From positions 64,001 to 128,000 of the forward strand of contig PSPG01000001.1 of the NCBI GenBank assembly GCA_003193925.1: 64,000 bases of DNA, read 5' to 3'. Shown here piece by piece: positions 1-64,000 of this stretch. The stretch comes from Candidatus Thalassarchaeum betae. Lineage in GTDB: Archaea; Thermoplasmatota; Poseidoniia; Poseidoniales; Thalassarchaeaceae. The number at the start of each line of letters is the position of its first letter. The stretch's first letter is position 1. Made by a program: the position numbers and the translations under genes. The notes under the pieces were generated by a model. It had not been told where the DNA came from, did not search any database, and was given only the letters and a program-made list of their open reading frames with translations.

Positions 1-155
1 TCTATCTCTATCGAATCTACCACAATCTCGAAGTCCGTGGTCGCTCCGACGAACCTGATCCTATCCCCAACGGAGAGGTCTGCGGTAAGCTCCAGCGCGG
101 CGACCCCGACCTTTCGGAAATAACGGTCGACCCGGCCTACTTCTTCGTCTGACAC
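1..155 (-). CDS. Translation elongation factor-like (EF-Tu domain II-like beta-barrel) small protein, 3' end outside window
   Basis: Manual translation from GTG at 155 gives MSDEEVGRVDRYFRKVGVAALELTADLSVGDRIRFVGATTDFEIVVDSIEI. A GGTGA RBS lies upstream. Not in the ORF track. Confidence 0.7.
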   Translation of the reverse strand, partial: MSDEEVGRVDRYFRKVGVAALELTADLSVGDRIRFVGATTDFEIVVDSIEI

Positions 156-332
156 ATTTTCACCTCGTCGACCGAGCAGGGCAATTGGTCATCAAGTTAC
201 GGATTCACGGAAATTGGGTATTATTGAGGGAATCTCCCCGGTGATAATCGCACTCTCTGACTCTCGCAATAGCGTTCAAACACTGTTTCTCTCTCTCCTT
301 GAAGTTTAATTATAGCACTGATTAGGCGGGCT

Positions 333-1457
333 ATGCCCGCCGTAATCGTCGGATACGCGCGTTCACCCTTCACACCCGCTAGAAGGGGCGCCCTCGCTCG
401 AACGAGGCCCGATGACATCGCAGCAGCAGTCGTGAACCAACTCATCTCGGATGTCGGGGTCGATCCCTCTCTGGTCGAGGACCTCATCGTCGGGTGCGCC
501 TTCCCAGAGGGCGAGCAAGGATACAACCTGGCTCGGGTCATCACCTTCCTTACCGACCTGCCTGAGACTGTGCCCGGAGTGACAATCAATCGTTTCTGCG
601 GCTCGTCGATGCAGTCGATTCACGATGCCGCAGCCCGCATCGCCGCAGGTCAGGGTCACGCCTTCATCGCTGGGGGTGTCGAGTCTATGTCGCGAATCCC
701 GATGACCGGGTTCAATCCGCTTCCCAACCCCACGCTAGACGAGGAGGCAATGACGTCGATGGGCACCACTGCCGAGAATCTCTCCAACATGCACGGCATC
801 GACCGCGAGGCCCAAGAGGCATTCGCTGTTGAGAGCCAGGCGAGAGCCGCCGCCGCTCGTGAGTCCGGTGCGTTTGCTGACGAGATCGTCCCAATCGAGA
901 CCAGTGATGGGATTGTGGACACCGATGGCTGCATCCGAGCTGGGACCGACGCAGAGACGCTAGCAGGACTTCGCCCTGCGTTCGATGCCAATGGGACGGT
1001 CACCGCCGGAACCTCGTCTCCGCTGACTGACGGGGCTGCATTCGTCTTCGTCTGCTCCGAGGAGTTCGCAGCAGAGCACGGGCTCGCCCCTATGGCCCGA
1101 ATCAAGAGCGCCGCCGTCTCCGGATGCGCGCCCGAGATCATGGGCATCGGACCCGTGCAGGCGACGAGGAAAGCCCTAGAGCGGGCCGGTCTGACTCTGG
1201 ACGACATCGACCTCATCGAACTCAACGAGGCCTTCGCCGCGCAGTCGCTGGCGGTGATAGGAGAGCTTGGCCTGGACAGGGACAAGGTCAACATCGAGGG
1301 CGGCGCCATCGCACTCGGCCATCCCCTAGGCGCCAGCGGAGCGAGGATTACCGGCAAGGCGGCTCAACTGATGCAGAAGAACGGGGCCGAGCTCGCTCTG
1401 GCCACTCTGTGCGTGGGAGGCGGGATGGGCATGGCCACCGTGCTCGAGAGGGTCTAG
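333..1457 (+). CDS. fadA: Acetyl-CoA C-acyltransferase (thiolase)
   Basis: NRFCGSS catalytic Cys, NEAFA, GHPLGASG and CVGGG motifs. Confidence 0.95.
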   Translation: MPAVIVGYARSPFTPARRGALARTRPDDIAAAVVNQLISDVGVDPSLVEDLIVGCAFPEGEQGYNLARVITFLTDLPETVPGVTINRFCGSSMQSIHDAAARIAAGQGHAFIAGGVESMSRIPMTGFNPLPNPTLDEEAMTSMGTTAENLSNMHGIDREAQEAFAVESQARAAAARESGAFADEIVPIETSDGIVDTDGCIRAGTDAETLAGLRPAFDANGTVTAGTSSPLTDGAAFVFVCSEEFAAEHGLAPMARIKSAAVSGCAPEIMGIGPVQATRKALERAGLTLDDIDLIELNEAFAAQSLAVIGELGLDRDKVNIEGGAIALGHPLGASGARITGKAAQLMQKNGAELALATLCVGGGMGMATVLERV

Positions 1458-1465
1458 GTGGTAAC

Positions 1466-3805
1466 TTGTCGAGCCCCATACAGCGAGTCGCCGTCATCGG
1501 CAGCGGCGTGATGGGTGCCGGGATAGCCGCCCATTGTGCCAACGCCGGCTGCGACGTACTTCTCCTCGACATCGTCCCGGACGGCGCAGAGGACCGCAGT
1601 GTAATCGCCAAGGGCGCGATTCAGCAGATGCTCAAGTCGAACCCCGAGATGCTGATGCACAAGCGAAACGTCAAGCGCATCAGCGCCGGGAATATCGAAG
1701 ACGACCTGTCAAGGTTGGGTGATTTCGACTGGGTGGTCGAGGTGATTATCGAGAACCTCGACATCAAGCGCAGCCTCTACGCTAACCTCGCAGAGCATAT
1801 CGGACCAGATACGATCGTATCGTCCAACACATCCACTCTGCCAAGGTCAGAATTGGTCGAAGGAATGCCAAAAGAGATGGCCTCTCGCTTCCTCATCACT
1901 CACTTCTTCAATCCCCCTCGATACCTGCCCCTGCTCGAGGTCGTCACAGCCGCTGAGGTAGACGAGTCAGCGACCGAGCGATTCAGCTCGTTCGCCGACG
2001 AGCGACTCGGCAAGAGAGTGATAATGTGCAACGACGAACCTGGCTTCATTGCCAACAGGCTCGGCGTCTATTTCATCCAAAGGGCGTTCAAGGCGACGAT
2101 CGACCACGGCTTCACCGTCGAGCAGGCAGACGCCATGCTGGGGCGGCCCATCGGGGTCCCCAAGACCGCGGTGTTCGGTCTGATCGACTTGGTCGGCGTA
2201 GACCTGTCCGGCCACGTGATAGAGAGCCTGCTCTCGCACCTCCCCCCGGATGACCCGTTCCACGACATCGTGGGTACTGGGGAAGACATCATTCAGGCAA
2301 TGATCGCGGACGGATACACCGGCCGCAAGGGCAAGGGCGGCTTCTACCGTCTCAACAAGGAGGGCGGCAAGCGCGTCAAGGAGGCTCGAAGCCTAACCAC
2401 AGGCGAGTACTCCCCGGCCGACCGCAAGGCCACGTTTCCCTCTGCCAAGATGGGCAAGCAGGGACTGGGCCCGCTGATGGACTACCCCGATGAGGGAGCC
2501 GCTTTCGTAACCGAAATCCTGCTCGACACGCTGTCCTACGCGGCGCACCTCGTGCCCGATGTCAGCGACGACGTCTATTCGATAGACAGCGCGATGAAGG
2601 TTGGCTACAACTGGAAGCGAGGCCCCTTCGAGATGATAGATTCGATTGGTGCTAGCAACTTTGTCGAGAGACTCAAGACAAGCGGACGCAGCGTGCCCGG
2701 CTTCCTCAAGACTGCCGCAGGCAATGGAGGCTTCTACTCGGTCGCGGACGGGGAGATCCAGCGACTCACCCCCGACGGCTCCATGGTCGCCGTCGAAAGG
2801 CCCGAATCCACTCTCACCGTGGCCGACCTCAAGCGCCGGGGCAAGGCGCTCAAGCGCAATGGCTCGGCAAGCATCTGGGACATGGGCGACGGAATCATGC
2901 TCGTCGAGTATCACTCAAAGATGAACGCAATGGACCCGATGAACATGGAGATGCTCGTCAACGCAGTCGACCTCGCTGAGTCCGAAGGCTGGGAAGGGAT
3001 AGTCATCGGCAACGACGCGCCCAACTTCTGCGCCGGAGCGAATCTCGGCTTGGTTCTATTCGCGGTTAATCTCGCGGCATGGAAGGACGTCGAGGACTTC
3101 ATCGCCGCCGGACAGGACACCTATCAGGCTCTCAAGTACTGCGAGGTCCCCGTGGTCGCAGCTTCAGCTGGACTGTGCTTAGGCGGTGGTGCCGAGGTGC
3201 TCATGCATTGCGATGCTGTTGTTGCCCATGGCGAATCTTACGTCGGACTCGTCGAGGTCGGGGTCGGCATCGTCCCGGCCTGGGGCGGCTGCAAGGAGCT
3301 GATGGGTCGCCTGCGCGATTTCGGCCTCGTCGAGGAGGGGCCCATGCCACCTGTGATGAAGGCGTTTGAGTATATCGGCACAGCTCAGGTCGCGAAGTCA
3401 GCAGAACAAGCGCGTGACATGGGTTTCATCGCACCTGACGACCGCATCACGATGAATCGCGACCGCCTGCTCGCAGACGCCAAGGCCCGCGCGCTCGAAC
3501 TCTCTGAGGATTACAAGCCTCCCGAGCCGCGAACCTACATTTTGCCCGGGCCATCGGGGAAGGCAGCACTAGATCTCGCGGTCAGAGATTTGGCTCTGTC
3601 TGGCCAGGCCACCGCTCACGATGTGGTAGTGACTGGCGAACTCGCTTGGGTTCTCTCAGGGGGCGAAACCGACTTGATCGAGTCTGTTGACGAAGACTAC
3701 ATCCTCGCCATGGAGAGGGAAGCGATAGGCAGACTCGGCCGGCTCGAGGCCTCGCTTGATCGCATGGAGCACATGCTAGAGACCGGCAAGCCATTGAGGA
3801 ACTGA
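1466..3805 (+). CDS. 3-hydroxyacyl-CoA dehydrogenase / enoyl-CoA hydratase fusion (FadN-like)
   Basis: VIGSGVMG Rossmann motif, SNTS and HFFNP, followed by a C-terminal crotonase (FCAGAN, GGGAE). Start taken as TTG 1466 after GGTG; the ORF-track extension to 1124 overlaps the thiolase. Confidence 0.92.
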   Translation: MSSPIQRVAVIGSGVMGAGIAAHCANAGCDVLLLDIVPDGAEDRSVIAKGAIQQMLKSNPEMLMHKRNVKRISAGNIEDDLSRLGDFDWVVEVIIENLDIKRSLYANLAEHIGPDTIVSSNTSTLPRSELVEGMPKEMASRFLITHFFNPPRYLPLLEVVTAAEVDESATERFSSFADERLGKRVIMCNDEPGFIANRLGVYFIQRAFKATIDHGFTVEQADAMLGRPIGVPKTAVFGLIDLVGVDLSGHVIESLLSHLPPDDPFHDIVGTGEDIIQAMIADGYTGRKGKGGFYRLNKEGGKRVKEARSLTTGEYSPADRKATFPSAKMGKQGLGPLMDYPDEGAAFVTEILLDTLSYAAHLVPDVSDDVYSIDSAMKVGYNWKRGPFEMIDSIGASNFVERLKTSGRSVPGFLKTAAGNGGFYSVADGEIQRLTPDGSMVAVERPESTLTVADLKRRGKALKRNGSASIWDMGDGIMLVEYHSKMNAMDPMNMEMLVNAVDLAESEGWEGIVIGNDAPNFCAGANLGLVLFAVNLAAWKDVEDFIAAGQDTYQALKYCEVPVVAASAGLCLGGGAEVLMHCDAVVAHGESYVGLVEVGVGIVPAWGGCKELMGRLRDFGLVEEGPMPPVMKAFEYIGTAQVAKSAEQARDMGFIAPDDRITMNRDRLLADAKARALELSEDYKPPEPRTYILPGPSGKAALDLAVRDLALSGQATAHDVVVTGELAWVLSGGETDLIESVDEDYILAMEREAIGRLGRLEASLDRMEHMLETGKPLRN

Positions 3806-3814
3806 GGTGATTGA

Positions 3815-5620
3815 ATGGTAGTGTGGGATGCCCCGATACGCGATTACGAGTTCCTCTTCAACGAGGTGTTCGACTCCATCGAGACCGTGCAGCGCCTCGG
3901 CTACGACGACTTCGACGCAGACTACCTGAGCATGCTCATGGAGGGCTGGGCCGAGCACGCCAAGGAGGTATGGCTGCCCATCAACGCCCTCGGTGACCAC
4001 CGTGGGCTGAAGTTCGAGGATGGCAGGATCACCATGCCCCAAGAGTTCCGTGACGCATACCGCAAGGGCATCGACGAGGGCTGGCTTTCGACCTCATGCA
4101 GGCCAGAGCACGGCGGTATGGGCCTGCCGATATTCTTCCAAGCGGTGACTTGGGCCGAGTTCGGAACCTCTACCTGCATGGCGCTCAGCGTCCTCCCGGC
4201 GCTGACCATAGGCGTTTACGAAGTCCTCGCGGCGAACGGCAGGCAGGACCTCATCGACTACTTCGCGACCAACCTCGCCTCGGGCGAGTGGGCCGGCACG
4301 ATGTGCCTGACCGAGCCGCACGCGGGCACCGATCTCGGCATCATCACCACCAAGGCTACTCCTCAGGACGACGGCACCTACCGCGTCTCTGGCACTAAGA
4401 TATTCATCACCTACGGTGAGCATGACATGGCGGAAAACATCGTACATCTCGTCCTCGCCAAGGCACCGGACGCCCCCGAGGGGTCAAGGGGCATCTCACT
4501 TTTCCTCGTCCCGAAGCATCTCCCGAAGGAGTGGGAGTCAGGCGGCATGGGGGGAATTTCCCACGATCTCTCTGGCGAGCTCAATGGAATCACCTGTTCC
4601 GGGAGCGAGGGGAAGATGGGGCTCCACGCTTCGCCTACCTGTGTCATGAACTTCGACGACAGCGTCGGCTGGCTCGTCGGCCCGCTGCACGGTGGTATGC
4701 CATTGATGTTCCAGATGATGAATCGCGAGAGGGTCGCTACTGGAATGATGGGTCTAGGACTCGCTGAGATAGCCTACCAGAACGCGCTCGCGTGGGCGCG
4801 CGAGCGCCGTCAGGGCCGCGACATCAAGGGCATCCGCGAGCCGAACGAACGCGCAGACAACATCCTCGTCCACCCCGATGTCCGCCGAATGCTGCTCGAG
4901 GCCAAGGTCAACAACGAGGGCTGCAGAGCTCTGGCATCTTGGACCGGTCTGCTGCTCGACCAGATGCACAGCGACGACCCCGAAGAGGCCGAGCGGGCCA
5001 CTGCCCTAGTCGCTCTTTTCACACCTATCGTCAAGGCGCACTTCACCGATTTGGGCTGCGAGACCACCAGTACGTGCATGCAGGTCATGGGCGGTGCTGG
5101 ATATATCACCGAGTTCGGCGTTGAGCAGTTCTACCGCGATGTGCGTATCTCGAAGATATGGGAGGGCACTAACGGAATCCAAGCACTCGATTTGGCCGGG
5201 CGCAAAATCACCCAGAACATGGGGAAGAACCTCCGTCACCTGATGTGGCCACTGACAGAGTTCATCGAGGAGAACCGCGAGATTCCCGAGATGTCTGAGT
5301 TCAACAAACCCCTCCATCAGGGAGTGCGAGGACTCCAGCAGATCACACTCCTGATGATTGCCGAGGGCATGGCAAACCCTCACTTCCTCGCAGCCGGCGC
5401 CACCGACTACTGCCGCTACTTCGGCAACATCCTGCTCGGCTACATGTGGGCGAGGATGGCTAGGATCTCCCTCGAGAAGAAGGGCGAGCCGTTCTACGAC
5501 GCGAAACTGGCCAGCGCTCGCTTCTTCTTCACGCGGATATTCCCTGAGACCATCGGTCTCGCAGCCAAGATCCAGTCCGGTCCTAAGCCGCTCATGGACT
5601 ACCCAGCGGAGTTGTTCTGA
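3815..5620 (+). CDS. Acyl-CoA dehydrogenase (long, about 600-aa type)
   Basis: MCLTEPHAGTD, GTKIFIT, QVMGGAGY and IWEGTNGIQ motifs; GAGGTGA RBS. Confidence 0.95.
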   Translation: MVVWDAPIRDYEFLFNEVFDSIETVQRLGYDDFDADYLSMLMEGWAEHAKEVWLPINALGDHRGLKFEDGRITMPQEFRDAYRKGIDEGWLSTSCRPEHGGMGLPIFFQAVTWAEFGTSTCMALSVLPALTIGVYEVLAANGRQDLIDYFATNLASGEWAGTMCLTEPHAGTDLGIITTKATPQDDGTYRVSGTKIFITYGEHDMAENIVHLVLAKAPDAPEGSRGISLFLVPKHLPKEWESGGMGGISHDLSGELNGITCSGSEGKMGLHASPTCVMNFDDSVGWLVGPLHGGMPLMFQMMNRERVATGMMGLGLAEIAYQNALAWARERRQGRDIKGIREPNERADNILVHPDVRRMLLEAKVNNEGCRALASWTGLLLDQMHSDDPEEAERATALVALFTPIVKAHFTDLGCETTSTCMQVMGGAGYITEFGVEQFYRDVRISKIWEGTNGIQALDLAGRKITQNMGKNLRHLMWPLTEFIEENREIPEMSEFNKPLHQGVRGLQQITLLMIAEGMANPHFLAAGATDYCRYFGNILLGYMWARMARISLEKKGEPFYDAKLASARFFFTRIFPETIGLAAKIQSGPKPLMDYPAELF

Positions 5621-5889
5621 TGTCTGACGGCAAAGCGGGACGCAGCCTGAGGATGCGCTTCAAGCGCGCCACCAAACGCGTTTGGGAACTCCCGACCAGA
5701 CCGTCGAACAAGAAGTTACTCGAGATGTACGCGCTGTACAAGCAGGCGACTGAGGGAGACTGCGAGGGCAGGGCACGGGGGGGACTGAGGGACCGTGCCA
5801 AGTGGAAGGCTTGGAAGGGCGTTGCCGGAACTTCCGAGGCCGATGCCATGGAGCGATACTGCGAAATCGTCGACTCACTGATGGTGTAG
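5620..5889 (+). CDS. Acyl-CoA-binding protein (ACBP)
   Basis: LEMYALYKQATEGD and RAKWKAW ACBP signature; TGATG coupling to the upstream gene. Confidence 0.9.
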   Translation: MSDGKAGRSLRMRFKRATKRVWELPTRPSNKKLLEMYALYKQATEGDCEGRARGGLRDRAKWKAWKGVAGTSEADAMERYCEIVDSLMV

Positions 5890-5893
5890 TCCC

Positions 5894-6394
5894 ATGCCGA
5901 TAGACGAGACCAAACTGGTCGCTGAGTACCGAGTTCTTCTGGGTGCAGTCAAGTTCCGCCTTTTCTCGGCTCTCTCCATGCCCACTGCTAGGTTCGCAGG
6001 ACTTCGTATGAATCGCATCGACGATGAGGTCTGCGTGACCTCTATTCCCGGTGGATGGCGCTCCCAGAACCCGTTCAAGACGATGTACTGGGCCGTACAG
6101 GGCATGGGCGCAGAACTCGCAACAGGCGCAGCACCGTTCGCCATGTCGCGCGCCATGCCCGAAAAACTGCGCATGTTTGTAATCGACTGCAAGGGCACGT
6201 TCACCAAGCGCGCCAAGGGGCGCATCACCTTCACCTGCGACGGAGTCGCAGCCGCCCGCCAAGCCATCGAACAGAGCATGGCCACCGGCGAAGCGATTGA
6301 TTGCGAACTCAGATCGGTTGGGAAGGATGCATCGGGCGACATCGTCTCCGAATGGGTATTCAAGTGGAATTTCCGAGTGCTGGATGGCAGGTGA
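5894..6394 (+). CDS. Hotdog-fold thioesterase-like protein (DUF4442/PaaI-like)
   Basis: QNPFKTMYWAVQGMGAELATG and FTKRAKGRITFTC; lies within the beta-oxidation operon. Confidence 0.75.
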   Translation: MPIDETKLVAEYRVLLGAVKFRLFSALSMPTARFAGLRMNRIDDEVCVTSIPGGWRSQNPFKTMYWAVQGMGAELATGAAPFAMSRAMPEKLRMFVIDCKGTFTKRAKGRITFTCDGVAAARQAIEQSMATGEAIDCELRSVGKDASGDIVSEWVFKWNFRVLDGR

Positions 6395-6398
6395 GTGG

Positions 6399-7397
6399 TT
6401 GGTAAGCACGAGGTTCACCGAGGACGCAGGGGTCGAGTACCCGATCATCTGTGGTGCGATGTACCCGTGCTCGAACCCGGAGTTAGTGGCCGCAGCAGCC
6501 GAGGGCGGCGGCCTCGCTATCATGCAACCAGTCTCCATGACCTACGTGCATGGTCATGACCTCAGGGAAGGCATCCGTTTCATGCGCACGCACACAGACA
6601 AGCCGATCGGCTTCAACGCCCTCATCGAGAAAGGCTCCAAGAAGTACTTCGAGAAGATGTCTGGCTGGATTGACATCGCCCTCGAGGAAGACATCCGTTT
6701 TTTCGTGACTTCTTTGGGCAAACCAGACTGGGTCTGCGACAAGGTCCACGCATTCGGAGGAGTGGTCTACCATGATGTCACCACCCGCAAATGGGCCGAG
6801 AAGGGCAAGGATTGCGGGGTCGATGGCCTGATTTGTGTTAACAACCGTGCCGGTGGGCACCTCGGCCCATCGACGCCGGAGGAGATGTACGAGGAGTTGT
6901 CCGACATGGGACTGCCTTTGATATGCGCCGGTGGAGTTGGTAGCGAGGCAGAACTCAACAGAGCGCTGGAGATCGGCTACGACGGCGTGCAGATGGGAAC
7001 GAGGTTCATCGCCACCACAGAGTGCAACACACCTGAGGACTACAAGGACGCCATCGTAGGTGCAGGAGAGGAGGACATCACTTGGACCAATAGGCTGACT
7101 GGAGTGCCGATTTCGGTAATCAAGTCGCCCGGCTTCAAGCAGGAGAACTCATGGCTGATGCGCAAACTCCTCAGTAGCAGATACAAGCACACGGCCCGAA
7201 TGATGCTGAACGCGAACTCGTTCATCCGCCTGAAGTACCTCTCGAGGAGCAAGAGCAAGAACACGGCGAAGAAGAAGAAGTTCTACTCCGCGGGCAAGAG
7301 CGTCGAGACGGTGCGTAGCATCGAGTCGGCCACCGTAATCATGCGCCGCCTAGGCGAGTCCCTGGACTCCAACCCGAAACTTGCGGAGGAGTGGTAG
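6399..7397 (+). CDS. Nitronate monooxygenase / FabK-like FMN oxidoreductase
   Basis: YPIICGAM, AGGH, AGGVG and GVQMGTRFIAT motifs. Start inferred at TTG 6399 after GGTGA. Confidence 0.85.
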   Translation: MVSTRFTEDAGVEYPIICGAMYPCSNPELVAAAAEGGGLAIMQPVSMTYVHGHDLREGIRFMRTHTDKPIGFNALIEKGSKKYFEKMSGWIDIALEEDIRFFVTSLGKPDWVCDKVHAFGGVVYHDVTTRKWAEKGKDCGVDGLICVNNRAGGHLGPSTPEEMYEELSDMGLPLICAGGVGSEAELNRALEIGYDGVQMGTRFIATTECNTPEDYKDAIVGAGEEDITWTNRLTGVPISVIKSPGFKQENSWLMRKLLSSRYKHTARMMLNANSFIRLKYLSRSKSKNTAKKKKFYSAGKSVETVRSIESATVIMRRLGESLDSNPKLAEEW

Positions 7398-10300
7398 TCA
7401 GAGGACGCGGCTGTTTAGCTGCTGGGCATCACCCACCACGCCGAACCCGTACTCCTCCTCGAGCGCGCGAGAGACCAGCCTGAAGTCGGAGTCGCGTGTG
7501 GCAACTAAGATGCTGCCGACGTCGTTGATGCTGGTCGAAGCGAGAAGTGCGGCATCGCACATGATGTCCCGATCCCCTCTTTCCGGGTAGATCTCCTCTC
7601 CGCCGATGGACGTCCTCTTCGGTGCTTTGCCACCTCTCCTCTTCTGCTCGTCGACCAGTTGGAAGACCTCACGGTGCCTGACGAGGAACTCGTCCAGCCC
7701 GACGTCGGTCTTGTTCCCCTCCGAGCCGGAGTGCTTCCAGTCACCGAAGGCCGTGCAAATCGCCTGCACCCTCTCCTGGAGGAACTCGGCAGTGATTTTC
7801 TCACCCCACATGCCCTTGTCGATGTACACGTCCTCGAACAGTCCCAAGACGGAGTCCGGGCTCTTCGCCCGATGCAGGAACTCGCCCTTGGCGGCAGGCG
7901 GTATGTGAAGATGAACACGATCTTCCCCTCTCCTGCGTCTCAGCATCCAGTGGAAGGCCCTCTCCACCGTCCAGTCCAGACTTCCTAGGCTATCCACTGA
8001 TATCTCCATCAGCAGGTCGTCTTTCAGCGCCCCGATCAGAATGTTGGTATCGACCAGTATCAGCGGTCTGAGGGACAGGTTCCTCAGCGTCCTCCTGTCC
8101 TTGACCGGTATGGTTCCGCTGTGGCTTCCGAAGAGAGCTCGTTGGGTCCTCTTCAGAGTATTCTTCTGCTTGGCATTGAGGCTGCCAGATTCGATGGCCT
8201 TCTCTAACATCCAGAGTCCACGAAGCGGGTCATCCTCTGTGACTTCCATGCAGATGAGTGTGATTTCCTGAGTGTCCTTCTCCCCCCTCATCTCAATCAG
8301 GAACCTCCTCTCCAAATCGGATTGACGACTAGTCTCGGAGCTCCTCAGCTCCTGAAGAGCGGCCCTGACTCTTCCTTGGAACGGGTCCAGGGGGAGGTCA
8401 TGCTCGTTGGGATACCTCTGCAGGGTCTCCAGAGCCTCGAGGCGCCTCGCCTTGACTCCGTTCCCAGCGCCGTTCCTCGTACGCTCCTCCTCTCGAGCGG
8501 CGAACTCTATCAGGCGACTGCTGGCAGCCTCCTTCTTGCCTTCTTCGTGGTCCCTGCAGATTCTGAGGTAGAGTTTGAATCGGTTCGTGACGGAGCTTGA
8601 GAGAACAGGATGGCCATCGATTAGGGCCACCGCTTCCCTCCACCCCGCGGCGTGAGCGAACTCGATGAGCGACTTGCGCAGTATCAGAGCCGAGCGCTCA
8701 AAGTCCAAGCGTAGTTTCATCGCAGCATCTTTGTAGGCCCGGGCCGCGTTCATACGATCGTCGTTGCCTCGCAGGATGGCGGCCCTGACTATCTGAAACT
8801 CCGCCCCTGACCTGTCGTGGTTGCTATACCACTTCTCCAGAGGCCCGACTCCTACATTGTGCTCGATAACCAGATTGGTCGCGCCACCGATGATGCGCAT
8901 CGACGAGTCTTTGCGACCACAGAGACGACCCAAGGACTCAGCCGCGCTCTCCTCGCGCTCCGTAACTCCACTCTGCAGGTCCATCGCAGCGCGGTTCAGT
9001 AGCAGCGCATCGATGAGAGCGTCGAACAGCCTACTCTCCAGACGGGTGAGTTCGGCGATTTCGATGGAATGTCTCAGATCCTCTATTCTAGCCTCTCTGA
9101 CGACCCCGTCACCTTCGGGAGACAGGGCCCGCCTGACCTCGTTGAGAGCCCTGAGTCCGTCCGAGTCGAGTTTCTTATGCACCGATTCGATGTCTTGCGG
9201 GATTCCGTCTAGCAGGGAGATCAGGGCGATAGAGGCATCCGAGAGGATTCCGTCGTCGACGGAGCCCTCGATCGACATCAGCGCTGACTTTCGCAGCGCT
9301 GACAGATTATCCTTGGAGCCGATGGCGTCCTTCCCACTTATCAGGTGCCAAGCCAGCAGGACCCGATGAGGGTAAGCACGAGCGAGTGACGGGTCTTCCT
9401 TGAGAACGCCAACCAGACCACCGATGTCAGCCGCACTAGTGAACATGTTGAGTATCTCGTCGGTGTGCCTGATGGAGTCCATTTCGGAGAGCCTCCTAGC
9501 GGCCTGCAGTCTGATTCGAATTGGGACGCCATCATGCCTCATCACGAGGAGGGCTCCATCCCCGTCCATGGTGGTCACCGCTTCGGTGACGGAATCGCCG
9601 AGAGCCTCCGAGTCTACCGTCACGAGGATGTCCAAAGCCGTGGAGACTTGCAAGGACCCCTCGATGCCAAGCTTCTCGATGTGCTGAAGCGCTTCGCTGG
9701 CCTTGCCTTCTGAAACCAGGCTCGAGGCGAGGCTCCACTTCAGCGCTTCCGGTATCACCTCACCAACTTCGGCGAGGACCGCGGATCCTGCGAGCAGGTC
9801 TTGCACCGATAACTCAACTCCAGAGTCTTCGACGCGCCGCCAGGCTGCGACTCTGAGTGCCCTAGACAAGCTACCGTCCCCGCTTCGCTTGGCGCAGGCC
9901 TCCCAGTCAGAGAGGTTCCCAGAGCGGATTCTGATCAGCATGGAGTGCCTGCCGGACAGTTCTCCCAATGCGCCGCCCTCCAGTACGTCAAATACTCCTA
10001 GAGCTTCGTCGCTCGAGGCGGATGCTAGCAGGATTCCCTCCAGAAGAGCCCCCTCCTCCCGGAGTCCCCTCAGCGATGGTCGCATAGAGCTGAGCCATCG
10101 ATTAGGCCTCACTCGACCCCCCGAGAGGTCGCGTTTGATGCTCTGCAGGACCGAAGCTTGCTCGGAACTGGTCTTGAACGGCAGATCCACCGAGAGCCAC
10201 ATCTTGAGCTCATTGTGGTCAAGCGGGTCGAAGCGGGCCGCTTGGACCCAGTCCGTGGAGTCGACGACGACAACTTCTGGCTCGACTACTGGGAAGCGCC

Positions 10301-10808
10301 CCATCTCTGCAAGTAGAGGCGCCTCTCTGGCCAACCGCTCCCATACAGGGTGGATACCCTGCTCGCATTCTGATCGGAGAGAGACCATTTCACCATCCCA
10401 CGATGAATCCCACGACGCGCCCATCCGCTGCTTCTGAGCTGCCAGCACAGCGAGTTTGTATGCGGGCGGCTCGCTTGAGCACAGGGCCTCGGCGGGGGTT
10501 GCTAATCGGTCCTCCATGCTCCTGATCTTCCCCCTGCCGCCGCGTCGGCCGAGCCTAGGGCGGCGTCTGCTTGTCGCACCGCTAGGACCAGAGGGGACCT
10601 CGATGCCAATCGCCTCGGGAGCCGCCTTGGTCGCGGCTAGGAAGGCCAACGCCTTCCATTCGAGTGGCAGCAGGGACCAAACCCGAGAATCCCGCACCTC
10701 CTTCCGGCGCCTGCCGAGATCGTCACCGGCTCTCTGAAGGAACTCGAGACACTCGTGAAGATAATCCTCCATCGGACCCCCCGGTAGGTCGGGTCCATGC
10801 ACTTCCAT
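7398..10808 (-). CDS. Large alpha-helical protein with C-terminal PIN-like domain
   Basis: 1136-aa ORF. The C-terminus has ILVDTNILI...GEF...DRDI...VATRDSDF, a PIN-like acidic pattern; the rest is Leu/Ala/Glu/Arg-rich. Start uncertain (possibly ATG 10772). Confidence 0.65.
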   Translation of the reverse strand: MEVHGPDLPGGPMEDYLHECLEFLQRAGDDLGRRRKEVRDSRVWSLLPLEWKALAFLAATKAAPEAIGIEVPSGPSGATSRRRPRLGRRGGRGKIRSMEDRLATPAEALCSSEPPAYKLAVLAAQKQRMGASWDSSWDGEMVSLRSECEQGIHPVWERLAREAPLLAEMGRFPVVEPEVVVVDSTDWVQAARFDPLDHNELKMWLSVDLPFKTSSEQASVLQSIKRDLSGGRVRPNRWLSSMRPSLRGLREEGALLEGILLASASSDEALGVFDVLEGGALGELSGRHSMLIRIRSGNLSDWEACAKRSGDGSLSRALRVAAWRRVEDSGVELSVQDLLAGSAVLAEVGEVIPEALKWSLASSLVSEGKASEALQHIEKLGIEGSLQVSTALDILVTVDSEALGDSVTEAVTTMDGDGALLVMRHDGVPIRIRLQAARRLSEMDSIRHTDEILNMFTSAADIGGLVGVLKEDPSLARAYPHRVLLAWHLISGKDAIGSKDNLSALRKSALMSIEGSVDDGILSDASIALISLLDGIPQDIESVHKKLDSDGLRALNEVRRALSPEGDGVVREARIEDLRHSIEIAELTRLESRLFDALIDALLLNRAAMDLQSGVTEREESAAESLGRLCGRKDSSMRIIGGATNLVIEHNVGVGPLEKWYSNHDRSGAEFQIVRAAILRGNDDRMNAARAYKDAAMKLRLDFERSALILRKSLIEFAHAAGWREAVALIDGHPVLSSSVTNRFKLYLRICRDHEEGKKEAASSRLIEFAAREEERTRNGAGNGVKARRLEALETLQRYPNEHDLPLDPFQGRVRAALQELRSSETSRQSDLERRFLIEMRGEKDTQEITLICMEVTEDDPLRGLWMLEKAIESGSLNAKQKNTLKRTQRALFGSHSGTIPVKDRRTLRNLSLRPLILVDTNILIGALKDDLLMEISVDSLGSLDWTVERAFHWMLRRRRGEDRVHLHIPPAAKGEFLHRAKSPDSVLGLFEDVYIDKGMWGEKITAEFLQERVQAICTAFGDWKHSGSEGNKTDVGLDEFLVRHREVFQLVDEQKRRGGKAPKRTSIGGEEIYPERGDRDIMCDAALLASTSINDVGSILVATRDSDFRLVSRALEEEYGFGVVGDAQQLNSRVL

Positions 10809-10881
10809 ACATCAACACATCGCCTTGCTCTGCAAGGCGCGGGGGGCGAGAACTCAAGGCTTCACAGCCGCAGCACCGGCT

Positions 10882-11349
10882 GTGGAAATCGCTCGCACGG
10901 CCGTGATGCTGCTACACCCGATTGCAGCGCTGACACTGATATGGCTGTTTGCCAAGCAGCGCCGCTGGAGGAAAGAGGGACGTTTACTGAAGGGGGCGGA
11001 GAGGTCCGCTGCACTGGAGTCACACCAGGTCACTGGTGACCGGATGATGGCAGCTGTCTTGGGGGTGATAGCACTGGCGTTCACTGCGCAGTTAGCCAGA
11101 GCCCAGTTCGACGGCGTCGATGCCACCGCCTACCTCGTTCCGGGGCACTTCCACGGCTGGGCGGGGTTGCTCGGCCTCGCCCTGATGCTGAACCTCTGGA
11201 GAATGGGACGCAAGACCCGTAACCAGAAGGCCGAGGGTCAGTCGTTCGCACGCAGCAAGGAGATGCACGGTAAAATCAGCGATCTGATGATGACACTGGT
11301 CTTCATCCACGCTTTCCTGGGCTTCCTCTACCTATTCGCGATCCTGTGA
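10882..11349 (+). CDS. Four-TM membrane protein with His residues (DUF4079 / cytochrome b561-like)
   Basis: Four hydrophobic segments with LLHP, HQ, HFHGW and MHG. Start uncertain (ORF open from 10825). Confidence 0.6.
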   Translation: MEIARTAVMLLHPIAALTLIWLFAKQRRWRKEGRLLKGAERSAALESHQVTGDRMMAAVLGVIALAFTAQLARAQFDGVDATAYLVPGHFHGWAGLLGLALMLNLWRMGRKTRNQKAEGQSFARSKEMHGKISDLMMTLVFIHAFLGFLYLFAIL

Positions 11350-12351
11350 TCAACGCTCCGCCCACATCTCGAGCCAGACCTCCAGATTCGCCTCGATGTC
11401 CCCGTGCTCCACCGGCCGCTTCACGCTGCCGCCTTCCTCCAGCGCCCGAATCCTGCAGCCACATGCATTGGCGTGTCCTCCGCCGTCGAGGTCGAACCTC
11501 GTGGCGAGCCTCGTCAGATCGTATATCCCGCCGGAGGTGTGCAGGAATGAGTTGGTGTAGAACGATGCCGAGACAGGGTATCGCCCCTCTTCTCCGAAGG
11601 AAGCACCGACATCTCCGTGGACCACTATGCAGGCATCGCAGTCGTCGCCGACAAGCGCAGTCACATGATAGCCGTTGGAGCGAACATCCCGGTCCTCCAA
11701 CCTGACGATTGCTAGACGGTCCACGACATAGGTGTTCTCGGCGATGACCGAATCCATCTCGGCCTGCTTTGCCCGCCTTTTCTCAAGTGCGGGCTCAACG
11801 ACTGTATCACTCAGTATCTTATCGACTGAAACGCCGTGCTGCAAGGCTTCGAGTATGTGATTTGCAATACCCGCCTCGATATCAATTACCCGTCCCAGCC
11901 AGATTACCGGGTGGTCGGAGAGGAACTCCTCGCGGTTGATCCCGCCTCCGTCCAGCTTGTCCACCCAGACCAAGAGGTCTTCGAGGTCGCTGAGATCCAC
12001 TTCACCGGCGAGCATATCGTACGCGATTCGAGCCGCGGACGGGGACTCCCTCCAAATGATGACGACACCATGGTCATCGCCCTCACTTGGAGCATTGGAC
12101 TGGTGGTGATCGATGCTCAGCCCGCAGTCCGGGTGTCGGGGCAAATCGCAGACTGCGGTGTGCCTGTCGATATGCTCGTCTAGCAGCCCGGCTCGCAATT
12201 CACCTGGGTGGCCGAAGACCACCTCGGCCTCAGGCCACCAGCGCCTCAGTATCGCTGCGGTGACGACTCCGTCGAGGTCGCTGTCAGTGACTATCCTGCG
12301 AATATCCAGTGCCAGCGCTTCGCGCTCCATCTCCGCACCAGCCCTAGCCAC
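11350..12351 (-). CDS. DHH/DHHA1 family phosphoesterase
   Basis: DSDLDG, DLP, IDHH and C-terminal GGGHANACG motifs. Confidence 0.85.
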   Translation of the reverse strand: MARAGAEMEREALALDIRRIVTDSDLDGVVTAAILRRWWPEAEVVFGHPGELRAGLLDEHIDRHTAVCDLPRHPDCGLSIDHHQSNAPSEGDDHGVVIIWRESPSAARIAYDMLAGEVDLSDLEDLLVWVDKLDGGGINREEFLSDHPVIWLGRVIDIEAGIANHILEALQHGVSVDKILSDTVVEPALEKRRAKQAEMDSVIAENTYVVDRLAIVRLEDRDVRSNGYHVTALVGDDCDACIVVHGDVGASFGEEGRYPVSASFYTNSFLHTSGGIYDLTRLATRFDLDGGGHANACGCRIRALEEGGSVKRPVEHGDIEANLEVWLEMWAER

Positions 12352-12426
12352 CCCCCCATTGTGCTTTCGCAGTCGAATGCGGCGAACTCATCAGGATCCG
12401 ATGGGCGCCCTAGTGGCAATTGAGAT

Positions 12427-12864
12427 ATGCATGGCCCCTTTGCGAATCCCATGGAGACTTCGTGCGGCTTCGTCCTCGTCAACTACGACAGCGTCCTTCT
12501 ACTGCAATATCCACAAGGCCACTGGAGCTTCCCGAAGGGGCACGTCGAGGCCGGTGAGACCAACCATCACATCACGGCCTCGCGCGAGCTCGCCGAGGAG
12601 ACTGGCATTAACGGGGTGGCGATTGACGACTCGTGGGGGTCGCGCACTCACTACACCTTCCGGAGGAAGGGCAGGGAGATCCCCAAGCAGGTCTACTGGT
12701 ACCTCGCTGAGACGAATGAGTTGGATGTCACCCTCTCCAAGGAGCACACCAACTACCTGTGGCTGGACTTCGAAGGGGCCGAGGCCCAACTTACCTTCGA
12801 CCAGGAGAAGGACCTCCTGCGCTCGGCGAGGGACCACCTGAGGTCAGTCGGAAGGTCGATTTGA
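12427..12864 (+). CDS. NUDIX hydrolase (Ap4A hydrolase-like)
   Basis: GHWSFPKGHVEAGE...ASRELAEETG Nudix box and LSKEH motif. Confidence 0.88.
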   Translation: MHGPFANPMETSCGFVLVNYDSVLLLQYPQGHWSFPKGHVEAGETNHHITASRELAEETGINGVAIDDSWGSRTHYTFRRKGREIPKQVYWYLAETNELDVTLSKEHTNYLWLDFEGAEAQLTFDQEKDLLRSARDHLRSVGRSI

Positions 12865-13473
12865 TCACTCCTCGCGCTTGCCCAGAGGGGTCCATAGGAC
12901 CTCTTCCTCCCCTGTGTGGGAGGAAATCCAGCGCCCGAGGACGAACATCCAGTCCGAGAGCCTGTTGAGATAGGAAACGACCTCTGCCCGTATCGCCTCA
13001 TCTCCGTCCATCTCACGCATCGAACAGGCGTGCCGCTCGGCTCGGCGTGCCACTGTGCGGGCCACGTGGAGAGTCGCTACCGGCGGGGATCCTGTGGGCA
13101 TGATGAATGACTCCAATGGCTCGAGATCCTCCAGCCAAATGTCCATCTCTGCGACCAGCCTGTCGCATGCGTCAGAGCCGATGAGAACCATCTGCTCAGG
13201 CAGCCTGCCAGGCGTGCAGGAGCACTCCCCACCGATGTCGAAGAGCTCCTGCTGGACCCCGCCCATCGCTTCATCCGCGGCGTTGCGGACCTCGAGCGAG
13301 ATGCTTGGCATCCGGTTGAGCTCCATTCTGACGACGCCGATTTGCGAGTTGACCTCGTCAATGGTCCCAAAGAGCCTCACTCGGGGATGCTCCTTGCCGA
13401 CCTTGGTCCCATCGAGCAGACGGGTCTGGCCCGTGTCGCCGGCTCCGGTGTGGACCTTGGTTATTCTAACCAT
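12865..13473 (-). CDS. pduO: ATP:cob(I)alamin adenosyltransferase, PduO type
   Basis: HTGAGDTGQT, GTIDEVNS, RTVARRAER and YLNRLSD motifs. Confidence 0.92.
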   Translation of the reverse strand: MVRITKVHTGAGDTGQTRLLDGTKVGKEHPRVRLFGTIDEVNSQIGVVRMELNRMPSISLEVRNAADEAMGGVQQELFDIGGECSCTPGRLPEQMVLIGSDACDRLVAEMDIWLEDLEPLESFIMPTGSPPVATLHVARTVARRAERHACSMREMDGDEAIRAEVVSYLNRLSDWMFVLGRWISSHTGEEEVLWTPLGKREE

Positions 13474-13501
13474 GCTGATTCTCCGATTAGGTTCGGTGCT
13501 A

Positions 13502-14227
13502 TCAATCGTCCCGAAGTGAGGTCGGCTTCGTTTGACTCAGCGCCTTTTCCATGGCACCGATCCACGCTTCGTCGACGGATTCCCAGCCGCCTGCCTTCTC
13601 CAGTTCGAGAATGTGCTCGCGCTCCTCCTCCTGGTTGCCCGCATGGCGGTGAATCAGTGCGAGAGCGGCGTGGCTCATCGCGTTGATCCAGGGATTCTCC
13701 ATGTCCCACGAACGCTCGAAGTGCGAGATGGCTCCATTCGGGCCGTGAATCAGGCCACGCCGAACTTGTCTCAGACCCGATTTCGACCATGAGATGGCTT
13801 GGACACCGACCACGAGGCCTCTGAAAGCCAAGTAGATCTCCAACAGGACCAGGATCGAGGCCACAGTGAATGATCCGATCTGCTCCGTCTGGCCCATGTC
13901 TGCCCACATATCGCCCATGAGGCTGATTGCGCCCATGCACAGCAGGATTCCTCCGAAGGGCGCGACCACGACGTCGTCGCGAAGAACAGCCATGTGGATG
14001 ACCCCGATGACCACGGCTACGCCACCGATGAACGCGGCTACGATTGCCGGGACCGACTCGGTGGTCGGACGAGGTGCCGTGGTCGAGATCCAGAGGACGA
14101 TGCCGATTATGATCAGGACAGCAGCGAACCTGCCGCTGATCTCTGGGAATGGCTGATGACGAGAATAGTACAAGGTGATGACGCCGAGGGCGATGAAGAG
14201 CGCGATCCAGAACCACATGGGAATCAC
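13502..14227 (-). CDS. Hypothetical membrane protein (about 5 TM plus a C-terminal helical domain)
   Basis: Hydrophobic N-terminal two thirds; overlaps the upstream gene by 4 nt. Confidence 0.7.
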   Translation of the reverse strand: MIPMWFWIALFIALGVITLYYSRHQPFPEISGRFAAVLIIIGIVLWISTTAPRPTTESVPAIVAAFIGGVAVVIGVIHMAVLRDDVVVAPFGGILLCMGAISLMGDMWADMGQTEQIGSFTVASILVLLEIYLAFRGLVVGVQAISWSKSGLRQVRRGLIHGPNGAISHFERSWDMENPWINAMSHAALALIHRHAGNQEEEREHILELEKAGGWESVDEAWIGAMEKALSQTKPTSLRDD

Positions 14228-14568
14228 TCCTCCCTTGGTTCGTCACGCCATCCCGGCTTCCAGAAGTCCTCGTCGTCGAGCCACTTCAACCACTCGTCAG
14301 CATCGGCTCGCAATAGCCTGAACGCTCTGCGGTCCAGACCTTCCAGCAGCGACTCGTCAACCTCCCCCTTGCCGTGGGACTCGGCCCACTCTGCCTGAAT
14401 TTGCCTGACTTGGCGATGACCCTCAGCGGAATCGTCGAAGCAACGCTCGCAGACATCCCTGAGGTCCTGGATCCACATCCGGGCGCCTCGCATGTGTGGG
14501 TCTTCGACGAGGGGCTTCTCCCTGCGCTTGAACGGCCACCACCCCATCTCTATCACTAACCCCCCCAC
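14224..14568 (-). CDS. Hypothetical protein
   Basis: Trp-rich acidic ORF coupled to the downstream gene. Start may be ATG 14547. Confidence 0.65.
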   Translation of the reverse strand: MGGLVIEMGWWPFKRREKPLVEDPHMRGARMWIQDLRDVCERCFDDSAEGHRQVRQIQAEWAESHGKGEVDESLLEGLDRRAFRLLRADADEWLKWLDDEDFWKPGWRDEPREE

Positions 14569-14714
14569 AGCCGACTTTCTTGATGCTTTGCGAACCGCTC
14601 AAGTCGGTGGTCGGGCACCAAGCGGCCTATGATACCCGGATAGCGCTGGTGATACGCTTGCGCACGCGCGGGGGGTTCTGTTGATAAGCGGGGCGAATTT
14701 GACGGGCCACTTCG

Positions 14715-17700
14715 GTGGTCGGCACGATGGACGAGACAAGCACTAGAACAATGAGAGACAGGAGGAAGAACAACTCTGCGATAGCGATGGTACTGCTCAT
14801 GCTGATGAGCGCGCAGCTGTACAGCTTCCAGGATTTCGAGAGGGATGATCCCGAGGAATCCGAATGGGGTGCCGTGCCTCAGAGGACGGCATACCAGCAG
14901 ATGAACCAGGCTTCGGGACCAATGTCAGGAGACTCCCAGGGTCAGCCAGCAGCGGGGTTCGCGTGGGACCAAGTCAGTTTCACCGATCCAAGGTACCACG
15001 ACCCCGCTTCGTTCTTCGGCAAGGTATCGGACCCCTCCATCCTCAACCTCGATGCCGGATACGGTTTCTTCCTCGAGCAGACTCGGACCCAGGACCACGA
15101 CAACGACGGTATCGACGACCTGAATGACCTCGATGACGACAACGACGGAATCAACGACCTCCTCGAGCGCTTCGACGGCTGCTACGGCACCGACCCGTTC
15201 GACCACGATAACGACGGCATCCTCGACGAGTTCGACTGGGACGACGACAGTGATGGCATCCTCGAGGGGCCGATCGACTACTCGCAGGGCACCGACCCGC
15301 GAAACGTCAGCGCCGACCGCTACGTCGAACCCTCCACCGTCCACCCGTGGACCGGGACTCCTGTCGGCACCGGCTACCTCGTCGACCAGAACCCGATGGA
15401 CCACGACAACGACGGGATAACCGATGAGGACACCGACGGCACCGGCCGCGGCTCCTACGACGAGGACGACGACAACGACGGTCGGATTGACCAGTTCAAG
15501 TGGCCCTGCGACTTCGACGGCGATGGCTTGCAGGACTACTTCGACCTCGATGATGACAATGATGGCGTGGCTGACCTGTGGGACGAGCACCCGTGGGACG
15601 CCACGAAGACCGGCAACATCACTGCCACGGCTCCCCTTTGGGAGGGCTGGGTGGTGTGGTCCGCAGGAGCCACTACTCACAACGTCAACATCGTGAGTGG
15701 GGGCTACATCTCGAGTACATTGAACATCAACGCAGGCGACACCGTGGTATGGACCAACACCGACACCGTCGATCATACGGTCACCCACTCCGGCACGACC
15801 TTCGACAGCAACCCGATTTCGCCCGGTGGCACCTTCAGCTACACATTCACCACTGCTGGGACTTACAACTACTCCTGTCTGCTACACCCCACGATGACCG
15901 GCCAAGTGGTCGTCACATCCTCGGGGACGACGGCTAATGTCTACTCGCACTTCGTCGGCGGCGTCGACTACGTGCAGCGCGAGACCATGTGGCACCCGCG
16001 AAACCAGAGCTTCACCATGATTATCGACGGCGACCTCGACGGTGACGGGATCCCTAACTTCCTCGACCCCGACGACGACAACGACGGCACGCCTGACTCA
16101 GCCGACACCGACGACGACAACGACGGCCTGTTGGACATGTACGACGTCGACGACGACAACGACGGCATCCCGGACACCTGCCATCAGATCGACACCAACA
16201 ACGACGGCGTAGGCGACTATCCGATTCCCTACACCAGAATAGAGGTCCCCGGCATCGACTGCGAGATGGATTACGACCGAGACCTCGACGATGACCGGTA
16301 CCGCCCCATAGACCAAGATTACGACTTGGTCTGGGACTGGTTGGACCCTGACATGGGGGGAACTGCTCTCCCAGACAATCCACTCGGTGGACCCGCCTTC
16401 GACGCCAGCGACATCCCATTCGACCTCGACAACGATGGCTTGTTGAACGAGGAGGACCCATTCATGATATCGACTTGGGACGAGGTACAGACTTGGAACT
16501 GCCCGAGCGTAGACAACCCGAACCCGGTCAACTCGCACGAGAACTGCGTGCTGATGCGCAAATCGTACACTGGCAACAACGACTGGGACGGTGATGGGAT
16601 CAACAACTGGGAGGACGTCGACGACGACAACGATGGCATCCTCGACTGGCTCGACCTCGACCCCGATTGCGACTTCGACGACGACAACGACCTCCACCAG
16701 CTGAACGGCTCCATGTACCGCGACGACGGTCCCAACGACATCGACACCGACATCGACGGTGACGGCCTGCCGAATGATGTGGACTGGGACGACGACAACG
16801 ACGGCATCCCCGACTACTACGACCCGGATGACGGCAACTGCGGGATAGTCGACTCAGACAGCACCGACCCGTTCAGCAGCTACTACTACTCACACGGAGA
16901 CGGCGATCCCATCGACGGCTCCGACGACAGTGACATGTACGCTGATGACACGGTGCACACTTTCTACTGGAACCAGAGTTGGATGTTCAATCCGTTCAAT
17001 CTGGAGAACAATTTCGTCCTCGACTACAACGGCTACGTCAACGACGCCACCGGTGTGGTAACCGGCAAGGTGCCCGAGATGTACTGGTACGTCATCATGA
17101 AGTGGAGTCCATACAACGGTGGCAACTACTTCGACATCGACATGGATGGCGACTCCTTAGTCAACGGCATAGACGTCGACCAAGACGGAGACGGCCTGCC
17201 TGACTGGTGGGACCAGGACGAGGGCAATGACGGAGTCCTCGATGTGGACGACATCAAGATGGGGGGCTCCTTCGACGAAGGGACCTGCGGCTCCACATTA
17301 TTCCTAGTCGTCTATCAGATTGCACTGTCCGATCACGCATGCGGCCTCGATTACGCCTGGCTGTACGGTTGGCCTCTCCAGAGGGCTACCCAGACCCAGC
17401 AGAACATCTACACCTCCCCTTACAGCTCCAGACCCGATCCGGAGCACGACGAAGGCGCTTACAACGGGAGCAATTCGCAGGGGCAGTGGACCTGCAACAA
17501 GAACTGCTTCTGGTTCGACTTCTTCGGCAATCAGGACATCGGCCCCAGCTCTGCTGTCACCTACAACCAGATCAAGGACAACCGCGACCTCTGGATTGCC
17601 TACGTCGGCATCAACTACGGCCTGTTCTCCTGGAACTCCGACGGCAACGGAAACATGTTCCCCGACGAGCGAGCCGACCTGTTGAACAACGACGTCGACC

Positions 17701-20700
17701 CGGACGACGACTGCGGCGCCCCCGTCGCGGGCAATATGGAACCGCAGTGCATGTTCAATGACACTGCTGACCTAGATGACGACTTCGATGGCATTTACGA
17801 CCATTGGGACATCGACGACGACAACGACGGCATCTGGGACTACTTCGAGGTCGACAGCAACGACGACTTCGACGACGACGCAAACACCGAGCCTCCGGGA
17901 GCGTTCTTCATCGGCTTCAATTGCGAAGATGGCGACGATGACGGTACCGACACCGACCCCGACGGAGACGGCTGGTATCAGGCGGTCTGGGACAAGGGCG
18001 TACTAGGACAGGCCATGCTGCATCCGAAGTACTACGACGTCGACAACGACAATGACGGCGTGCCCGACGGGGAGGACCCCGACGACGACAACAACGGCCT
18101 CGATGACGAGCAGCAGGAGCTCCTGTGCTTCGTCGGTGAAGAGCAGTCCCCGTGGGACCACGACAACGACGGCGTCCTCGATTGGGTCGATGACGACTGG
18201 GACGGCGACGGCATCGTCAATGTCCTTGAACTAGCCTCTGCGACACCGTGGATTACCCCTTGGGATCACGACAACGACGGACTGCGGGACGACGTCGACC
18301 TCGACGACGACTCTGATGGCATGTTGGACGTGGACGAGATCATGCTGTGGCCCTCGAGGTTCGGAAGCGAGTCGACCAACCCATGGGACCACGACGACTT
18401 CGGTGGCGGTGAGGGCATTGCCAACCCATCCGACCCCAACACCGGCCCGGATGCGATCGATCAGGATGATGACAGCGACAACCGCACCGACCTCGACTGG
18501 GACCACCTCGAGGAGGGCTGGACTTCGGACAACTGCACCAACGGAGCAGAGTCCAGCGACTGGGACCACGACAACGACTGCATCCTCGACGAGGATGACA
18601 AGATTCCGACTAGAATCTCCTTGACCGTCCCGCCTATCCTCTGGCTGGACAATCGGTACGCTGCCAGATTCAACGGGACCGTGAACTGGCTCGACCCCGA
18701 GCAAGGGGTGTTCACACCAGCCCCTGACCTCCCCGTGCAAGTGCACATCGAATGGGCGAGGAACGGTACCTCAGCTGTCGAGACCATCGACGTGCTGACG
18801 AATCAGGATGGGGTCTTCGTGGTCGGGCAGTTCCTGTTCCCCGAGGACATACACGTCGGTGACAACACGACATACATCGTGTACGCTGAAGTGACCGAGA
18901 TGTTCGTCCACGACGGCGCGTCGACGGAGCCAGTGCCCGTCGAAGTCCGTGCCAACACCACTATCGACTACGTCGCGTGGACCTACTTCCGAAGCGACGA
19001 GCAACCGCTCTTCGTAGATTACAAGGTCCACTACACGGCTGACTGGGAGCGCGGCATCTTCGGCAACAGACTGTCTCACGCCCCGGTCTCGTTCACCATC
19101 AGCGGAGGCCTCTTCGGCAACACCACCCACCCAACCGTGTTCGACGGCTACGGCTACGGCTACAGAGCCGATTCCGGTGGATGGGTATCACTCACCTTCG
19201 TCCAGAGCAGTGGCACTCAGGGAGTCTGGAAGCAGGTCCAATGGAACTCGTCGATGGACAACGGGCCGGGCAAGGTGCCTGGGGGCTACGAGGAGATCGT
19301 CTGGGACAACTTCTCCAAGACCCACAGCGTGTTAGACCGCTACAACTACACTAACACGAGCCTGCCGACCGGAGACTACGCCTTCGTCGGCTTCTCCCGT
19401 CCCGACTTGGGCGCCGAATGGCCCTGGCCTTTCCTCGAGGGAGAGAGGACCGACAGCTTCGGCATCCGCTCCATGCATCGGATGTACGTTGAGGCGGACA
19501 TCATCACGCCGTCCATCCGCCCGGTCTACTTCTGGGACAGCACGCAGTTCACAGGCTCCTCCTTCGGAGCGTGGCGAGCCATGTTCCACGGACCATCGCT
19601 GGTCAATGCCGGTCTCGACTACACAGACGTCAGCCTCGGCAAGCCGTACGCGATGCTTTGGGACGGGTCACCAGCCGGCCTGACTGGCGAGGCAGCCCGG
19701 CTCAGGCCGTTCATCAGCTCCAACGGCACACACTGGTTCATCTCGATGCAGAACGGAGGCGACTTCAACGTGCCACCGTGCGGGCCTGTCAACCCGTTGG
19801 ATCCTAACAGCGATGTGCGCTGCGAGATCGTCCCGGAGATGTTCACAGGTGAGACGTACCGTGTCATCGGCACCGTGTGGAACCGCACGATGACCGCTTG
19901 GCCGCACGACCCGATGGCCCTGCAGGTCGACGTCGACCACAACGGCGTTTTCGCCGGCTCCTCCGAGACCGGTTACGCCCGAGTGCCTCAGATGGTCAAT
20001 GGCGAGGCACGGTTCGACTACAACTGGACCTGGTACTCGCAGTACGCCGCCGGCGTCTTCGGCATCCGGGCCGACTTCACCAACTCGAACTACTACTTCA
20101 CTGGAAACCAGACATCAGTGCTGGCTCCGACAGGAGCATACGTCAACGTCTCAGTGATCGGGACCACCGACTTCCAGCTAAACAACATCCCGCGTCTCTA
20201 TCGCGGTCAGAACACGACCATCGAGGCGCGGCTAATCGACAACGCGTACCAACCGGTGCGCGACGCCCCGGTCAATTACACCTGGTCGGCGGATGGTACC
20301 AGCGACATCACCGTCACCGACCACAATGGCGTGTTCGCGGTCAACCTGACCATCGGCGAGCTGCACGATCTGGGCAACTTCACTCTGAGTTACTCGTATC
20401 CGGGAGACCCCTTCCACCAAGGCAGCTCCTCCGAGATCTACCTGTGGGTTGTCTCGAGGACGCTGATCTCGCTGCAGAGCGCGACCTCGGGCTCCATGTC
20501 GAGCGGTGACATCTGGGAGTTCTCGGCCCAAGTGACCGATGACAACCGGACCCCGAACCCCACAGTGTTCGACCCGGGTCAGGCCTTGGACGGCTGCGGT
20601 GAGAACGGTGGCGAGGTGCTCATCATCTTCGAGGGCACCGACTTCGAGGACCGCACCCATCGTCAGATAGTCGAGGCGACGTGTCCGAGCGCCGGCTCGA

Positions 20701-22709
20701 TACACCACGACATCACGCTCGACCCGCAGTTGTTGCGTGACGACCCCGAGTCCTTCCTGCCGGACGGCTTCGGACCGGTCAACGTGATTCTGAGATTTGG
20801 GGAGAACCTGCCCCACGAGGGATGCGAACTCCTGGATGACGACATGCTGCGGACTTCCGGGGCGTGGGACCCGTGTACCCAGATAATCAACAGCGAGCAC
20901 TATCGCAAGGTGCTGCAGTTCAACGCGCAGGGATTCTACCTCATAGGCCGCACCAACTTGGTCGTGGACGACCAAATCGTCTACACATCCGAGATTGACC
21001 CAACCACGGGTCAGCCAATCGAGAAGCCGATGATGGTCACCGGGCAGCTGCTCGACGAGCTGGGCAGCAACCTGTCTTACAGGGCCATCCGAGTCGAATA
21101 CCAGATGCTCAACATGGACATGGGCAGCCAGGTCTGCATACCCGGAACCACCAATGGCGACGGATTCTTCGAGATCATCTGCCCGCTCTCCGGTGTCGAA
21201 GCGGGACAGGCCATGGTGACGATATCGTACGACCCGTACGAGAGTCTCGACAACTGGCGTTACAGAGCAACGAACATCACCAAGATCTTCCCGGTGTTCT
21301 CGAACTCCACCATGCTGATCCAGGAGGTAGGTCCGTTCCGAACCGATGTGGACACCTACTCCTTCGCAAACGGCTCGATCTTCCCGGTCCTGTACCTCAA
21401 GGAGTCCTTCCACATCAACGCCTTGCTGACCCAGACCAACGGCAACCCGATTGGCGGCAAGTGCCTGAACATTTACCTCGACCCCATGACTAACACGCGC
21501 CCGATCGCCACTACGATCACGATGGATGGCACAGGTGAGGTCGGGTGGTTCTCGGGCGACCCCGAGGACAACCCGAGCCGGCGAGGGGTCGAGCCCAACG
21601 GCGAACAACTGGAAGGCTTCAGGACGGTGCGCGTGGCCTACGAGCCCAACAAGGAGCTGCCCGGAGGCTGCCGCGCCGAGACCACGCCAGTGGTCAACGG
21701 CTCGTTCATGGACATCGAGGTGCTCGTGCGCAGCCGCGTCGACATCCTGCTGAAGGACCACTGGGCCAGTTCTGTGGGCTACCAGCCAGGTGACTCGATC
21801 ACCGGCGCGGTTTCGATCCTGAGGGACCGTCTGGACCTGTCGGTCGAGGGCGAGACGGTGATATTCACCTTCCAGTACTGGAACGGCACAGGCTGGGTGA
21901 CCAACGATGTCGAGTACGCCGTGACCAACGAGCAGGGAACTGCCAACTTCAGTTACGAGTACTCGGGCGAGGACATACCTGGCGAAATCGAGTGCGATGC
22001 AGGAGGCCCCTGCGCGCAGAGCGGCAGATGGCGGGTACTGGTGCACTTCCAAGAGTCGTCATTCTTCCAAGAGGAGTTCCTCAACAGCACCCCGATCATC
22101 TTCCTCGGAGAGCCCATTGTCACTCAGAGGCAGAGTTTCTTCACCATGCGTGTGATGATTGTTTTGGGAGTCGCCCTGGCTTTCACCGCCCTCATCGGCG
22201 TCATCATGTACCGCAACTACACCGAGCGCCGGCGCATCGAGATCATCCGCGGGATACTGACGGACTCGCTGATGTCGCTCAAGGCCTCGAACGACTACAT
22301 CCAGACCATCTTCAACTGCTACAAGGACCTGGTGAGGTTCTTCAGGTCCAGAGGCGCCATGAAGAAGGTCTACGAGACCACTCGAGAGTTCGAGGACGCA
22401 ATCAACTCGATGCTGGGCGGAATCGCTCCGCCCGAGGACCTCGGCGAACTCTTCTCGATATTCGAGGAGGCGCGCTACTCCGACCATGAGATAGGTGCGG
22501 ACCAGCGTGACAGGGCCATCGTCGCTCTGCAGGCAATCGTCAACCACCTGACCTCTGCTCTGGGCGACAGCATGCTGAGCAGGTCGTACGTTGACGAGTC
22601 GACCCTGTACGGCGCCGTGATTAAGGCCGGAGAGTTCGTCGACTCGGAGGGCCAGACCAGGATTGCAGGCATCGACGAGGACAGCCCGGACGATGGCTTC
22701 CGAATCTGA
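14715..22709 (+). CDS. Giant membrane-anchored surface protein: TSP3-like Ca-binding repeats, cupredoxin domain, beta-rich stalk, TM helix, DUF4129-like tail
   Basis: Signal-like hydrophobic N-terminus; many DxDNDG repeats; HTVT...CLLHPTM type-1 copper motif; many NxT/S sequons; TM VMIVLGVALAFTALIGVIMY; ETTREF...FEEARYS tail. Start may be ATG 14727 or 14751. Confidence 0.85.
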   Translation: MVGTMDETSTRTMRDRRKNNSAIAMVLLMLMSAQLYSFQDFERDDPEESEWGAVPQRTAYQQMNQASGPMSGDSQGQPAAGFAWDQVSFTDPRYHDPASFFGKVSDPSILNLDAGYGFFLEQTRTQDHDNDGIDDLNDLDDDNDGINDLLERFDGCYGTDPFDHDNDGILDEFDWDDDSDGILEGPIDYSQGTDPRNVSADRYVEPSTVHPWTGTPVGTGYLVDQNPMDHDNDGITDEDTDGTGRGSYDEDDDNDGRIDQFKWPCDFDGDGLQDYFDLDDDNDGVADLWDEHPWDATKTGNITATAPLWEGWVVWSAGATTHNVNIVSGGYISSTLNINAGDTVVWTNTDTVDHTVTHSGTTFDSNPISPGGTFSYTFTTAGTYNYSCLLHPTMTGQVVVTSSGTTANVYSHFVGGVDYVQRETMWHPRNQSFTMIIDGDLDGDGIPNFLDPDDDNDGTPDSADTDDDNDGLLDMYDVDDDNDGIPDTCHQIDTNNDGVGDYPIPYTRIEVPGIDCEMDYDRDLDDDRYRPIDQDYDLVWDWLDPDMGGTALPDNPLGGPAFDASDIPFDLDNDGLLNEEDPFMISTWDEVQTWNCPSVDNPNPVNSHENCVLMRKSYTGNNDWDGDGINNWEDVDDDNDGILDWLDLDPDCDFDDDNDLHQLNGSMYRDDGPNDIDTDIDGDGLPNDVDWDDDNDGIPDYYDPDDGNCGIVDSDSTDPFSSYYYSHGDGDPIDGSDDSDMYADDTVHTFYWNQSWMFNPFNLENNFVLDYNGYVNDATGVVTGKVPEMYWYVIMKWSPYNGGNYFDIDMDGDSLVNGIDVDQDGDGLPDWWDQDEGNDGVLDVDDIKMGGSFDEGTCGSTLFLVVYQIALSDHACGLDYAWLYGWPLQRATQTQQNIYTSPYSSRPDPEHDEGAYNGSNSQGQWTCNKNCFWFDFFGNQDIGPSSAVTYNQIKDNRDLWIAYVGINYGLFSWNSDGNGNMFPDERADLLNNDVDPDDDCGAPVAGNMEPQCMFNDTADLDDDFDGIYDHWDIDDDNDGIWDYFEVDSNDDFDDDANTEPPGAFFIGFNCEDGDDDGTDTDPDGDGWYQAVWDKGVLGQAMLHPKYYDVDNDNDGVPDGEDPDDDNNGLDDEQQELLCFVGEEQSPWDHDNDGVLDWVDDDWDGDGIVNVLELASATPWITPWDHDNDGLRDDVDLDDDSDGMLDVDEIMLWPSRFGSESTNPWDHDDFGGGEGIANPSDPNTGPDAIDQDDDSDNRTDLDWDHLEEGWTSDNCTNGAESSDWDHDNDCILDEDDKIPTRISLTVPPILWLDNRYAARFNGTVNWLDPEQGVFTPAPDLPVQVHIEWARNGTSAVETIDVLTNQDGVFVVGQFLFPEDIHVGDNTTYIVYAEVTEMFVHDGASTEPVPVEVRANTTIDYVAWTYFRSDEQPLFVDYKVHYTADWERGIFGNRLSHAPVSFTISGGLFGNTTHPTVFDGYGYGYRADSGGWVSLTFVQSSGTQGVWKQVQWNSSMDNGPGKVPGGYEEIVWDNFSKTHSVLDRYNYTNTSLPTGDYAFVGFSRPDLGAEWPWPFLEGERTDSFGIRSMHRMYVEADIITPSIRPVYFWDSTQFTGSSFGAWRAMFHGPSLVNAGLDYTDVSLGKPYAMLWDGSPAGLTGEAARLRPFISSNGTHWFISMQNGGDFNVPPCGPVNPLDPNSDVRCEIVPEMFTGETYRVIGTVWNRTMTAWPHDPMALQVDVDHNGVFAGSSETGYARVPQMVNGEARFDYNWTWYSQYAAGVFGIRADFTNSNYYFTGNQTSVLAPTGAYVNVSVIGTTDFQLNNIPRLYRGQNTTIEARLIDNAYQPVRDAPVNYTWSADGTSDITVTDHNGVFAVNLTIGELHDLGNFTLSYSYPGDPFHQGSSSEIYLWVVSRTLISLQSATSGSMSSGDIWEFSAQVTDDNRTPNPTVFDPGQALDGCGENGGEVLIIFEGTDFEDRTHRQIVEATCPSAGSIHHDITLDPQLLRDDPESFLPDGFGPVNVILRFGENLPHEGCELLDDDMLRTSGAWDPCTQIINSEHYRKVLQFNAQGFYLIGRTNLVVDDQIVYTSEIDPTTGQPIEKPMMVTGQLLDELGSNLSYRAIRVEYQMLNMDMGSQVCIPGTTNGDGFFEIICPLSGVEAGQAMVTISYDPYESLDNWRYRATNITKIFPVFSNSTMLIQEVGPFRTDVDTYSFANGSIFPVLYLKESFHINALLTQTNGNPIGGKCLNIYLDPMTNTRPIATTITMDGTGEVGWFSGDPEDNPSRRGVEPNGEQLEGFRTVRVAYEPNKELPGGCRAETTPVVNGSFMDIEVLVRSRVDILLKDHWASSVGYQPGDSITGAVSILRDRLDLSVEGETVIFTFQYWNGTGWVTNDVEYAVTNEQGTANFSYEYSGEDIPGEIECDAGGPCAQSGRWRVLVHFQESSFFQEEFLNSTPIIFLGEPIVTQRQSFFTMRVMIVLGVALAFTALIGVIMYRNYTERRRIEIIRGILTDSLMSLKASNDYIQTIFNCYKDLVRFFRSRGAMKKVYETTREFEDAINSMLGGIAPPEDLGELFSIFEEARYSDHEIGADQRDRAIVALQAIVNHLTSALGDSMLSRSYVDESTLYGAVIKAGEFVDSEGQTRIAGIDEDSPDDGFRI

Positions 22710-22843
22710 TTCGGACCCATCCTGATGGGAGGGCACTTCCCTGCATCCTCCCACCGCAGTGATTCGCCCCTTCGGGGCGCCCCGTAGCATTGATAACACC
22801 GCCTCGGGTGGCCGCGCTACCCGAGTAACGCCGAGGGAGTCAT

Positions 22844-23209
22844 ATGACTAAGAACAAGAGAAAGACCAATCAGGCCCTTGTCACTCTAATCGGTGAACTC
22901 AAGGACCAGAGCAGATCGACTGGTTCTGCGCTGTGGCGAGACGTTGCTATGCGGCTCGAGTCGAGCCGCAGCAACTGGGCTGAACCTAACCTGAGCCGTC
23001 TGTCGCGTCACGCCGCGAACGAGGACTTCGTACTGGTTCCCGGGAAGTTGCTAGGCAGCGGTGATGTCGTCGGCAAACCGAGCGTCGCAGCCTACAGGGT
23101 CAGTGCCGGCGCCCGCTCAAAGATAGAGGCAGCCGGTGGCCGAGTCATGACGATCCGCGAATTGATGGACGAGAATCCCAAGGGCAAGGGGGTGAGGATA
23201 CTTGGCTGA
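22844..23209 (+). CDS. rpl18e: 50S ribosomal protein L18e
   Basis: KTN...LWRDVA.RL, NLSRLSR, VPGKLLGSG and KIEAAGG motifs. Confidence 0.96.
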   Translation: MTKNKRKTNQALVTLIGELKDQSRSTGSALWRDVAMRLESSRSNWAEPNLSRLSRHAANEDFVLVPGKLLGSGDVVGKPSVAAYRVSAGARSKIEAAGGRVMTIRELMDENPKGKGVRILG

Positions 23210-23687
23210 AGCTGGAACGCTGGTCTATGATGCCAAGGACAAGATCCTCGGACGCCTCGCGAGCCACGTGGCCAAGCAACTCATGGTGGCCCGCAAGTCC
23301 GGCCGAGAGCAGCGCGTAATCATCTACAACGCGGAGCACGCCGTAGTCTCCGGGCCGAAGACCAAGGTATTGGCCGATTACGACTTCAAGTACAAGCTCA
23401 ACCACCCGAGGAAGGGACCCTTCTTCCCGAGAATGCCGGACCAGATTCTCAAGAGAACCGTCCGCGGAATGCTTCCTTACCAGAAGAACAGCAGCGGCCG
23501 TGGGGCACTGCGCGACCTGAGGGTCGTGATAGGCCTGCCAGTCAACCTCTCCGGCGACGACCTGCCAGAGGGCCACGCCTGGGGGGACACCTCAGGCATC
23601 GAGAGGCCCCTGCCGCTGAAGTTCGTCCGCCTCGGGGAGATTAGTTCTTCACTCGGCGTCGACGCGAGTCGATGGGGTGGTGAGTGA
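23202..23687 (+). CDS. rpl13: 50S ribosomal protein L13
   Basis: [11 protein letters not shown] and [21 protein letters not shown] motifs. Confidence 0.96.
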
Positions 23688-23689
23688 AG

Positions 23690-24130
23690 ATGGCCAAGAA
23701 ACCGAAGAAGAAGACCGCCGTCAACATGAGCGGCAAGCGCAAGACGGCCATCGCCCGCGCCACCGTGCGCAAGGGCAAGGGGCGCGTTCGCATCAACAGC
23801 AAGCCGATTTACATCATGGAGCCCGAACTCGCTCGCCGCAAGGCACTGGAGCCGGTTCAGATCGCCGAGGCGATGAACCGCCTCACAGACGTCGATGTCG
23901 CAGTCAATGTCGAAGGCGGCGGACAGATGGGACAGGTCGACGCCATTCGCACCGCCATCGCCCGAGGGCTGGTCAAGTGGAACGGCGGAGCCGAGGGCGA
24001 TGACGAGGAACTCCGGGACGAGTACCTGCGCTTCGACCGCAGTCTGCTCGTGAACGACCCGCGCCGCAAGGAGCCCAAGCATCAAATGGGGCGCGGTGCT
24101 CGTGCGAAGTGGCAGAAGTCGTACAGGTGA
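23690..24130 (+). CDS. rps9: 30S ribosomal protein S9
   Basis: [17 protein letters not shown] and C-terminal QKSYR. Confidence 0.97.
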
Positions 24131-24138
24131 GTGAGGAT

Positions 24139-24345
24139 ATGTTGATTCCAGTAAGGTGTTGGAGTTGTGGCAAGGTCATCGCCCACGTCTACGAGCAATA
24201 CAAGCAATCGGTCGCTGATGGCGAGGATTCCCAGAAGGTCCTCGATGACCTCGGCATTGAGAGATACTGCTGCCGCAGGATGTTCGTCGGCCATGTCGAC
24301 CTCATTGATGACATAGGCCCTTTCAGCATAGCCAGAGAGTTCTGA
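24139..24345 (+). CDS. rpoN: DNA-directed RNA polymerase subunit N (Rpo10)
   Basis: [12 protein letters not shown]...RYCCRRM Zn motif; conserved archaeal gene order. Confidence 0.96.
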
Positions 24346-24398
24346 TTCCCCGCTCCGACAGGGCTTTGACGGTCTCCTGTCTCGCTCCGAGGGCCCAA

Positions 24399-24476
24399 GG
24401 GCCTGTAGGTTAGTTTGGCCTATACTTCGCGGCTGGGGGCCGCGCGACCCAGGTTCAAATCCTGGCAGGCCCACCA
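24399..24476 (+). tRNA. tRNA-Pro(GGG)
   Basis: Acceptor stem GGGCCTG/CAGGCCC, anticodon arm CGCGG-CTGGGGG-CCGCG, T-loop GTTCAAATC, encoded CCA. Confidence 0.96.
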
Positions 24477-24477
24477 C

Positions 24478-24532
24478 TTTCGCTTCTGATCTTTCCATTT
24501 TTTGAAATTTAGGAGCCCTACGGGCTCCTAAA
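24478..24532 (+). terminator. T-rich tract followed by a perfect 11-bp inverted repeat after tRNA-Pro
   Basis: CTTTCC-ATTTTTT, then TTTAGGAGCCC-TAC-GGGCTCCTAAA (24508-24532). Confidence 0.5.
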
Positions 24533-24568
24533 CCACAGGTTGAAGGGTGTGGGCCCACTTCGCTTACC

Positions 24569-26686
24569 ATGGTAGCGGAGCGGCCGAGCGAAGCCGGCGA
24601 GCAGGCTCTGGTAGAGTGGCTCGCCGGGCAGATATCACATCACTCACATCTCTACTACAACGAGGCGAGTCCGGAGATCTCCGATGCAGAGTTCGACGAG
24701 CTGTGGGATGAGCTGAGGAGCCTGTCTCCCGAGCACCCCCAACTGCTGAGGGTCGGCACAGACCCGCCTCCGGGCTCGGTCAAGGTGAATCACCTGTTTC
24801 CCATGCTCAGCCTCGACAAGGCGAACACCGAGGAAGAGGTAGCCCATTTCATCTCCGAGACCACGGCCCAAGGGAGGAGGTTCGTCTGCCAGCCTAAGGT
24901 AGACGGCTCCGCTCTCTCACTCGAGTATCGCCGGGGGCGCCTCATCAGGGCCGCGACTCGCGGTAGCGGAACCCGTGGTGAGGACATCACCGCGAACGTC
25001 CGCAGGATACCGAACGTCGCAGAGGCCATTGGCTGGGACGGGGATTGCCACGTTCGCGGCGAGGCTGTGATGCCCCTGGCCACTTTCCGAGAGAAGTACG
25101 CCGAGATCGCACCCAACCCCCGTAACCTAGCGGCAGGCTCACTCAGGCAGAAGCACGCAGAGGCCGGCAAGGGGCGCGCCGAGGACCTCGTGTTCCTCGC
25201 GTACGGAGCCGAGTTCCCAGCTGGTGCCTCGAGGCACCCAGACAGCCCCGAGCCTCCGGCTTTCGAATACGACTCGGAAGTGATATCATGGCTGCAGAGC
25301 ATAGGGGTGGAGGTCGCAGGCAACGAAGTCACCGGCGGTGCGGATGACGACTCCACCTGCTCCGCTGTCCTCTCGGTAGTCCAAAATTGGACTGATAGGC
25401 GCGAGAGCGCGAATTGGGAGATCGATGGCATAGTGGTCAAGTTGGACCGTCTCGACAAGCGCGAGCTCCTCGGTATGACCGCTCACCATCCGAGATGGGC
25501 TCTCGCCTGGAAGTTCCCTCCCGAGGAAGCGACGACCGTGCTGATGGACGTGGCCTGGCAGACCGGCAGGACGGGGAACGTGACCCCCGTCTCCAGAGTC
25601 GCTCCGGTGATGGTTTCCGGAGTAACGGTGGAGAACACCACCCTGCACAACAGGGGGGAGGTTGAACGGCTGGGGATTCAGGTCGGCGACAAGGTCAGAG
25701 TGGTTCGCAGGGGCGATGTCATCCCGAAGATAATCGAGGTTCTGGGACCCGCAGCAGCCTCGGATCTGGAGGGCAGGCGGCACTCCGACGGCACCCCTTT
25801 CGCAGAACTGCTACCAAGGAGGATGGAGGTGACTGTACCGACCGAGTGCCCACGCTGCGGGACCACACTGATCGAGGACGGCGCTTTCATCCGCTGCACC
25901 AACCTAGACTGCCCATCACGGCTCGAGAGAGCAATCCTCTACTGGTGCAGGTACCTAGAGATGGACGGCGTAGGTGAGAAGCTGGCCGAGCAGATGTGCG
26001 AAACAGGACTCGTGACGACGCTCGCCGATCTGTACAAGCTCGAGCGCGAGGACATCGAGGGCCTCGAGAGGATGGCTGAGAAGTCTGCGAGCAATGTGAT
26101 CGACCAACTGGAGGGCAGCAGGAGAATGCCACTGAGTACCTTCATCGCAGCGCTCGGACTTCCCAGGATAGGCCCTGAATTCGCTTCCGTGATAGCAACC
26201 GAGGCCGGCAGCCTCGACGAGCTCCTGGACCTGGTCTCGAAGATGGACGAGGACCCGGGAGTCGACGAGTCGGGCAAACCGAACAAGCACAATCCTTCGA
26301 TGAGCAGACTCATCGCGATCGAAGGCGTCGGCGAGACGGTAGCCCGACTGCTCTTGGAGGGACTCGCAACGCGCTCCGAGATTGTAGCGGAACTGAGCGA
26401 GGAACTCGATATCACAGAGGAGTCCCCCAAGCGGGAGGCAGGCCCGCTACAGGGACAGACCTTCTGCATCACAGGCACCCTGAGCCGCCCCAGGAAGGAG
26501 ACCGCTCTGTCGATTAAGGCCGAGGGCGGCAAGGTGGTCTCCTCCGTCTCAGGCAAGTTGGACTTCTTAGTCGCAGGGGCATCAGCGGGCTCCAAGCTGG
26601 AAAAGGCGAACAGGCTCGGCGTCGGTGTCCTGAACGAGGCCGAACTCGCCGAGATGTTGCGTCCTGAGCCCTCGGAGCAGCACTAG
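24569..26686 (+). CDS. ligA: NAD-dependent DNA ligase
   Basis: YY...ISDAEFD domain Ia, PMLSL, KVDG adenylation motif, NPRNLAAGSLRQ, DGIVVK, C4 Zn finger, HhH repeats and BRCT (FCITGTL). Confidence 0.97.
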   Translation: MVAERPSEAGEQALVEWLAGQISHHSHLYYNEASPEISDAEFDELWDELRSLSPEHPQLLRVGTDPPPGSVKVNHLFPMLSLDKANTEEEVAHFISETTAQGRRFVCQPKVDGSALSLEYRRGRLIRAATRGSGTRGEDITANVRRIPNVAEAIGWDGDCHVRGEAVMPLATFREKYAEIAPNPRNLAAGSLRQKHAEAGKGRAEDLVFLAYGAEFPAGASRHPDSPEPPAFEYDSEVISWLQSIGVEVAGNEVTGGADDDSTCSAVLSVVQNWTDRRESANWEIDGIVVKLDRLDKRELLGMTAHHPRWALAWKFPPEEATTVLMDVAWQTGRTGNVTPVSRVAPVMVSGVTVENTTLHNRGEVERLGIQVGDKVRVVRRGDVIPKIIEVLGPAAASDLEGRRHSDGTPFAELLPRRMEVTVPTECPRCGTTLIEDGAFIRCTNLDCPSRLERAILYWCRYLEMDGVGEKLAEQMCETGLVTTLADLYKLEREDIEGLERMAEKSASNVIDQLEGSRRMPLSTFIAALGLPRIGPEFASVIATEAGSLDELLDLVSKMDEDPGVDESGKPNKHNPSMSRLIAIEGVGETVARLLLEGLATRSEIVAELSEELDITEESPKREAGPLQGQTFCITGTLSRPRKETALSIKAEGGKVVSSVSGKLDFLVAGASAGSKLEKANRLGVGVLNEAELAEMLRPEPSEQH

Positions 26687-26703
26687 AGTGTGCTCGCGGA
26701 GTT

Positions 26704-27504
26704 CTAGCCGTACATCGAACTGGGAGCGCCGCCGCTCTCACTCGGCGGATTGAGGTGCACTGCCATCATCTCGCGGATCTCTCCTTCTATCCTCTGGGCC
26801 TCGGCCAACAGTGGCTCGGGGTCAAGATGCACCGCAGGAAGCAGGTTGTCCAAGCACTCGATAATTCGAGCCGCCGCACGTGCGTCAGGAAGGCTGCCGC
26901 CGATATCGCCGTCCGATTCCGCTAGAATCGCCATGGCATCGATCTCTCTCCTTCTGCACTCTCCCATCATCACTCCGGTGATGCCCCCGACCACCCCCTG
27001 CTTGAGCAGAGGCACGCCGAGACCGGCCAGAGTCTCGTGCGAGGCGTCTGTCGAGCCTATTCCGAGCATCGTCTCCTCAGACTCGTCATCGTCGAAGATC
27101 GAGTGCTGTTGGCCGATTCCTTGGGCGTAGGAGTCGATTAGAATAATCGCGCCCACGCCGTTCTCCGAGCACCAGTCCAGCAGGGTGGTCGCGAGGGGCA
27201 GGTTCAGCTCTGGAATGACCTGTATCTCGGAGGCAATCAGAACAATCTTGTCGCAGCGCTCCATGTTGCAGAGCGGCTCGCCGGAGTAGAATCTCATCGG
27301 AGGAAGTGGCTTCCCATCCTGAACTAGGCAGACCGGGGGGAGCTTAGGGTGTCTGACGCCGCCCACCAGTTCCAAGTCCAGTTTGTCGACGAGGTAATGC
27401 GCCACGATACTGCTGACGAAGCCAATTGACGGGAAGCAACTGACGACCAGAGCGCCGGTGGCGTTCAAATCAGGGTCGACCTCTACCTTCGGTGGCTCCG
27501 ACAT
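26704..27504 (-). CDS. PAC2 family proteasome assembly chaperone (has a C-terminal HbYX motif)
   Basis: FPSIGFVSSI, PPMRFY and PDARAAA motifs; ends SMYG. Confidence 0.88.
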   Translation of the reverse strand: MSEPPKVEVDPDLNATGALVVSCFPSIGFVSSIVAHYLVDKLDLELVGGVRHPKLPPVCLVQDGKPLPPMRFYSGEPLCNMERCDKIVLIASEIQVIPELNLPLATTLLDWCSENGVGAIILIDSYAQGIGQQHSIFDDDESEETMLGIGSTDASHETLAGLGVPLLKQGVVGGITGVMMGECRRREIDAMAILAESDGDIGGSLPDARAAARIIECLDNLLPAVHLDPEPLLAEAQRIEGEIREMMAVHLNPPSESGGAPSSMYG

Positions 27505-27575
27505 CGACGGGGAGTGTACCTACGATGCTGTTAACCGTTGTCACACCCGGTCCCTCCCTAGGGAGGGGAAGTAGG

Positions 27576-28730
27576 GTGGAAGACGGCTTCAAGGCTCATC
27601 AGTTGTCACCCTCTTCGTGGAATAGGTTCGAGGAGTGCCCACGCAAGTACTGGCTGTCCCGCCAACGGCTGCCGCGCAAGGCCAGCATGCCGGCTGCCAT
27701 GGGCACTGCCGTGCACAACTCGGTCGAGGACCTCTGTAATCTCGACCTCTCGGACAAGGACGACTCCGAGGACGGTTGGCTCCCTCCCACAGCCAAAGCA
27801 GTTCTCGACCGTCACTGGACACTCGAGCGCGACATCTTCCTCGCCACGCCCCGCCATCCTAGATGGAAGGACGAGATGATCACCAAGGCCCACGATGGAC
27901 TCGTCGGCGCACTCAACATCCTTTTCTCCAAGTCCAACATGGGCAAGGTGGGCCTTTCCGAGGTCTCCGTGGCTCAGTGGAAGCAGGTCCAGAGCATCGT
28001 CCTCGCCAACGAAGGCACACTGGTGTCCGAGTGCGGCCGTCTAATGGGTCGCTTGGACCTACTGGTAGCCGACCTCGACGAGAACGGCGACTCGAAGGGC
28101 TGGATTGTCGCCGACCTGAAGACCGGCAACCCACCGAAGCAGAAACTCAACGAGAAGGTGAGTCGCCAACTCAGGTTCTACCGCGACCTGCTGAAGGCAA
28201 TCAATCCCGACCACCCCCCGGTTTACGCCGAAGGCTGGTACTCCTCCAACCAGACCATCCACCGAGCCGATGGACCTTCGGTCCTCGACGAGGCCTTCGC
28301 AGCTTGGGAAGGCATGAGGCCCACCGAGGAGCCTCTCGAGGGCACCCCGGGGGATGTGCAGTGCGGCTTCTGCGAGTGGAAGGCCTGGTGTCCAATCTGG
28401 TGGGCTGCTCGCAGGGACGGCACCCTCTCGCCGGGCAGCATGTTCCGCGACGAGGTTGTGCGAGCAGTCAGGTTCGACCGGGAGTCGGGGGCTGCTCTGT
28501 TCGAGCGCATGCCACCCCTCGGCGACGAGGGCGAACTGGCCCATTCCGACCATCGCTTCGGTGCCATACTTCGCGATCAGGCGCTCGACCAGATGCGCGA
28601 ACTGATGGACTCCGGTTACGAGGGAGCCATTTTCCTCGGCAGCGTCCGAGTCGACGGCAAGATCGTGCATTTGGGGGACTGGTGCGAGGTCCTGCCGTGG
28701 ACGCCGCTACTCAAGTCAATACGAGAGTGA
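27576..28730 (+). CDS. PD-(D/E)XK nuclease, RecB/AddB/Cas4-like with Fe-S staple cysteines
   Basis: LSPSS..ECPRKYW, GTAVH, GRLDL, DLKTG, QLRFY and CGFCEWKAWC motifs. Start inferred at GTG 27576. Confidence 0.88.
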   Translation: MEDGFKAHQLSPSSWNRFEECPRKYWLSRQRLPRKASMPAAMGTAVHNSVEDLCNLDLSDKDDSEDGWLPPTAKAVLDRHWTLERDIFLATPRHPRWKDEMITKAHDGLVGALNILFSKSNMGKVGLSEVSVAQWKQVQSIVLANEGTLVSECGRLMGRLDLLVADLDENGDSKGWIVADLKTGNPPKQKLNEKVSRQLRFYRDLLKAINPDHPPVYAEGWYSSNQTIHRADGPSVLDEAFAAWEGMRPTEEPLEGTPGDVQCGFCEWKAWCPIWWAARRDGTLSPGSMFRDEVVRAVRFDRESGAALFERMPPLGDEGELAHSDHRFGAILRDQALDQMRELMDSGYEGAIFLGSVRVDGKIVHLGDWCEVLPWTPLLKSIRE

Positions 28731-29300
28731 GTCGAGAAAGTCGTCAACAGGCCCCTTGAACTTCCTCGGATAAGCCTGCATGATCCTCCACAGGAGCAGC
28801 AGGGTCGCACCCGCGTCGACGTCGGCCTGGTGGCTTCTGTCCATTCCGATTCCGAAGCGCTCGCACAAGTGCCCCAACGTGTGCCGCCCGGGTATGCCGA
28901 GCCTCCTCGCCAGAACCAGCGTGTCGATGATGGCGCGCGGGCGCGGGGTTTCCACACCCGCGCGCATGCACTCCATCTCGAGGAACCTCCAGTCGAACTG
29001 CACGACGTTGTGCCCGACTATGACGGAGTCCTCCATCATCATCGCGATGTCTGCCACGTGCTGACTGAACTCACCCGCACCCCTCACGTCATCGTCGGTG
29101 ATGCCATGCACCCGCGTGGTGTTTGGATCGATGGGGACTCTGGGGTTGACCAACGACTGCAGATTGATGTGACTCCCGTCCACATCACTACCGATCAGCG
29201 CGAACTGCACTATCCTGTCCGACCTGTGATCGAAACCCGTGGTCTCTAGGTCGAATCCGAGAACGCGATAACCACTCAGCATTCCTTCAGACATGGCCAC
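28716..29300 (-). CDS. DEDDh 3'-5' exonuclease (DnaQ-like)
   Basis: FDLETTG, HNVVQFD, IDTL and HQADVD motifs. Confidence 0.92.
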   Translation of the reverse strand: MAMSEGMLSGYRVLGFDLETTGFDHRSDRIVQFALIGSDVDGSHINLQSLVNPRVPIDPNTTRVHGITDDDVRGAGEFSQHVADIAMMMEDSVIVGHNVVQFDWRFLEMECMRAGVETPRPRAIIDTLVLARRLGIPGRHTLGHLCERFGIGMDRSHQADVDAGATLLLLWRIMQAYPRKFKGPVDDFLDSLSY

Positions 29301-29366
29301 CCCTGCGTGGCACCGTCCATGAACTATCGTAAACCTCGCAGCACCGAGCCGGTTTCCAACAGCCCT

Positions 29367-30563
29367 ATGAGCGGTCAGTATCGCAGTGTCTCTGTGACCA
29401 AGCGCCCCAGAGGGATGTGCTGCGCAATCATCGTGATGCTGCTTGCAACCAGCCTAGTTGGCTGCTCGGGACTCAGCTCCACCACGCCCAACGCCCGAAT
29501 CAGTGCAGACAGGCAGGAGATCAACGTCGGCGAGACGGTGAATTTCGACGCCAGGGATTCGACCACTCCAGACCCCACCATCATTGACGAATACCGCTGG
29601 AATTTCGGTGACGGCGAGACTCGAGACACCAAGCAGGGAATCGTCGCCCACACCTATGAGATTGCAGGCTACCACGAAGCAGAGGTCATGGTGGTCAATG
29701 ACAACGGTGAGAGCGATACCGCTTCGCTTGCCATCTTCGTGAACTCGCCTCCTACTATCGAGCTTGAGATGCCCACCTACATCCGGGCCGGGGACACGGC
29801 GAGGCTGGACGCGAGCGGCTCGATTGACCCCGAGGGAGGCACTGTTGAGTTCATCTGGGACTTCGACTTGGGCTCGGACTCGGACGGCGATGGCGACCAG
29901 GCCAACGACGCCGATGCGACTTCTGCTTTCGTCGACCTGACGATTGAAAGTTCGGGCAATCGCACCGGCTCCGTCTCGGTAATCGATGACAAGGGAGCCG
30001 TGGACACTATGGTGTGGAGCCTGATGGTCATATCACGCACCTTCAACGTGGTCTGGGAGGAGCAGCACATCAGGGTCGAGTGGTCGGGCTACCTCGAGCA
30101 GGGGCAGAGTTACGAAATCAGCCACGAGCCTAGCGCGGGTGCGAGGATGATACAGGTCAACGCGACCCTCATACTCGCTCGTGACATTCTCCCGATCATG
30201 TGGCCCGAGGACAACTTCACCCTCTCACTCAACGTCCCCGAGACGGGTTGGAGCATATTCGCATCGACTCACCACGACAACCTCACCGAGAACGCGAGCG
30301 CATCCATCGACAGGGGAGACATGAACTCGCACCCCGAGAGTGACTACACCATCACCGCAGACTCGTCAGAGGGCTTGGTCGAGAACCTGCTCAACGAGCC
30401 CGGGGAGCGCTTCGGACAAGGCACCTGGTATTGGACGATAACCGCAGACCAATGCGACCCGGACCTGCCCGTGGACGATGTCGACCCGGACCAGGGCAAT
30501 GACTGGAAGCTCGTGGTCGAGTTCGTCATCCTGATTCCGAGGGTCAGCGAGATTGGCGTGTGA
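29367..30563 (+). CDS. PKD-domain lipoprotein
   Basis: Lipobox-like SLVGC; FDARDS, YRWNFGDG and HTY PKD motifs; second PKD-like LDASGS...WDFD. Start uncertain. Confidence 0.8.
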   Translation: MSGQYRSVSVTKRPRGMCCAIIVMLLATSLVGCSGLSSTTPNARISADRQEINVGETVNFDARDSTTPDPTIIDEYRWNFGDGETRDTKQGIVAHTYEIAGYHEAEVMVVNDNGESDTASLAIFVNSPPTIELEMPTYIRAGDTARLDASGSIDPEGGTVEFIWDFDLGSDSDGDGDQANDADATSAFVDLTIESSGNRTGSVSVIDDKGAVDTMVWSLMVISRTFNVVWEEQHIRVEWSGYLEQGQSYEISHEPSAGARMIQVNATLILARDILPIMWPEDNFTLSLNVPETGWSIFASTHHDNLTENASASIDRGDMNSHPESDYTITADSSEGLVENLLNEPGERFGQGTWYWTITADQCDPDLPVDDVDPDQGNDWKLVVEFVILIPRVSEIGV

Positions 30564-30615
30564 TGCGCTCGCGGTCGTTGGCGAAGGGCTTTGAACTCGC
30601 CCCCGATGGCGATGC

Positions 30616-30969
30616 ATGGTCAAGTCCATGGAGATAACCAAGGTCTCCCTGCGCAAACGACTGATCGTCGACGCCGAGGTCTGGATGAACGACCCGAAGG
30701 ACTACGACTTCTCCCCTAGAGTAGACATCGAGGGCAACACTCTGAGCCTGAGGAACGAGGGTGACGAAGGTGCCTCGACCAGCATCGTGCTGGACTCTGA
30801 GCAGATGAACGTAGCCGAGCGAGACCGCATGCTGGAGCTGCGCGTCAAGTTCGCGGTCGAGGGCATGCACGGTGTGCTGACTCACAAGATCAAGAACACC
30901 AGAATCGCCCCCAACGCCAAGAAGCTGGCCGAGCCGAGGTGGAAGACCGTGCTCCCGCTGAGCATGTGA
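30616..30969 (+). CDS. Hypothetical protein
   Basis: 117-aa ORF with host-like GC3 bias and a TTTGAA box 26 nt upstream. Confidence 0.7.
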   Translation: MVKSMEITKVSLRKRLIVDAEVWMNDPKDYDFSPRVDIEGNTLSLRNEGDEGASTSIVLDSEQMNVAERDRMLELRVKFAVEGMHGVLTHKIKNTRIAPNAKKLAEPRWKTVLPLSM

Positions 30970-31022
30970 TTGCCGCCCGATACCGTCGGGGTTAAACAGA
31001 GGCCGCCGGTGGAAAACGCGCT

Positions 31023-31099
31023 GGACCCATAGTGTAGCCTGGATATCACATGAGCTTGCGGAGCTCGTAACCCGTGTTCGAATCGCGGTGGGTCCGCCA
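31023..31099 (+). tRNA. tRNA-Arg(GCG)
   Basis: Acceptor stem GGACCCA/TGGGTCC, anticodon arm TGAGC-TTGCGGA-GCTCG, TTCGAAT, encoded CCA. Confidence 0.95.
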
Positions 31100-31162
31100 C
31101 CCCGCACTCAGCGCATAGCATAGCGACCGATTCAATTAGGTGAGGTCCTTGGCCGCGTCACT

Positions 31163-31239
31163 GGACCCATAGTGTAGCCTGGATATCACTCCAGCCTCCG
31201 GAGCTGGAAACCCGTGTTCGAATCGCGGTGGGTCCGCCA
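31163..31239 (+). tRNA. tRNA-Arg(CCG)
   Basis: Same body as the previous tRNA; anticodon arm CCAGC-CTCCGGA-GCTGG; encoded CCA. Confidence 0.95.
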
Positions 31240-31282
31240 CTCCGCTCACAGCGTTCAAGCACCTGATGCCCGACCCGGCTGC

Positions 31283-31699
31283 ATGACCTTCACCTCGGCG
31301 CGCCGGGTCGACTTCCCGATGATCGACATGGCTGGCATCATCTACTACCCCCAGTTCTGGGATTTAGCGCACAGGTTCTACGAGGAATCCTGGGAGCACT
31401 CCTGCGGGATGCACTACGACGTCATCCTGAACGAGCACAGGATTGGCTTCCCCCTGGTTCACAGCGATGCCCAGTTCCTCCATCCGCTGAGTTACGGCGA
31501 CACCGTTCATTGCACGATCACCGTGCCACGCATCGGCAACACCTCGGTGACGTGGCGCTACGAGTTCCGCAACCAGGACGACGTTCTGTGCTGGACCTCG
31601 GACCAGGTCACCGTCTGCGTGGACATGGAGGACGTCAAGCAGAAGATTCCAGTCCCAGATTGGATGCGCGAGGGACTCGCGAAACTCGCACCCCAGTGA
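31283..31699 (+). CDS. Acyl-CoA thioesterase (4HBT/YbgC family)
   Basis: IDMAGIIYY, FLHPLSYGD and IGNTS motifs. Start ATG 31283, because the ORF-track start lies inside the tRNA. Confidence 0.88.
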   Translation: MTFTSARRVDFPMIDMAGIIYYPQFWDLAHRFYEESWEHSCGMHYDVILNEHRIGFPLVHSDAQFLHPLSYGDTVHCTITVPRIGNTSVTWRYEFRNQDDVLCWTSDQVTVCVDMEDVKQKIPVPDWMREGLAKLAPQ

Positions 31700-32086
31700 C
31701 TACCGCCTCGGCCAATTCTTGGCGAGCGCCTTGCGAAGCGAGTCATCCATCTTGGCATCCCACCAGTTCGCATCGCGCCAGACCGCGTACTTGCCGCGGA
31801 TTCCCCGCATGTCAGCACCGTCGAGGCGCGCTCCTTGCAGGTTGGAGAACGATAGCTTCGCCTTGACCATCCTAGCCCCACGCAGGTCAGCACCGTCTAG
31901 AGCCGCCTTCATCAGATTCGCACCCCTCAATGACGCATTTCGCAGGTCCGCACCTGAGAGGTTCGCTGCCTCAAGGTCAGATCCGTCGAGCACCGCCCTG
32001 CGAAGGTCGGCACCGGCCAACTCGGCCCCCCTGAGGTCGGCATCGATATGTGATGTGAAGGACCAGTCCTTCGGCGGTTCTGTCAC
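31700..32086 (-). CDS. Pentapeptide-repeat protein
   Basis: Tandem A(D/N)LxG repeats. Confidence 0.9.
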   Translation of the reverse strand: MTEPPKDWSFTSHIDADLRGAELAGADLRRAVLDGSDLEAANLSGADLRNASLRGANLMKAALDGADLRGARMVKAKLSFSNLQGARLDGADMRGIRGKYAVWRDANWWDAKMDDSLRKALAKNWPRR

Positions 32087-32095
32087 GGTATCAAC

Positions 32096-32638
32096 TCACA
32101 GCGACATCTTCTCGAGGTGGTCGATACCAGCGTCAGTCAAGACGACGTAGCGATTCTTCTCGGGCATGTCCTTGGGATATTCCAACATGGGTGACTGATC
32201 CGAACCCCCCTCTAGCATCCGGCTGATGTACAGCGACAGGTTCCACTTCGAAACGTCCTCTTCCGTCCACTTCTTGCTCTGGGAGATTAGTTTCCTCAGG
32301 TCGCGTGGAGGCGTGTCTGACTCCTTTTCGACGGACCTGAGGTAGTGGATGGCGGCTAGAATCACGTTGCTCTTCTTCTCGATACCACAGGTGTCGATCA
32401 GGCGCCTGAAGGCCGAGCCGCGCTCCGGTATGCCGCTCCTTATCGCGACTTCGCGCGCACTCTCGATGGCTTCCTGCCTAGCCACGCGTATTCTAGAGAG
32501 GGTCGACTGCCAAGTGTCCTGTTTGGTGATGTTCAGCCATGCGTCGTTCACTTCACGGGCGGAGCCCGAGAGGTCAATCTCCTCAGATCCCGCCCTGATG
32601 TATATTCTGCCCACGCCACTGCTTCTGATTCCGCCCAT
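32096..32638 (-). CDS. Hypothetical protein, possible winged-helix C-terminus
   Basis: 180-aa ORF ending YVVLTDAGIDHL, which resembles the LTxxG wing motif. Confidence 0.6.
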   Translation of the reverse strand: MGGIRSSGVGRIYIRAGSEEIDLSGSAREVNDAWLNITKQDTWQSTLSRIRVARQEAIESAREVAIRSGIPERGSAFRRLIDTCGIEKKSNVILAAIHYLRSVEKESDTPPRDLRKLISQSKKWTEEDVSKWNLSLYISRMLEGGSDQSPMLEYPKDMPEKNRYVVLTDAGIDHLEKMSL

Positions 32639-32772
32639 GCTACCCCCCGGCTATGCGTCTTCGATGTTAATTTGTCGCTGCGTTCCATAACAGGGAGCAA
32701 CGCGAATCCGGGGGCTATGGGAGTCATGTTCATCGGGGGATTCAATAAACCCCGATTGAGGGGAGCAGTTCG

Positions 32773-33543
32773 ATGGAAGAGTACTCGAGCGGCGCCTACC
32801 CTCTCGTGCTTCACGCAGGGGCCGATCCTTCTCGTCTGGGCGGTACCGCCGTGTGCGGCTTCTCCACCGTGGGGTCCGTAGGCGTCATAGCGACCTCCCA
32901 CCTCATCCAGACTCTGGAACTGAGCCCGATGGGCACAGTCATGCACCCTAAGTTCCCAGCCATCGCGCTGATTCACGATACCGTTCCGAAGCATCCTGTT
33001 CGCGTGTATCAGGGTGACGGAATCGGCGTCTTCACCGCCGAGATACAGTTCCCGAGCGAGAACGACGTCTACTTCGGAGAGACGGTCTTGGAGTGGTTCA
33101 CCAAGGGCGGCTTCGACCGTCTGATTGTAATTGACGGCGTTGTCAGCAACGATCTAGGAATCAAGGAGGACAGCGATCTTTGGGGAGTCGCCTCGACTCA
33201 GATGAGCCGGGACCAGCTCGACGATGCCGGCATCCAGCAGATCCAGCAAGGCATCGTCGCAGGAATAGCCGGCTACCTGATTGCAGAGGGCGAGAGGAGA
33301 GGACTGGATGTCACTGCTCTACTCGCCGAGTGCAATCCGATGTACCCCGATGCCAGAGCCGCGCTCATCGCGGTCGAGGGGCTGAGCGAACTGGTGGACC
33401 GGGAAATCCCCGTTCAGGGACTTCTGAACGACGCTCGCAACATCGAGGAGCGTGTGCGAGATGCCTTCGAGCGAGCACAGTCGATGGCTCTGCCGCCTCC
33501 TGATTCGGACGATGATGACGACAATGTCCCAATGGTCTCCTGA
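32773..33543 (+). CDS. PAC2 family proteasome assembly chaperone (no HbYX)
   Basis: GFSTVGSVGVIA, HPVRVY, GIAGYL and PDARAA motifs; ends VPMVS. Confidence 0.88.
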   Translation: MEEYSSGAYPLVLHAGADPSRLGGTAVCGFSTVGSVGVIATSHLIQTLELSPMGTVMHPKFPAIALIHDTVPKHPVRVYQGDGIGVFTAEIQFPSENDVYFGETVLEWFTKGGFDRLIVIDGVVSNDLGIKEDSDLWGVASTQMSRDQLDDAGIQQIQQGIVAGIAGYLIAEGERRGLDVTALLAECNPMYPDARAALIAVEGLSELVDREIPVQGLLNDARNIEERVRDAFERAQSMALPPPDSDDDDDNVPMVS

Positions 33544-33544
33544 C

Positions 33545-34117
33545 CTAGTAGAATGGGTTAGTACCAGCAGCGTGGTCGGTGGCGTCGACGACCTCGGAGA
33601 TTCCGGGTACATTGTCAATGATCATGCCCTCGACGCCCTGCTTGAGGGTGACATCCACCATGCCGCACCCCTGACAACCACCGCCGAAAGCGATGATGGC
33701 CTTGCCCTCATCGACCCCTATCAGGTCGACGTGGCCACCGTGTGAGGCGACTACGGGGTTGACCTCGCTTGCGATAATCTCGGCCACGGCCTCGGAGAGT
33801 TCGTCCATCCACAGTGGGTTCGGGTTGTCGAAGCTGAAGCCGCCCCCCATGAGCGTCTCCTTGTAGTCGAGGGTGGTACCCTCGAGATACTTGGCGCTCC
33901 TTGCGGCGACCAGGATTCGCATGCCCTCGATTTTCAACTCGATGTCATCCTCCTTGGTATCCTTTGTCCCAATGAACTGCAGGTCGTACTGGAAGCCCTT
34001 GGGACCCCTTCCGATTATCTCGACTCTGAGGCACAGCTCGCTGGCCTCATCGGCCTGCGAGGCGAATTGGTCGAGCATCTCGCGTGCCTTCGGGCTGATA
34101 CTCAGCATGGGACTCAA
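33545..34117 (-). CDS. nfuA: NfuA-like Fe-S carrier (degenerate A-type domain plus NifU domain)
   Basis: N-terminal HesB-like domain without the canonical Cys motifs (LEGTTLDY...FDNPN); C-terminal SHGG and GGCQGC. Confidence 0.87.
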   Translation of the reverse strand: MSPMLSISPKAREMLDQFASQADEASELCLRVEIIGRGPKGFQYDLQFIGTKDTKEDDIELKIEGMRILVAARSAKYLEGTTLDYKETLMGGGFSFDNPNPLWMDELSEAVAEIIASEVNPVVASHGGHVDLIGVDEGKAIIAFGGGCQGCGMVDVTLKQGVEGMIIDNVPGISEVVDATDHAAGTNPFY

Positions 34118-34195
34118 TAGCCGGCTGGTGCAGCCCTTTATTCAACCTGTCCGAGAACAGGCAAGCCTCATCACCGGAAGGCCCCACGCTGTAAC

Positions 34196-35206
34196 ATGAC
34201 CGACTCGGGAGTGCTCGACCAACTGGGCAGACCCCTCCGAGACCTGCGGATATCGGTCACTGACAGATGCAATTTCAGATGCAGGTACTGCATGCCCCGA
34301 GAGCGCTTCAACGAGGACCACACCTTCTTGCCCCGGCGCGCTTACCTGTCGTTCGACGAGATTGAGAAGGTGGTGCTCGCCTGCAAGCCGCTCGGGCTGG
34401 AGAAGGTCCGCATAACCGGCGGCGAGCCCCTGCTGCGCCCCGACCTGCATGAATTGGTCAGACGCCTTTCCTCCACCGGCGTCGAGGTCGCTCTGACAAC
34501 AAATGCCTCCCTGCTGCCGAGGCAGGCGGCCAGACTTGCCGAGGCCGGTCTCGACCGAGTCACTGTCAGCCTCGATGCGCTGGACTCGAAAATTCACTCG
34601 CAGATGACGGACAGCAGCATCCCGGTCGAGACCGTGCTCGAGGGCATCGATGCGGCACTGCGGTCCGGTTTGGCTCCCGTCAAGGTGAACTGCGTGGTGC
34701 AGCGCGGCGTCAACGAGACAGAGGTCGCACCGCTGGTCCGGCGCTTCCGCGGGACCGGGATTACTGTGCGTTTCATCGAGTACATGGACGTGGGCAGGAC
34801 CAACGGATGGCAGCTCGGGCATGTCGTCCCTTCCGCAGACCTGCTGGGATACCTGCAGGGCGAGTTCGACCTGACCCCGGTCGAGTCCGACAGGCCCAGT
34901 GATGTCGCCCGCCGCTGGGCTCACTCGGATGGCTCGGGCGAGATTGGCTTCATCTCATCTGTCACCGAGCCGTTCTGCGGAGATTGCGTGCGAGCGCGCC
35001 TGTCGGCCGATGGCAGGCTCCACACCTGCTTGTTCGCTTCCGGTGGCCATGACCTCAGGGCCATCGTAGAGAATGGGGCTGAGGGGCAGCAACTGACCGA
35101 GGCGATCGCTGCGATATGGAGAAGGAGAGCCGACCGTTACAGCGAACTGCGCTCGGAGGAGACGTCCGCCCTGCCTCGGATCGAGATGTCTTACATCGGC
35201 GGCTGA
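34196..35206 (+). CDS. moaA: GTP 3',8-cyclase (molybdenum cofactor biosynthesis)
   Basis: CNFRCRYC radical-SAM motif, TGGEPLLR, FCGDCVRARL...C and C-terminal MSYIGG. Confidence 0.96.
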   Translation: MTDSGVLDQLGRPLRDLRISVTDRCNFRCRYCMPRERFNEDHTFLPRRAYLSFDEIEKVVLACKPLGLEKVRITGGEPLLRPDLHELVRRLSSTGVEVALTTNASLLPRQAARLAEAGLDRVTVSLDALDSKIHSQMTDSSIPVETVLEGIDAALRSGLAPVKVNCVVQRGVNETEVAPLVRRFRGTGITVRFIEYMDVGRTNGWQLGHVVPSADLLGYLQGEFDLTPVESDRPSDVARRWAHSDGSGEIGFISSVTEPFCGDCVRARLSADGRLHTCLFASGGHDLRAIVENGAEGQQLTEAIAAIWRRRADRYSELRSEETSALPRIEMSYIGG

Positions 35207-36522
35207 GGCTTGGTCGAGGCGCCTACGATCGCATCCCAGGGAGCATCGGTACGGAAGGCGGGCTTGCCGTAGTGCGCGACTGCCGCTCTATGACCAGCCT
35301 CGCGGAGAGCGTCGACCATGGCTCTCGGGCTGGGGGGGGAGCCGGAGCCGAGCCAACTCGACAGGTCATCGACCAGAATCAGGTGAGCAGCGTCGATGAC
35401 CTCTGCCTCCTGTGAGATGTGCCTGACACTGCGCGCGACGCGCCTGCACTCGTAATCGAAGTCCCGGTCCGACCAGCCGACTGGATCGTCCTCGGCAACG
35501 GGGGGGCCACACATCTCCAGAGCCCGCTCCTCGGTGAGCGAAGCCATCGCATCGCGCTGGCCGATGGACCCGATCCACAGCGGCCCGGAGACCCGCTCGT
35601 CAGAGCGTCCGATGGGGTGAGATAGGGGTAGAAAGCAGTGCATCGGCAGCGAGTCCAGAGAAGTCTGGGGATGCAACCCAGTTGAAATCGACGAGCCGAC
35701 CTCTTCTGCGGTCGGTGAGCTGACCCTCCAGCCAAGTGAGTCCTCGACTTCATTGGCCCCCTCGACGCCGCGCCTCACACAGACCGAGACCCTGAGGAGG
35801 TGGGAATCCCAGATCGACATCAGTGGCTCAATCGATCTCTCATGCCGCGCGGCCGCCCTCGCAAGCGTGGCCAGAAGCACCCGAAGGCCCGAGTCGTGCG
35901 CCAGCCCGTCCGTTCGCACACGCGCTCCATAGCGGCGCAGTAGCGCGCTTTTCGAAGAGCCGGTCAGAGCTGCGCTGTCCGTCGCGCTGACTTCCATCAC
36001 GCCCCTCCTGGCCAGTGACTGGATGGCTGTGTCGAGGAAGGGGAGGGGAGGCCCGTACGGGTCGATGTCGACCCAGTGCCGACCGTGCTCCAGCACGGCT
36101 GTTCTCAGGTCGCCTAGGTGCGCAATCAACTCGCCCTCGCCGTGCTCGGGCGGGAACTCCTCGTGGCACCTCATAGCCCAGTCCAGAGCGACAGGATCCA
36201 TGTCGCCCATCGTCGCGCTGATGCGGGCGGCGCTGTCCGCCGGGAGCTCGTTCAGCCAGCGTCTGGCCCGCAAGCCAGAAGCGGACAATCCGTCCAGAGC
36301 GTAGAGCGTTCCTTCACCGAGCAGGCCAGCCTCGATTGCATGCTGCATCAGCAGGACGCTGCGGGTCCTGCTGCCGGCCATCGCGGGGTTGTGGAAGACC
36401 GCTCCCTCACCCTTCGCAGCAGGTCCCAACCCCGCCCCCGCAGGATCGACTGCCAACCGGCACAGAGTACGCCCCTCGCGGTGCAGCACACCGGGCCAGC
36501 CTTCGGGCTCTGGCGATTCCAT
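35191..36522 (-). CDS. trm1: tRNA (guanine26-N2)-dimethyltransferase
   Basis: VFHNPAM..SR, LSASGLRARR, VDIDPYG, SATD, GLRVLL and C-terminal FRTDAP motifs. Confidence 0.85.
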   Translation of the reverse strand: MESPEPEGWPGVLHREGRTLCRLAVDPAGAGLGPAAKGEGAVFHNPAMAGSRTRSVLLMQHAIEAGLLGEGTLYALDGLSASGLRARRWLNELPADSAARISATMGDMDPVALDWAMRCHEEFPPEHGEGELIAHLGDLRTAVLEHGRHWVDIDPYGPPLPFLDTAIQSLARRGVMEVSATDSAALTGSSKSALLRRYGARVRTDGLAHDSGLRVLLATLARAAARHERSIEPLMSIWDSHLLRVSVCVRRGVEGANEVEDSLGWRVSSPTAEEVGSSISTGLHPQTSLDSLPMHCFLPLSHPIGRSDERVSGPLWIGSIGQRDAMASLTEERALEMCGPPVAEDDPVGWSDRDFDYECRRVARSVRHISQEAEVIDAAHLILVDDLSSWLGSGSPPSPRAMVDALREAGHRAAVAHYGKPAFRTDAPWDAIVGASTKPQPPM

Positions 36523-36572
36523 GCTGGCCCGAGAAGCCTATCGCACAAGGTATTGACGACGCCGAAAACGGC

Positions 36573-37682
36573 TCAGTAGTGCTCGAAGACCACACTCTGA
36601 TCAGAGTGGGTGACCCTTCTGCCACTGTCCTTCACGACCCCTATCCTGCGAGTCCCCGGAAGCCGCTCTGCCAACCACCGTGTGACCGAGTCAGCCACAG
36701 TCTCGGAGACAGCGAGGACCATCCCCATCCCCATGTTGAAGGTGCGGTGCATCTCCCTGCTCTCGATCGAGCCTGCCTCGGCTAGCCATCCGAACTCGGC
36801 AGGCACAGGCAGTGGATCGTCGATGTGCCATCCCAGAGTCTCGTGCAGCCTCAGCAGGTTGGACAGGCCACCCCCGGTGATATGCGCCATCGCCTTGAGA
36901 TCGGCCGATTCGCAGGGCCCGTCGCCGTTCCTGCAGGCCAGCACTAGGTCGACCAGCGGGTCGACGTAGATCCGAGTAGGATTCAGAAGCACCTCTCCGA
37001 GGGTGATGGGACCCTCGCTTCCGCGACCCCGTACGATTCCTCGAGCATCGTGTTCTGGATCAAAGGGAGCAGCCTCGTCGAGTGAGGCGCCAGAGCGCTC
37101 GACCACCGCACGTACCAGTGTGTAGCCGTTGGAGTGGATGCCGCTGCTCGGAAGCCCAATCAGGACGTCGCCTCCTTCCAGCCCCTCACCGGTGATTGCA
37201 TGACCGGCGGGGAACCATCCGAGGGCGGTGCCCGAGAGGTCCAGTTCGGTGACTATCCCCGGAAGGGTAGCCGTCTCTCCCCCGGCCAGCGTAACTCTGG
37301 CCGCCCGGCAGCCTTCAGCCAGCGAGACCCCGAGTACCGAGTGGACCTCCGGATCAGTCTTGGGGACGGCGATGTAGTCGACGAAGGCGAGTGGCTCAGC
37401 ACCCACGCAGATCAGGTCGTTGACGTTCATCGCGACGCAGTCGATTCCGACCCCCTCCAATCTCCCCAATTCACTGGCCAACTGGAGCTTGGAACCGACC
37501 CCGTCGGTAGCCAGCGCGAGCGAAGAGTCTCCGAACTCGACGATGCCCCCGAATCCTCCTGGCAGAGGCACGGGCGCACCCTTCTGGCCCGGGGCCCTCG
37601 TAGAGGAGCCCAGAGAGTCAATCAGGCTGGCGACCGCACGGCTCTCGGCATCGATGTCCACACCGCTGGAAGCGTAGTCCAT
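36573..37682 (-). CDS. purM: Phosphoribosylformylglycinamidine cyclo-ligase (AIR synthase)
   Basis: MDYASSGVDI, TDGVGSK, GGETA, SSGIHSNG, HITGGG and TFNMGMG motifs; start ATG 37682. Confidence 0.96.
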   Translation of the reverse strand: MDYASSGVDIDAESRAVASLIDSLGSSTRAPGQKGAPVPLPGGFGGIVEFGDSSLALATDGVGSKLQLASELGRLEGVGIDCVAMNVNDLICVGAEPLAFVDYIAVPKTDPEVHSVLGVSLAEGCRAARVTLAGGETATLPGIVTELDLSGTALGWFPAGHAITGEGLEGGDVLIGLPSSGIHSNGYTLVRAVVERSGASLDEAAPFDPEHDARGIVRGRGSEGPITLGEVLLNPTRIYVDPLVDLVLACRNGDGPCESADLKAMAHITGGGLSNLLRLHETLGWHIDDPLPVPAEFGWLAEAGSIESREMHRTFNMGMGMVLAVSETVADSVTRWLAERLPGTRRIGVVKDSGRRVTHSDQSVVFEHY

Positions 37683-37884
37683 CGGCTTGTCTCCCACACC
37701 CCTCCGGGAGGGGCTGCACCCCATCATCCTCACTATCGCCGAACCTCGCGCAGGCCCCTGGGAACACCCGAAATCGCACATTTCTCGCCAATATTATTGA
37801 CCCAAACGGTTTACCTGTGGTAATACTCACGAATCTCTATAACCGGTACACATTGTCGCGGGCGCCACTGGAGCGTGAAACGCT

Positions 37885-40800
37885 ATGGAAAATAAGAAAA
37901 TAATTGCAATGATGCTTACCCTGAGCATGCTGACGGCTGCGTTCGTCGGTTGCCTAGGCGGAGATGATGACGAACCGGAACCAGAGATGGTCATGGGTTG
38001 CACGGACGCGGCTGCGAACAACTACAACGCCGACGCGACGATGGACGATGGCTCGTGTACGTATGACCCGACATGGTCCCTGACACCTGCTTCAGGTGTT
38101 AGTGCTGTGTGGGTGACCTCGGACTGGGACCCCATCATCCCCAACCTGATTGCGGGAGATATGTGTGATGCTATTCTCTCGGCAATGACCAAGACGGATG
38201 AGAGAGACCTTGTGGTCGATTTCACTCGTGGCTACTACACCAGCAGCCAAGGAGTCATTGGAGCTAGCGGAGCCGCTGCCATCTCTGGCATCGGCGATTT
38301 GAACGCGGCTGGAACTACGATTGCCCTGCAATCTGGAACCACCTCAGACATCTACGCTCAGGATAACCTGGACGCAGCTACGATCCAAGCCTATCCGGAC
38401 TTCCCCTCGGTAATCGCAGCCATCAACAACGGAGATGCGGACTACGCACTCGGCGACGCACCTGTGCTCGCATTGGAGGGGACTCTTCTGACGACCTTCT
38501 CCGATGAGACATTCGGTCTGGCTATTCGCGAGGGCTCTGACGAGCTCGAAGATGCTCTGAACGTCGCGATAACCGCTCTAGTCGACGGTGGCCAGTACGA
38601 CGCCATCTTCGGAGCCTGGTTCGAGGGCGCGGTCGTCCTGACGGATGACAGAGACGCCAACACAGCGACGGCTTACCCGACACCCACTGAGGGCAGCACC
38701 CTAACCGGTGTCCTCGAGTCTGGTAACCTGAACTTCTGCACGGACCCGTTCTACCCGCCGTTCGAGAACCTCGACGCGGATGGGAACGCAGAGGGCTTCG
38801 ATGTCGATGTCGGCAACGCGATCGCTGAGGAAATGGCCGCCCACTACATGGGTGCGGCCAACCCCGATTTCGTACCGCCTGTTGTTGTGACCACGAAGAT
38901 CGGACTCCTGAACCCACTGACGGGCCCGATCGCTGTCTACGCACCGCCCTTCACTATCGCTGCACAGATGGCGATTGACGACCTGAACGCGGCGGGTGGC
39001 AACTTCGAGCTGGTCGAGGCCGACTCTGGCTGCAGCGGCGATGTCGCTGCTGGAGCCGCCCAGTCCCTAGTGGACGCGGGCGTGGTCGGCGTGGCAGGAG
39101 CTGCCTGCTCCGGTGCTTCGATGGCCGCTAACGCGGTCCTCCATGCTGCCGGTGTCGTGCAGGTCTCCTATGCGAGCACCAACCCCGGTCTGAGCGATGC
39201 AGATGCCTACCCAGGCTTCTGGCGAGTCGTGCCGAGCGATGCCATACAGGGCCCTGCCATGTCTGACATGGTGGCCGCTGCTGGTGCGTCCAACCCGGCA
39301 CTGATCCACATGACCAACGACTACGGTTCTGGTTTGGCAGACGCCTTCGAGGGCGCATGGGGCACTGACAACCTGTGCATCAAGGTCGGCTACGCGGACG
39401 ACCAGACCGACTGGACTGCCGAGGTTCAAGCAATAGGCGACGCTAACTGTGGCTCGGTCGTCATGGTGAGTTACTCCACTGATGGAGCAGCTATCCTTGA
39501 GACAATGGCCGTGGGAGGTATTTCACTACCTACTTTCGGTGCTGACGGCATCGCTGACGCCGCCTTCTTGGACGACTTCAGCGTACCTGCTATCGCTAAC
39601 GGCGTTATGGCTACCAAGCCGCGCGCTGGCTCGAGCGCTGGTGACTTCAACGAGCGCTGCGCTGCGGATGCAGACTGCGCTGGTGGTATCTACACCGCTG
39701 AGACCTACGACGCTGTGATGATGATCGGCGCCGCGTACAACGCGGGCGGCGACATGGCCGATAGCCTCAACTCGGTCGGAGTGGGCTATGGTGGAGCCAG
39801 TGGCTCCCACACGTTCCTTCCGAACGGTGATGTGGCTGGCGCTGGATACGACATCTGCAAGTTCGATGCCCTGTCATCTACTGACATCTACTTCACTTGC
39901 ATGCAGTGGTGGTCAGCGATCGACGGCATCCAGGACACACCCTTTGCGGGTATGACGGTGAAGATCGGCTTCCTGAACCCGATGACGGGCCCGATCGCGG
40001 TCTACGCACCGGGCTTCGGTGTCGCCGCTAACATCGCCCTAGGCATGATGAACATCGCCGGATGGGGCAGCGGACTGCAGTTCGAGTTGGTAATGGTCGA
40101 CTCCGGGTGCAGCCCCGAGACCGCTGCAACCGGCGCCCAGTCCCTACTGGACGCAGGCGTAGTCGGTGTGGTCGGAGCTGCGTGCTCCGGCGCAACGATG
40201 GCCGCCAACGGAATCCTCTCGGCTGCCGGCATCCCGATGATCTCGTACGCGAGCACCAACCCCGGACTCAGCAACGCTACGGCTTACCCGTTGTTCTTCC
40301 GCGTGGTGCCGAGCGACGCCATCCAGGGCCCTGCTCTGGCTGACGTGGTCACCGCCGACGGCGGTTCCGATGTCGCTCTGCTGTACATGACCAACGACTA
40401 CGGCTCGGGTCTGGCAGACTCGTTCGCAGCCGCATGGGAGGGCGCAGGCAACACCCTGTGCGCATCGATAGGCTACGAGGACACAACCACTGACTTCACC
40501 TCGCAGGTGCAGGCCGTGACGGACAACAGCTGTGGCAGCGTTATGCTAATCTCGTACGCTGCTGATGGTGCAGCCATCGTCGAGGAGCTCGCAGCTCAGA
40601 GCTTCTCCGGACAGATCTTCGGAGGCGACGGAATCGCTGAGGAGGGCCTGTGCGCATCTATGGCAGACCCATCCCTGTGCGACGGAATCGTGGCTACCAA
40701 GCCCGCTTCTCCGACGCCGAACGAGCGCTCGGTGGCATTCGGTGCCATCTGCGCTTCGATCCCGGACTGCGCTGGCGGTATCTACACCGCCGAGGCGTTC

Positions 40801-41040
40801 GATGCCATGATCATCCTGGGATACTCTGTGTTCGCGCAGTTGTCCAGCCCCGGAGCGACTCTGGCGCAGATGATCGGCGCCGTCGGTCAGGGATTCGTAG
40901 GCGCCAGTGGCGTCCACACCTTCACCGCTGATGGCGATGTAGGAGGCAGCGGTTACTGTGTTGGCACGTTCAGCATGGTCGACGGTGCGCCTTCCTTCGA
41001 CTGCACCCGCTCGTGGACATTGAGCGGCGGCATAATCTGA
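37885..41040 (+). CDS. Three-domain ABC substrate-binding lipoprotein: class II amino-acid-binding domain (permuted) plus two LivJ-like class I domains
   Basis: Lipobox GCLG; GCTD..A.NY...A..DDGSC linker; SBP_bac_3 motifs; two KIG.LNP.TGPIA...SYASTNPGLS...RVVPSD repeats. Confidence 0.88.
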   Translation: MENKKIIAMMLTLSMLTAAFVGCLGGDDDEPEPEMVMGCTDAAANNYNADATMDDGSCTYDPTWSLTPASGVSAVWVTSDWDPIIPNLIAGDMCDAILSAMTKTDERDLVVDFTRGYYTSSQGVIGASGAAAISGIGDLNAAGTTIALQSGTTSDIYAQDNLDAATIQAYPDFPSVIAAINNGDADYALGDAPVLALEGTLLTTFSDETFGLAIREGSDELEDALNVAITALVDGGQYDAIFGAWFEGAVVLTDDRDANTATAYPTPTEGSTLTGVLESGNLNFCTDPFYPPFENLDADGNAEGFDVDVGNAIAEEMAAHYMGAANPDFVPPVVVTTKIGLLNPLTGPIAVYAPPFTIAAQMAIDDLNAAGGNFELVEADSGCSGDVAAGAAQSLVDAGVVGVAGAACSGASMAANAVLHAAGVVQVSYASTNPGLSDADAYPGFWRVVPSDAIQGPAMSDMVAAAGASNPALIHMTNDYGSGLADAFEGAWGTDNLCIKVGYADDQTDWTAEVQAIGDANCGSVVMVSYSTDGAAILETMAVGGISLPTFGADGIADAAFLDDFSVPAIANGVMATKPRAGSSAGDFNERCAADADCAGGIYTAETYDAVMMIGAAYNAGGDMADSLNSVGVGYGGASGSHTFLPNGDVAGAGYDICKFDALSSTDIYFTCMQWWSAIDGIQDTPFAGMTVKIGFLNPMTGPIAVYAPGFGVAANIALGMMNIAGWGSGLQFELVMVDSGCSPETAATGAQSLLDAGVVGVVGAACSGATMAANGILSAAGIPMISYASTNPGLSNATAYPLFFRVVPSDAIQGPALADVVTADGGSDVALLYMTNDYGSGLADSFAAAWEGAGNTLCASIGYEDTTTDFTSQVQAVTDNSCGSVMLISYAADGAAIVEELAAQSFSGQIFGGDGIAEEGLCASMADPSLCDGIVATKPASPTPNERSVAFGAICASIPDCAGGIYTAEAFDAMIILGYSVFAQLSSPGATLAQMIGAVGQGFVGASGVHTFTADGDVGGSGYCVGTFSMVDGAPSFDCTRSWTLSGGII

Positions 41041-41077
41041 GTCCTAAAAGTGACTGAATGAAAACTGGGAACGTAAA

Positions 41078-41110
41078 GCACCACTGCGGGCTAACTGCCC
41101 GCCGTGGTGC
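41078..41110 (+). promoter_or_regulatory. Intercistronic hairpin after the binding-protein gene
   Basis: GCACCAC-T-GCGGGC-TAACT-GCCCGC-C-GTGGTGC, 13 bp with one mismatch. Confidence 0.55.
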
Positions 41111-41165
41111 CCCCCAACAATGATTACCGCACACAGACAGCGTCGAGCGTGCGGTAGCGCCGCGG

Positions 41166-44100
41166 GTGACGCCGATGCTTGGACCAGTATTCGACAGGTG
41201 GCACTCGCTCTCCAGAGGGCAACGCAGGACAGCCATCGCCCTGCTGATTCTCATAGACGCGAACATCGGCCTGCTGTACGGTTCAGGCCTGCTCAATCAG
41301 TTCGATTCGATATCAGGAGGCAAGATACCCAACGACATGGTCTGGCTTCTCCAGGCCATCGAGTCGATATCCGGCGGATTCTTTCTGGTCAAGATCCTGT
41401 TCGACGACGTCGCGGCCAGTTGGCCCAGATCAATCGGCATCGCTCTGTCCCCCCTGTTCATCCTGTTCATCGTGGGAATGACCCTGGACAACCTGTTCAA
41501 GGGCCTAGATGACGATGTGAGGATCACACTCGATCTGATTTCCATCTCCACTTCCACTCTGACTTGGTCGTCGACCTACCTCGCGATTGCGGTCGGCCTC
41601 ACTCTGACCTACAAGGTCCAGCGCTACGGTAACTTCGCCCAGAGCGAGCTCTTCATGATGGGGATGTATCTCTCTATGGTGATGGTATGGAGCGATTACT
41701 TCTTCCCGCTGTACGACGCACCCAGAGACGGCACTCTGGCCTGGTCCCTGCTGCTCTGGACTGTGCTGGCAGCCTTCGTCCTGACTGGCATAGCTGGCAT
41801 AATCATCGACCGCCTGGTCTACCGGGGCTTCCGCAAGAAGGAAACCAAACCTCAGGTGATGATGATAGCGTCTCTGGGTGTCGCACTCATTCTCAGGGCC
41901 ATCGTCTACCTGCGCTTCGGGGCGGGCAAGAAGATGTTCGAGCCGGATGCGGACTGGAGGGTGCCCACCCTCAGGTGGGACATACCCACACATAAGCTGC
42001 GCCTCAACCTCGGCAACAGGGATCTCGAAGAGGGCCAGACGTACACCCACGGTCCCACCATAGGGGAATGCACCGAAATTGACGGCGCCCTTCAGCCAGA
42101 GGTCAGTGGCTCCACGCCCCTTTTCGATCTGTACAACGCGGCCAACGACTGCGTAACCGAGGCCACCACCGGCTACGCGTACTACAAGGGCGCCATGCCC
42201 CTGGTGATATTCTCCTCTGTCCTCCTTCTGCTAATCCTGCTGAGGAAGACCCGCTTGGGCCGCAGGATGAGGGCGGTCGCCGACAACCCCGACCTCGCAG
42301 CGAGCAGCGGCATCAACGTGGAGAACATCCAGATGACCAGCGCCTTCCTGTCCGCTGGCATCTCGGGAATGGGTGGGGCCATCTTCGCGATGACGCTGAG
42401 GTTCGCCCCCGAGACCGCTTTCACCCTCCTCTTGCCGTCGTTCGCCATCATCGTCCTCGGCACCATCGGCTCGATTCCCGGAGTCCTGGTCGGCTCGCTG
42501 ATCGTCGGATTCGTCAGAGCACTGTCTTCGCCGGTGCTGATTGCCATTGGCCAGCCCCTGGGCCGCTCCAATTACACCGCGCTCGACGGGGTGATGCCCT
42601 ACATCTTCCTCATAGCAATCCTGATGATCATGCCGAGCGGCATCGGCGCCGCCTACGAGAAGTGGAAGGTCGACAGGTTACGCAGACGAGCCGAGGAGCA
42701 GCCATCCAAGCGATTGGGAGGACTCCTCGCCATTTCCCCGTTGGGTGCTTTGGGGGCGCATAACTTCCAGCAGAGGAAGAATGCCCGCGGCGAGTCGATG
42801 ATGATAGTCTCAGTCGGCGCCTACGTATTCAGCAGGATCACCCGCTTCATCAGCGGCAACTCCTTCGCCGACGGCTCGTGCTCGAACGACTGCCAAGCCA
42901 GTGAGTCCTCTGCCACCAACTTCGAGATGGTGACCGGCAGGACGGAAGGCGACTTCATTCTGGAGGACTCGCCATTCTCCCTCTCAGACGTGCCAGACCC
43001 CCCCGACGGTCTGGACGCAACGTTGCACGACCAATGGCTCACCGACGCTCTGAGCGAACTCAACAACTCGTGGTTGGACCTGATGAACACCGAGCTGGGC
43101 CTCGTGGACAACCTCGTGAGCCTCGGCGACGCCCTGTGGCCCGCCGTGCCCCTCCTAGTATGGATAATCGCAGCATTCGAGGGACTTTACCTGCTACAGG
43201 GTCGTGACGAGGACGCCCTGCGGCCCGCGACCGAGTTCCTGAACAGTCTCCTGGCCCCCGTCATGCAGTCGAGAAACTCCGGCTCAGTAGCGATGACCCA
43301 GGCTCTCGGCTTGGCCAAGGCCCCCCTCGATTCGTTCCACACAGCGCTGTATGACAGTCTGGACAGGTTCCAGTCGGGCTTCGACCGTAATCAGAAGTAC
43401 ATGCTCCTAGCAGTCTTGGTGATAGTTCTAGTTTCGGAGTTGCCGCCGTTCTTCGGAAAAGCCCTCCTAGTGCTCGGCTTGCTCTGGCTCGTCGGACTAA
43501 CTATCCTAGCATGGCGCTCAGGCGAGGGGCCCTTGGGAGAACTGAGGCGCCTCTCCCCGCACGGCAGAGAGAGCCCCATCGGTTCGTGGGTGCTCTTCCT
43601 CTCGGTACTGGTATTCCTTCTGCTGTTCGTGGAGTGGCTGCCTGTGGCCGAGGTAGAGAATCATGACTTCATCAAGGCGCTCCAAGTCTCCAACGTCCTG
43701 ACCACTCTGGCCATCTTCACCCTGATGGCTTTCGCCCTGAATCTGCATACGGGCGTAACTGGAATGGTTAACTTCGGCATCATCTTCTTCGTTGGGGTCG
43801 GGGCGATCACCGTCGGCCTCCTCACCGCCCCCAAGGACCTGCACGGGTACGACTGGCCCGTTTTCTGGGCCGTTGTCGCCGCCGTGCTGATCTCAGCAGG
43901 CTTTGGCTGGCTGCTCGCCTATCCCACAGCCAGGCTGAGGATGGACTACTTCGCTATCGTGACGATATCCCTCGGCGAGATTGCCCGCGTCCTCTTGATG
44001 GGGGAGCCACTGCTCAGAGCAGGCTCGTGGGGCTCGGCGATCGGTATCTCGAGGTACAAGCTGCCGTTGAAGGACTGGTGGTTCTGCGGTAGCGGTGAGC

Positions 44101-45062
44101 ATCTGAGCGAAGCGGGAGGGTTACTTAGTTCGGATGAGTGCCGCGGGGTGGTGGGAATCGGCAGCCCGGCGGAGAAGCTCGGCCGCTCTGACATCCCAGT
44201 GCTCGATGACAGGGGAGGAGTCATCGATGGGGAGTTACTTTACGAAGCGACATGGTTCTCGATGGATCTTGGTGAGCCCGCGCCCTACATGATGGTGCTC
44301 GCCATCATCGGCGTCGTCAGCCTGATTCTGATCTGGTGGCTCTTGGAGACGCTGCTCAAGTCCCCGTGGGGGCGGATCCTGCGTTCGATCAGGGAGGACG
44401 AGGAGGTCGCTCAGCACCACGGGCACGATGTGCTCACGCACAAGGCGGCCAGCCTCGCTCTGGGCGCTGGGATAGCAGCCTTCGCCGGTGCCCTGTGGGC
44501 GTGGAAGCTCACCGGCTTCCAACCGTCCTTCATGGCCCCGGCGAAGTCGACCTTCCTGGTCTGGGCCGCGTTCATCGTCGGCGGGGCGGCCAACAACAAG
44601 GGCATGGTGGTGGGAGCGTTCATCATAGTACTCATGGAATTCGTGTTCAATGTCTTAGTTGCCGGCCAAGGCTCGTCAGACCTGCCGCTGCACGAGACCG
44701 CGGCGAAGATTGACCAGCTCTTCGAGTGGCTGGTCACAGGAAGCGATCTGTGGTTCTGGCCCCACACCACCCCGATCGAGACGTTCCTGCTGCTCGCTGC
44801 ATTGGGACTGTTGATCAACAAATCAGCGATGGTCGAACTAGGATTCTCGGGAGTCGCCGTGTTCATGGCAACCTACCTGCTTCTGGGCGAGCGCTCCATC
44901 GACGAGTCGTTCGTCGGCGGCAGCATCCTCGCCAACATGGCCTATGTCAAGGTCTTCCTAGTCGGGTGCCTCATCCTGCTCTCGCTGAAGTACAACGCCA
45001 GGGGCATACTGCCTGAGGTGCCCGTCAGACCACCGAGGCCAACGGAAGGTGATGCGGAATGA
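41166..45062 (+). CDS. Fused LivH-LivM branched-chain amino-acid ABC permease with extra domains
   Basis: LivH half: GLTLTY...NFAQ, GRRMRAVADN...SGIN, LGTIGS. LivM half: ALNLHTGVTGMVNFG, RLRMDYFAIVT, GRILRSIREDE. Confidence 0.9.
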   Translation: MTPMLGPVFDRWHSLSRGQRRTAIALLILIDANIGLLYGSGLLNQFDSISGGKIPNDMVWLLQAIESISGGFFLVKILFDDVAASWPRSIGIALSPLFILFIVGMTLDNLFKGLDDDVRITLDLISISTSTLTWSSTYLAIAVGLTLTYKVQRYGNFAQSELFMMGMYLSMVMVWSDYFFPLYDAPRDGTLAWSLLLWTVLAAFVLTGIAGIIIDRLVYRGFRKKETKPQVMMIASLGVALILRAIVYLRFGAGKKMFEPDADWRVPTLRWDIPTHKLRLNLGNRDLEEGQTYTHGPTIGECTEIDGALQPEVSGSTPLFDLYNAANDCVTEATTGYAYYKGAMPLVIFSSVLLLLILLRKTRLGRRMRAVADNPDLAASSGINVENIQMTSAFLSAGISGMGGAIFAMTLRFAPETAFTLLLPSFAIIVLGTIGSIPGVLVGSLIVGFVRALSSPVLIAIGQPLGRSNYTALDGVMPYIFLIAILMIMPSGIGAAYEKWKVDRLRRRAEEQPSKRLGGLLAISPLGALGAHNFQQRKNARGESMMIVSVGAYVFSRITRFISGNSFADGSCSNDCQASESSATNFEMVTGRTEGDFILEDSPFSLSDVPDPPDGLDATLHDQWLTDALSELNNSWLDLMNTELGLVDNLVSLGDALWPAVPLLVWIIAAFEGLYLLQGRDEDALRPATEFLNSLLAPVMQSRNSGSVAMTQALGLAKAPLDSFHTALYDSLDRFQSGFDRNQKYMLLAVLVIVLVSELPPFFGKALLVLGLLWLVGLTILAWRSGEGPLGELRRLSPHGRESPIGSWVLFLSVLVFLLLFVEWLPVAEVENHDFIKALQVSNVLTTLAIFTLMAFALNLHTGVTGMVNFGIIFFVGVGAITVGLLTAPKDLHGYDWPVFWAVVAAVLISAGFGWLLAYPTARLRMDYFAIVTISLGEIARVLLMGEPLLRAGSWGSAIGISRYKLPLKDWWFCGSGEHLSEAGGLLSSDECRGVVGIGSPAEKLGRSDIPVLDDRGGVIDGELLYEATWFSMDLGEPAPYMMVLAIIGVVSLILIWWLLETLLKSPWGRILRSIREDEEVAQHHGHDVLTHKAASLALGAGIAAFAGALWAWKLTGFQPSFMAPAKSTFLVWAAFIVGGAANNKGMVVGAFIIVLMEFVFNVLVAGQGSSDLPLHETAAKIDQLFEWLVTGSDLWFWPHTTPIETFLLLAALGLLINKSAMVELGFSGVAVFMATYLLLGERSIDESFVGGSILANMAYVKVFLVGCLILLSLKYNARGILPEVPVRPPRPTEGDAE

Positions 45063-46084
45063 AGAACGCGCTGAAGGTCGAGAACCTGCGAATGGAGTTC
45101 GGCGGGCTGGTCGCTGTCAAGGACGTCTCCTTCGAACTCGGCGAAGGCGAGTTCGTGGGCCTCATCGGACCTAACGGATGCGGCAAGTCGACCATCTTCA
45201 ACTGCATCAGCGGCCTGCTTGACCAGACCACCGGAACGGTCGAGGTATTCGGTCAGGACGTCTCCGAGAACAGACCGGATGAGATTCAGAAGCTCGGCCT
45301 CACCCGAACCTTCCAACTCACCAGGCTATGGCGTCAGATGACGGTGGTAGAGAACCTCATGGTGCCTCCGAGAAAGCAGTTCCTCTCCCCCGAGTCCGAA
45401 GCTCCGATGCACCGCGCGTACTCCCTCCTCTCGGTCTTCGCCGTACTCGCCTCCCTCTCGGTAGTGGCGTATTATGCGATTGGGAACGGGGTGTTCTGGT
45501 CGTTGTTCAATCTCATAGCGGCCCTCGGATTGCTCACCGGCGTCATCGCATTCAGGCTGATCGAGGGTAAATCGGAGTTCGACGCAGCCACAGATCGGAT
45601 TGAATCGGCATTCCTCCCCCCGCTGTTCGTACTGCACGCTCTGTTTAGGCCGGGCAGCCGAGCCGCTGAGGAGGAGCGGCTGGCCAAGGCGTACTCGGTG
45701 CTCGACCAGCTCGAGATCCCCCACATGGCTCACAACCTGACCAGCGAGCTCTCCGGCGGTCAGAGCAAGCTCGTCGACATTGGCCGCTCGATGATGGGCG
45801 ACCCACAGTTGCTGCTGCTAGACGAGCCGGTGGCGGGAGTCGCTGGCCCGCTCGCACTGAAGATATTCAACAATCTGAGGAAGATAGTAGATGACACCGG
45901 CATCTCCGTGCTCATCATCGAGCACAACATGGACTTCATCCTCAGGCAGGGAGTCGACCGGATCATCGTCATGAAGGAGGGCGAGATACTGATGCAGGGC
46001 ACGCCCGACGAGGTCAGGGGCAACAGAGCGGTCATCGAGGCCTACCTCGGAGCCGCAGGAGAGCCCCAGGAGGTAGAGGAATGA
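45059..46084 (+). CDS. livG: ABC ATPase LivG with a hydrophobic insert
   Basis: FGGLVAV, GPNGCGKS, RTFQ, LSGGQ, LLLDEP, IEHNM and EAYLG motifs. Confidence 0.9.
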   Translation: MKNALKVENLRMEFGGLVAVKDVSFELGEGEFVGLIGPNGCGKSTIFNCISGLLDQTTGTVEVFGQDVSENRPDEIQKLGLTRTFQLTRLWRQMTVVENLMVPPRKQFLSPESEAPMHRAYSLLSVFAVLASLSVVAYYAIGNGVFWSLFNLIAALGLLTGVIAFRLIEGKSEFDAATDRIESAFLPPLFVLHALFRPGSRAAEEERLAKAYSVLDQLEIPHMAHNLTSELSGGQSKLVDIGRSMMGDPQLLLLDEPVAGVAGPLALKIFNNLRKIVDDTGISVLIIEHNMDFILRQGVDRIIVMKEGEILMQGTPDEVRGNRAVIEAYLGAAGEPQEVEE

Positions 46085-46800
46085 CCAGAGTCCTGGAAAT
46101 CAAGAACCTTGAGGCAGGCTATGGCTCGGTACAGATCCTGCATGGCATAGACATGCATGTCGACGAGGGCGAGTTCGTCACCGTCATCGGTCCCAACGGC
46201 TGCGGCAAATCCACCCTGATCAAGACCATATTCGGGATCGCCACCTACTACCGCGGCGACATCGAGTATCGCGACAGGGACGTCTCGGGATGGAGGACAG
46301 ACCAACTCGTGAATCACGGGATAGCATACGTCCCCCAAGTCGACAACGTGTTCCCATCGCTTTCAGTCGAGGAGAACCTGCAGATGGGTGGCAACACGCT
46401 GGACACCAGAACGCTCAACGAGAGGATTGAGAGATCACTCACCATGTTCCCAGACCTGCGAAACAGGGTCCACGACCTAGCAGCCTCGCTCTCGGGCGGC
46501 GAGCGCCAGATGCTCGCCATCTCGCGCGCGCTCATCTCCGACCCGAACTTCCTGCTTCTCGACGAGCCCACCGCCGCGCTCTCACCGCTCTACCAGCAGC
46601 AGATCATCGAGCGCATCGACTCCCTGCGAAAGGACGGAATCACCGTTCTCATCGTCGAGCAGAACGCCCGTCTCTCCCTGTCGCGCTCCGACCGCGGCTA
46701 CATCATGGCCAACGGCAAAATCGTCCACACCGGCGATGCCCAGCACATCCTCACAGACCCTGAGATCGCCGAGTACTTCCTCGGCGGGACCTCCGACTAG
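46081..46800 (+). CDS. livF: ABC ATPase LivF
   Basis: GPNGCGKS, YVPQ..NVF, LSGGERQMLA, LDEP and VEQN motifs. Confidence 0.93.
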   Translation: MTRVLEIKNLEAGYGSVQILHGIDMHVDEGEFVTVIGPNGCGKSTLIKTIFGIATYYRGDIEYRDRDVSGWRTDQLVNHGIAYVPQVDNVFPSLSVEENLQMGGNTLDTRTLNERIERSLTMFPDLRNRVHDLAASLSGGERQMLAISRALISDPNFLLLDEPTAALSPLYQQQIIERIDSLRKDGITVLIVEQNARLSLSRSDRGYIMANGKIVHTGDAQHILTDPEIAEYFLGGTSD

Positions 46801-46825
46801 CCAGGCCGCTCGCGTAGGTGACTTT

Positions 46826-47263
46826 TCAGGGAATATCGCAGAAGGACAGCCTCAGGAACTCGCTGTCGGTAGCCACCCTCTCGAACGGACCCCGGTTTGC
46901 TCCACTAAGGTCCCTGAGGTGGATCTCGGCGGTCACCGCCACTATAGCACTGATGAGGTGGCCGCCGCGGACCACATGCCCATCATCGGACAGAACGACG
47001 TGGATGTGCGTGAAAGGGCCATCCGGTCCGGGAGCCAGATTCCCCTCAGTCGAGAGCAGTTCCATCGCGTCCACGTGAAGCGCGGTGCGGTAGGACCCAT
47101 CACCATCCAGATAGCCCATTTCCGTATCTCTCACGCGGCCGATGCCGCTGGTTATGGCGGCGGCCGTGATCCCATGCTGCGACAGACTGCGCAGCGACTC
47201 GTGCAACTCCTCGCCCGGATCAAGCCTGACGAAGACGTCTTTGCCGTCCTGCGCGAACTCCAC
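46826..47263 (-). CDS. PPC/DUF296 domain protein
   Basis: RLDPGEEL, GIG, ELLSTEGN, HIHVVL, GGHL and TAEI motifs. Confidence 0.88.
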   Translation of the reverse strand: MEFAQDGKDVFVRLDPGEELHESLRSLSQHGITAAAITSGIGRVRDTEMGYLDGDGSYRTALHVDAMELLSTEGNLAPGPDGPFTHIHVVLSDDGHVVRGGHLISAIVAVTAEIHLRDLSGANRGPFERVATDSEFLRLSFCDIP

Positions 47264-47310
47264 GCACGCCCATCGTGCCCCGACGCTTGAATGCCACCCA
47301 ACGCCGATTT

Positions 47311-47444
47311 CCTATGGGCCCGGCGGGCTTAGTCCGTGTTCTGCAGTGGAAGCCTCCAGTGCCTCATTCGCAAGCCCGCACGAGTCGATTCTCTCCACTG
47401 GAACAGCAGGGGTAGGAATTCCCTTCCGCACTGTTCATAGGCCC
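47311..47444. other. Structured intergenic element with ORB-like motifs upstream of mcm
   Basis: Four inverted-repeat pairs, and TCCACTGGAACAGCAGGGGT at 47394-47413. Confidence 0.4.
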
Positions 47445-47481
47445 CCTTGACGGACCCGCAAGGCCCGGCGGTAAGAAACGT

Positions 47482-49626
47482 ATGACGATGGCTGCTCACG
47501 ACTCATCGGCCCGGTGGCGCACATTCCTCACCGAGGCCAAGGAGGATGACATCGTCATGCTGGTCTCGAAACAGGCTCCCCCGTGCATAGAGATCCCCTT
47601 CCACGAGTTGCAGGGATTCGACCCCGAATTCGCCGATGACGTCCTCGAGCACCCCCGCCAGATCCTCAGCAGGGGCTGCCAGACTCTGAGCGAGATCTGC
47701 CGGGAGAGGGGCGAGGAAATAGACGCGGTGCTGCGCGTCGGAGAACTGCCTCGGGACAGCCGAAGGTCACTGCGCGACATCGGCGCTGCCGATATCGAGC
47801 GGCTGCGCAGCGTCGATGCCATCGTCACGAAGATATCCGAACTAAAGCCCCGTCTGCACCGGGCTGTATTCACCTGCGAGGTGTGCGACAAAATCATCGA
47901 GGTCGAGCAGGAGAACGAGAGGGAACTCATCGAGCCCCTCCAATGCCCGGGGTGCGAGAAGAGTGCAGGCCGCTCGAGAGAGACCAGGTTCACTCTGGTG
48001 GTCAACATCTCGAAGATGGTCAACAACCAGTGGATAGAGATTCAAGAGCTTCCCGAGAACGTTCCCAGTGGGGCTCAGCCGACAAGGGGCTCCGTCCTAG
48101 TCGAGGGGGATAAGGTCAACCGGCACCTCCCGGGCGAGAGGATAGTCGCCAACGTCATGCCCGTGGTCCGTAGCGAGGTCCGCCGCAACAGGAAGACGCC
48201 TATGTTCGACATCATCTATCATCTGGTAAGCTCCGAGCACGAGAACACGCCCTTCACCGAGTTTAAAATCAGCGAGGAGGAAAGGGAACAGATCCTAGAG
48301 ATCTCTCGCCGTGAGGACCTGCTGAGGCTCATGCAGCAGTCGATCGCACCGTCCGTCTTCGCGACCGGCGTCATGCACTACGTGAAGCGCTCTCTGGCCT
48401 TGCAGCTCTTCGGTGGTGTCTCGAGGATCAATCCGGACAGGACACGCTCCCGTGGTGAAATCCACGTCCTGCTGATGGGAGACCCTGGCGTAGCCAAGTC
48501 GCAAGTGCTCGATTACATGTCCAAACTCTCGCCCCGGGGCAAGTTGGCCTCGGGAGGAGGGGTGTCGCGAGCCGGGCTGACCGCGGCTGCGGTGAGGGAT
48601 GCCTTCGGTGACGGCAGATTCGCCCTCGAGGCTGGCATCCTGCCGCTTTCCGACCGCGGACTAGCCGCCATCGACGAGTTCGACAAGATCAACGAGGAGG
48701 ATCGCCGGGCTATACATCCGGCGATGGAGCAGGGGATGATACACATTTCCAAGGGGGGAATAACGGCCACGCTGCCTGCGAGATGCGCCATTCTGGCAGC
48801 CGCCAATCCGAAGGACGGTCGCTTCTCCAAGCGCGGCCCGAACCAGAGCGTCATACGCTCCTACAACGAGACCGGTCTCCCTCCCCCCCTCGCCTCCCGC
48901 TTCGACATCATCTGGATGATCAGGGATGAGATCAGGGTCGAGGACGACGAGAGGATCGCCAGGCACATCCTCGCGGTCCGTACTCAGGGAGTCAGCGAGA
49001 CGAAGGTCGATGAGTCTCTGGATCTAAATCCAATGGAGGGGCGGGAGGACCAGATATTCGCAACCGGGGCGGACGGAACCGAGCATCTCACCATTGAGTT
49101 CCTGCGCAAGTTCATCGCATACGCCAAGCGCAACATCCATCCCGACCTCAGTGAGGACGCCAGAGCCCTCATACTCGAGTACTACACGGACGAGCGACAG
49201 TCCTTCGGCCGTGAGGATCAGATGGGCGAGTCCGAGGTCATCCCGATTACCGCTCGCGCCCTCGAAGCTCTGATTCGACTGACGGAGGCCCACGCTAAGA
49301 TGCATCTCAGGGAGATCGCTACAGCCGACGACGCGAAGGTCGCCCTCGCCGTCTTCAGGCATTGGAGGGAGGAATCCGGAATCGAGGACGAGTCGGAGTT
49401 GTACTCCGGTGTCTCGGCGAGGGTTCGCAGTGCGAATGCCGTCGTGCGGCAGGTCATCAGGGACATCTGCGCCGAGCGGGACGGAATCGCCCACGTCACC
49501 GAGATCTACAACAGGGCCGCATCCAGAAACGTGCCTGACACCAACGTGGACGAGGTCCTTTCGAGGATGCGGATGAGCGGCGAACTGTTCAGTCCTCGCA
49601 ATGACGAGTATTCATTCGCCCGTTGA
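47482..49626 (+). CDS. mcm: MCM replicative helicase
   Basis: C4 Zn finger, IQELPE, GDPGVAKSQ Walker A, IDEFDK Walker B, AAANP, SRFD Arg finger, ITARALE and C-terminal wHTH. Confidence 0.95.
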   Translation: MTMAAHDSSARWRTFLTEAKEDDIVMLVSKQAPPCIEIPFHELQGFDPEFADDVLEHPRQILSRGCQTLSEICRERGEEIDAVLRVGELPRDSRRSLRDIGAADIERLRSVDAIVTKISELKPRLHRAVFTCEVCDKIIEVEQENERELIEPLQCPGCEKSAGRSRETRFTLVVNISKMVNNQWIEIQELPENVPSGAQPTRGSVLVEGDKVNRHLPGERIVANVMPVVRSEVRRNRKTPMFDIIYHLVSSEHENTPFTEFKISEEEREQILEISRREDLLRLMQQSIAPSVFATGVMHYVKRSLALQLFGGVSRINPDRTRSRGEIHVLLMGDPGVAKSQVLDYMSKLSPRGKLASGGGVSRAGLTAAAVRDAFGDGRFALEAGILPLSDRGLAAIDEFDKINEEDRRAIHPAMEQGMIHISKGGITATLPARCAILAAANPKDGRFSKRGPNQSVIRSYNETGLPPPLASRFDIIWMIRDEIRVEDDERIARHILAVRTQGVSETKVDESLDLNPMEGREDQIFATGADGTEHLTIEFLRKFIAYAKRNIHPDLSEDARALILEYYTDERQSFGREDQMGESEVIPITARALEALIRLTEAHAKMHLREIATADDAKVALAVFRHWREESGIEDESELYSGVSARVRSANAVVRQVIRDICAERDGIAHVTEIYNRAASRNVPDTNVDEVLSRMRMSGELFSPRNDEYSFAR

Positions 49627-49664
49627 GTCTATGGAACAGGGCCGCCTCTGCGCCCTTGAGCGCA

Positions 49665-51767
49665 ATGGAGCCGCTGGGTGACGTAACTGACTCGGGAAAC
49701 CTAGATCCAGTCGGACTGGGCTTCATGTGCGGGCTTGAGATACACCAGCAACTGGCTACGGGAAAGCTGCATTCCAGAATGCCCAGCAAGCTCTTCGACC
49801 ACAGCATCGATGAGGTCCCAGATGACTGGTCGCGTTCGAATCGGCGCCTCAGGGCCTCCGAGGGCGAGGCTGGACAGATCGATGTAGCCGCCCGCTTCGA
49901 GCAGCGCCGAAACCGCTCCTTCGTCTACGTCCAGCCGCCCAACGCCGGGCTGATCGAGTTGGACGAGGCCCCTCCGCTCGAGCACGATCCCGAAGCGGTC
50001 GACGTCGTTCTGACCATGGCCGCGATGATGGAAGCCAAACCGGTCCCTGCGCTTCAGGCGATGCGCAAGACCGTGGTCGACGGCTCCAACACCAGCGGAT
50101 TCCAGCGAACCACCCTTATCGCGACTGATGGCAGCGTAGTGACCCCAACAGGAGAGGTGGGCGTCGATGTGATATGCCTGGAGGAGGATTCTGCGAGGAG
50201 GCTCGACACCCAGTCTTCCTCATCTGGAGAGACCGTGGTTTACACCCTCGACAGGTTGGGGATGCCGCTGGTGGAAGTCGCAACCGCTCCAGATGTCCAG
50301 ACTCCGGAGCATGCCAAGGAGACCGCTCTCACTCTCGGAACTCTGCTGAGGGACACACGCAGGGTCAGAAGGGGTCTCGGCTCGATCCGCCAGGACCTCA
50401 ACGTGAGCATCGCCTGCGGAGACAGGGTAGAGATCAAGGGATGTCAGGATCTCGACTGGATACCACGGATAATCAGCCTCGAGATGGCTAGGCAACTGCA
50501 CATGTACCGACTCGCCAACCAACTGCGCGACGAGGCAGCCCTTCCGCCTCTGCCCCCGAACAGGGACGATGACGAGGTCCCAGTGGAGAATCGGGTGGCA
50601 GCGGCGGCAACCTCTCGTCTGCCTCTGGAGATTCACGACCTCTCGGACTTGTTCGCGAACTGCGAATCAGACGTGGTCCGGCGCTCTCTGGGTGACGGCT
50701 CGGTCATGCAGGGAGTGGCTCTAGCCGGCTTCGCCGGAAAGTTGGGCAGAATGGAAACCGACTCCGAAGGCGCCCAACTACCCCGGCTCGGCAGGGAGCT
50801 GGCAAGCGCGGCCAAGTTGGCCGGGGTCGCGGGGATCTTCCATTCTGACGAGTTGCCCGCCTACGGAATCACTGAGCCCGAGGTAGGCGCAGTGCGTGAC
50901 TCCCTGTCACTCGACGACTCGGATGCGTTCGTCCTGTGCGTTGCGCCGGCATGGCAGTCAGAACTCGCCTTGGAGTCAGCCATCCAGCGCGCGAGGCGAG
51001 CCTATCATCGGATACCTCGCGAGGTCCGCAACGTGGTCATCCGCAGGGGCCAGCCGGAGGACGGCACCACAACCGCGATGCGCCCCCTACCTGGTGGAGC
51101 CCGAATGTACCCAGAGACCGACATTCCTGTGCTGGAGATTACTTTGGAGCACTGGGACGGCATCCGAGAGAACCTCCCTCTCAACGGCGAGCAGAGGAGA
51201 GCGCGACTGCACAAGCACGACCTCTCTGACAACCAGGTGGAGGCGATTCTGGGTGCCGAGTTGGACGACGTCCTGATTACAGCAGTCGAAGGAGGTCCTT
51301 GCGGCTGTCCGCCCCTGCCAGCCAAGGCATGGGCATCGACTCTCTTGGAAAATGCGCGTGCGGGAGTCGCCGAAGGCACCGATCGCTCCGAGGACGAAGT
51401 CCCGTGGCCAGTCCTAACCCTAGCTGTGCACGCGCGCGAGGAGGACATCATCACCCGCGAGGGCTTGATCCCACTAGCACGCAAACTCTGGCTGGAGGGC
51501 CCCTCATTCACCGACACCGAATTCGATCAGCGACTCGAGTGGTTCGCCGCCCAGGCCGAGGAAGCCGGGTTCACCCCCGCCGACACAGGGGCCGTCGAGC
51601 TGGCTGTCGACGAAGCCATTGCAGAGAGCATGGACATGATCAAGGAACGAGGAATGAGTGCAATGGGACCATTGATGGGCTTCGTGATGCAGAAACTAGG
51701 GGGCTCAGCAGACGGCAAGACGGTGAGCGAAATCCTGCGTAGGAAGATATCCGAGTTGGATGGCTAG
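49665..51767 (+). CDS. gatE: Glu-tRNA(Gln) amidotransferase subunit E
   Basis: GLEIHQQL, DGSNTSGFQRT, LEEDSAR, GSIRQDLNVS and PGGARMYPETDIP motifs; start inferred at ATG 49665. Confidence 0.96.
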   Translation: MEPLGDVTDSGNLDPVGLGFMCGLEIHQQLATGKLHSRMPSKLFDHSIDEVPDDWSRSNRRLRASEGEAGQIDVAARFEQRRNRSFVYVQPPNAGLIELDEAPPLEHDPEAVDVVLTMAAMMEAKPVPALQAMRKTVVDGSNTSGFQRTTLIATDGSVVTPTGEVGVDVICLEEDSARRLDTQSSSSGETVVYTLDRLGMPLVEVATAPDVQTPEHAKETALTLGTLLRDTRRVRRGLGSIRQDLNVSIACGDRVEIKGCQDLDWIPRIISLEMARQLHMYRLANQLRDEAALPPLPPNRDDDEVPVENRVAAAATSRLPLEIHDLSDLFANCESDVVRRSLGDGSVMQGVALAGFAGKLGRMETDSEGAQLPRLGRELASAAKLAGVAGIFHSDELPAYGITEPEVGAVRDSLSLDDSDAFVLCVAPAWQSELALESAIQRARRAYHRIPREVRNVVIRRGQPEDGTTTAMRPLPGGARMYPETDIPVLEITLEHWDGIRENLPLNGEQRRARLHKHDLSDNQVEAILGAELDDVLITAVEGGPCGCPPLPAKAWASTLLENARAGVAEGTDRSEDEVPWPVLTLAVHAREEDIITREGLIPLARKLWLEGPSFTDTEFDQRLEWFAAQAEEAGFTPADTGAVELAVDEAIAESMDMIKERGMSAMGPLMGFVMQKLGGSADGKTVSEILRRKISELDG

Positions 51768-51804
51768 GATTGTTCAATAACTTGTTTTACCGACCCGAAA
51801 CTCC

Positions 51805-52425
51805 GTGTCCGAACTAATCGGTCTGGCAGTTCTGCTCATCCTTCTATCTCTGGTCGTAGCCTCCTCCTCCGAGGAGGAGAACAGGCTCAAGGCGCTGTCA
51901 GTCGCATGGGTGGTCTTCTTGCTTCTGACATTCTCTACCATAGCCACCGAGTGGGCTAGGATGACCGCAGTGCTAGTCAATCAGGAGGATGACCCGCACT
52001 ACGGCCTGCCCGACCTCTGGGATGGTAAGCAGGTCGTCTGCCTCCACTTCTCGGGGGGCAACGTGCCCGCAGGTTTCGATGACGGGCGTCATCACATCGA
52101 CTACGACGGCACGGATTTCATGACCGACGTCGAATGGAACGAGACCGGGGCCTGCATCGGGGGCTTCTCTGGATTCGAGAACGGATGGGACCTGCTCGAT
52201 GCGGCGATCAACGCGACCGGCGATGACTTCGCCGTCACCACGACGTCCTACTCATTCGGGTTGATGATCGACTCCATCGCAGGTGTGGATCCGAGCACGA
52301 TGGCGGGCGAGTTCAACGGCGCCTATTGGTCACTGTATCACAACGGGGCGTTGTCTATGGTTGGGATAGCCGATCTCGAATTGGACCCAGACAGCGTCGT
52401 GACATGGCGTGTGGACACTTGGTGA
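51805..52425 (+). CDS. Membrane-anchored protein with a DUF4430 / transcobalamin C-terminal-like domain
   Basis: Two N-terminal TMs; C-terminal FGLMIDSIAG...YWSLYHNG..SMVGI.D..L.....VTW pattern. Confidence 0.72.
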   Translation: MSELIGLAVLLILLSLVVASSSEEENRLKALSVAWVVFLLLTFSTIATEWARMTAVLVNQEDDPHYGLPDLWDGKQVVCLHFSGGNVPAGFDDGRHHIDYDGTDFMTDVEWNETGACIGGFSGFENGWDLLDAAINATGDDFAVTTTSYSFGLMIDSIAGVDPSTMAGEFNGAYWSLYHNGALSMVGIADLELDPDSVVTWRVDTW

Positions 52426-52472
52426 AACCAAACCATCAAGTGCAAGGCAACTCCACTGAGTAAGGGGCGCAT

Positions 52473-53129
52473 ATGTTCGATGCACACGCGGTGGCACTGG
52501 GACCCCATGGCATGCTCGCTGTCAACGTCGCAATGCTCTCGATCATCGGCTGGGCGCTGTGGAGGGCGGAGCAGAAACTCTCCTTCGGTAGCGATTGGAT
52601 CGCACTCTCCATGCTGGGCGTATTCGCCATCGCCGGACGCGTGCTGCTCGACCCCATACCGAACGTCCAGCCCGTGACAGTAATCGTCCTGCTGGTAGGA
52701 ATCCACTTCGGTGCGACCCGCTCGATCGCCCTGGCGACCGCCGTCGCGCTGGGCTCCAATCTGATTATGGGTCACGGACTGTGGTCCTTCTACCAAGCAA
52801 TAGGATGGTCTGCCGTCGGAATCGCAGGAGCTCTGCTAGCGGACCGACTCTATGTGGACGGACGCCTCGCTCTGCCTGCTCTTGCCGGGGTCGCTGCCAT
52901 CTCTGCCTTCGCCTTCGACTGGATAGTCTCCCTCAGTGCTCTCCACTCTCTGAGCGCAGACGTGTTCCTAGTGTACCTGATGGCCGGTATCCCGTACGAT
53001 CTCCTGCACGCCGTTGGCAATGTGGCCTTCGTCGCTTGGCTCGCGAACTCGCTCAGCGACATCATGACCAGGCACGTTGCAATCCCGGCCGCAATGGCGG
53101 TGAACGACGTTGCCACGAACCGAGTCTGA
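52473..53129 (+). CDS. ECF transporter S component, CbrT-like
   Basis: GR...PIPNVQPVT, SN...GHGLW..YQ..GW and GIPYDLLHAVGN motifs; about 6-7 TMs. Confidence 0.8.
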   Translation: MFDAHAVALGPHGMLAVNVAMLSIIGWALWRAEQKLSFGSDWIALSMLGVFAIAGRVLLDPIPNVQPVTVIVLLVGIHFGATRSIALATAVALGSNLIMGHGLWSFYQAIGWSAVGIAGALLADRLYVDGRLALPALAGVAAISAFAFDWIVSLSALHSLSADVFLVYLMAGIPYDLLHAVGNVAFVAWLANSLSDIMTRHVAIPAAMAVNDVATNRV

Positions 53130-53481
53130 GATCACGATGGTATTGGTCACGCGCAGTGACCTTGAGCTCTCGAGAGGCAAACTGGCGGCTCAATGCGGCC
53201 ACGCCGTAGCGGAATGCGTGCTCAAGGCCAAGCGCGAGGCGCCACGGATGCTCAAGCGCTACATGAGGGAGGGAGCGAGGAAAGTCGTCTGCACCGCTCC
53301 GAACCTCGAAGCCCTCAGGAGGTTGTTCGGTGATGCCAGAGTGTGTGGCTTGGTCTGCTACATGGTGACGGATGCAGGCCACACTGAGATTCCTGCTGGC
53401 ACAGTCACCGTCGTGGGGATAGGCCCTGGGCCGCGCTCTGAAATCGACGCCTTGACGAGCAGCCTTCCGCTAGTCAAGTGA
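53110..53481 (+). CDS. pth2: Peptidyl-tRNA hydrolase 2
   Basis: RSDL..SRGKLAAQCGHA, RKVV and DAGHTEIPAGTVT..GIGP motifs. Confidence 0.95.
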   Translation: MPRTESEITMVLVTRSDLELSRGKLAAQCGHAVAECVLKAKREAPRMLKRYMREGARKVVCTAPNLEALRRLFGDARVCGLVCYMVTDAGHTEIPAGTVTVVGIGPGPRSEIDALTSSLPLVK

Positions 53482-53564
53482 GAAACGAGAGAAAACCCAC
53501 CGTGAGCGAACGCTCTAGACGGTGGGTAATGCGGCTGGACTGGGAGGCGCTTGCCCCCCAGTCC
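53481..53564 (-). terminator. Two hairpins followed by a pyrimidine tract, 3' of the MIP-like gene
   Basis: On the minus strand: GGACTGGGGGGC-AAGC-GCCTCCCAGTCC, then ACCCACCGT...ACGGTGGGT, then TTTCTCTCGTTTCT. Confidence 0.55.
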
Positions 53565-53604
53565 GCCTTACGTAATTCTGCCATTCCAGTTTCCCAGAAT
53601 GATA

Positions 53605-54162
53605 TCAGGCCATCTCTGCGATCTTGACCGAAGCCAAGGCGCCGACACCGACCAACACTCCGTCAACAAGCCAGTTGCTGACGGATGCTCCGATGTCCCC
53701 GCCGCTACCAACGAGGGCACCAGCCATGTCGGATGATCCCCCGACCATGGTACCTAGCGCCAGTACGACGAAGGCGGTGACCCATGCGTCACAGCGGTCA
53801 TAGACGGTCCACAGCAGTGCACCACCGGCAATCATGCCAAGCGCGCCCCACATGTCGAAGGACCACATGTCTGCGGCCACGACATCACCTACGTCACCAG
53901 AGTTCACCAGCATCAGTGCGAGCACTGCGCCGATAACCTGGCTGACAAGGCGTGTGCCGTTGTCCATCCAACCGTCCGAGTCACTTAGGTCGCCAGTCAT
54001 TATGTGGCCCCAAGTGATCATCGGCAGTATGTGGGCGCCGCTAATAGCCATCCAAGCCGCAGCTAGGACTAGGGCTCCCCCAAGGTCACCCACGCCACCT
54101 GCGAGCCAGGCAACCATGAAGGCCCCGCCCATTTCGTTCATCATTGTCTCTGTATTCATCAT
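53605..54162 (-). CDS. Degenerate aquaporin/MIP-like membrane protein
   Basis: EMGGAF (cf. EFxGTF), ISGAHILPMIT (cf. ISGAHxNPAVT), VSQVIGAVLA (cf. AQxxGAxxA); strong RBS and TATA box. Confidence 0.65.
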   Translation of the reverse strand: MMNTETMMNEMGGAFMVAWLAGGVGDLGGALVLAAAWMAISGAHILPMITWGHIMTGDLSDSDGWMDNGTRLVSQVIGAVLALMLVNSGDVGDVVAADMWSFDMWGALGMIAGGALLWTVYDRCDAWVTAFVVLALGTMVGGSSDMAGALVGSGGDIGASVSNWLVDGVLVGVGALASVKIAEMA

Positions 54163-54167
54163 TTTTT

Positions 54168-54217
54168 CCTCCTCACCTCAGTGAGTGGTTGCCGGCTTTC
54201 ATGGCGATTTATAATAG
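54168..54217 (-). promoter_or_regulatory. TATA box and strong RBS of the MIP-like gene
   Basis: Minus strand reads CTATTATAAATC...GAGGTGAGGAGG-AAAAA-ATG. Confidence 0.6.
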
Positions 54218-54417
54218 AATCCTACGAAATCCGGAAACCAACCCCCCCTTGAGGGTTTTTTCCGAATGCCGGTGTTCCCAACAACACCTGATTTTCTCCG
54301 CCACACCAGGTGTCTTTCACCACTTCGGTGCTATGCACCGGGCACGACTCCCCGCGATCCTGAATCAGGATTCCTGCTCAGTAATCGTCATGAGGGACCC
54401 GCCACCCTGACGGGACA

Positions 54418-54942
54418 ATGGTCACTCAGGTAGCACTCGAACCTGAGGCTCGAAACGAACTCCTCTCGGAGTGCTCAGGCCTTTCAGGCCTGGTGGAGTG
54501 GCTGGATTCCATCGACAGGAGACCCGGCCTCGATGAGTTGGACCAGCGCCTCAGATCGACCCAAGTCAACCTCCCAGCACTCAAGGAATGCATCGGCTAC
54601 GCCGATGTCGGCTACCAGAGGAACGTAATCAAGAGGTCCGAGTTCTACGAACTCGTCGTCATCTGCTGGATTCCGGGCCAAGAGACCCCCATCCACGACC
54701 ACGTCGGCAGCGACTGTGCCTTCCTCATCGTCGACGGGGTCTCGACGGAGACGATCTACGAGACCAACGAAGAGGGCCTAGCACACCCGATAACCGTCAA
54801 GCGTTATCAGCCCGGAGATGTATGTGCGGCTGAGGAGCCGGACATCCACAGGGTCTCGAACGACACCGACTCCGAACTGGTCAACTTGCACATCTACTCG
54901 CCGCCGCTGTCCGCGTACAACATCTACGCCCCTGCAGAGTAG
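54418..54942 (+). CDS. Cysteine dioxygenase (cupin)
   Basis: YQRN, W.PGQETPIHDH..S.C, IHRV.N and LHIYSPP motifs. Confidence 0.88.
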   Translation: MVTQVALEPEARNELLSECSGLSGLVEWLDSIDRRPGLDELDQRLRSTQVNLPALKECIGYADVGYQRNVIKRSEFYELVVICWIPGQETPIHDHVGSDCAFLIVDGVSTETIYETNEEGLAHPITVKRYQPGDVCAAEEPDIHRVSNDTDSELVNLHIYSPPLSAYNIYAPAE

Positions 54943-56190
54943 TCAGCATTCTACCCCGTGCTCCCTGAACAGCTCCTCGAGGCGAGTCAGCCCAAGGTCC
55001 ACGTTGTCGTACGGGGGTCCGAAGGAGAACCGCACCCACTGGCGGAACGGGCTCTCACCGCTTCTCTCACCTCCCGGATTGACGTCGAAGAACTCGCCGG
55101 GCACCGTCATCACCTGCCTGTCGAGGGCGGCCCAGAACAGCCCCATCCCGTCGTTGAGCGGCTCGGGCAGGTCCTCGACACATGCCCAGACGTAGAACGT
55201 CGCTGCCCCCGGCAGGCACCTCATCCCCATCTTGGTCAACCGCTCGACCATCATGTTCCGCTTCTTGACGAAGGCCACCCGCAGAGCACTCGTCTCCTGC
55301 TCGGCGTAGGCTGGCTCGAGCGCTCTGAGAGCCATGCGCTGCACGATGCGGCTGGGCCCGCCGTCGATGGCACTGGCGGCACGGCCGAGGGTCTCGACTA
55401 TCTCCGGTGGGCCGAGCACCCACCCCATCCTCCAGCCGGGGTAGCGGAACGACTTGGTCAGACCGTCGATGACGAGTACCGGGTCGATATCCGGGTCCTC
55501 CACGAATTGGGCGGAGGAGACAGGACCGCGTCCGGGATGGTCACCCTCGTAGATGAAGTGCGAGTAGAACTCGTCCATGATCAGGGTGCAGCCCTCGCGG
55601 CGGGCGGTCTCGCAGTAGGAGGCGAGTTCGTCGCCTTGGATGACGTGGCCGGTCGGGTTGCACGGGTTGGAGATGAGGAAGGAGTCGAGCCTCTTCGCAG
55701 CCTCAGCGAACTCGGCGGCAGGGATAGAGAAGTTGTTCTCCTCCGCTGTCGGGATGAGGACCGGCTCCAGCCTCGAGGCGGCGTAGTCCATCATGTCCTG
55801 ATAGGCGGTGTAGTCTGGGACCTGGTAGCCCATCCTGCCCTGCACCGACCCGAACACCCGGCTGAGCATCACCCGGCCGCCCTGTGAGATGCCGACGTTG
55901 GCAGCGGTGTACGGCTTCTTGCCGCGGCGGTAGTAGCGGTTGTAGTGATCGGCTACCGCCTGGCGCATCTCATCGGTTCCGTTGATCGGACCGTAGGCCT
56001 GGTCCTCGGGCTCGATGACCACGGAGCGCAGACGGTCTGGAGCACCCTCCATCTCGCCGATCTCCGGTTGGCCCTGACCGAGGTTGCACCAGTCCGGGTT
56101 GCCGTTCCAGAAGCCGCGCTTGTGGGCCTCGGCGACGACCCAGATGACACCCATGTAAGGGACCTCGCGGAACGCTCCATCCCCCGCCAT
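54943..56190 (-). CDS. PLP-dependent aminotransferase class I/II
   Basis: NLGQGQPE, SNPCNPTG, DEFY and TKSFRYPGWRMGW motifs; start ATG 56190. Confidence 0.92.
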   Translation of the reverse strand: MAGDGAFREVPYMGVIWVVAEAHKRGFWNGNPDWCNLGQGQPEIGEMEGAPDRLRSVVIEPEDQAYGPINGTDEMRQAVADHYNRYYRRGKKPYTAANVGISQGGRVMLSRVFGSVQGRMGYQVPDYTAYQDMMDYAASRLEPVLIPTAEENNFSIPAAEFAEAAKRLDSFLISNPCNPTGHVIQGDELASYCETARREGCTLIMDEFYSHFIYEGDHPGRGPVSSAQFVEDPDIDPVLVIDGLTKSFRYPGWRMGWVLGPPEIVETLGRAASAIDGGPSRIVQRMALRALEPAYAEQETSALRVAFVKKRNMMVERLTKMGMRCLPGAATFYVWACVEDLPEPLNDGMGLFWAALDRQVMTVPGEFFDVNPGGERSGESPFRQWVRFSFGPPYDNVDLGLTRLEELFREHGVEC

Positions 56191-56297
56191 GGCTCTCCGT
56201 GACGCTGGGGACAAATGAGTTTGACTTCTCGGAGCACGCAGCGTGCTCCAAGGGTGCACGAACAATTGTTAAATCTCGACAGGGTAGTCAAGGTGCG

Positions 56298-59200
56298 ATG
56301 CGCCGACCCACCCGACCCTCAAACGCCCTCTCGATAACCCTAGTCGTTCTGCTACTGGGAATGTCGGCCTCGCTTGCCATTGACTCAGGTGACAGAGCCG
56401 AATTGGCCGTTGACAAGCCCGTCCTTGAGACCCATTCGAATCTGTACTTCCCCGGGTCTCAGGAAGGCTCGATTTATTCCGATTCGACACTAGCCGCGTC
56501 CTCTTTTCACACATGTGTAGTGATGGACGATAAAAAAATGAAATGTTGGGGGGACGGAGTCTCCGGGAAACTAGGAAACGGCTCCTCCCTAGACAAGTAT
56601 GTGCCAGAATACGTCGCATTGGGAGCAAATGGTGGGCCATCTCTAGCCACCGAGCATTTCTCTTACGGGCATTTCTCCCTGGCGCGTATGATTGATGGTT
56701 CAATCCAAGGCTGGGGTGAGAACGGCCAAAACAATATCGGGTGCGATACCACTACCTGCTGGTGGGGAGGAGGACAAAACTTGCCACTTCAAACGAAGAT
56801 GCCAGCCACAAGAACAGCCATACAGGTCTCACCTGGCTTACACCACTCTTGCGCTGTCATGGATGACCTGTCGGTGTGGTGCTGGGGGCAGAACAACTAC
56901 GGGCAGGTAGGAAACGGATACGCCCCTCAGGATGTGACTCAAGGACCGACCAACATCCCCATGCCCACAGGCCGCACCGCCATTGCACTAGCAGGTGGCT
57001 CCCAATACTCCTGCGCCGTCCTCGACGACGGTAGTGCGATGTGCTGGGGCAGTAATGACTACGGCCAACTAGGCACTGGAAATTACGTTGATGTGGACGA
57101 ACCGACAGCAGTCACAGCCGTCCCTTCAAACCGTACTATAGCCGCGATTTCAGCAGCACAGAAGACGACTTGCGCAATACTGGATGACGGCAGTTTGGTC
57201 TGCTGGGGGCGCGGCGAACTCGGCCAATTCGGAGATGGAACCTACACATCATCGTCAACCACCGCTAGGTATGTCTCTCTACCAGCGGGCCGAACTGCGA
57301 TTTCGATTACTACGGGAATGGAACACGTCTGTGCAGTCCTGGATGACCACAGCGCTTGGTGCTGGGGAAACAACTCCTATGGCCAAATCGGTGATGGGAC
57401 CACTACAAACCGACCCATGCCGACTAGTGTCTCCTTCCCAGCAGGTCTGACCGTATCCGTTATCACTACAGGCAGTACTCACACCTGTGCGATTGCATCC
57501 AACGCCTCGGTGTACTGCTGGGGATCGCACGAAGAAGGAGAGCTCGGTTTGGGTCAGCTTAGCACTGGCTATAGAAGAGATAGCGACATCCCTGCGTGGG
57601 TCAACCTGTCGGGTGGAGGGGCTGGACCTGGAGCCCATGCCTCCGTGGGTGAGAGGGACCCTGACCACGACGGCATCATCTCGATCTTTGATTCGACTCC
57701 ATGGCCTGCCGATTCGTGCCCTCCGGGCCAGTATCTGTGGGACCTCCATTGCGTTGACGCGTCTCCGGGTCACTACGTTCCTTACCATGGTATGACCGAG
57801 GAATTCCCTTGCCCCGAGGGGACCTTCAACCCCGATACCGGACAGAGTTCGTGCTACGATACTACCCCCGGTCACTACACAAATTCAACCGGCTCCAGCA
57901 CCCAGACCGACTGTCCGCCAGGTACCTACCAACCGGACTATGGACAAACCTCGTGTTTGGATGTCGATCGCGGCCATTACAGCAATGCAGGTTCAGCCTC
58001 TGGGATACTCTGTCCACCGTCAACCTACCAGCCCGACACCGGACAGCCATCCTGCTCGGATGCCGATCCAGGGCACTACGTCTCCGAGACTGGGCAATTC
58101 GACCAGATCCAATGCTCGCCCGGCACCTACCAGCCGGTGGCCGGTCAGACCAGCTGCTTCTCAGCATCGGAAGGGTACTACGCACCGGGCTTCGGCTCTG
58201 CGGAACAGTTGGTCTGTGAGCCCGGGGCATACTCCCCCTCCACCGGCCTGGACTCCTGTTACCCTGCAGATCCGGGCTACTATGTATACGAGGAACTGGC
58301 GACTGGCCAGACGCCCTGTCCAAAAGGGTCCCATCAGCCTACTCCGGCATCGATAGGGTGCTCGCTGGTCAATCCCGGGCACTACGCTCCAGCACCGGGA
58401 ACCGCATTCGAGATTCCCTGTCCCGCGGGAACCTACCAGCCCGATTCGGGCGCCGACCACTGCATCGACGCCGACATAGGCCACCACGCATCCGGCCCTG
58501 GCAATTTCGATCAATCCCCATGCGATCCGGGAACCTATGCATTCGAGGGTGGCACGGGTGACTGTCTGGCCGCAGACCCCGGGTATTACGTACCCGACTC
58601 AGGGGCGAGCAGCCAGACAGCCTGCGAAGTTGGAGAGCACCAACCGGACTCCGGTGCCCCCACATGCTTGGATAACGAGATCGGGCACTATACCGACCAG
58701 ACCGGGACTGCGGAGCAGATACCGTGCTCACCCGGTACTTACCAGTCTTCGATTGGCCAAACCGCCTGTATAGAAGCCGACTTCGGATTCCACGTACCCT
58801 ACTCAGGCTCTGCTGGGCAGATACCATGCTCGCCTAGTACCTACCAGTCCTCGACCGGTCAGGTGTCCTGCACCGACGCCGAGCCCGGCTATTTCGTCTC
58901 CGAGCACGAAGCCTCAGTGCCATCCGCCTGCGAGCGCGGAACCTATCAATCGGAGGGCGGCCAGACCGAATGCGTAGACGCCGATCCCGGATACTACGTC
59001 CCTTCCATGGGATCACCTTCCCAGACCCCATGTGAGAGGGGAACCTACCAGACTTCAGGTGGACAGCACGAATGCATTGAAGCTGGGCCGGGGTACTACG
59101 TTTCCACGAGTGCAGCACTGTCCCCTACGTCCTGCAGTCCAGGGACCTATCAGGACAGCACCGCCATGATGAGTTGCAAAGAGGCAGATGTGGATCACTA

Positions 59201-59480
59201 CGTCGCTGAATCGGCTGCGGCTGGCCAGAGCAAGTGCGCCGATGGAGACAGCCAACCTGAAAGAGGGCAGACCAGCTGCATAGGGGCCGACAACACGATG
59301 CTCATCATGGGAGGGGTCGCGGTTCTCGCGGTCCTTGCCCTCACTGTGATGTACAGAAACTCGCAGAAGCAGAAGCCCGCGCCGAAGCAGCGGCGTAAGA
59401 AGCGACCGCCTGAAGGCAAGCAACGCAGGCGCAGGCCACCGAAAGGGAAGCGGAGAAAACGCCCTCCGAGCAGCGAGTGA
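56298..59480 (+). CDS. Surface protein: RCC1/BLIP-II beta-propeller, about 16 Cys-rich 34-aa repeats, TM helix and basic tail
   Basis: Signal peptide; repeated HTC....DG...CWG.N.YGQ.G; C..GTYQ...GQ..C.DA..G.Y repeats; TM helix; KR-rich RPP tail. Confidence 0.88.
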   Translation: MRRPTRPSNALSITLVVLLLGMSASLAIDSGDRAELAVDKPVLETHSNLYFPGSQEGSIYSDSTLAASSFHTCVVMDDKKMKCWGDGVSGKLGNGSSLDKYVPEYVALGANGGPSLATEHFSYGHFSLARMIDGSIQGWGENGQNNIGCDTTTCWWGGGQNLPLQTKMPATRTAIQVSPGLHHSCAVMDDLSVWCWGQNNYGQVGNGYAPQDVTQGPTNIPMPTGRTAIALAGGSQYSCAVLDDGSAMCWGSNDYGQLGTGNYVDVDEPTAVTAVPSNRTIAAISAAQKTTCAILDDGSLVCWGRGELGQFGDGTYTSSSTTARYVSLPAGRTAISITTGMEHVCAVLDDHSAWCWGNNSYGQIGDGTTTNRPMPTSVSFPAGLTVSVITTGSTHTCAIASNASVYCWGSHEEGELGLGQLSTGYRRDSDIPAWVNLSGGGAGPGAHASVGERDPDHDGIISIFDSTPWPADSCPPGQYLWDLHCVDASPGHYVPYHGMTEEFPCPEGTFNPDTGQSSCYDTTPGHYTNSTGSSTQTDCPPGTYQPDYGQTSCLDVDRGHYSNAGSASGILCPPSTYQPDTGQPSCSDADPGHYVSETGQFDQIQCSPGTYQPVAGQTSCFSASEGYYAPGFGSAEQLVCEPGAYSPSTGLDSCYPADPGYYVYEELATGQTPCPKGSHQPTPASIGCSLVNPGHYAPAPGTAFEIPCPAGTYQPDSGADHCIDADIGHHASGPGNFDQSPCDPGTYAFEGGTGDCLAADPGYYVPDSGASSQTACEVGEHQPDSGAPTCLDNEIGHYTDQTGTAEQIPCSPGTYQSSIGQTACIEADFGFHVPYSGSAGQIPCSPSTYQSSTGQVSCTDAEPGYFVSEHEASVPSACERGTYQSEGGQTECVDADPGYYVPSMGSPSQTPCERGTYQTSGGQHECIEAGPGYYVSTSAALSPTSCSPGTYQDSTAMMSCKEADVDHYVAESAAAGQSKCADGDSQPERGQTSCIGADNTMLIMGGVAVLAVLALTVMYRNSQKQKPAPKQRRKKRPPEGKQRRRRPPKGKRRKRPPSSE
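57716..59290 (+). repeat. About 16 tandem repeats of about 102 bp encoding two-Cys modules
   Basis: Units counted by eye in the translation, e.g. PEGTFNPDTGQSSCYDTTPGHYTNSTGSSTQTDC (34 aa). Confidence 0.85.
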
Positions 59481-59523
59481 GAGTCGAGCGCACTTGATAT
59501 GTGCGCGGTCCTCCGCGCCTTCC

Positions 59524-60573
59524 GTGCGAGACTACCCGAGCGACCGCGTCGACCTGCGAAGCGACACTGTCACGCAGCCCACACCCGCGATGCGCGAGGT
59601 GATGGCAGCGGCAGAGGTCGGCGACGACGTATTCGGTGACGATCCCACAGTCATAGAGCTACAGAATCGAATAGCAGAGATGCTCGGAAAGGAGGCTGCG
59701 TTGTTCGTGCCTTCCGGGACGATGTCGAACGCCGTCGCAATCAAATCGCAGACTAGGCCCGGCGATGAGATCGTCACCCATCGCAGGAGCCACATCTACA
59801 TGTACGAGGCCGGCGGCTATGCCGTACTCTCTGGGTGCTCGATATCTTTGGTCGAAGGCGATTGGGGAATGATGTCGCCTGAGGACGTCCAGAATGCCAT
59901 CCGCAAGGTCGAGGGCAGTGATTCGCACTACCCCGAGTGCACCCTGATCTGCGTCGAGAACACCGCCAACGTGGGCGGCGGCTCAATCTACGAGCAGGAC
60001 ACCATGGACGCCATCTGCGAGGTCGCGCATTCGAACGGATGCCGAGCCCATCTCGATGGCGCAAGGCTGTTCAACGCCGTAGTCGCAAGCGGAGTCGATG
60101 CCGCTCGGATGGTCAGGGACTTCGACACCATCTCGATCTGCTTCTCCAAAGGGCTCGGAGCCCCAGTGGGCTCAGTCTTGGTAGGTGACGCCGCGATCAT
60201 CGCAGAAGCTCACAGGTGGCGCAAGATGTTCGGTGGCGGGATGAGGCAGGCGGGTGTGCTTGCAGCTGCCGGGATATACGCCTTGGAGAACAACATCGAG
60301 CGGCTGGCAGAGGACCACGCACGCGCCCGCCGGCTGGCAGAGGCGGTGAACTCGATGGACGGCTACTCGGTGGACCTCGGGGCAGTCCAGACGAACATGG
60401 TATACGTCTCCTGCAAGGAAGGCGGTGCGAGAGCACTCGTCGCGAGCCTCGCTGAGCAGGGCGTCGATGTGCTCGACCTCGAGGAATCCACAATCAGGGC
60501 GGTAATGCACCTGCACATCACCGACGAGGACACCGACAGGGCAATCGCAGCCTTCGAGAACGCTCACATCTGA
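59524..60573 (+). CDS. ltaE: Low-specificity L-threonine aldolase
   Basis: DLRSDTVT, GDDVFGDDPT, SGTMSN, HLDGAR, SKGLGAPVGS and GGGMRQAG motifs. Confidence 0.95.
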   Translation: MRDYPSDRVDLRSDTVTQPTPAMREVMAAAEVGDDVFGDDPTVIELQNRIAEMLGKEAALFVPSGTMSNAVAIKSQTRPGDEIVTHRRSHIYMYEAGGYAVLSGCSISLVEGDWGMMSPEDVQNAIRKVEGSDSHYPECTLICVENTANVGGGSIYEQDTMDAICEVAHSNGCRAHLDGARLFNAVVASGVDAARMVRDFDTISICFSKGLGAPVGSVLVGDAAIIAEAHRWRKMFGGGMRQAGVLAAAGIYALENNIERLAEDHARARRLAEAVNSMDGYSVDLGAVQTNMVYVSCKEGGARALVASLAEQGVDVLDLEESTIRAVMHLHITDEDTDRAIAAFENAHI

Positions 60574-60611
60574 CCCAAGCCTTTGAGAGCGGGACAGAGC
60601 GGCGATTCACC

Positions 60612-61505
60612 ATGCGAGGCCGCATAGCGCTCGTCCTCATCATCGTGCTGCTCACGCCCGCACCTGGGCAGGCAACCGAGGCAGTCGACCTCTCAGAGAG
60701 CAGAGGCATCGTGGGCGGCCTCGTCATCGACCTCGGACTCGGCGAGCAGGATACCTCGGTCAGTGCTCAGGCCGAGGACCTGCCTCGGGTGGTCGAGGTG
60801 TACACGGCTACGTGGTGCGCTAACTGCGTCGGCGCCGAGCACGCGCTCGACGAGGCGATTGAGGGCGAGAACGCCGTGGTCCTCTCTCACCACCGTTCGA
60901 TCGGCGAGGTCGAAGACCCCTTCGGCACACAGGACGGGGACTGGCGCTGGGAAGACCTGTACGGTAGTGCCTCCCAAGAGGTAACCGGGCTCATGAGAGC
61001 CGCCCCGACCATGGTCTTCGACGGCTGCAGGGTCAAGGTCGGGACCTCTCCCAGCGGAGACTCGCTACAGACGGATTACGAAGAACTCCTCGCATTGCCG
61101 ATGCCCGTTTCAGGTGCGGAGTCATCGACTCTGACTTGGACGGGTAACAACAACTCGGGCACGGTTGGCTGGGGCTTCTCCTTCGCCCCCGCGGAGACGA
61201 CCAGTTGGGTTCACCGGTTGATGGTCGTCGAGGCGGTCGCGAACTTCCCCGAGGGCAGCAACGGCTTAGAGGACTACACCACCGTCGTCAGGGAGGTGGT
61301 GACTCTCAATGGAGACGATGGCAGCATGGCGCTGGAACTGCCAGCGGCCTGGGATGGAGACGACCTCTATCTGGTTCTGCTGCATGAGTGGACAACTGTG
61401 GCTGAGGAGGCTGACGGCGGCATTCTCAGCGCTCTTCCAGGCCTTGGAATGCTCACTCTCCTGCCAATCCTGGCAGCTCTCCTGCCTTCCCGCAGAGAGC
61501 GCTGA
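60612..61505 (+). CDS. Secreted thioredoxin-like (Omp28-like) protein with a PGF-CTERM-like anchor
   Basis: Signal peptide; EVYTATWCANC; PTMVFDG; C-terminal LPGLG, hydrophobic run and RRER. Confidence 0.75.
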   Translation: MRGRIALVLIIVLLTPAPGQATEAVDLSESRGIVGGLVIDLGLGEQDTSVSAQAEDLPRVVEVYTATWCANCVGAEHALDEAIEGENAVVLSHHRSIGEVEDPFGTQDGDWRWEDLYGSASQEVTGLMRAAPTMVFDGCRVKVGTSPSGDSLQTDYEELLALPMPVSGAESSTLTWTGNNNSGTVGWGFSFAPAETTSWVHRLMVVEAVANFPEGSNGLEDYTTVVREVVTLNGDDGSMALELPAAWDGDDLYLVLLHEWTTVAEEADGGILSALPGLGMLTLLPILAALLPSRRER

Positions 61506-61580
61506 TTTCTTACCTGCGGCTACTTCTCCTCAGGTGGGTTGAATAACCCCGCCTTGCCATTGCGCATGCTCGGTGATGCC

Positions 61581-64000
61581 ATGACTTCCACACCTCCACT
61601 TCAAGTGACCAGCGAGGAGGTCTCCCGCGGAGCTACCCCGTCTTGGCTGATGGAGCACATGATGCATCAGGCGCTGGGTCCGACGGACACCGAATCAGGT
61701 GGCTCCGGGCGAATTCTGGTAGTCTATCCGACTGAGGAGTCCCGCAGGCAGACCATGTCTCTGCTCGATGGAGCAGGCACCGCTGTCGACCGGACACTGC
61801 ATCACACGGTCGAGTCGCTGAAGTCCTCCCTAGTCGCAGACCTGCGACTGCCGAGGGTGTTGACCAAGGGGGGCGCCTTCGATCTGATTCTGCACGAGGC
61901 GTGCCGTCAGGGGGCGGCGGGACTCGCCTTTCCGCTAATCAACCCTCTGCCCGACATGAACTGGGGTAGGGGGAAGACGGCGGCTCTGGCAGAATTGCAC
62001 TCGTTCCTGTCTAGCGAGTCCGCTGCTGGGAGCTGGGAGGGGCCCGGTATCACCTCCTTCAGGATGATTCTCAGACGGCTTGAGAAGGAACTCCGGGGAA
62101 CGCATCCCGACATGGTCGCGTCGCGCATCGTTGAGGGGCTGGAGAGCGGGTCAGAGCCGTTCACCCTCATCGACGTCGATGGCATCATCATGCTCGACCA
62201 TCCTCCAGGAACCCCCCGCGCACACACGGAACTCATGCTGGCTCTGTCGAGGCATTGCCCGGTGCACCAGTTGGCCTACCCGGGCAACTTCCGACTAGGC
62301 CACCACGGCCACCTGCTGCTGGACGAGCACCCGCTCAAGAGATCAGCCGAACTGCCGAGTTGGGTTCCGAACCACGAGCCCGACGCATCGGATTCCCTCA
62401 GCGGCGCCTCGCGCCTGCTTCTGCACAGGGAGGAGCATTCATTCGATGCGGCAATCGGCCTAGCGCGAGAGCGCCTGGAGTCGAGCAAGGAAGACCGAGT
62501 GATCATCGTCGATCCGGCCTTGGAGTCCAACATGCCCCGTTGGGAGCGCGCTCTGCGCGACCTCGGAATCCCGGCCACTCCCTCGCAGGTACCAGTCTCC
62601 TCGCACTCACTGGGACACTGGCTCGGCTCACTCGCCAATCTGGCACACGGAGCCGACGCATTCTCACTGGAAAGCCTGCGCTCGCTCTCCCTGCAGCGCT
62701 CAATCAGCGCCCTCGACGAGCCCGAGCAGCACCCGTCCGAGGGCAGGGTCAGTCCACATGCGGATTCGGACCTGCTCACCGAGCTCGCCCGCGGTGAGCA
62801 CGTCCTGGGCGGTCCCGGCGCTCTCAGGAGATGGCTCCAGACGATGTCGAGGCCTACGCTCTCGGAACGAGACGGCATCAGGAAGGAGTCCACCCAGTGG
62901 TGGCTCCTATGCGTGGCCAATTCACTGAGGCCGCTGCTCAGCGGCGAGGACTGCGCGGCTTTGCAGGAGGAGCATGTCAGGGTCGGCTGTCACACCGGAG
63001 CGATTCTGCCTTTGAGTGAGCCGACTCGGAGCGGAGATGCATGGCTGCTGGCCACACTCGGACTGATCGACCTCGAATCGGCGATGGAGTTGTGCGATGG
63101 TGAGGGCACTTCGCCGGCCGCGGTGGTCCAGGCTGTAGTCAGGGACCACAGCGCCCTGAGGGCGATGCAGGGCAATATCGGACAGGAAACCCCTCGCATC
63201 GGTCCCGACTGGGTCGACGAGTTCACTTCCCTGATTCAATCCTCGAGCATCCAACAAGGTGGCTCCAACGCCACCAGCAGGGTCAGGGTATTGACTCCCT
63301 CTGATGCTCTGGGTTGCACTGCCGAGCTGGTCATCCTCACAAATCTGTCCAGTTCCTCCTGGGACCTCAGGGTCCCTAAGATGGCCTTCCTCGGCGACGA
63401 GGAGCGCCATTCGCTAGATCTCCTCCGACCCGACGGGCCAGTGCGCGACGCCCGCCACCATCTCGAGCACCTGCTCGCGGCTGCCCCGGAGACCATCCTG
63501 CTGGACCCGAGCCTCGATGACGCATCTCCTGCCGCTGCGCCGATCAGGGAATGGGCAACCGCCAACGACCCCGACGACGAGGCGGAGATCCTCGACTCCC
63601 GCCCCAGCCACCCAGTGAGTCCCCGTGACTTCCGCCAGTCTGATGGAATCCTACTCAGGAGCATGAGACCCCCTATCCACCCGCCGATCAATCCCAACTC
63701 GGTCTCGATATCGATGGACCTGCAGTTGCAGCGCGACCGTGAGAGGAGGCAACCCAGTCGCTCGGAGGATGACGGCTACCTGCCTGACGGCGTCGCACCA
63801 CACCTCTTCTCAATCGAGTTTGGGGACCTGTTCCGCAAGACTCCAGCAGGGGTCGAGCCGCCCCGTGCGCATGCGAGGTGGCCGCTCGTCGGAGGCTACA
63901 CACAGGGTGGCAAGAGGACGCCCACCATCGATCCCCGCCCATTCTCCCCCGCAGCCTCGGGCTCGATGGTCAGCGACTCGAGGCACGGCCACTCCCCGGG
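61581..64000 (+). CDS. AddB/RecC-like inactive-helicase (nuclease) subunit, truncated at window end
   Basis: Absent from the ORF track, consistent with no stop codon before the window end. Manually translated segments stay in one frame: RILVVYPTEESRRQ, VRVLTPSDALG..AELVIL and RHHLEHLLAAA resemble degenerate SF1 motifs. Start may be ATG 61566. Confidence 0.6.
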   Translation, partial: MTSTPPLQVTSEEVSRGATPSWLMEHMMHQALGPTDTESGGSGRILVVYPTEESRRQTMSLLDGAGTAVDRTLHHTVESLKSSLVADLRLPRVLTKGGAFDLILHEACRQGAAGLAFPLINPLPDMNWGRGKTAALAELHSFLSSESAAGSWEGPGITSFRMILRRLEKELRGTHPDMVASRIVEGLESGSEPFTLIDVDGIIMLDHPPGTPRAHTELMLALSRHCPVHQLAYPGNFRLGHHGHLLLDEHPLKRSAELPSWVPNHEPDASDSLSGASRLLLHREEHSFDAAIGLARERLESSKEDRVIIVDPALESNMPRWERALRDLGIPATPSQVPVSSHSLGHWLGSLANLAHGADAFSLESLRSLSLQRSISALDEPEQHPSEGRVSPHADSDLLTELARGEHVLGGPGALRRWLQTMSRPTLSERDGIRKESTQWWLLCVANSLRPLLSGEDCAALQEEHVRVGCHTGAILPLSEPTRSGDAWLLATLGLIDLESAMELCDGEGTSPAAVVQAVVRDHSALRAMQGNIGQETPRIGPDWVDEFTSLIQSSSIQQGGSNATSRVRVLTPSDALGCTAELVILTNLSSSSWDLRVPKMAFLGDEERHSLDLLRPDGPVRDARHHLEHLLAAAPETILLDPSLDDASPAAAPIREWATANDPDDEAEILDSRPSHPVSPRDFRQSDGILLRSMRPPIHPPINPNSVSISMDLQLQRDRERRQPSRSEDDGYLPDGVAPHLFSIEFGDLFRKTPAGVEPPRAHARWPLVGGYTQGGKRTPTIDPRPFSPAASGSMVSDSRHGHSP

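Follow-up and report, generated by a model that had tools for sequence, protein, structure and literature searches.

ABC importers of the Liv/Bra/Urt type, the HAAT family (which we take to be TC 3.A.1.4), are represented in Escherichia coli by LivJ/LivK-LivHMGF, a system with a free receptor protein of ~370 amino acids, LivH and LivM permeases and two different ATPases encoded in the order permease-LivG-LivF. LivG of Methanocaldococcus jannaschii (MJ1267) has been solved (PDB 1g6h, 1g9x and 1gaj). In the PAAT-type transporter GlnPQ of Lactococcus lactis, serial binding domains (SBD1-SBD2) are tethered beside one translocon; these domains are all of class II and form part of the same polypeptide as the permease, and the translocon is of the BPD_transp_1 type. 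The concept of tandem receptor domains of the GlnPQ type is set out in the accessible part of bioRxiv 10.1101/2020.12.19.423572, and Tp0684 (MglB-2) of Treponema pallidum, a standalone class I sugar binder, is presented in the accessible part of PMC4990184 as a natural circularly permuted periplasmic-binding-protein fold.

Layout of the locus and family assignment

We analysed a window of 64,000 nucleotides (the whole stretch of DNA under study) from Candidatus Thalassarchaeum betae. Within it, the following features make up the locus:

37885..41040, + strand: receptor gene, 1051 amino acids (ORF list and Pfam)
41078..41110, + strand: stable stem-loop in the receptor-permease spacer (MFE -30.7 kcal/mol)
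41166..45062, + strand: LivH-LivM single-chain permease, 1298 amino acids (two BPD_transp_2 stretches in Pfam)
45059..46084, + strand: LivG-type ATPase with an insertion, 341 amino acids (Pfam ABC_tran and BCA_ABC_TP_C)
46081..46800, + strand: ordinary LivF-type ATPase, 239 amino acids (Pfam ABC_tran)

An earlier note on this DNA had placed four open reading frames here and read them as a Liv-type operon. The reading frames match its coordinates exactly, and domain content by Pfam and NCBIfam agrees with the best solved relatives, LivJ and MJ1267, on the HAAT assignment; the domain scan that it had proposed, for SBP_bac_3, Peripla_BP_6/ANF_receptor, BPD_transp_2 and ABC_tran, found all of them. 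Genes overlap by 4 nt at both the permease/LivG and the LivG/LivF junctions. The permease starts with GTG, and its protein atlas record begins at an ATG three codons downstream. The spacer stem-loop is far more stable than expected by chance (z=-5.49; 0 of 200 shuffles equally stable) and may act as an attenuator or stabiliser. Judged from sequence, the region is very probably one operon for a HAAT-family ABC amino-acid importer with an architecture typical of the Marine Group II lineage.

The locus shares with the E. coli system the Pfam families of all components, the permease-LivG-LivF order and the use of two different ATPases. It differs in that the receptor is one chain of three modules, presumably anchored, rather than a free protein, that a class II module has been added to it, and that LivH and LivM form a single chain that contains two ~85-residue loops and ~6-9 additional hydrophobic segments. 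The best NCBIfam matches of the ATPases are LivG (210.5 bits) and LivF (219.3 bits over 4-236 of 5-237/237). All of the equivalog cut-offs were missed, however (LivJ 179 vs 477, LivH 79 vs 379, LivM 91 vs 366, LivG 210 vs 362 and LivF 219 vs 441 bits), and substrate identity is therefore not transferable from E. coli. The four-gene system is an odd build of a well-known transporter type, not a new kind of system.

A three-module receptor with a circularly permuted class II module

The receptor is composed as follows:

37885..37953, + strand: residues 1-23, signal peptide that ends in a lipobox-like ..FVGC (translation; hydropathy)
37999..38064, + strand: short Cys-Asn-Tyr-rich leader module, residues 39-60 (matches in other surface-protein ORFs)
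38080..38634, + strand: class II (SBP_bac_3) large piece, canonical positions ~61-246 (Pfam, TIGR01096, 5t0w_A)
38635..38850, + strand: joining linker and class II small piece, canonical positions ~13-61 (Pfam, 5t0w_A)
38887..39933, + strand: class I module 1, Peripla_BP_6/ANF_receptor (Pfam E=3e-30)
39952..41037, + strand: class I module 2, Peripla_BP_6/ANF_receptor (Pfam E=3.7e-38)

As had been noted before, the receptor combines three ligand-binding modules that belong to two fold classes; Pfam bears this out (SBP_bac_3 at 85.1 bits and two Peripla_BP_6/ANF_receptor stretches at 220.9/195 bits). The class I modules are 52% identical to each other, and E. coli LivJ is their best match of solved structure (1z15, E=2.1e-21 for module 2). 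The only hydrophobic segment of the chain is N-terminal (residues 5-26), and an ..AGC motif is retained in the homologues P0248 and P0251; the lipobox-like ..FVGC is a candidate site of lipid modification. Residues ~5-62, which include the leader module, match dozens of otherwise unrelated ORFs of ~700 amino acids in this genome and its relatives, sometimes in tandem, and a Pfam search with the leader module gave no family.

The class II module is circularly permuted, a feature that was not noticed in the earlier note and is an addition of the present analysis. Receptor residues 71-247 correspond to the C-terminal three quarters of SBP_bac_3 and residues ~270-318 to its N-terminal quarter. In HMMER alignments, positions 61-246 of PDB 5t0w_A fall on receptor residues 71-247 and positions 13-61 on residues 270-318, and the same split is seen against the Pfam profile (37-131 of 132 for the large piece, 1-38 for the small one); the large piece also covers 66-250 of 250 in TIGR01096. 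Because the N-terminal quarter of the domain is placed after its C-terminal part, the order of the two is permuted. Whereas Tp0684 is a standalone class I protein, the permuted domain here is an amino-acid-type class II module within a multi-module receptor.

AF2 modelled the module as one compact class II domain when given an alignment of 79 sequences (mean pLDDT 91.3, pTM 0.86; displaced small piece pLDDT 92-97); with an alignment of nine sequences the pLDDT was 37.8. Foldseek fitted the module to ligand-bound amino-acid binders over 176-196 columns at 1.6-2.1 A. Its best matches by sequence and by fold include the GlnPQ tandem 6h30, whose collinear alignment to the module gave 18.6 A. These confidence values, together with the poor fit to the tandem, suggest that the displaced piece occupies its canonical position in the fold. 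In HMMER alignments, solved amino-acid binders share with the module the Arg of its ..TDER.., its GTT(S) turn and the Asp of its ..GDAPV.., which we take, from work on LAO/HisJ/GlnBP, to be ligand-binding residues. The most likely ligand of the class II module is an alpha-amino acid.

The single-chain permease

Four regions are distinguished within the permease:

41166..41540, + strand: N-terminal extension with ~3 hydrophobic segments, residues 1-125 (hydropathy, 13 aligned homologues)
41928..42176, + strand: large loop 1, residues 255-337, bearing two conserved, paired Cys (alignment)
42666..43655, + strand: inter-half linker, residues 501-830 (conservation, alignment, hydropathy)
44007..44267, + strand: large loop 2, residues 948-1034 of the LivM-like half, also bearing two conserved, paired Cys (alignment)

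The two BPD_transp_2 stretches score 223.2 bits, and NCBIfam assigns UrtB/LivH to residues 337-498 and LivM/UrtC to residues 834-1162. Hydropathy gives roughly 25-30 hydrophobic segments. The earlier description of LivH fused to LivM, with additional segments and with loops that contain Cys, is upheld. Conservation along the N-terminal extension is 0.41-0.77, and a Pfam search with it gave no family. Loop 1 is acidic (K+R 7, D+E 14, 2 Cys) and immediately precedes the helix leading to the first cytoplasmic coupling loop, a position that would place it outside the cell; loop 2 has K+R 8, D+E 13 and 2 Cys. Several segments of the linker are hydrophobic, and one of its loops is acidic and has a CxxxC motif. 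The linker also includes a lineage-specific hydrophobic hairpin (~745-786), which 5 of 12 aligned homologues share. A search by sequence for a solved HAAT permease found none, and the topology and docking surfaces proposed here are based on hydropathy and on the positions of the coupling loops.

The fused permease was found in 28 of 41 relatives, including all 20 of the genus, and stop-free open frames of 1199-1335 amino acids encode it in relatives. A sample spanning the phylum yielded it in 14 of 21 genomes of group f1, 11 of 42 of f3 and 4 of 8 of f4 (another order of the same class), with open frames of 1059-1156 amino acids.

A lineage-restricted insert in LivG

Compared with MJ1267, its best solved relative (1g6h; E=1.6e-44, both protein halves aligned), LivG is ~77 residues longer owing to two hydrophobic helices that fall between MJ1267 residues 106 and 115:

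45383..45616, + strand: 77-codon in-frame insertion, two hydrophobic helices joined by GNG (gap in orthologues)

The insert is flanked by an imperfect direct repeat of 12-13 nt, which leaves its boundaries ambiguous by ~12 nt, and hydropathy places two hydrophobic segments within residues 120-167. All seven aligned orthologues of the genus have a gap at this site. The insert is nevertheless real: contigs of the public assemblies X9 and X12 cover it, and the exact protein is present on 88 contigs. The earlier note saw the hydrophobic insert correctly, but the membrane-tethered ATPase that it proposed does not belong to the conserved design, since the insert is confined to a narrow lineage and is not a feature of the system.

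The hairpin sits in a subfamily-specific loop and probably enters the membrane partway, next to the translocon. It is quite possible, if short of probable, that it is instead a functionless passenger tolerated in a surface loop or, in a stronger form, that it cripples LivG in this lineage. The insert was absent from every LivG orthologue found in 40 relatives (open frames of 261-304 amino acids) and is missing from a further 150 genomes of the order at the DNA level, it occurs in two protein clusters only, with no homologue found beyond them, the host loop varies in length among orthologues, and the flanking repeat suggests an insertion or slippage accident. Against a passenger, the insert is in frame and stop-free, the Walker A, Q-loop, signature, Walker B and H-switch motifs are all present, and the abundance of the exact protein on contigs speaks the same way. 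Its GC3 of 0.75 is near the 0.82 of the remaining gene sequence. In a second lineage, ~9% apart (31-32 of 341 residues), length and hydrophobicity are kept and the insert has changed about as fast as the remainder of the protein (7-9 of 77 residues, compared with 23-24 of the other 264). Two well-formed hydrophobic helices with basic flanks would also be unexpected of a random insert.

Proposed mechanism and possible partners of the class II module

The best reading of the receptor, by analogy, is a lipid-anchored multi-module protein that would function like the tandem receptor domains of GlnPQ. It would be exported and held at the membrane by its N-terminal lipobox anchor, with three putative amino-acid-binding modules in series: the permuted class II module (polar-amino-acid type) nearest the membrane and then the two duplicated LivJ-like class I modules, which would catch amino acids and deliver them by docking to the translocon, the single LivH-LivM chain. 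Each half of the translocon would retain its cytoplasmic coupling loop and present a large Cys-paired loop outside the cell, and ATP hydrolysis by a LivG/LivF heterodimer would power import. Tethering the modules beside one translocon would raise the local receptor concentration and probably widen specificity as in GlnPQ, the modules here probably also differing in what they bind. Unlike in GlnPQ, the receptor would be a separate lipoprotein chain, it mixes class II with class I modules, and its operon encodes a BPD_transp_2 permease.

Class II binders are known to dock on BPD_transp_1 and not BPD_transp_2 permeases, so the operon offers the class II module no precedented partner. The module make-up of the receptor varies among relatives (two class I modules in genome G031, three in G036, and class II plus two class I in f1). 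A search that started from a standalone class II relative gave matches in 47 of 74 f1 genomes (48 of 151 genomes including the present one), in 0 of 74 f3 genomes and in 0 of 2 f2 genomes. Nearly all of the matches listed are two non-collinear pieces within receptor-length open frames, which places these class II relatives inside the fused receptor.

One reading, that of the earlier note, which we hold to be doubtful, has the class II module share the LivH-LivM translocon with the class I modules, so that one HAAT transporter would import both polar and hydrophobic amino acids from a single multivalent receptor. In its favour, the module has stayed fused in frame, beside the membrane anchor, in the HAAT receptor of those f1 genomes, which span at least seven genera, and its closest relatives in the sampled genomes of the order lie, for nearly all matches listed, in frames of receptor length. 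The module also keeps the residues for ligand contact and is modelled as a complete domain in closed form, and the large conserved loops and extra segments of the permease could offer new docking surfaces. To our knowledge, however, no class II binder docks on a BPD_transp_2 permease, and the permease extras occur equally in f3 and f4 lineages whose receptors are without class II, and are therefore no adaptation to it.

We also think it rather unlikely that the module serves a PAAT-type system elsewhere in the genome in trans, or that it delivers to no translocon and acts as a local ligand trap, spacer or sensor. On the side of this reading, docking between binders and permeases is normally family-specific, and genes for a BPD_transp_1 permease, a GlnQ-like ATPase and an SBP_bac_3 protein lie on contig C16 of this genome. 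The C16 binder is also permuted (SBP_bac_3 profile 2-96 at residues 204-307 of 348). In addition, the accessible part of PMC9723583 describes aapJ and livK as genes that are both common among Thalassarchaeaceae but not among Poseidoniaceae. On the other hand, the C16 system owns an anchored binder that is just 31% identical to the class II module of the receptor, and a tether in a LivHM-docking receptor would keep the module off another translocon unless the two systems lay side by side.

Independent assemblies and relation to published work

The fusions are bridged by independent public assemblies: X8 record 19 (40253-45458) and X12 record 6 (40974-45511) each span the whole permease, and X8 record 18 (38287-40251) bridges both inter-module junctions of the receptor. 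Full-length receptor orthologues at 60-85% identity occur in five relatives (G012, G001, G003, G014 and G023). Among 8000 sequences scored, 747 were receptor homologues at E<=0.001; all 120 of those listed combine PF00497, PF01094 and PF13458, and the sources of the close homologues are named Marine Group II, Ca. Thalassarchaeum or Poseidoniales. Although the source assembly is fragmented (23 contigs), it is thus extremely improbable that the fusions or the insert are artefacts of assembly or binning, a concern raised in the earlier note, given contigs from independent studies that run across the insert, the junctions of the receptor and the permease, hundreds of same-length homologues from many sources, and stop-free open frames in relatives from Poseidoniales and a sister order.

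To call the locus an undescribed system, as had been suggested, is too strong: the operon genes are already in databases under generic names, and livK is known. The part of that suggestion that stands concerns the architecture, of which we found no description in the literature searched, as far as the accessible portions of its sources extend. Clusters from Pseudomonadota that combine Peripla_BP_6 with NMT1_3 (~781 amino acids) or DctP with Peripla_BP_6 (~706 amino acids) also fuse a class I LivJ-like binder to one of another family; they have different partner families and are only leads from a feature search, in which they scored 0.80-0.83.

livK is among the most transcribed genes of Thalassarchaeaceae according to the accessible part of PMC9723583. 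Of the four genes of the operon, contigs from an RNA library cover that of the receptor only, a weak hint that receptor mRNA may be in excess.

A four-gene operon that most likely encodes a HAAT importer

Four ORFs, all on one strand, make up the operon in the window (C7:64001-128000 of G000, the genome from which the window is taken), and the ORF map places them at exactly the coordinates that the earlier note had proposed:

37885-41040, + strand: receptor ORF, 1051 aa
41166-45062, + strand: permease ORF, 1298 aa
45059-46084, + strand: LivG-type ATPase ORF, 341 aa
46081-46800, + strand: LivF-type ATPase ORF, 239 aa

The permease and LivG ORFs overlap by 4 nt, as do the LivG and LivF ORFs, and the genes upstream (MoaA-like, Trm1 and AIR-synthase-related) and downstream (MCM and GatE-like) are unrelated to the operon. 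Receptor and permease are distinct ORFs separated by a 125-nt spacer containing a very stable stem-loop (41078-41110; -30.7 kcal/mol, z=-5.49), which may be a transcript-end or stabiliser element giving an excess of receptor mRNA. Contigs of the RNA library (public run X15) cover the receptor gene up to position 41165 and none of the permease gene, a pattern that does not imply that the permease is silent.

Each of the Pfam families that had been anticipated for the operon (SBP_bac_3, Peripla_BP_6/ANF_receptor, BPD_transp_2 and ABC_tran) was matched. Specifically, the receptor carries SBP_bac_3, the class II or PAAT-type binder, and two Peripla_BP_6/ANF_receptor stretches, the class I or LivJ-like binder; the permease matches PF02653 (BPD_transp_2) in two stretches of a single chain (223.2 bits against a cut-off of 26.8); the 341-aa protein matches PF00005 (ABC_tran) together with the LivG-type C-terminal motif PF12399 (BCA_ABC_TP_C, 36.5 bits against 25.5); and the 239-aa protein matches ABC_tran and has LivF as its top NCBIfam match. 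The top-ranked NCBIfam models for the operon proteins are of the LivJ, LivH/UrtB, LivM/UrtC, LivG and LivF types, and all of them fall short of the equivalog or subfamily cut-offs set for E. coli LivJHMGF (LivJ-type 179.1 against 477, LivH 78.9 against 379, LivM 91.1 against 366, LivG 210.5 against 362 and LivF 219.3 against 441). Because every one of these cut-offs is missed, we take the operon to encode a member of the HAAT family and not an orthologue whose substrate could be transferred to it. Two BPD_transp_2 domains, LivG- and LivF-type ATPases and a co-encoded class I receptor are all present, and the operon, judged by these features, most likely encodes a HAAT importer. E. coli LivJHMGF has the same family features, whereas here both BPD_transp_2 domains lie in one chain.

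The permease and receptor fusions are genuine and conserved

Contigs of four public runs were mapped on window positions 37800-46900, two of the runs (X9 and X12) belonging to studies distinct from the one that probably yielded the assembly. The entire permease gene is spanned by record 19 of run X8 (40253-45458) and by record 6 of X12 (40974-45511), and both inter-module junctions of the receptor are spanned by record 18 of X8 (38287-40251). These bridging contigs from independent runs, together with equal open frames in relatives, rule out an assembly artefact as the source of the fusions, which are thus genuine, as the earlier note had supposed.

A survey of 41 genomes (40 relatives and G000) matched the fused permease in 28, including 20 of 20 in the genus, where the frames are uninterrupted and 1199-1335 aa long; full-length three-module receptors of 60-85% identity were found in five relatives (G012, G001, G003, G014 and G023). 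In a large protein collection, 747 receptor homologues scored at E<=0.001 among 8000 scored, with PF00497, PF01094 and PF13458 all present in 120 of 120 among the matches listed, and 1053 permease homologues passed, with lengths of 842-1602 aa among the 120 matches listed. Where these homologues have a source name, it is Marine Group II euryarchaeote, Ca. Thalassarchaeum, Thalassarchaeaceae or Poseidoniales. Across a phylum-wide sample of 301 genomes, strong permease matches occurred only in three families, f1 (14/21), f3 (11/42) and f4 (4/8), the last belonging to another order of the same class and having a fused frame of 1059-1156 aa.

The number and type of receptor modules differ between lineages. 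A class II module with two class I modules was found in 47 of 74 sampled f1 genomes, and a protein atlas includes a 761-aa cluster that combines class II with class I. In family f3, genome G031 (locus L019) encodes a 749-aa receptor with two class I modules and a 1203-aa permease, and G036 (locus L020) an 1114-aa receptor with three class I modules and a 1206-aa permease, both receptors being without a class II module. In the window's receptor, class I modules 1 and 2 are 52% identical to each other, and among solved proteins E. coli LivJ is closest to them (E=2.1e-21).

The permease consists of a LivH-like half (residues ~126-500) and a LivM-like half (~831-1298), with LivH/UrtB profiles of NCBIfam matching 337-498 and LivM/UrtC profiles matching 834-1162. 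Each half keeps a basic coupling loop (360-390 and 1064-1094) and has a loop of ~85 aa with a conserved Cys pair (255-337 and 948-1034) that directly precedes the helix leading into the coupling loop, a position from which we place the Cys-paired loops outside the cell. Beyond the two halves, the permease has an N-terminal extension (1-125) with about three hydrophobic segments and a 330-aa inter-half linker with several hydrophobic segments and an acidic CxxxC loop, both of which are conserved (0.4-0.8 identity in 12 homologues, including two from f3). Hydropathy alone suggests ~25-30 membrane segments in total. The conserved extras of the permease do not track the presence of the class II module. 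A hydrophobic hairpin in the linker (~745-786; window 43398-43523) occurs in only 5 of 12 aligned homologues.

A circularly permuted class II module

The SBP_bac_3 (PF00497) match in the receptor is strong (85.1 bits against a cut-off of 26.4), and its order is unusual: receptor residues 71-247 correspond to profile positions 37-131 of 132 in Pfam (and to positions 66-250 of 250 in TIGR01096), and profile positions 1-38 are found C-terminal to these, at residues ~282-319. Alignment to the solved binder AncCDT-1 (5t0w_A) gives an exact break, chain residues 13-61 falling on receptor residues 270-318 and chain residues 61-246 on 71-247. The receptor's class II module is, on these alignments, a circular permutant in which the canonical N-to-C order of elements is not kept.

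The earlier note had made its reading depend on this domain folding. AlphaFold2 (AF2) with a 79-sequence alignment returned a confident single-domain model (mean pLDDT 91.3, pTM 0.86; 92-97 in the displaced piece); with a 9-sequence alignment pLDDT was 37.8 and there was no usable model. Comparison of the AF2 model with ligand-bound glutamine, arginine and lysine binders by Foldseek aligned 176-196 columns of the collinear part at 1.6-2.1 A, with a TM-score (normalised to the target) of ~0.7, and a collinear superposition on the GlnPQ tandem 6h30 fitted poorly (278 columns, 18.6 A). The good AF2 and Foldseek scores, taken with the poor tandem fit, indicate that the two pieces form a single domain in the model and are not what is left of two separate ones, and the modelled class II module is a complete two-lobed fold. 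An Arg, a Ser/Thr turn and an Asp, which presumably contact the ligand's alpha-carboxylate and alpha-ammonium groups throughout the SBP_bac_3 family, align with those of solved binders and are conserved, the Arg being invariant in the 79 sequences.

HMMER, run in full against 1.84 billion representatives, yielded 6230 relatives of the class II module at E<=0.001; in the 150 best of the 6230, each of the query's two pieces was then located separately. Among these 150 are canonical single domains, tandem arrays, proteins with the receptor's order (P0247-P0255) and at least two further permutations. The further permutations (P0257, P0260 and P0264; P0262 and P0265) are complete standalone class II binders of ~310-360 aa, each with its own signal peptide and, at the C-terminus, a membrane anchor whose last residues are basic, and one joining linker is common to all permuted forms. 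Since one-domain windows cut variously from a tandem array would give exactly this pattern, we infer that the permutation arose by duplication, different permuted forms representing different windows of the array. The forms would provide a natural circular-permutant series of a much-engineered biosensor scaffold. A search for standalone class II relatives beside a PAAT permease, with P0257 as query, gave no collinear standalone match in 151 sampled Poseidoniales genomes; the two collinear matches are in frames of 773 and 894 aa. Almost every match listed lay inside a receptor-length frame, so that the search does not inform on the ancestral partner of the module.

G000 also encodes a PAAT-type system elsewhere (locus L032):

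C16:85685-89829: binder, permease and ATPase of a PAAT-type system

The binder of this system, which has a signal peptide and is anchored in the membrane at its C-terminus, is itself permuted: its residues 204-307 of 348 match SBP_bac_3 profile positions 2-96. The permease is of the BPD_transp_1 type, with a Ycf48/BNR-like segment at the N-terminus, and the ATPase is GlnQ-like.

Possible routes for the class II ligand

Amino acids would, in the mechanism we predict, be taken up by receptor modules tethered in series beside a single-chain LivH-LivM translocon. Ligand bound by the class II module could enter this same translocon, which was the idea put forward in the earlier note. The module is not encoded with a BPD_transp_1 permease, the permease of the operon being of the BPD_transp_2 type, and we know of no precedent for the docking of a class II binder on a BPD_transp_2 translocon. 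The ligand could instead be passed to the PAAT system on C16, or could be delivered to neither translocon. The composite proposal, in which the permuted class II module hands its substrate to a BPD_transp_2 translocon on a platform of the permease's Cys-paired loops and extra helices and, separately, a two-helix hairpin in the subfamily-specific loop of LivG makes this ATPase an integral membrane protein in this lineage, seems to us unlikely to hold as a whole; if it did, the hairpin-bearing LivG would represent a new way in which an ABC ATPase is coupled or regulated at the membrane.

A putative membrane hairpin in LivG

The hydrophobic insert that had been described in LivG proved to be real, being present in independent contigs and in a second lineage, yet it does not belong to the general design of the system, as it is absent from the orthologues of relatives. 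All LivG orthologues found in the 40 relatives are frames of 261-304 aa that match residues 1-~110 and 192-340, and seven aligned orthologues from the genus show a clean gap of 76-77 residues at the insert. The insert is 231 nt long with an imperfect direct repeat of 12-13 nt on either side, lies between the equivalents of MJ1267 residues 106 and 115, and leaves all of the ATPase motifs intact. It comprises two helices (~120-142 and 145-167) linked by GNG and with basic flanks, and is most naturally read as a putative membrane hairpin. Forms of LivG that have or lack this predicted hairpin would make a natural pair of ABC ATPases in near-identical backgrounds.

The insert is covered by record 28 of X9 (43528-45652) and by the overlapping records 6 and 7 of X12, and the exact insert-bearing protein is found on 88 contigs of the collection. 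The second lineage (proteins P0400 and P0411) differs at 31-32 of 341 residues and has an insert of the same length, 7-9 of the changes falling in the insert's 77 residues and 23-24 in the remaining 264. Two further proteins, P0407 and P0409, have N- or C-terminal parts that mix the states of the two insert-bearing lineages and look like recombinants within the population.

Several other origins for the insert were considered. A spliced archaeal intron is rejected, as the four runs showed no joint that skips the insert and position 45415, which lies within it, is present in an RNA-library contig; an X9 joint (45364->46648) and other short-sided LivG/LivF joints have sides of 20-35 nt in paralogous ATPase sequence, and so probably derive from paralogues or from other organisms. 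The idea of a repeat or mobile element found no support: blastn and tblastn against G000 gave no further copy, none of 150 other genomes in the order matched, and Pfam matches were at chance level (TauE, E=0.0012, below the cut-off). Protein homologues beyond the insert's own two clusters were absent from the length range searched. An intein is dismissed because the ends of the insert are without intein-like residues.

Relation to known systems

In the surface ocean, Marine Group II archaea rank with the most abundant archaea; to our knowledge, they have never been cultured. According to the accessible text of PMC9723583, livK and aapJ belong to the most transcribed genes of Thalassarchaeaceae and are collocated with full transporters, and that of PMC6336850 describes branched-chain amino-acid binding proteins in most MGIIb subclades. 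With the receptor gene among the most transcribed (PMC9723583), the system is probably a main uptake route for dissolved amino acids. Neither of these accessible texts mentions the architecture, and descriptions of the fused permease, of the three-module receptor or of the permutation were absent from the literature searched, although the genes may be listed in the supplements of the two papers. The possibility that the architecture had already been characterised thus found no support in that literature; the observation made in the earlier note is confirmed and its interpretation partly supported.

As in GlnPQ, at least two binding domains (here three, in one ORF) are strung beside one translocon, whereas in GlnPQ the binding domains are fused to the permease polypeptide and here the receptor ORF is separate; the tandem-domain logic of GlnPQ is treated in the accessible text of bioRxiv 10.1101/2020.12.19.423572. 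A "livK" that has three modules of two classes and is partly permuted changes how transcripts and peptides are counted, which substrates are to be tested and how specificity is predicted. The single-chain translocon is possibly a good target for a first structure of a HAAT permease, since a PDB sequence search with the whole permease found no solved one at E<=0.001 and the LivH-like half gave one chance match only at E<=10.

The receptor leader

Receptor residues 1-23 form a probable signal peptide in which a KK n-region and a hydrophobic core are followed by a lipobox-like ..FVGC (residues 20-23), the motif having an ..AGC version in receptor homologues; the receptor is on this ground a candidate archaeal lipoprotein. 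A short module follows:

Residues 39-60 (window 37999-38064), + strand: Cys/Asn/Tyr-rich short module, recognised by sequence matches; no Pfam family matched

This leader of signal peptide and Cys/Asn/Tyr-rich module, the latter sometimes in 2-3 tandem copies, also opens dozens of surface-protein ORFs (~700 aa) that are otherwise unrelated, in G000 and in its relatives, another site being C9:44027-44383 of G000. Close to the receptor gene's start, the sequence of X8 and X12 contigs goes back 84 positions (window 38069/37986) with 3 extra letters, suggesting a length variant, or a related strain, in the region of the leader module.
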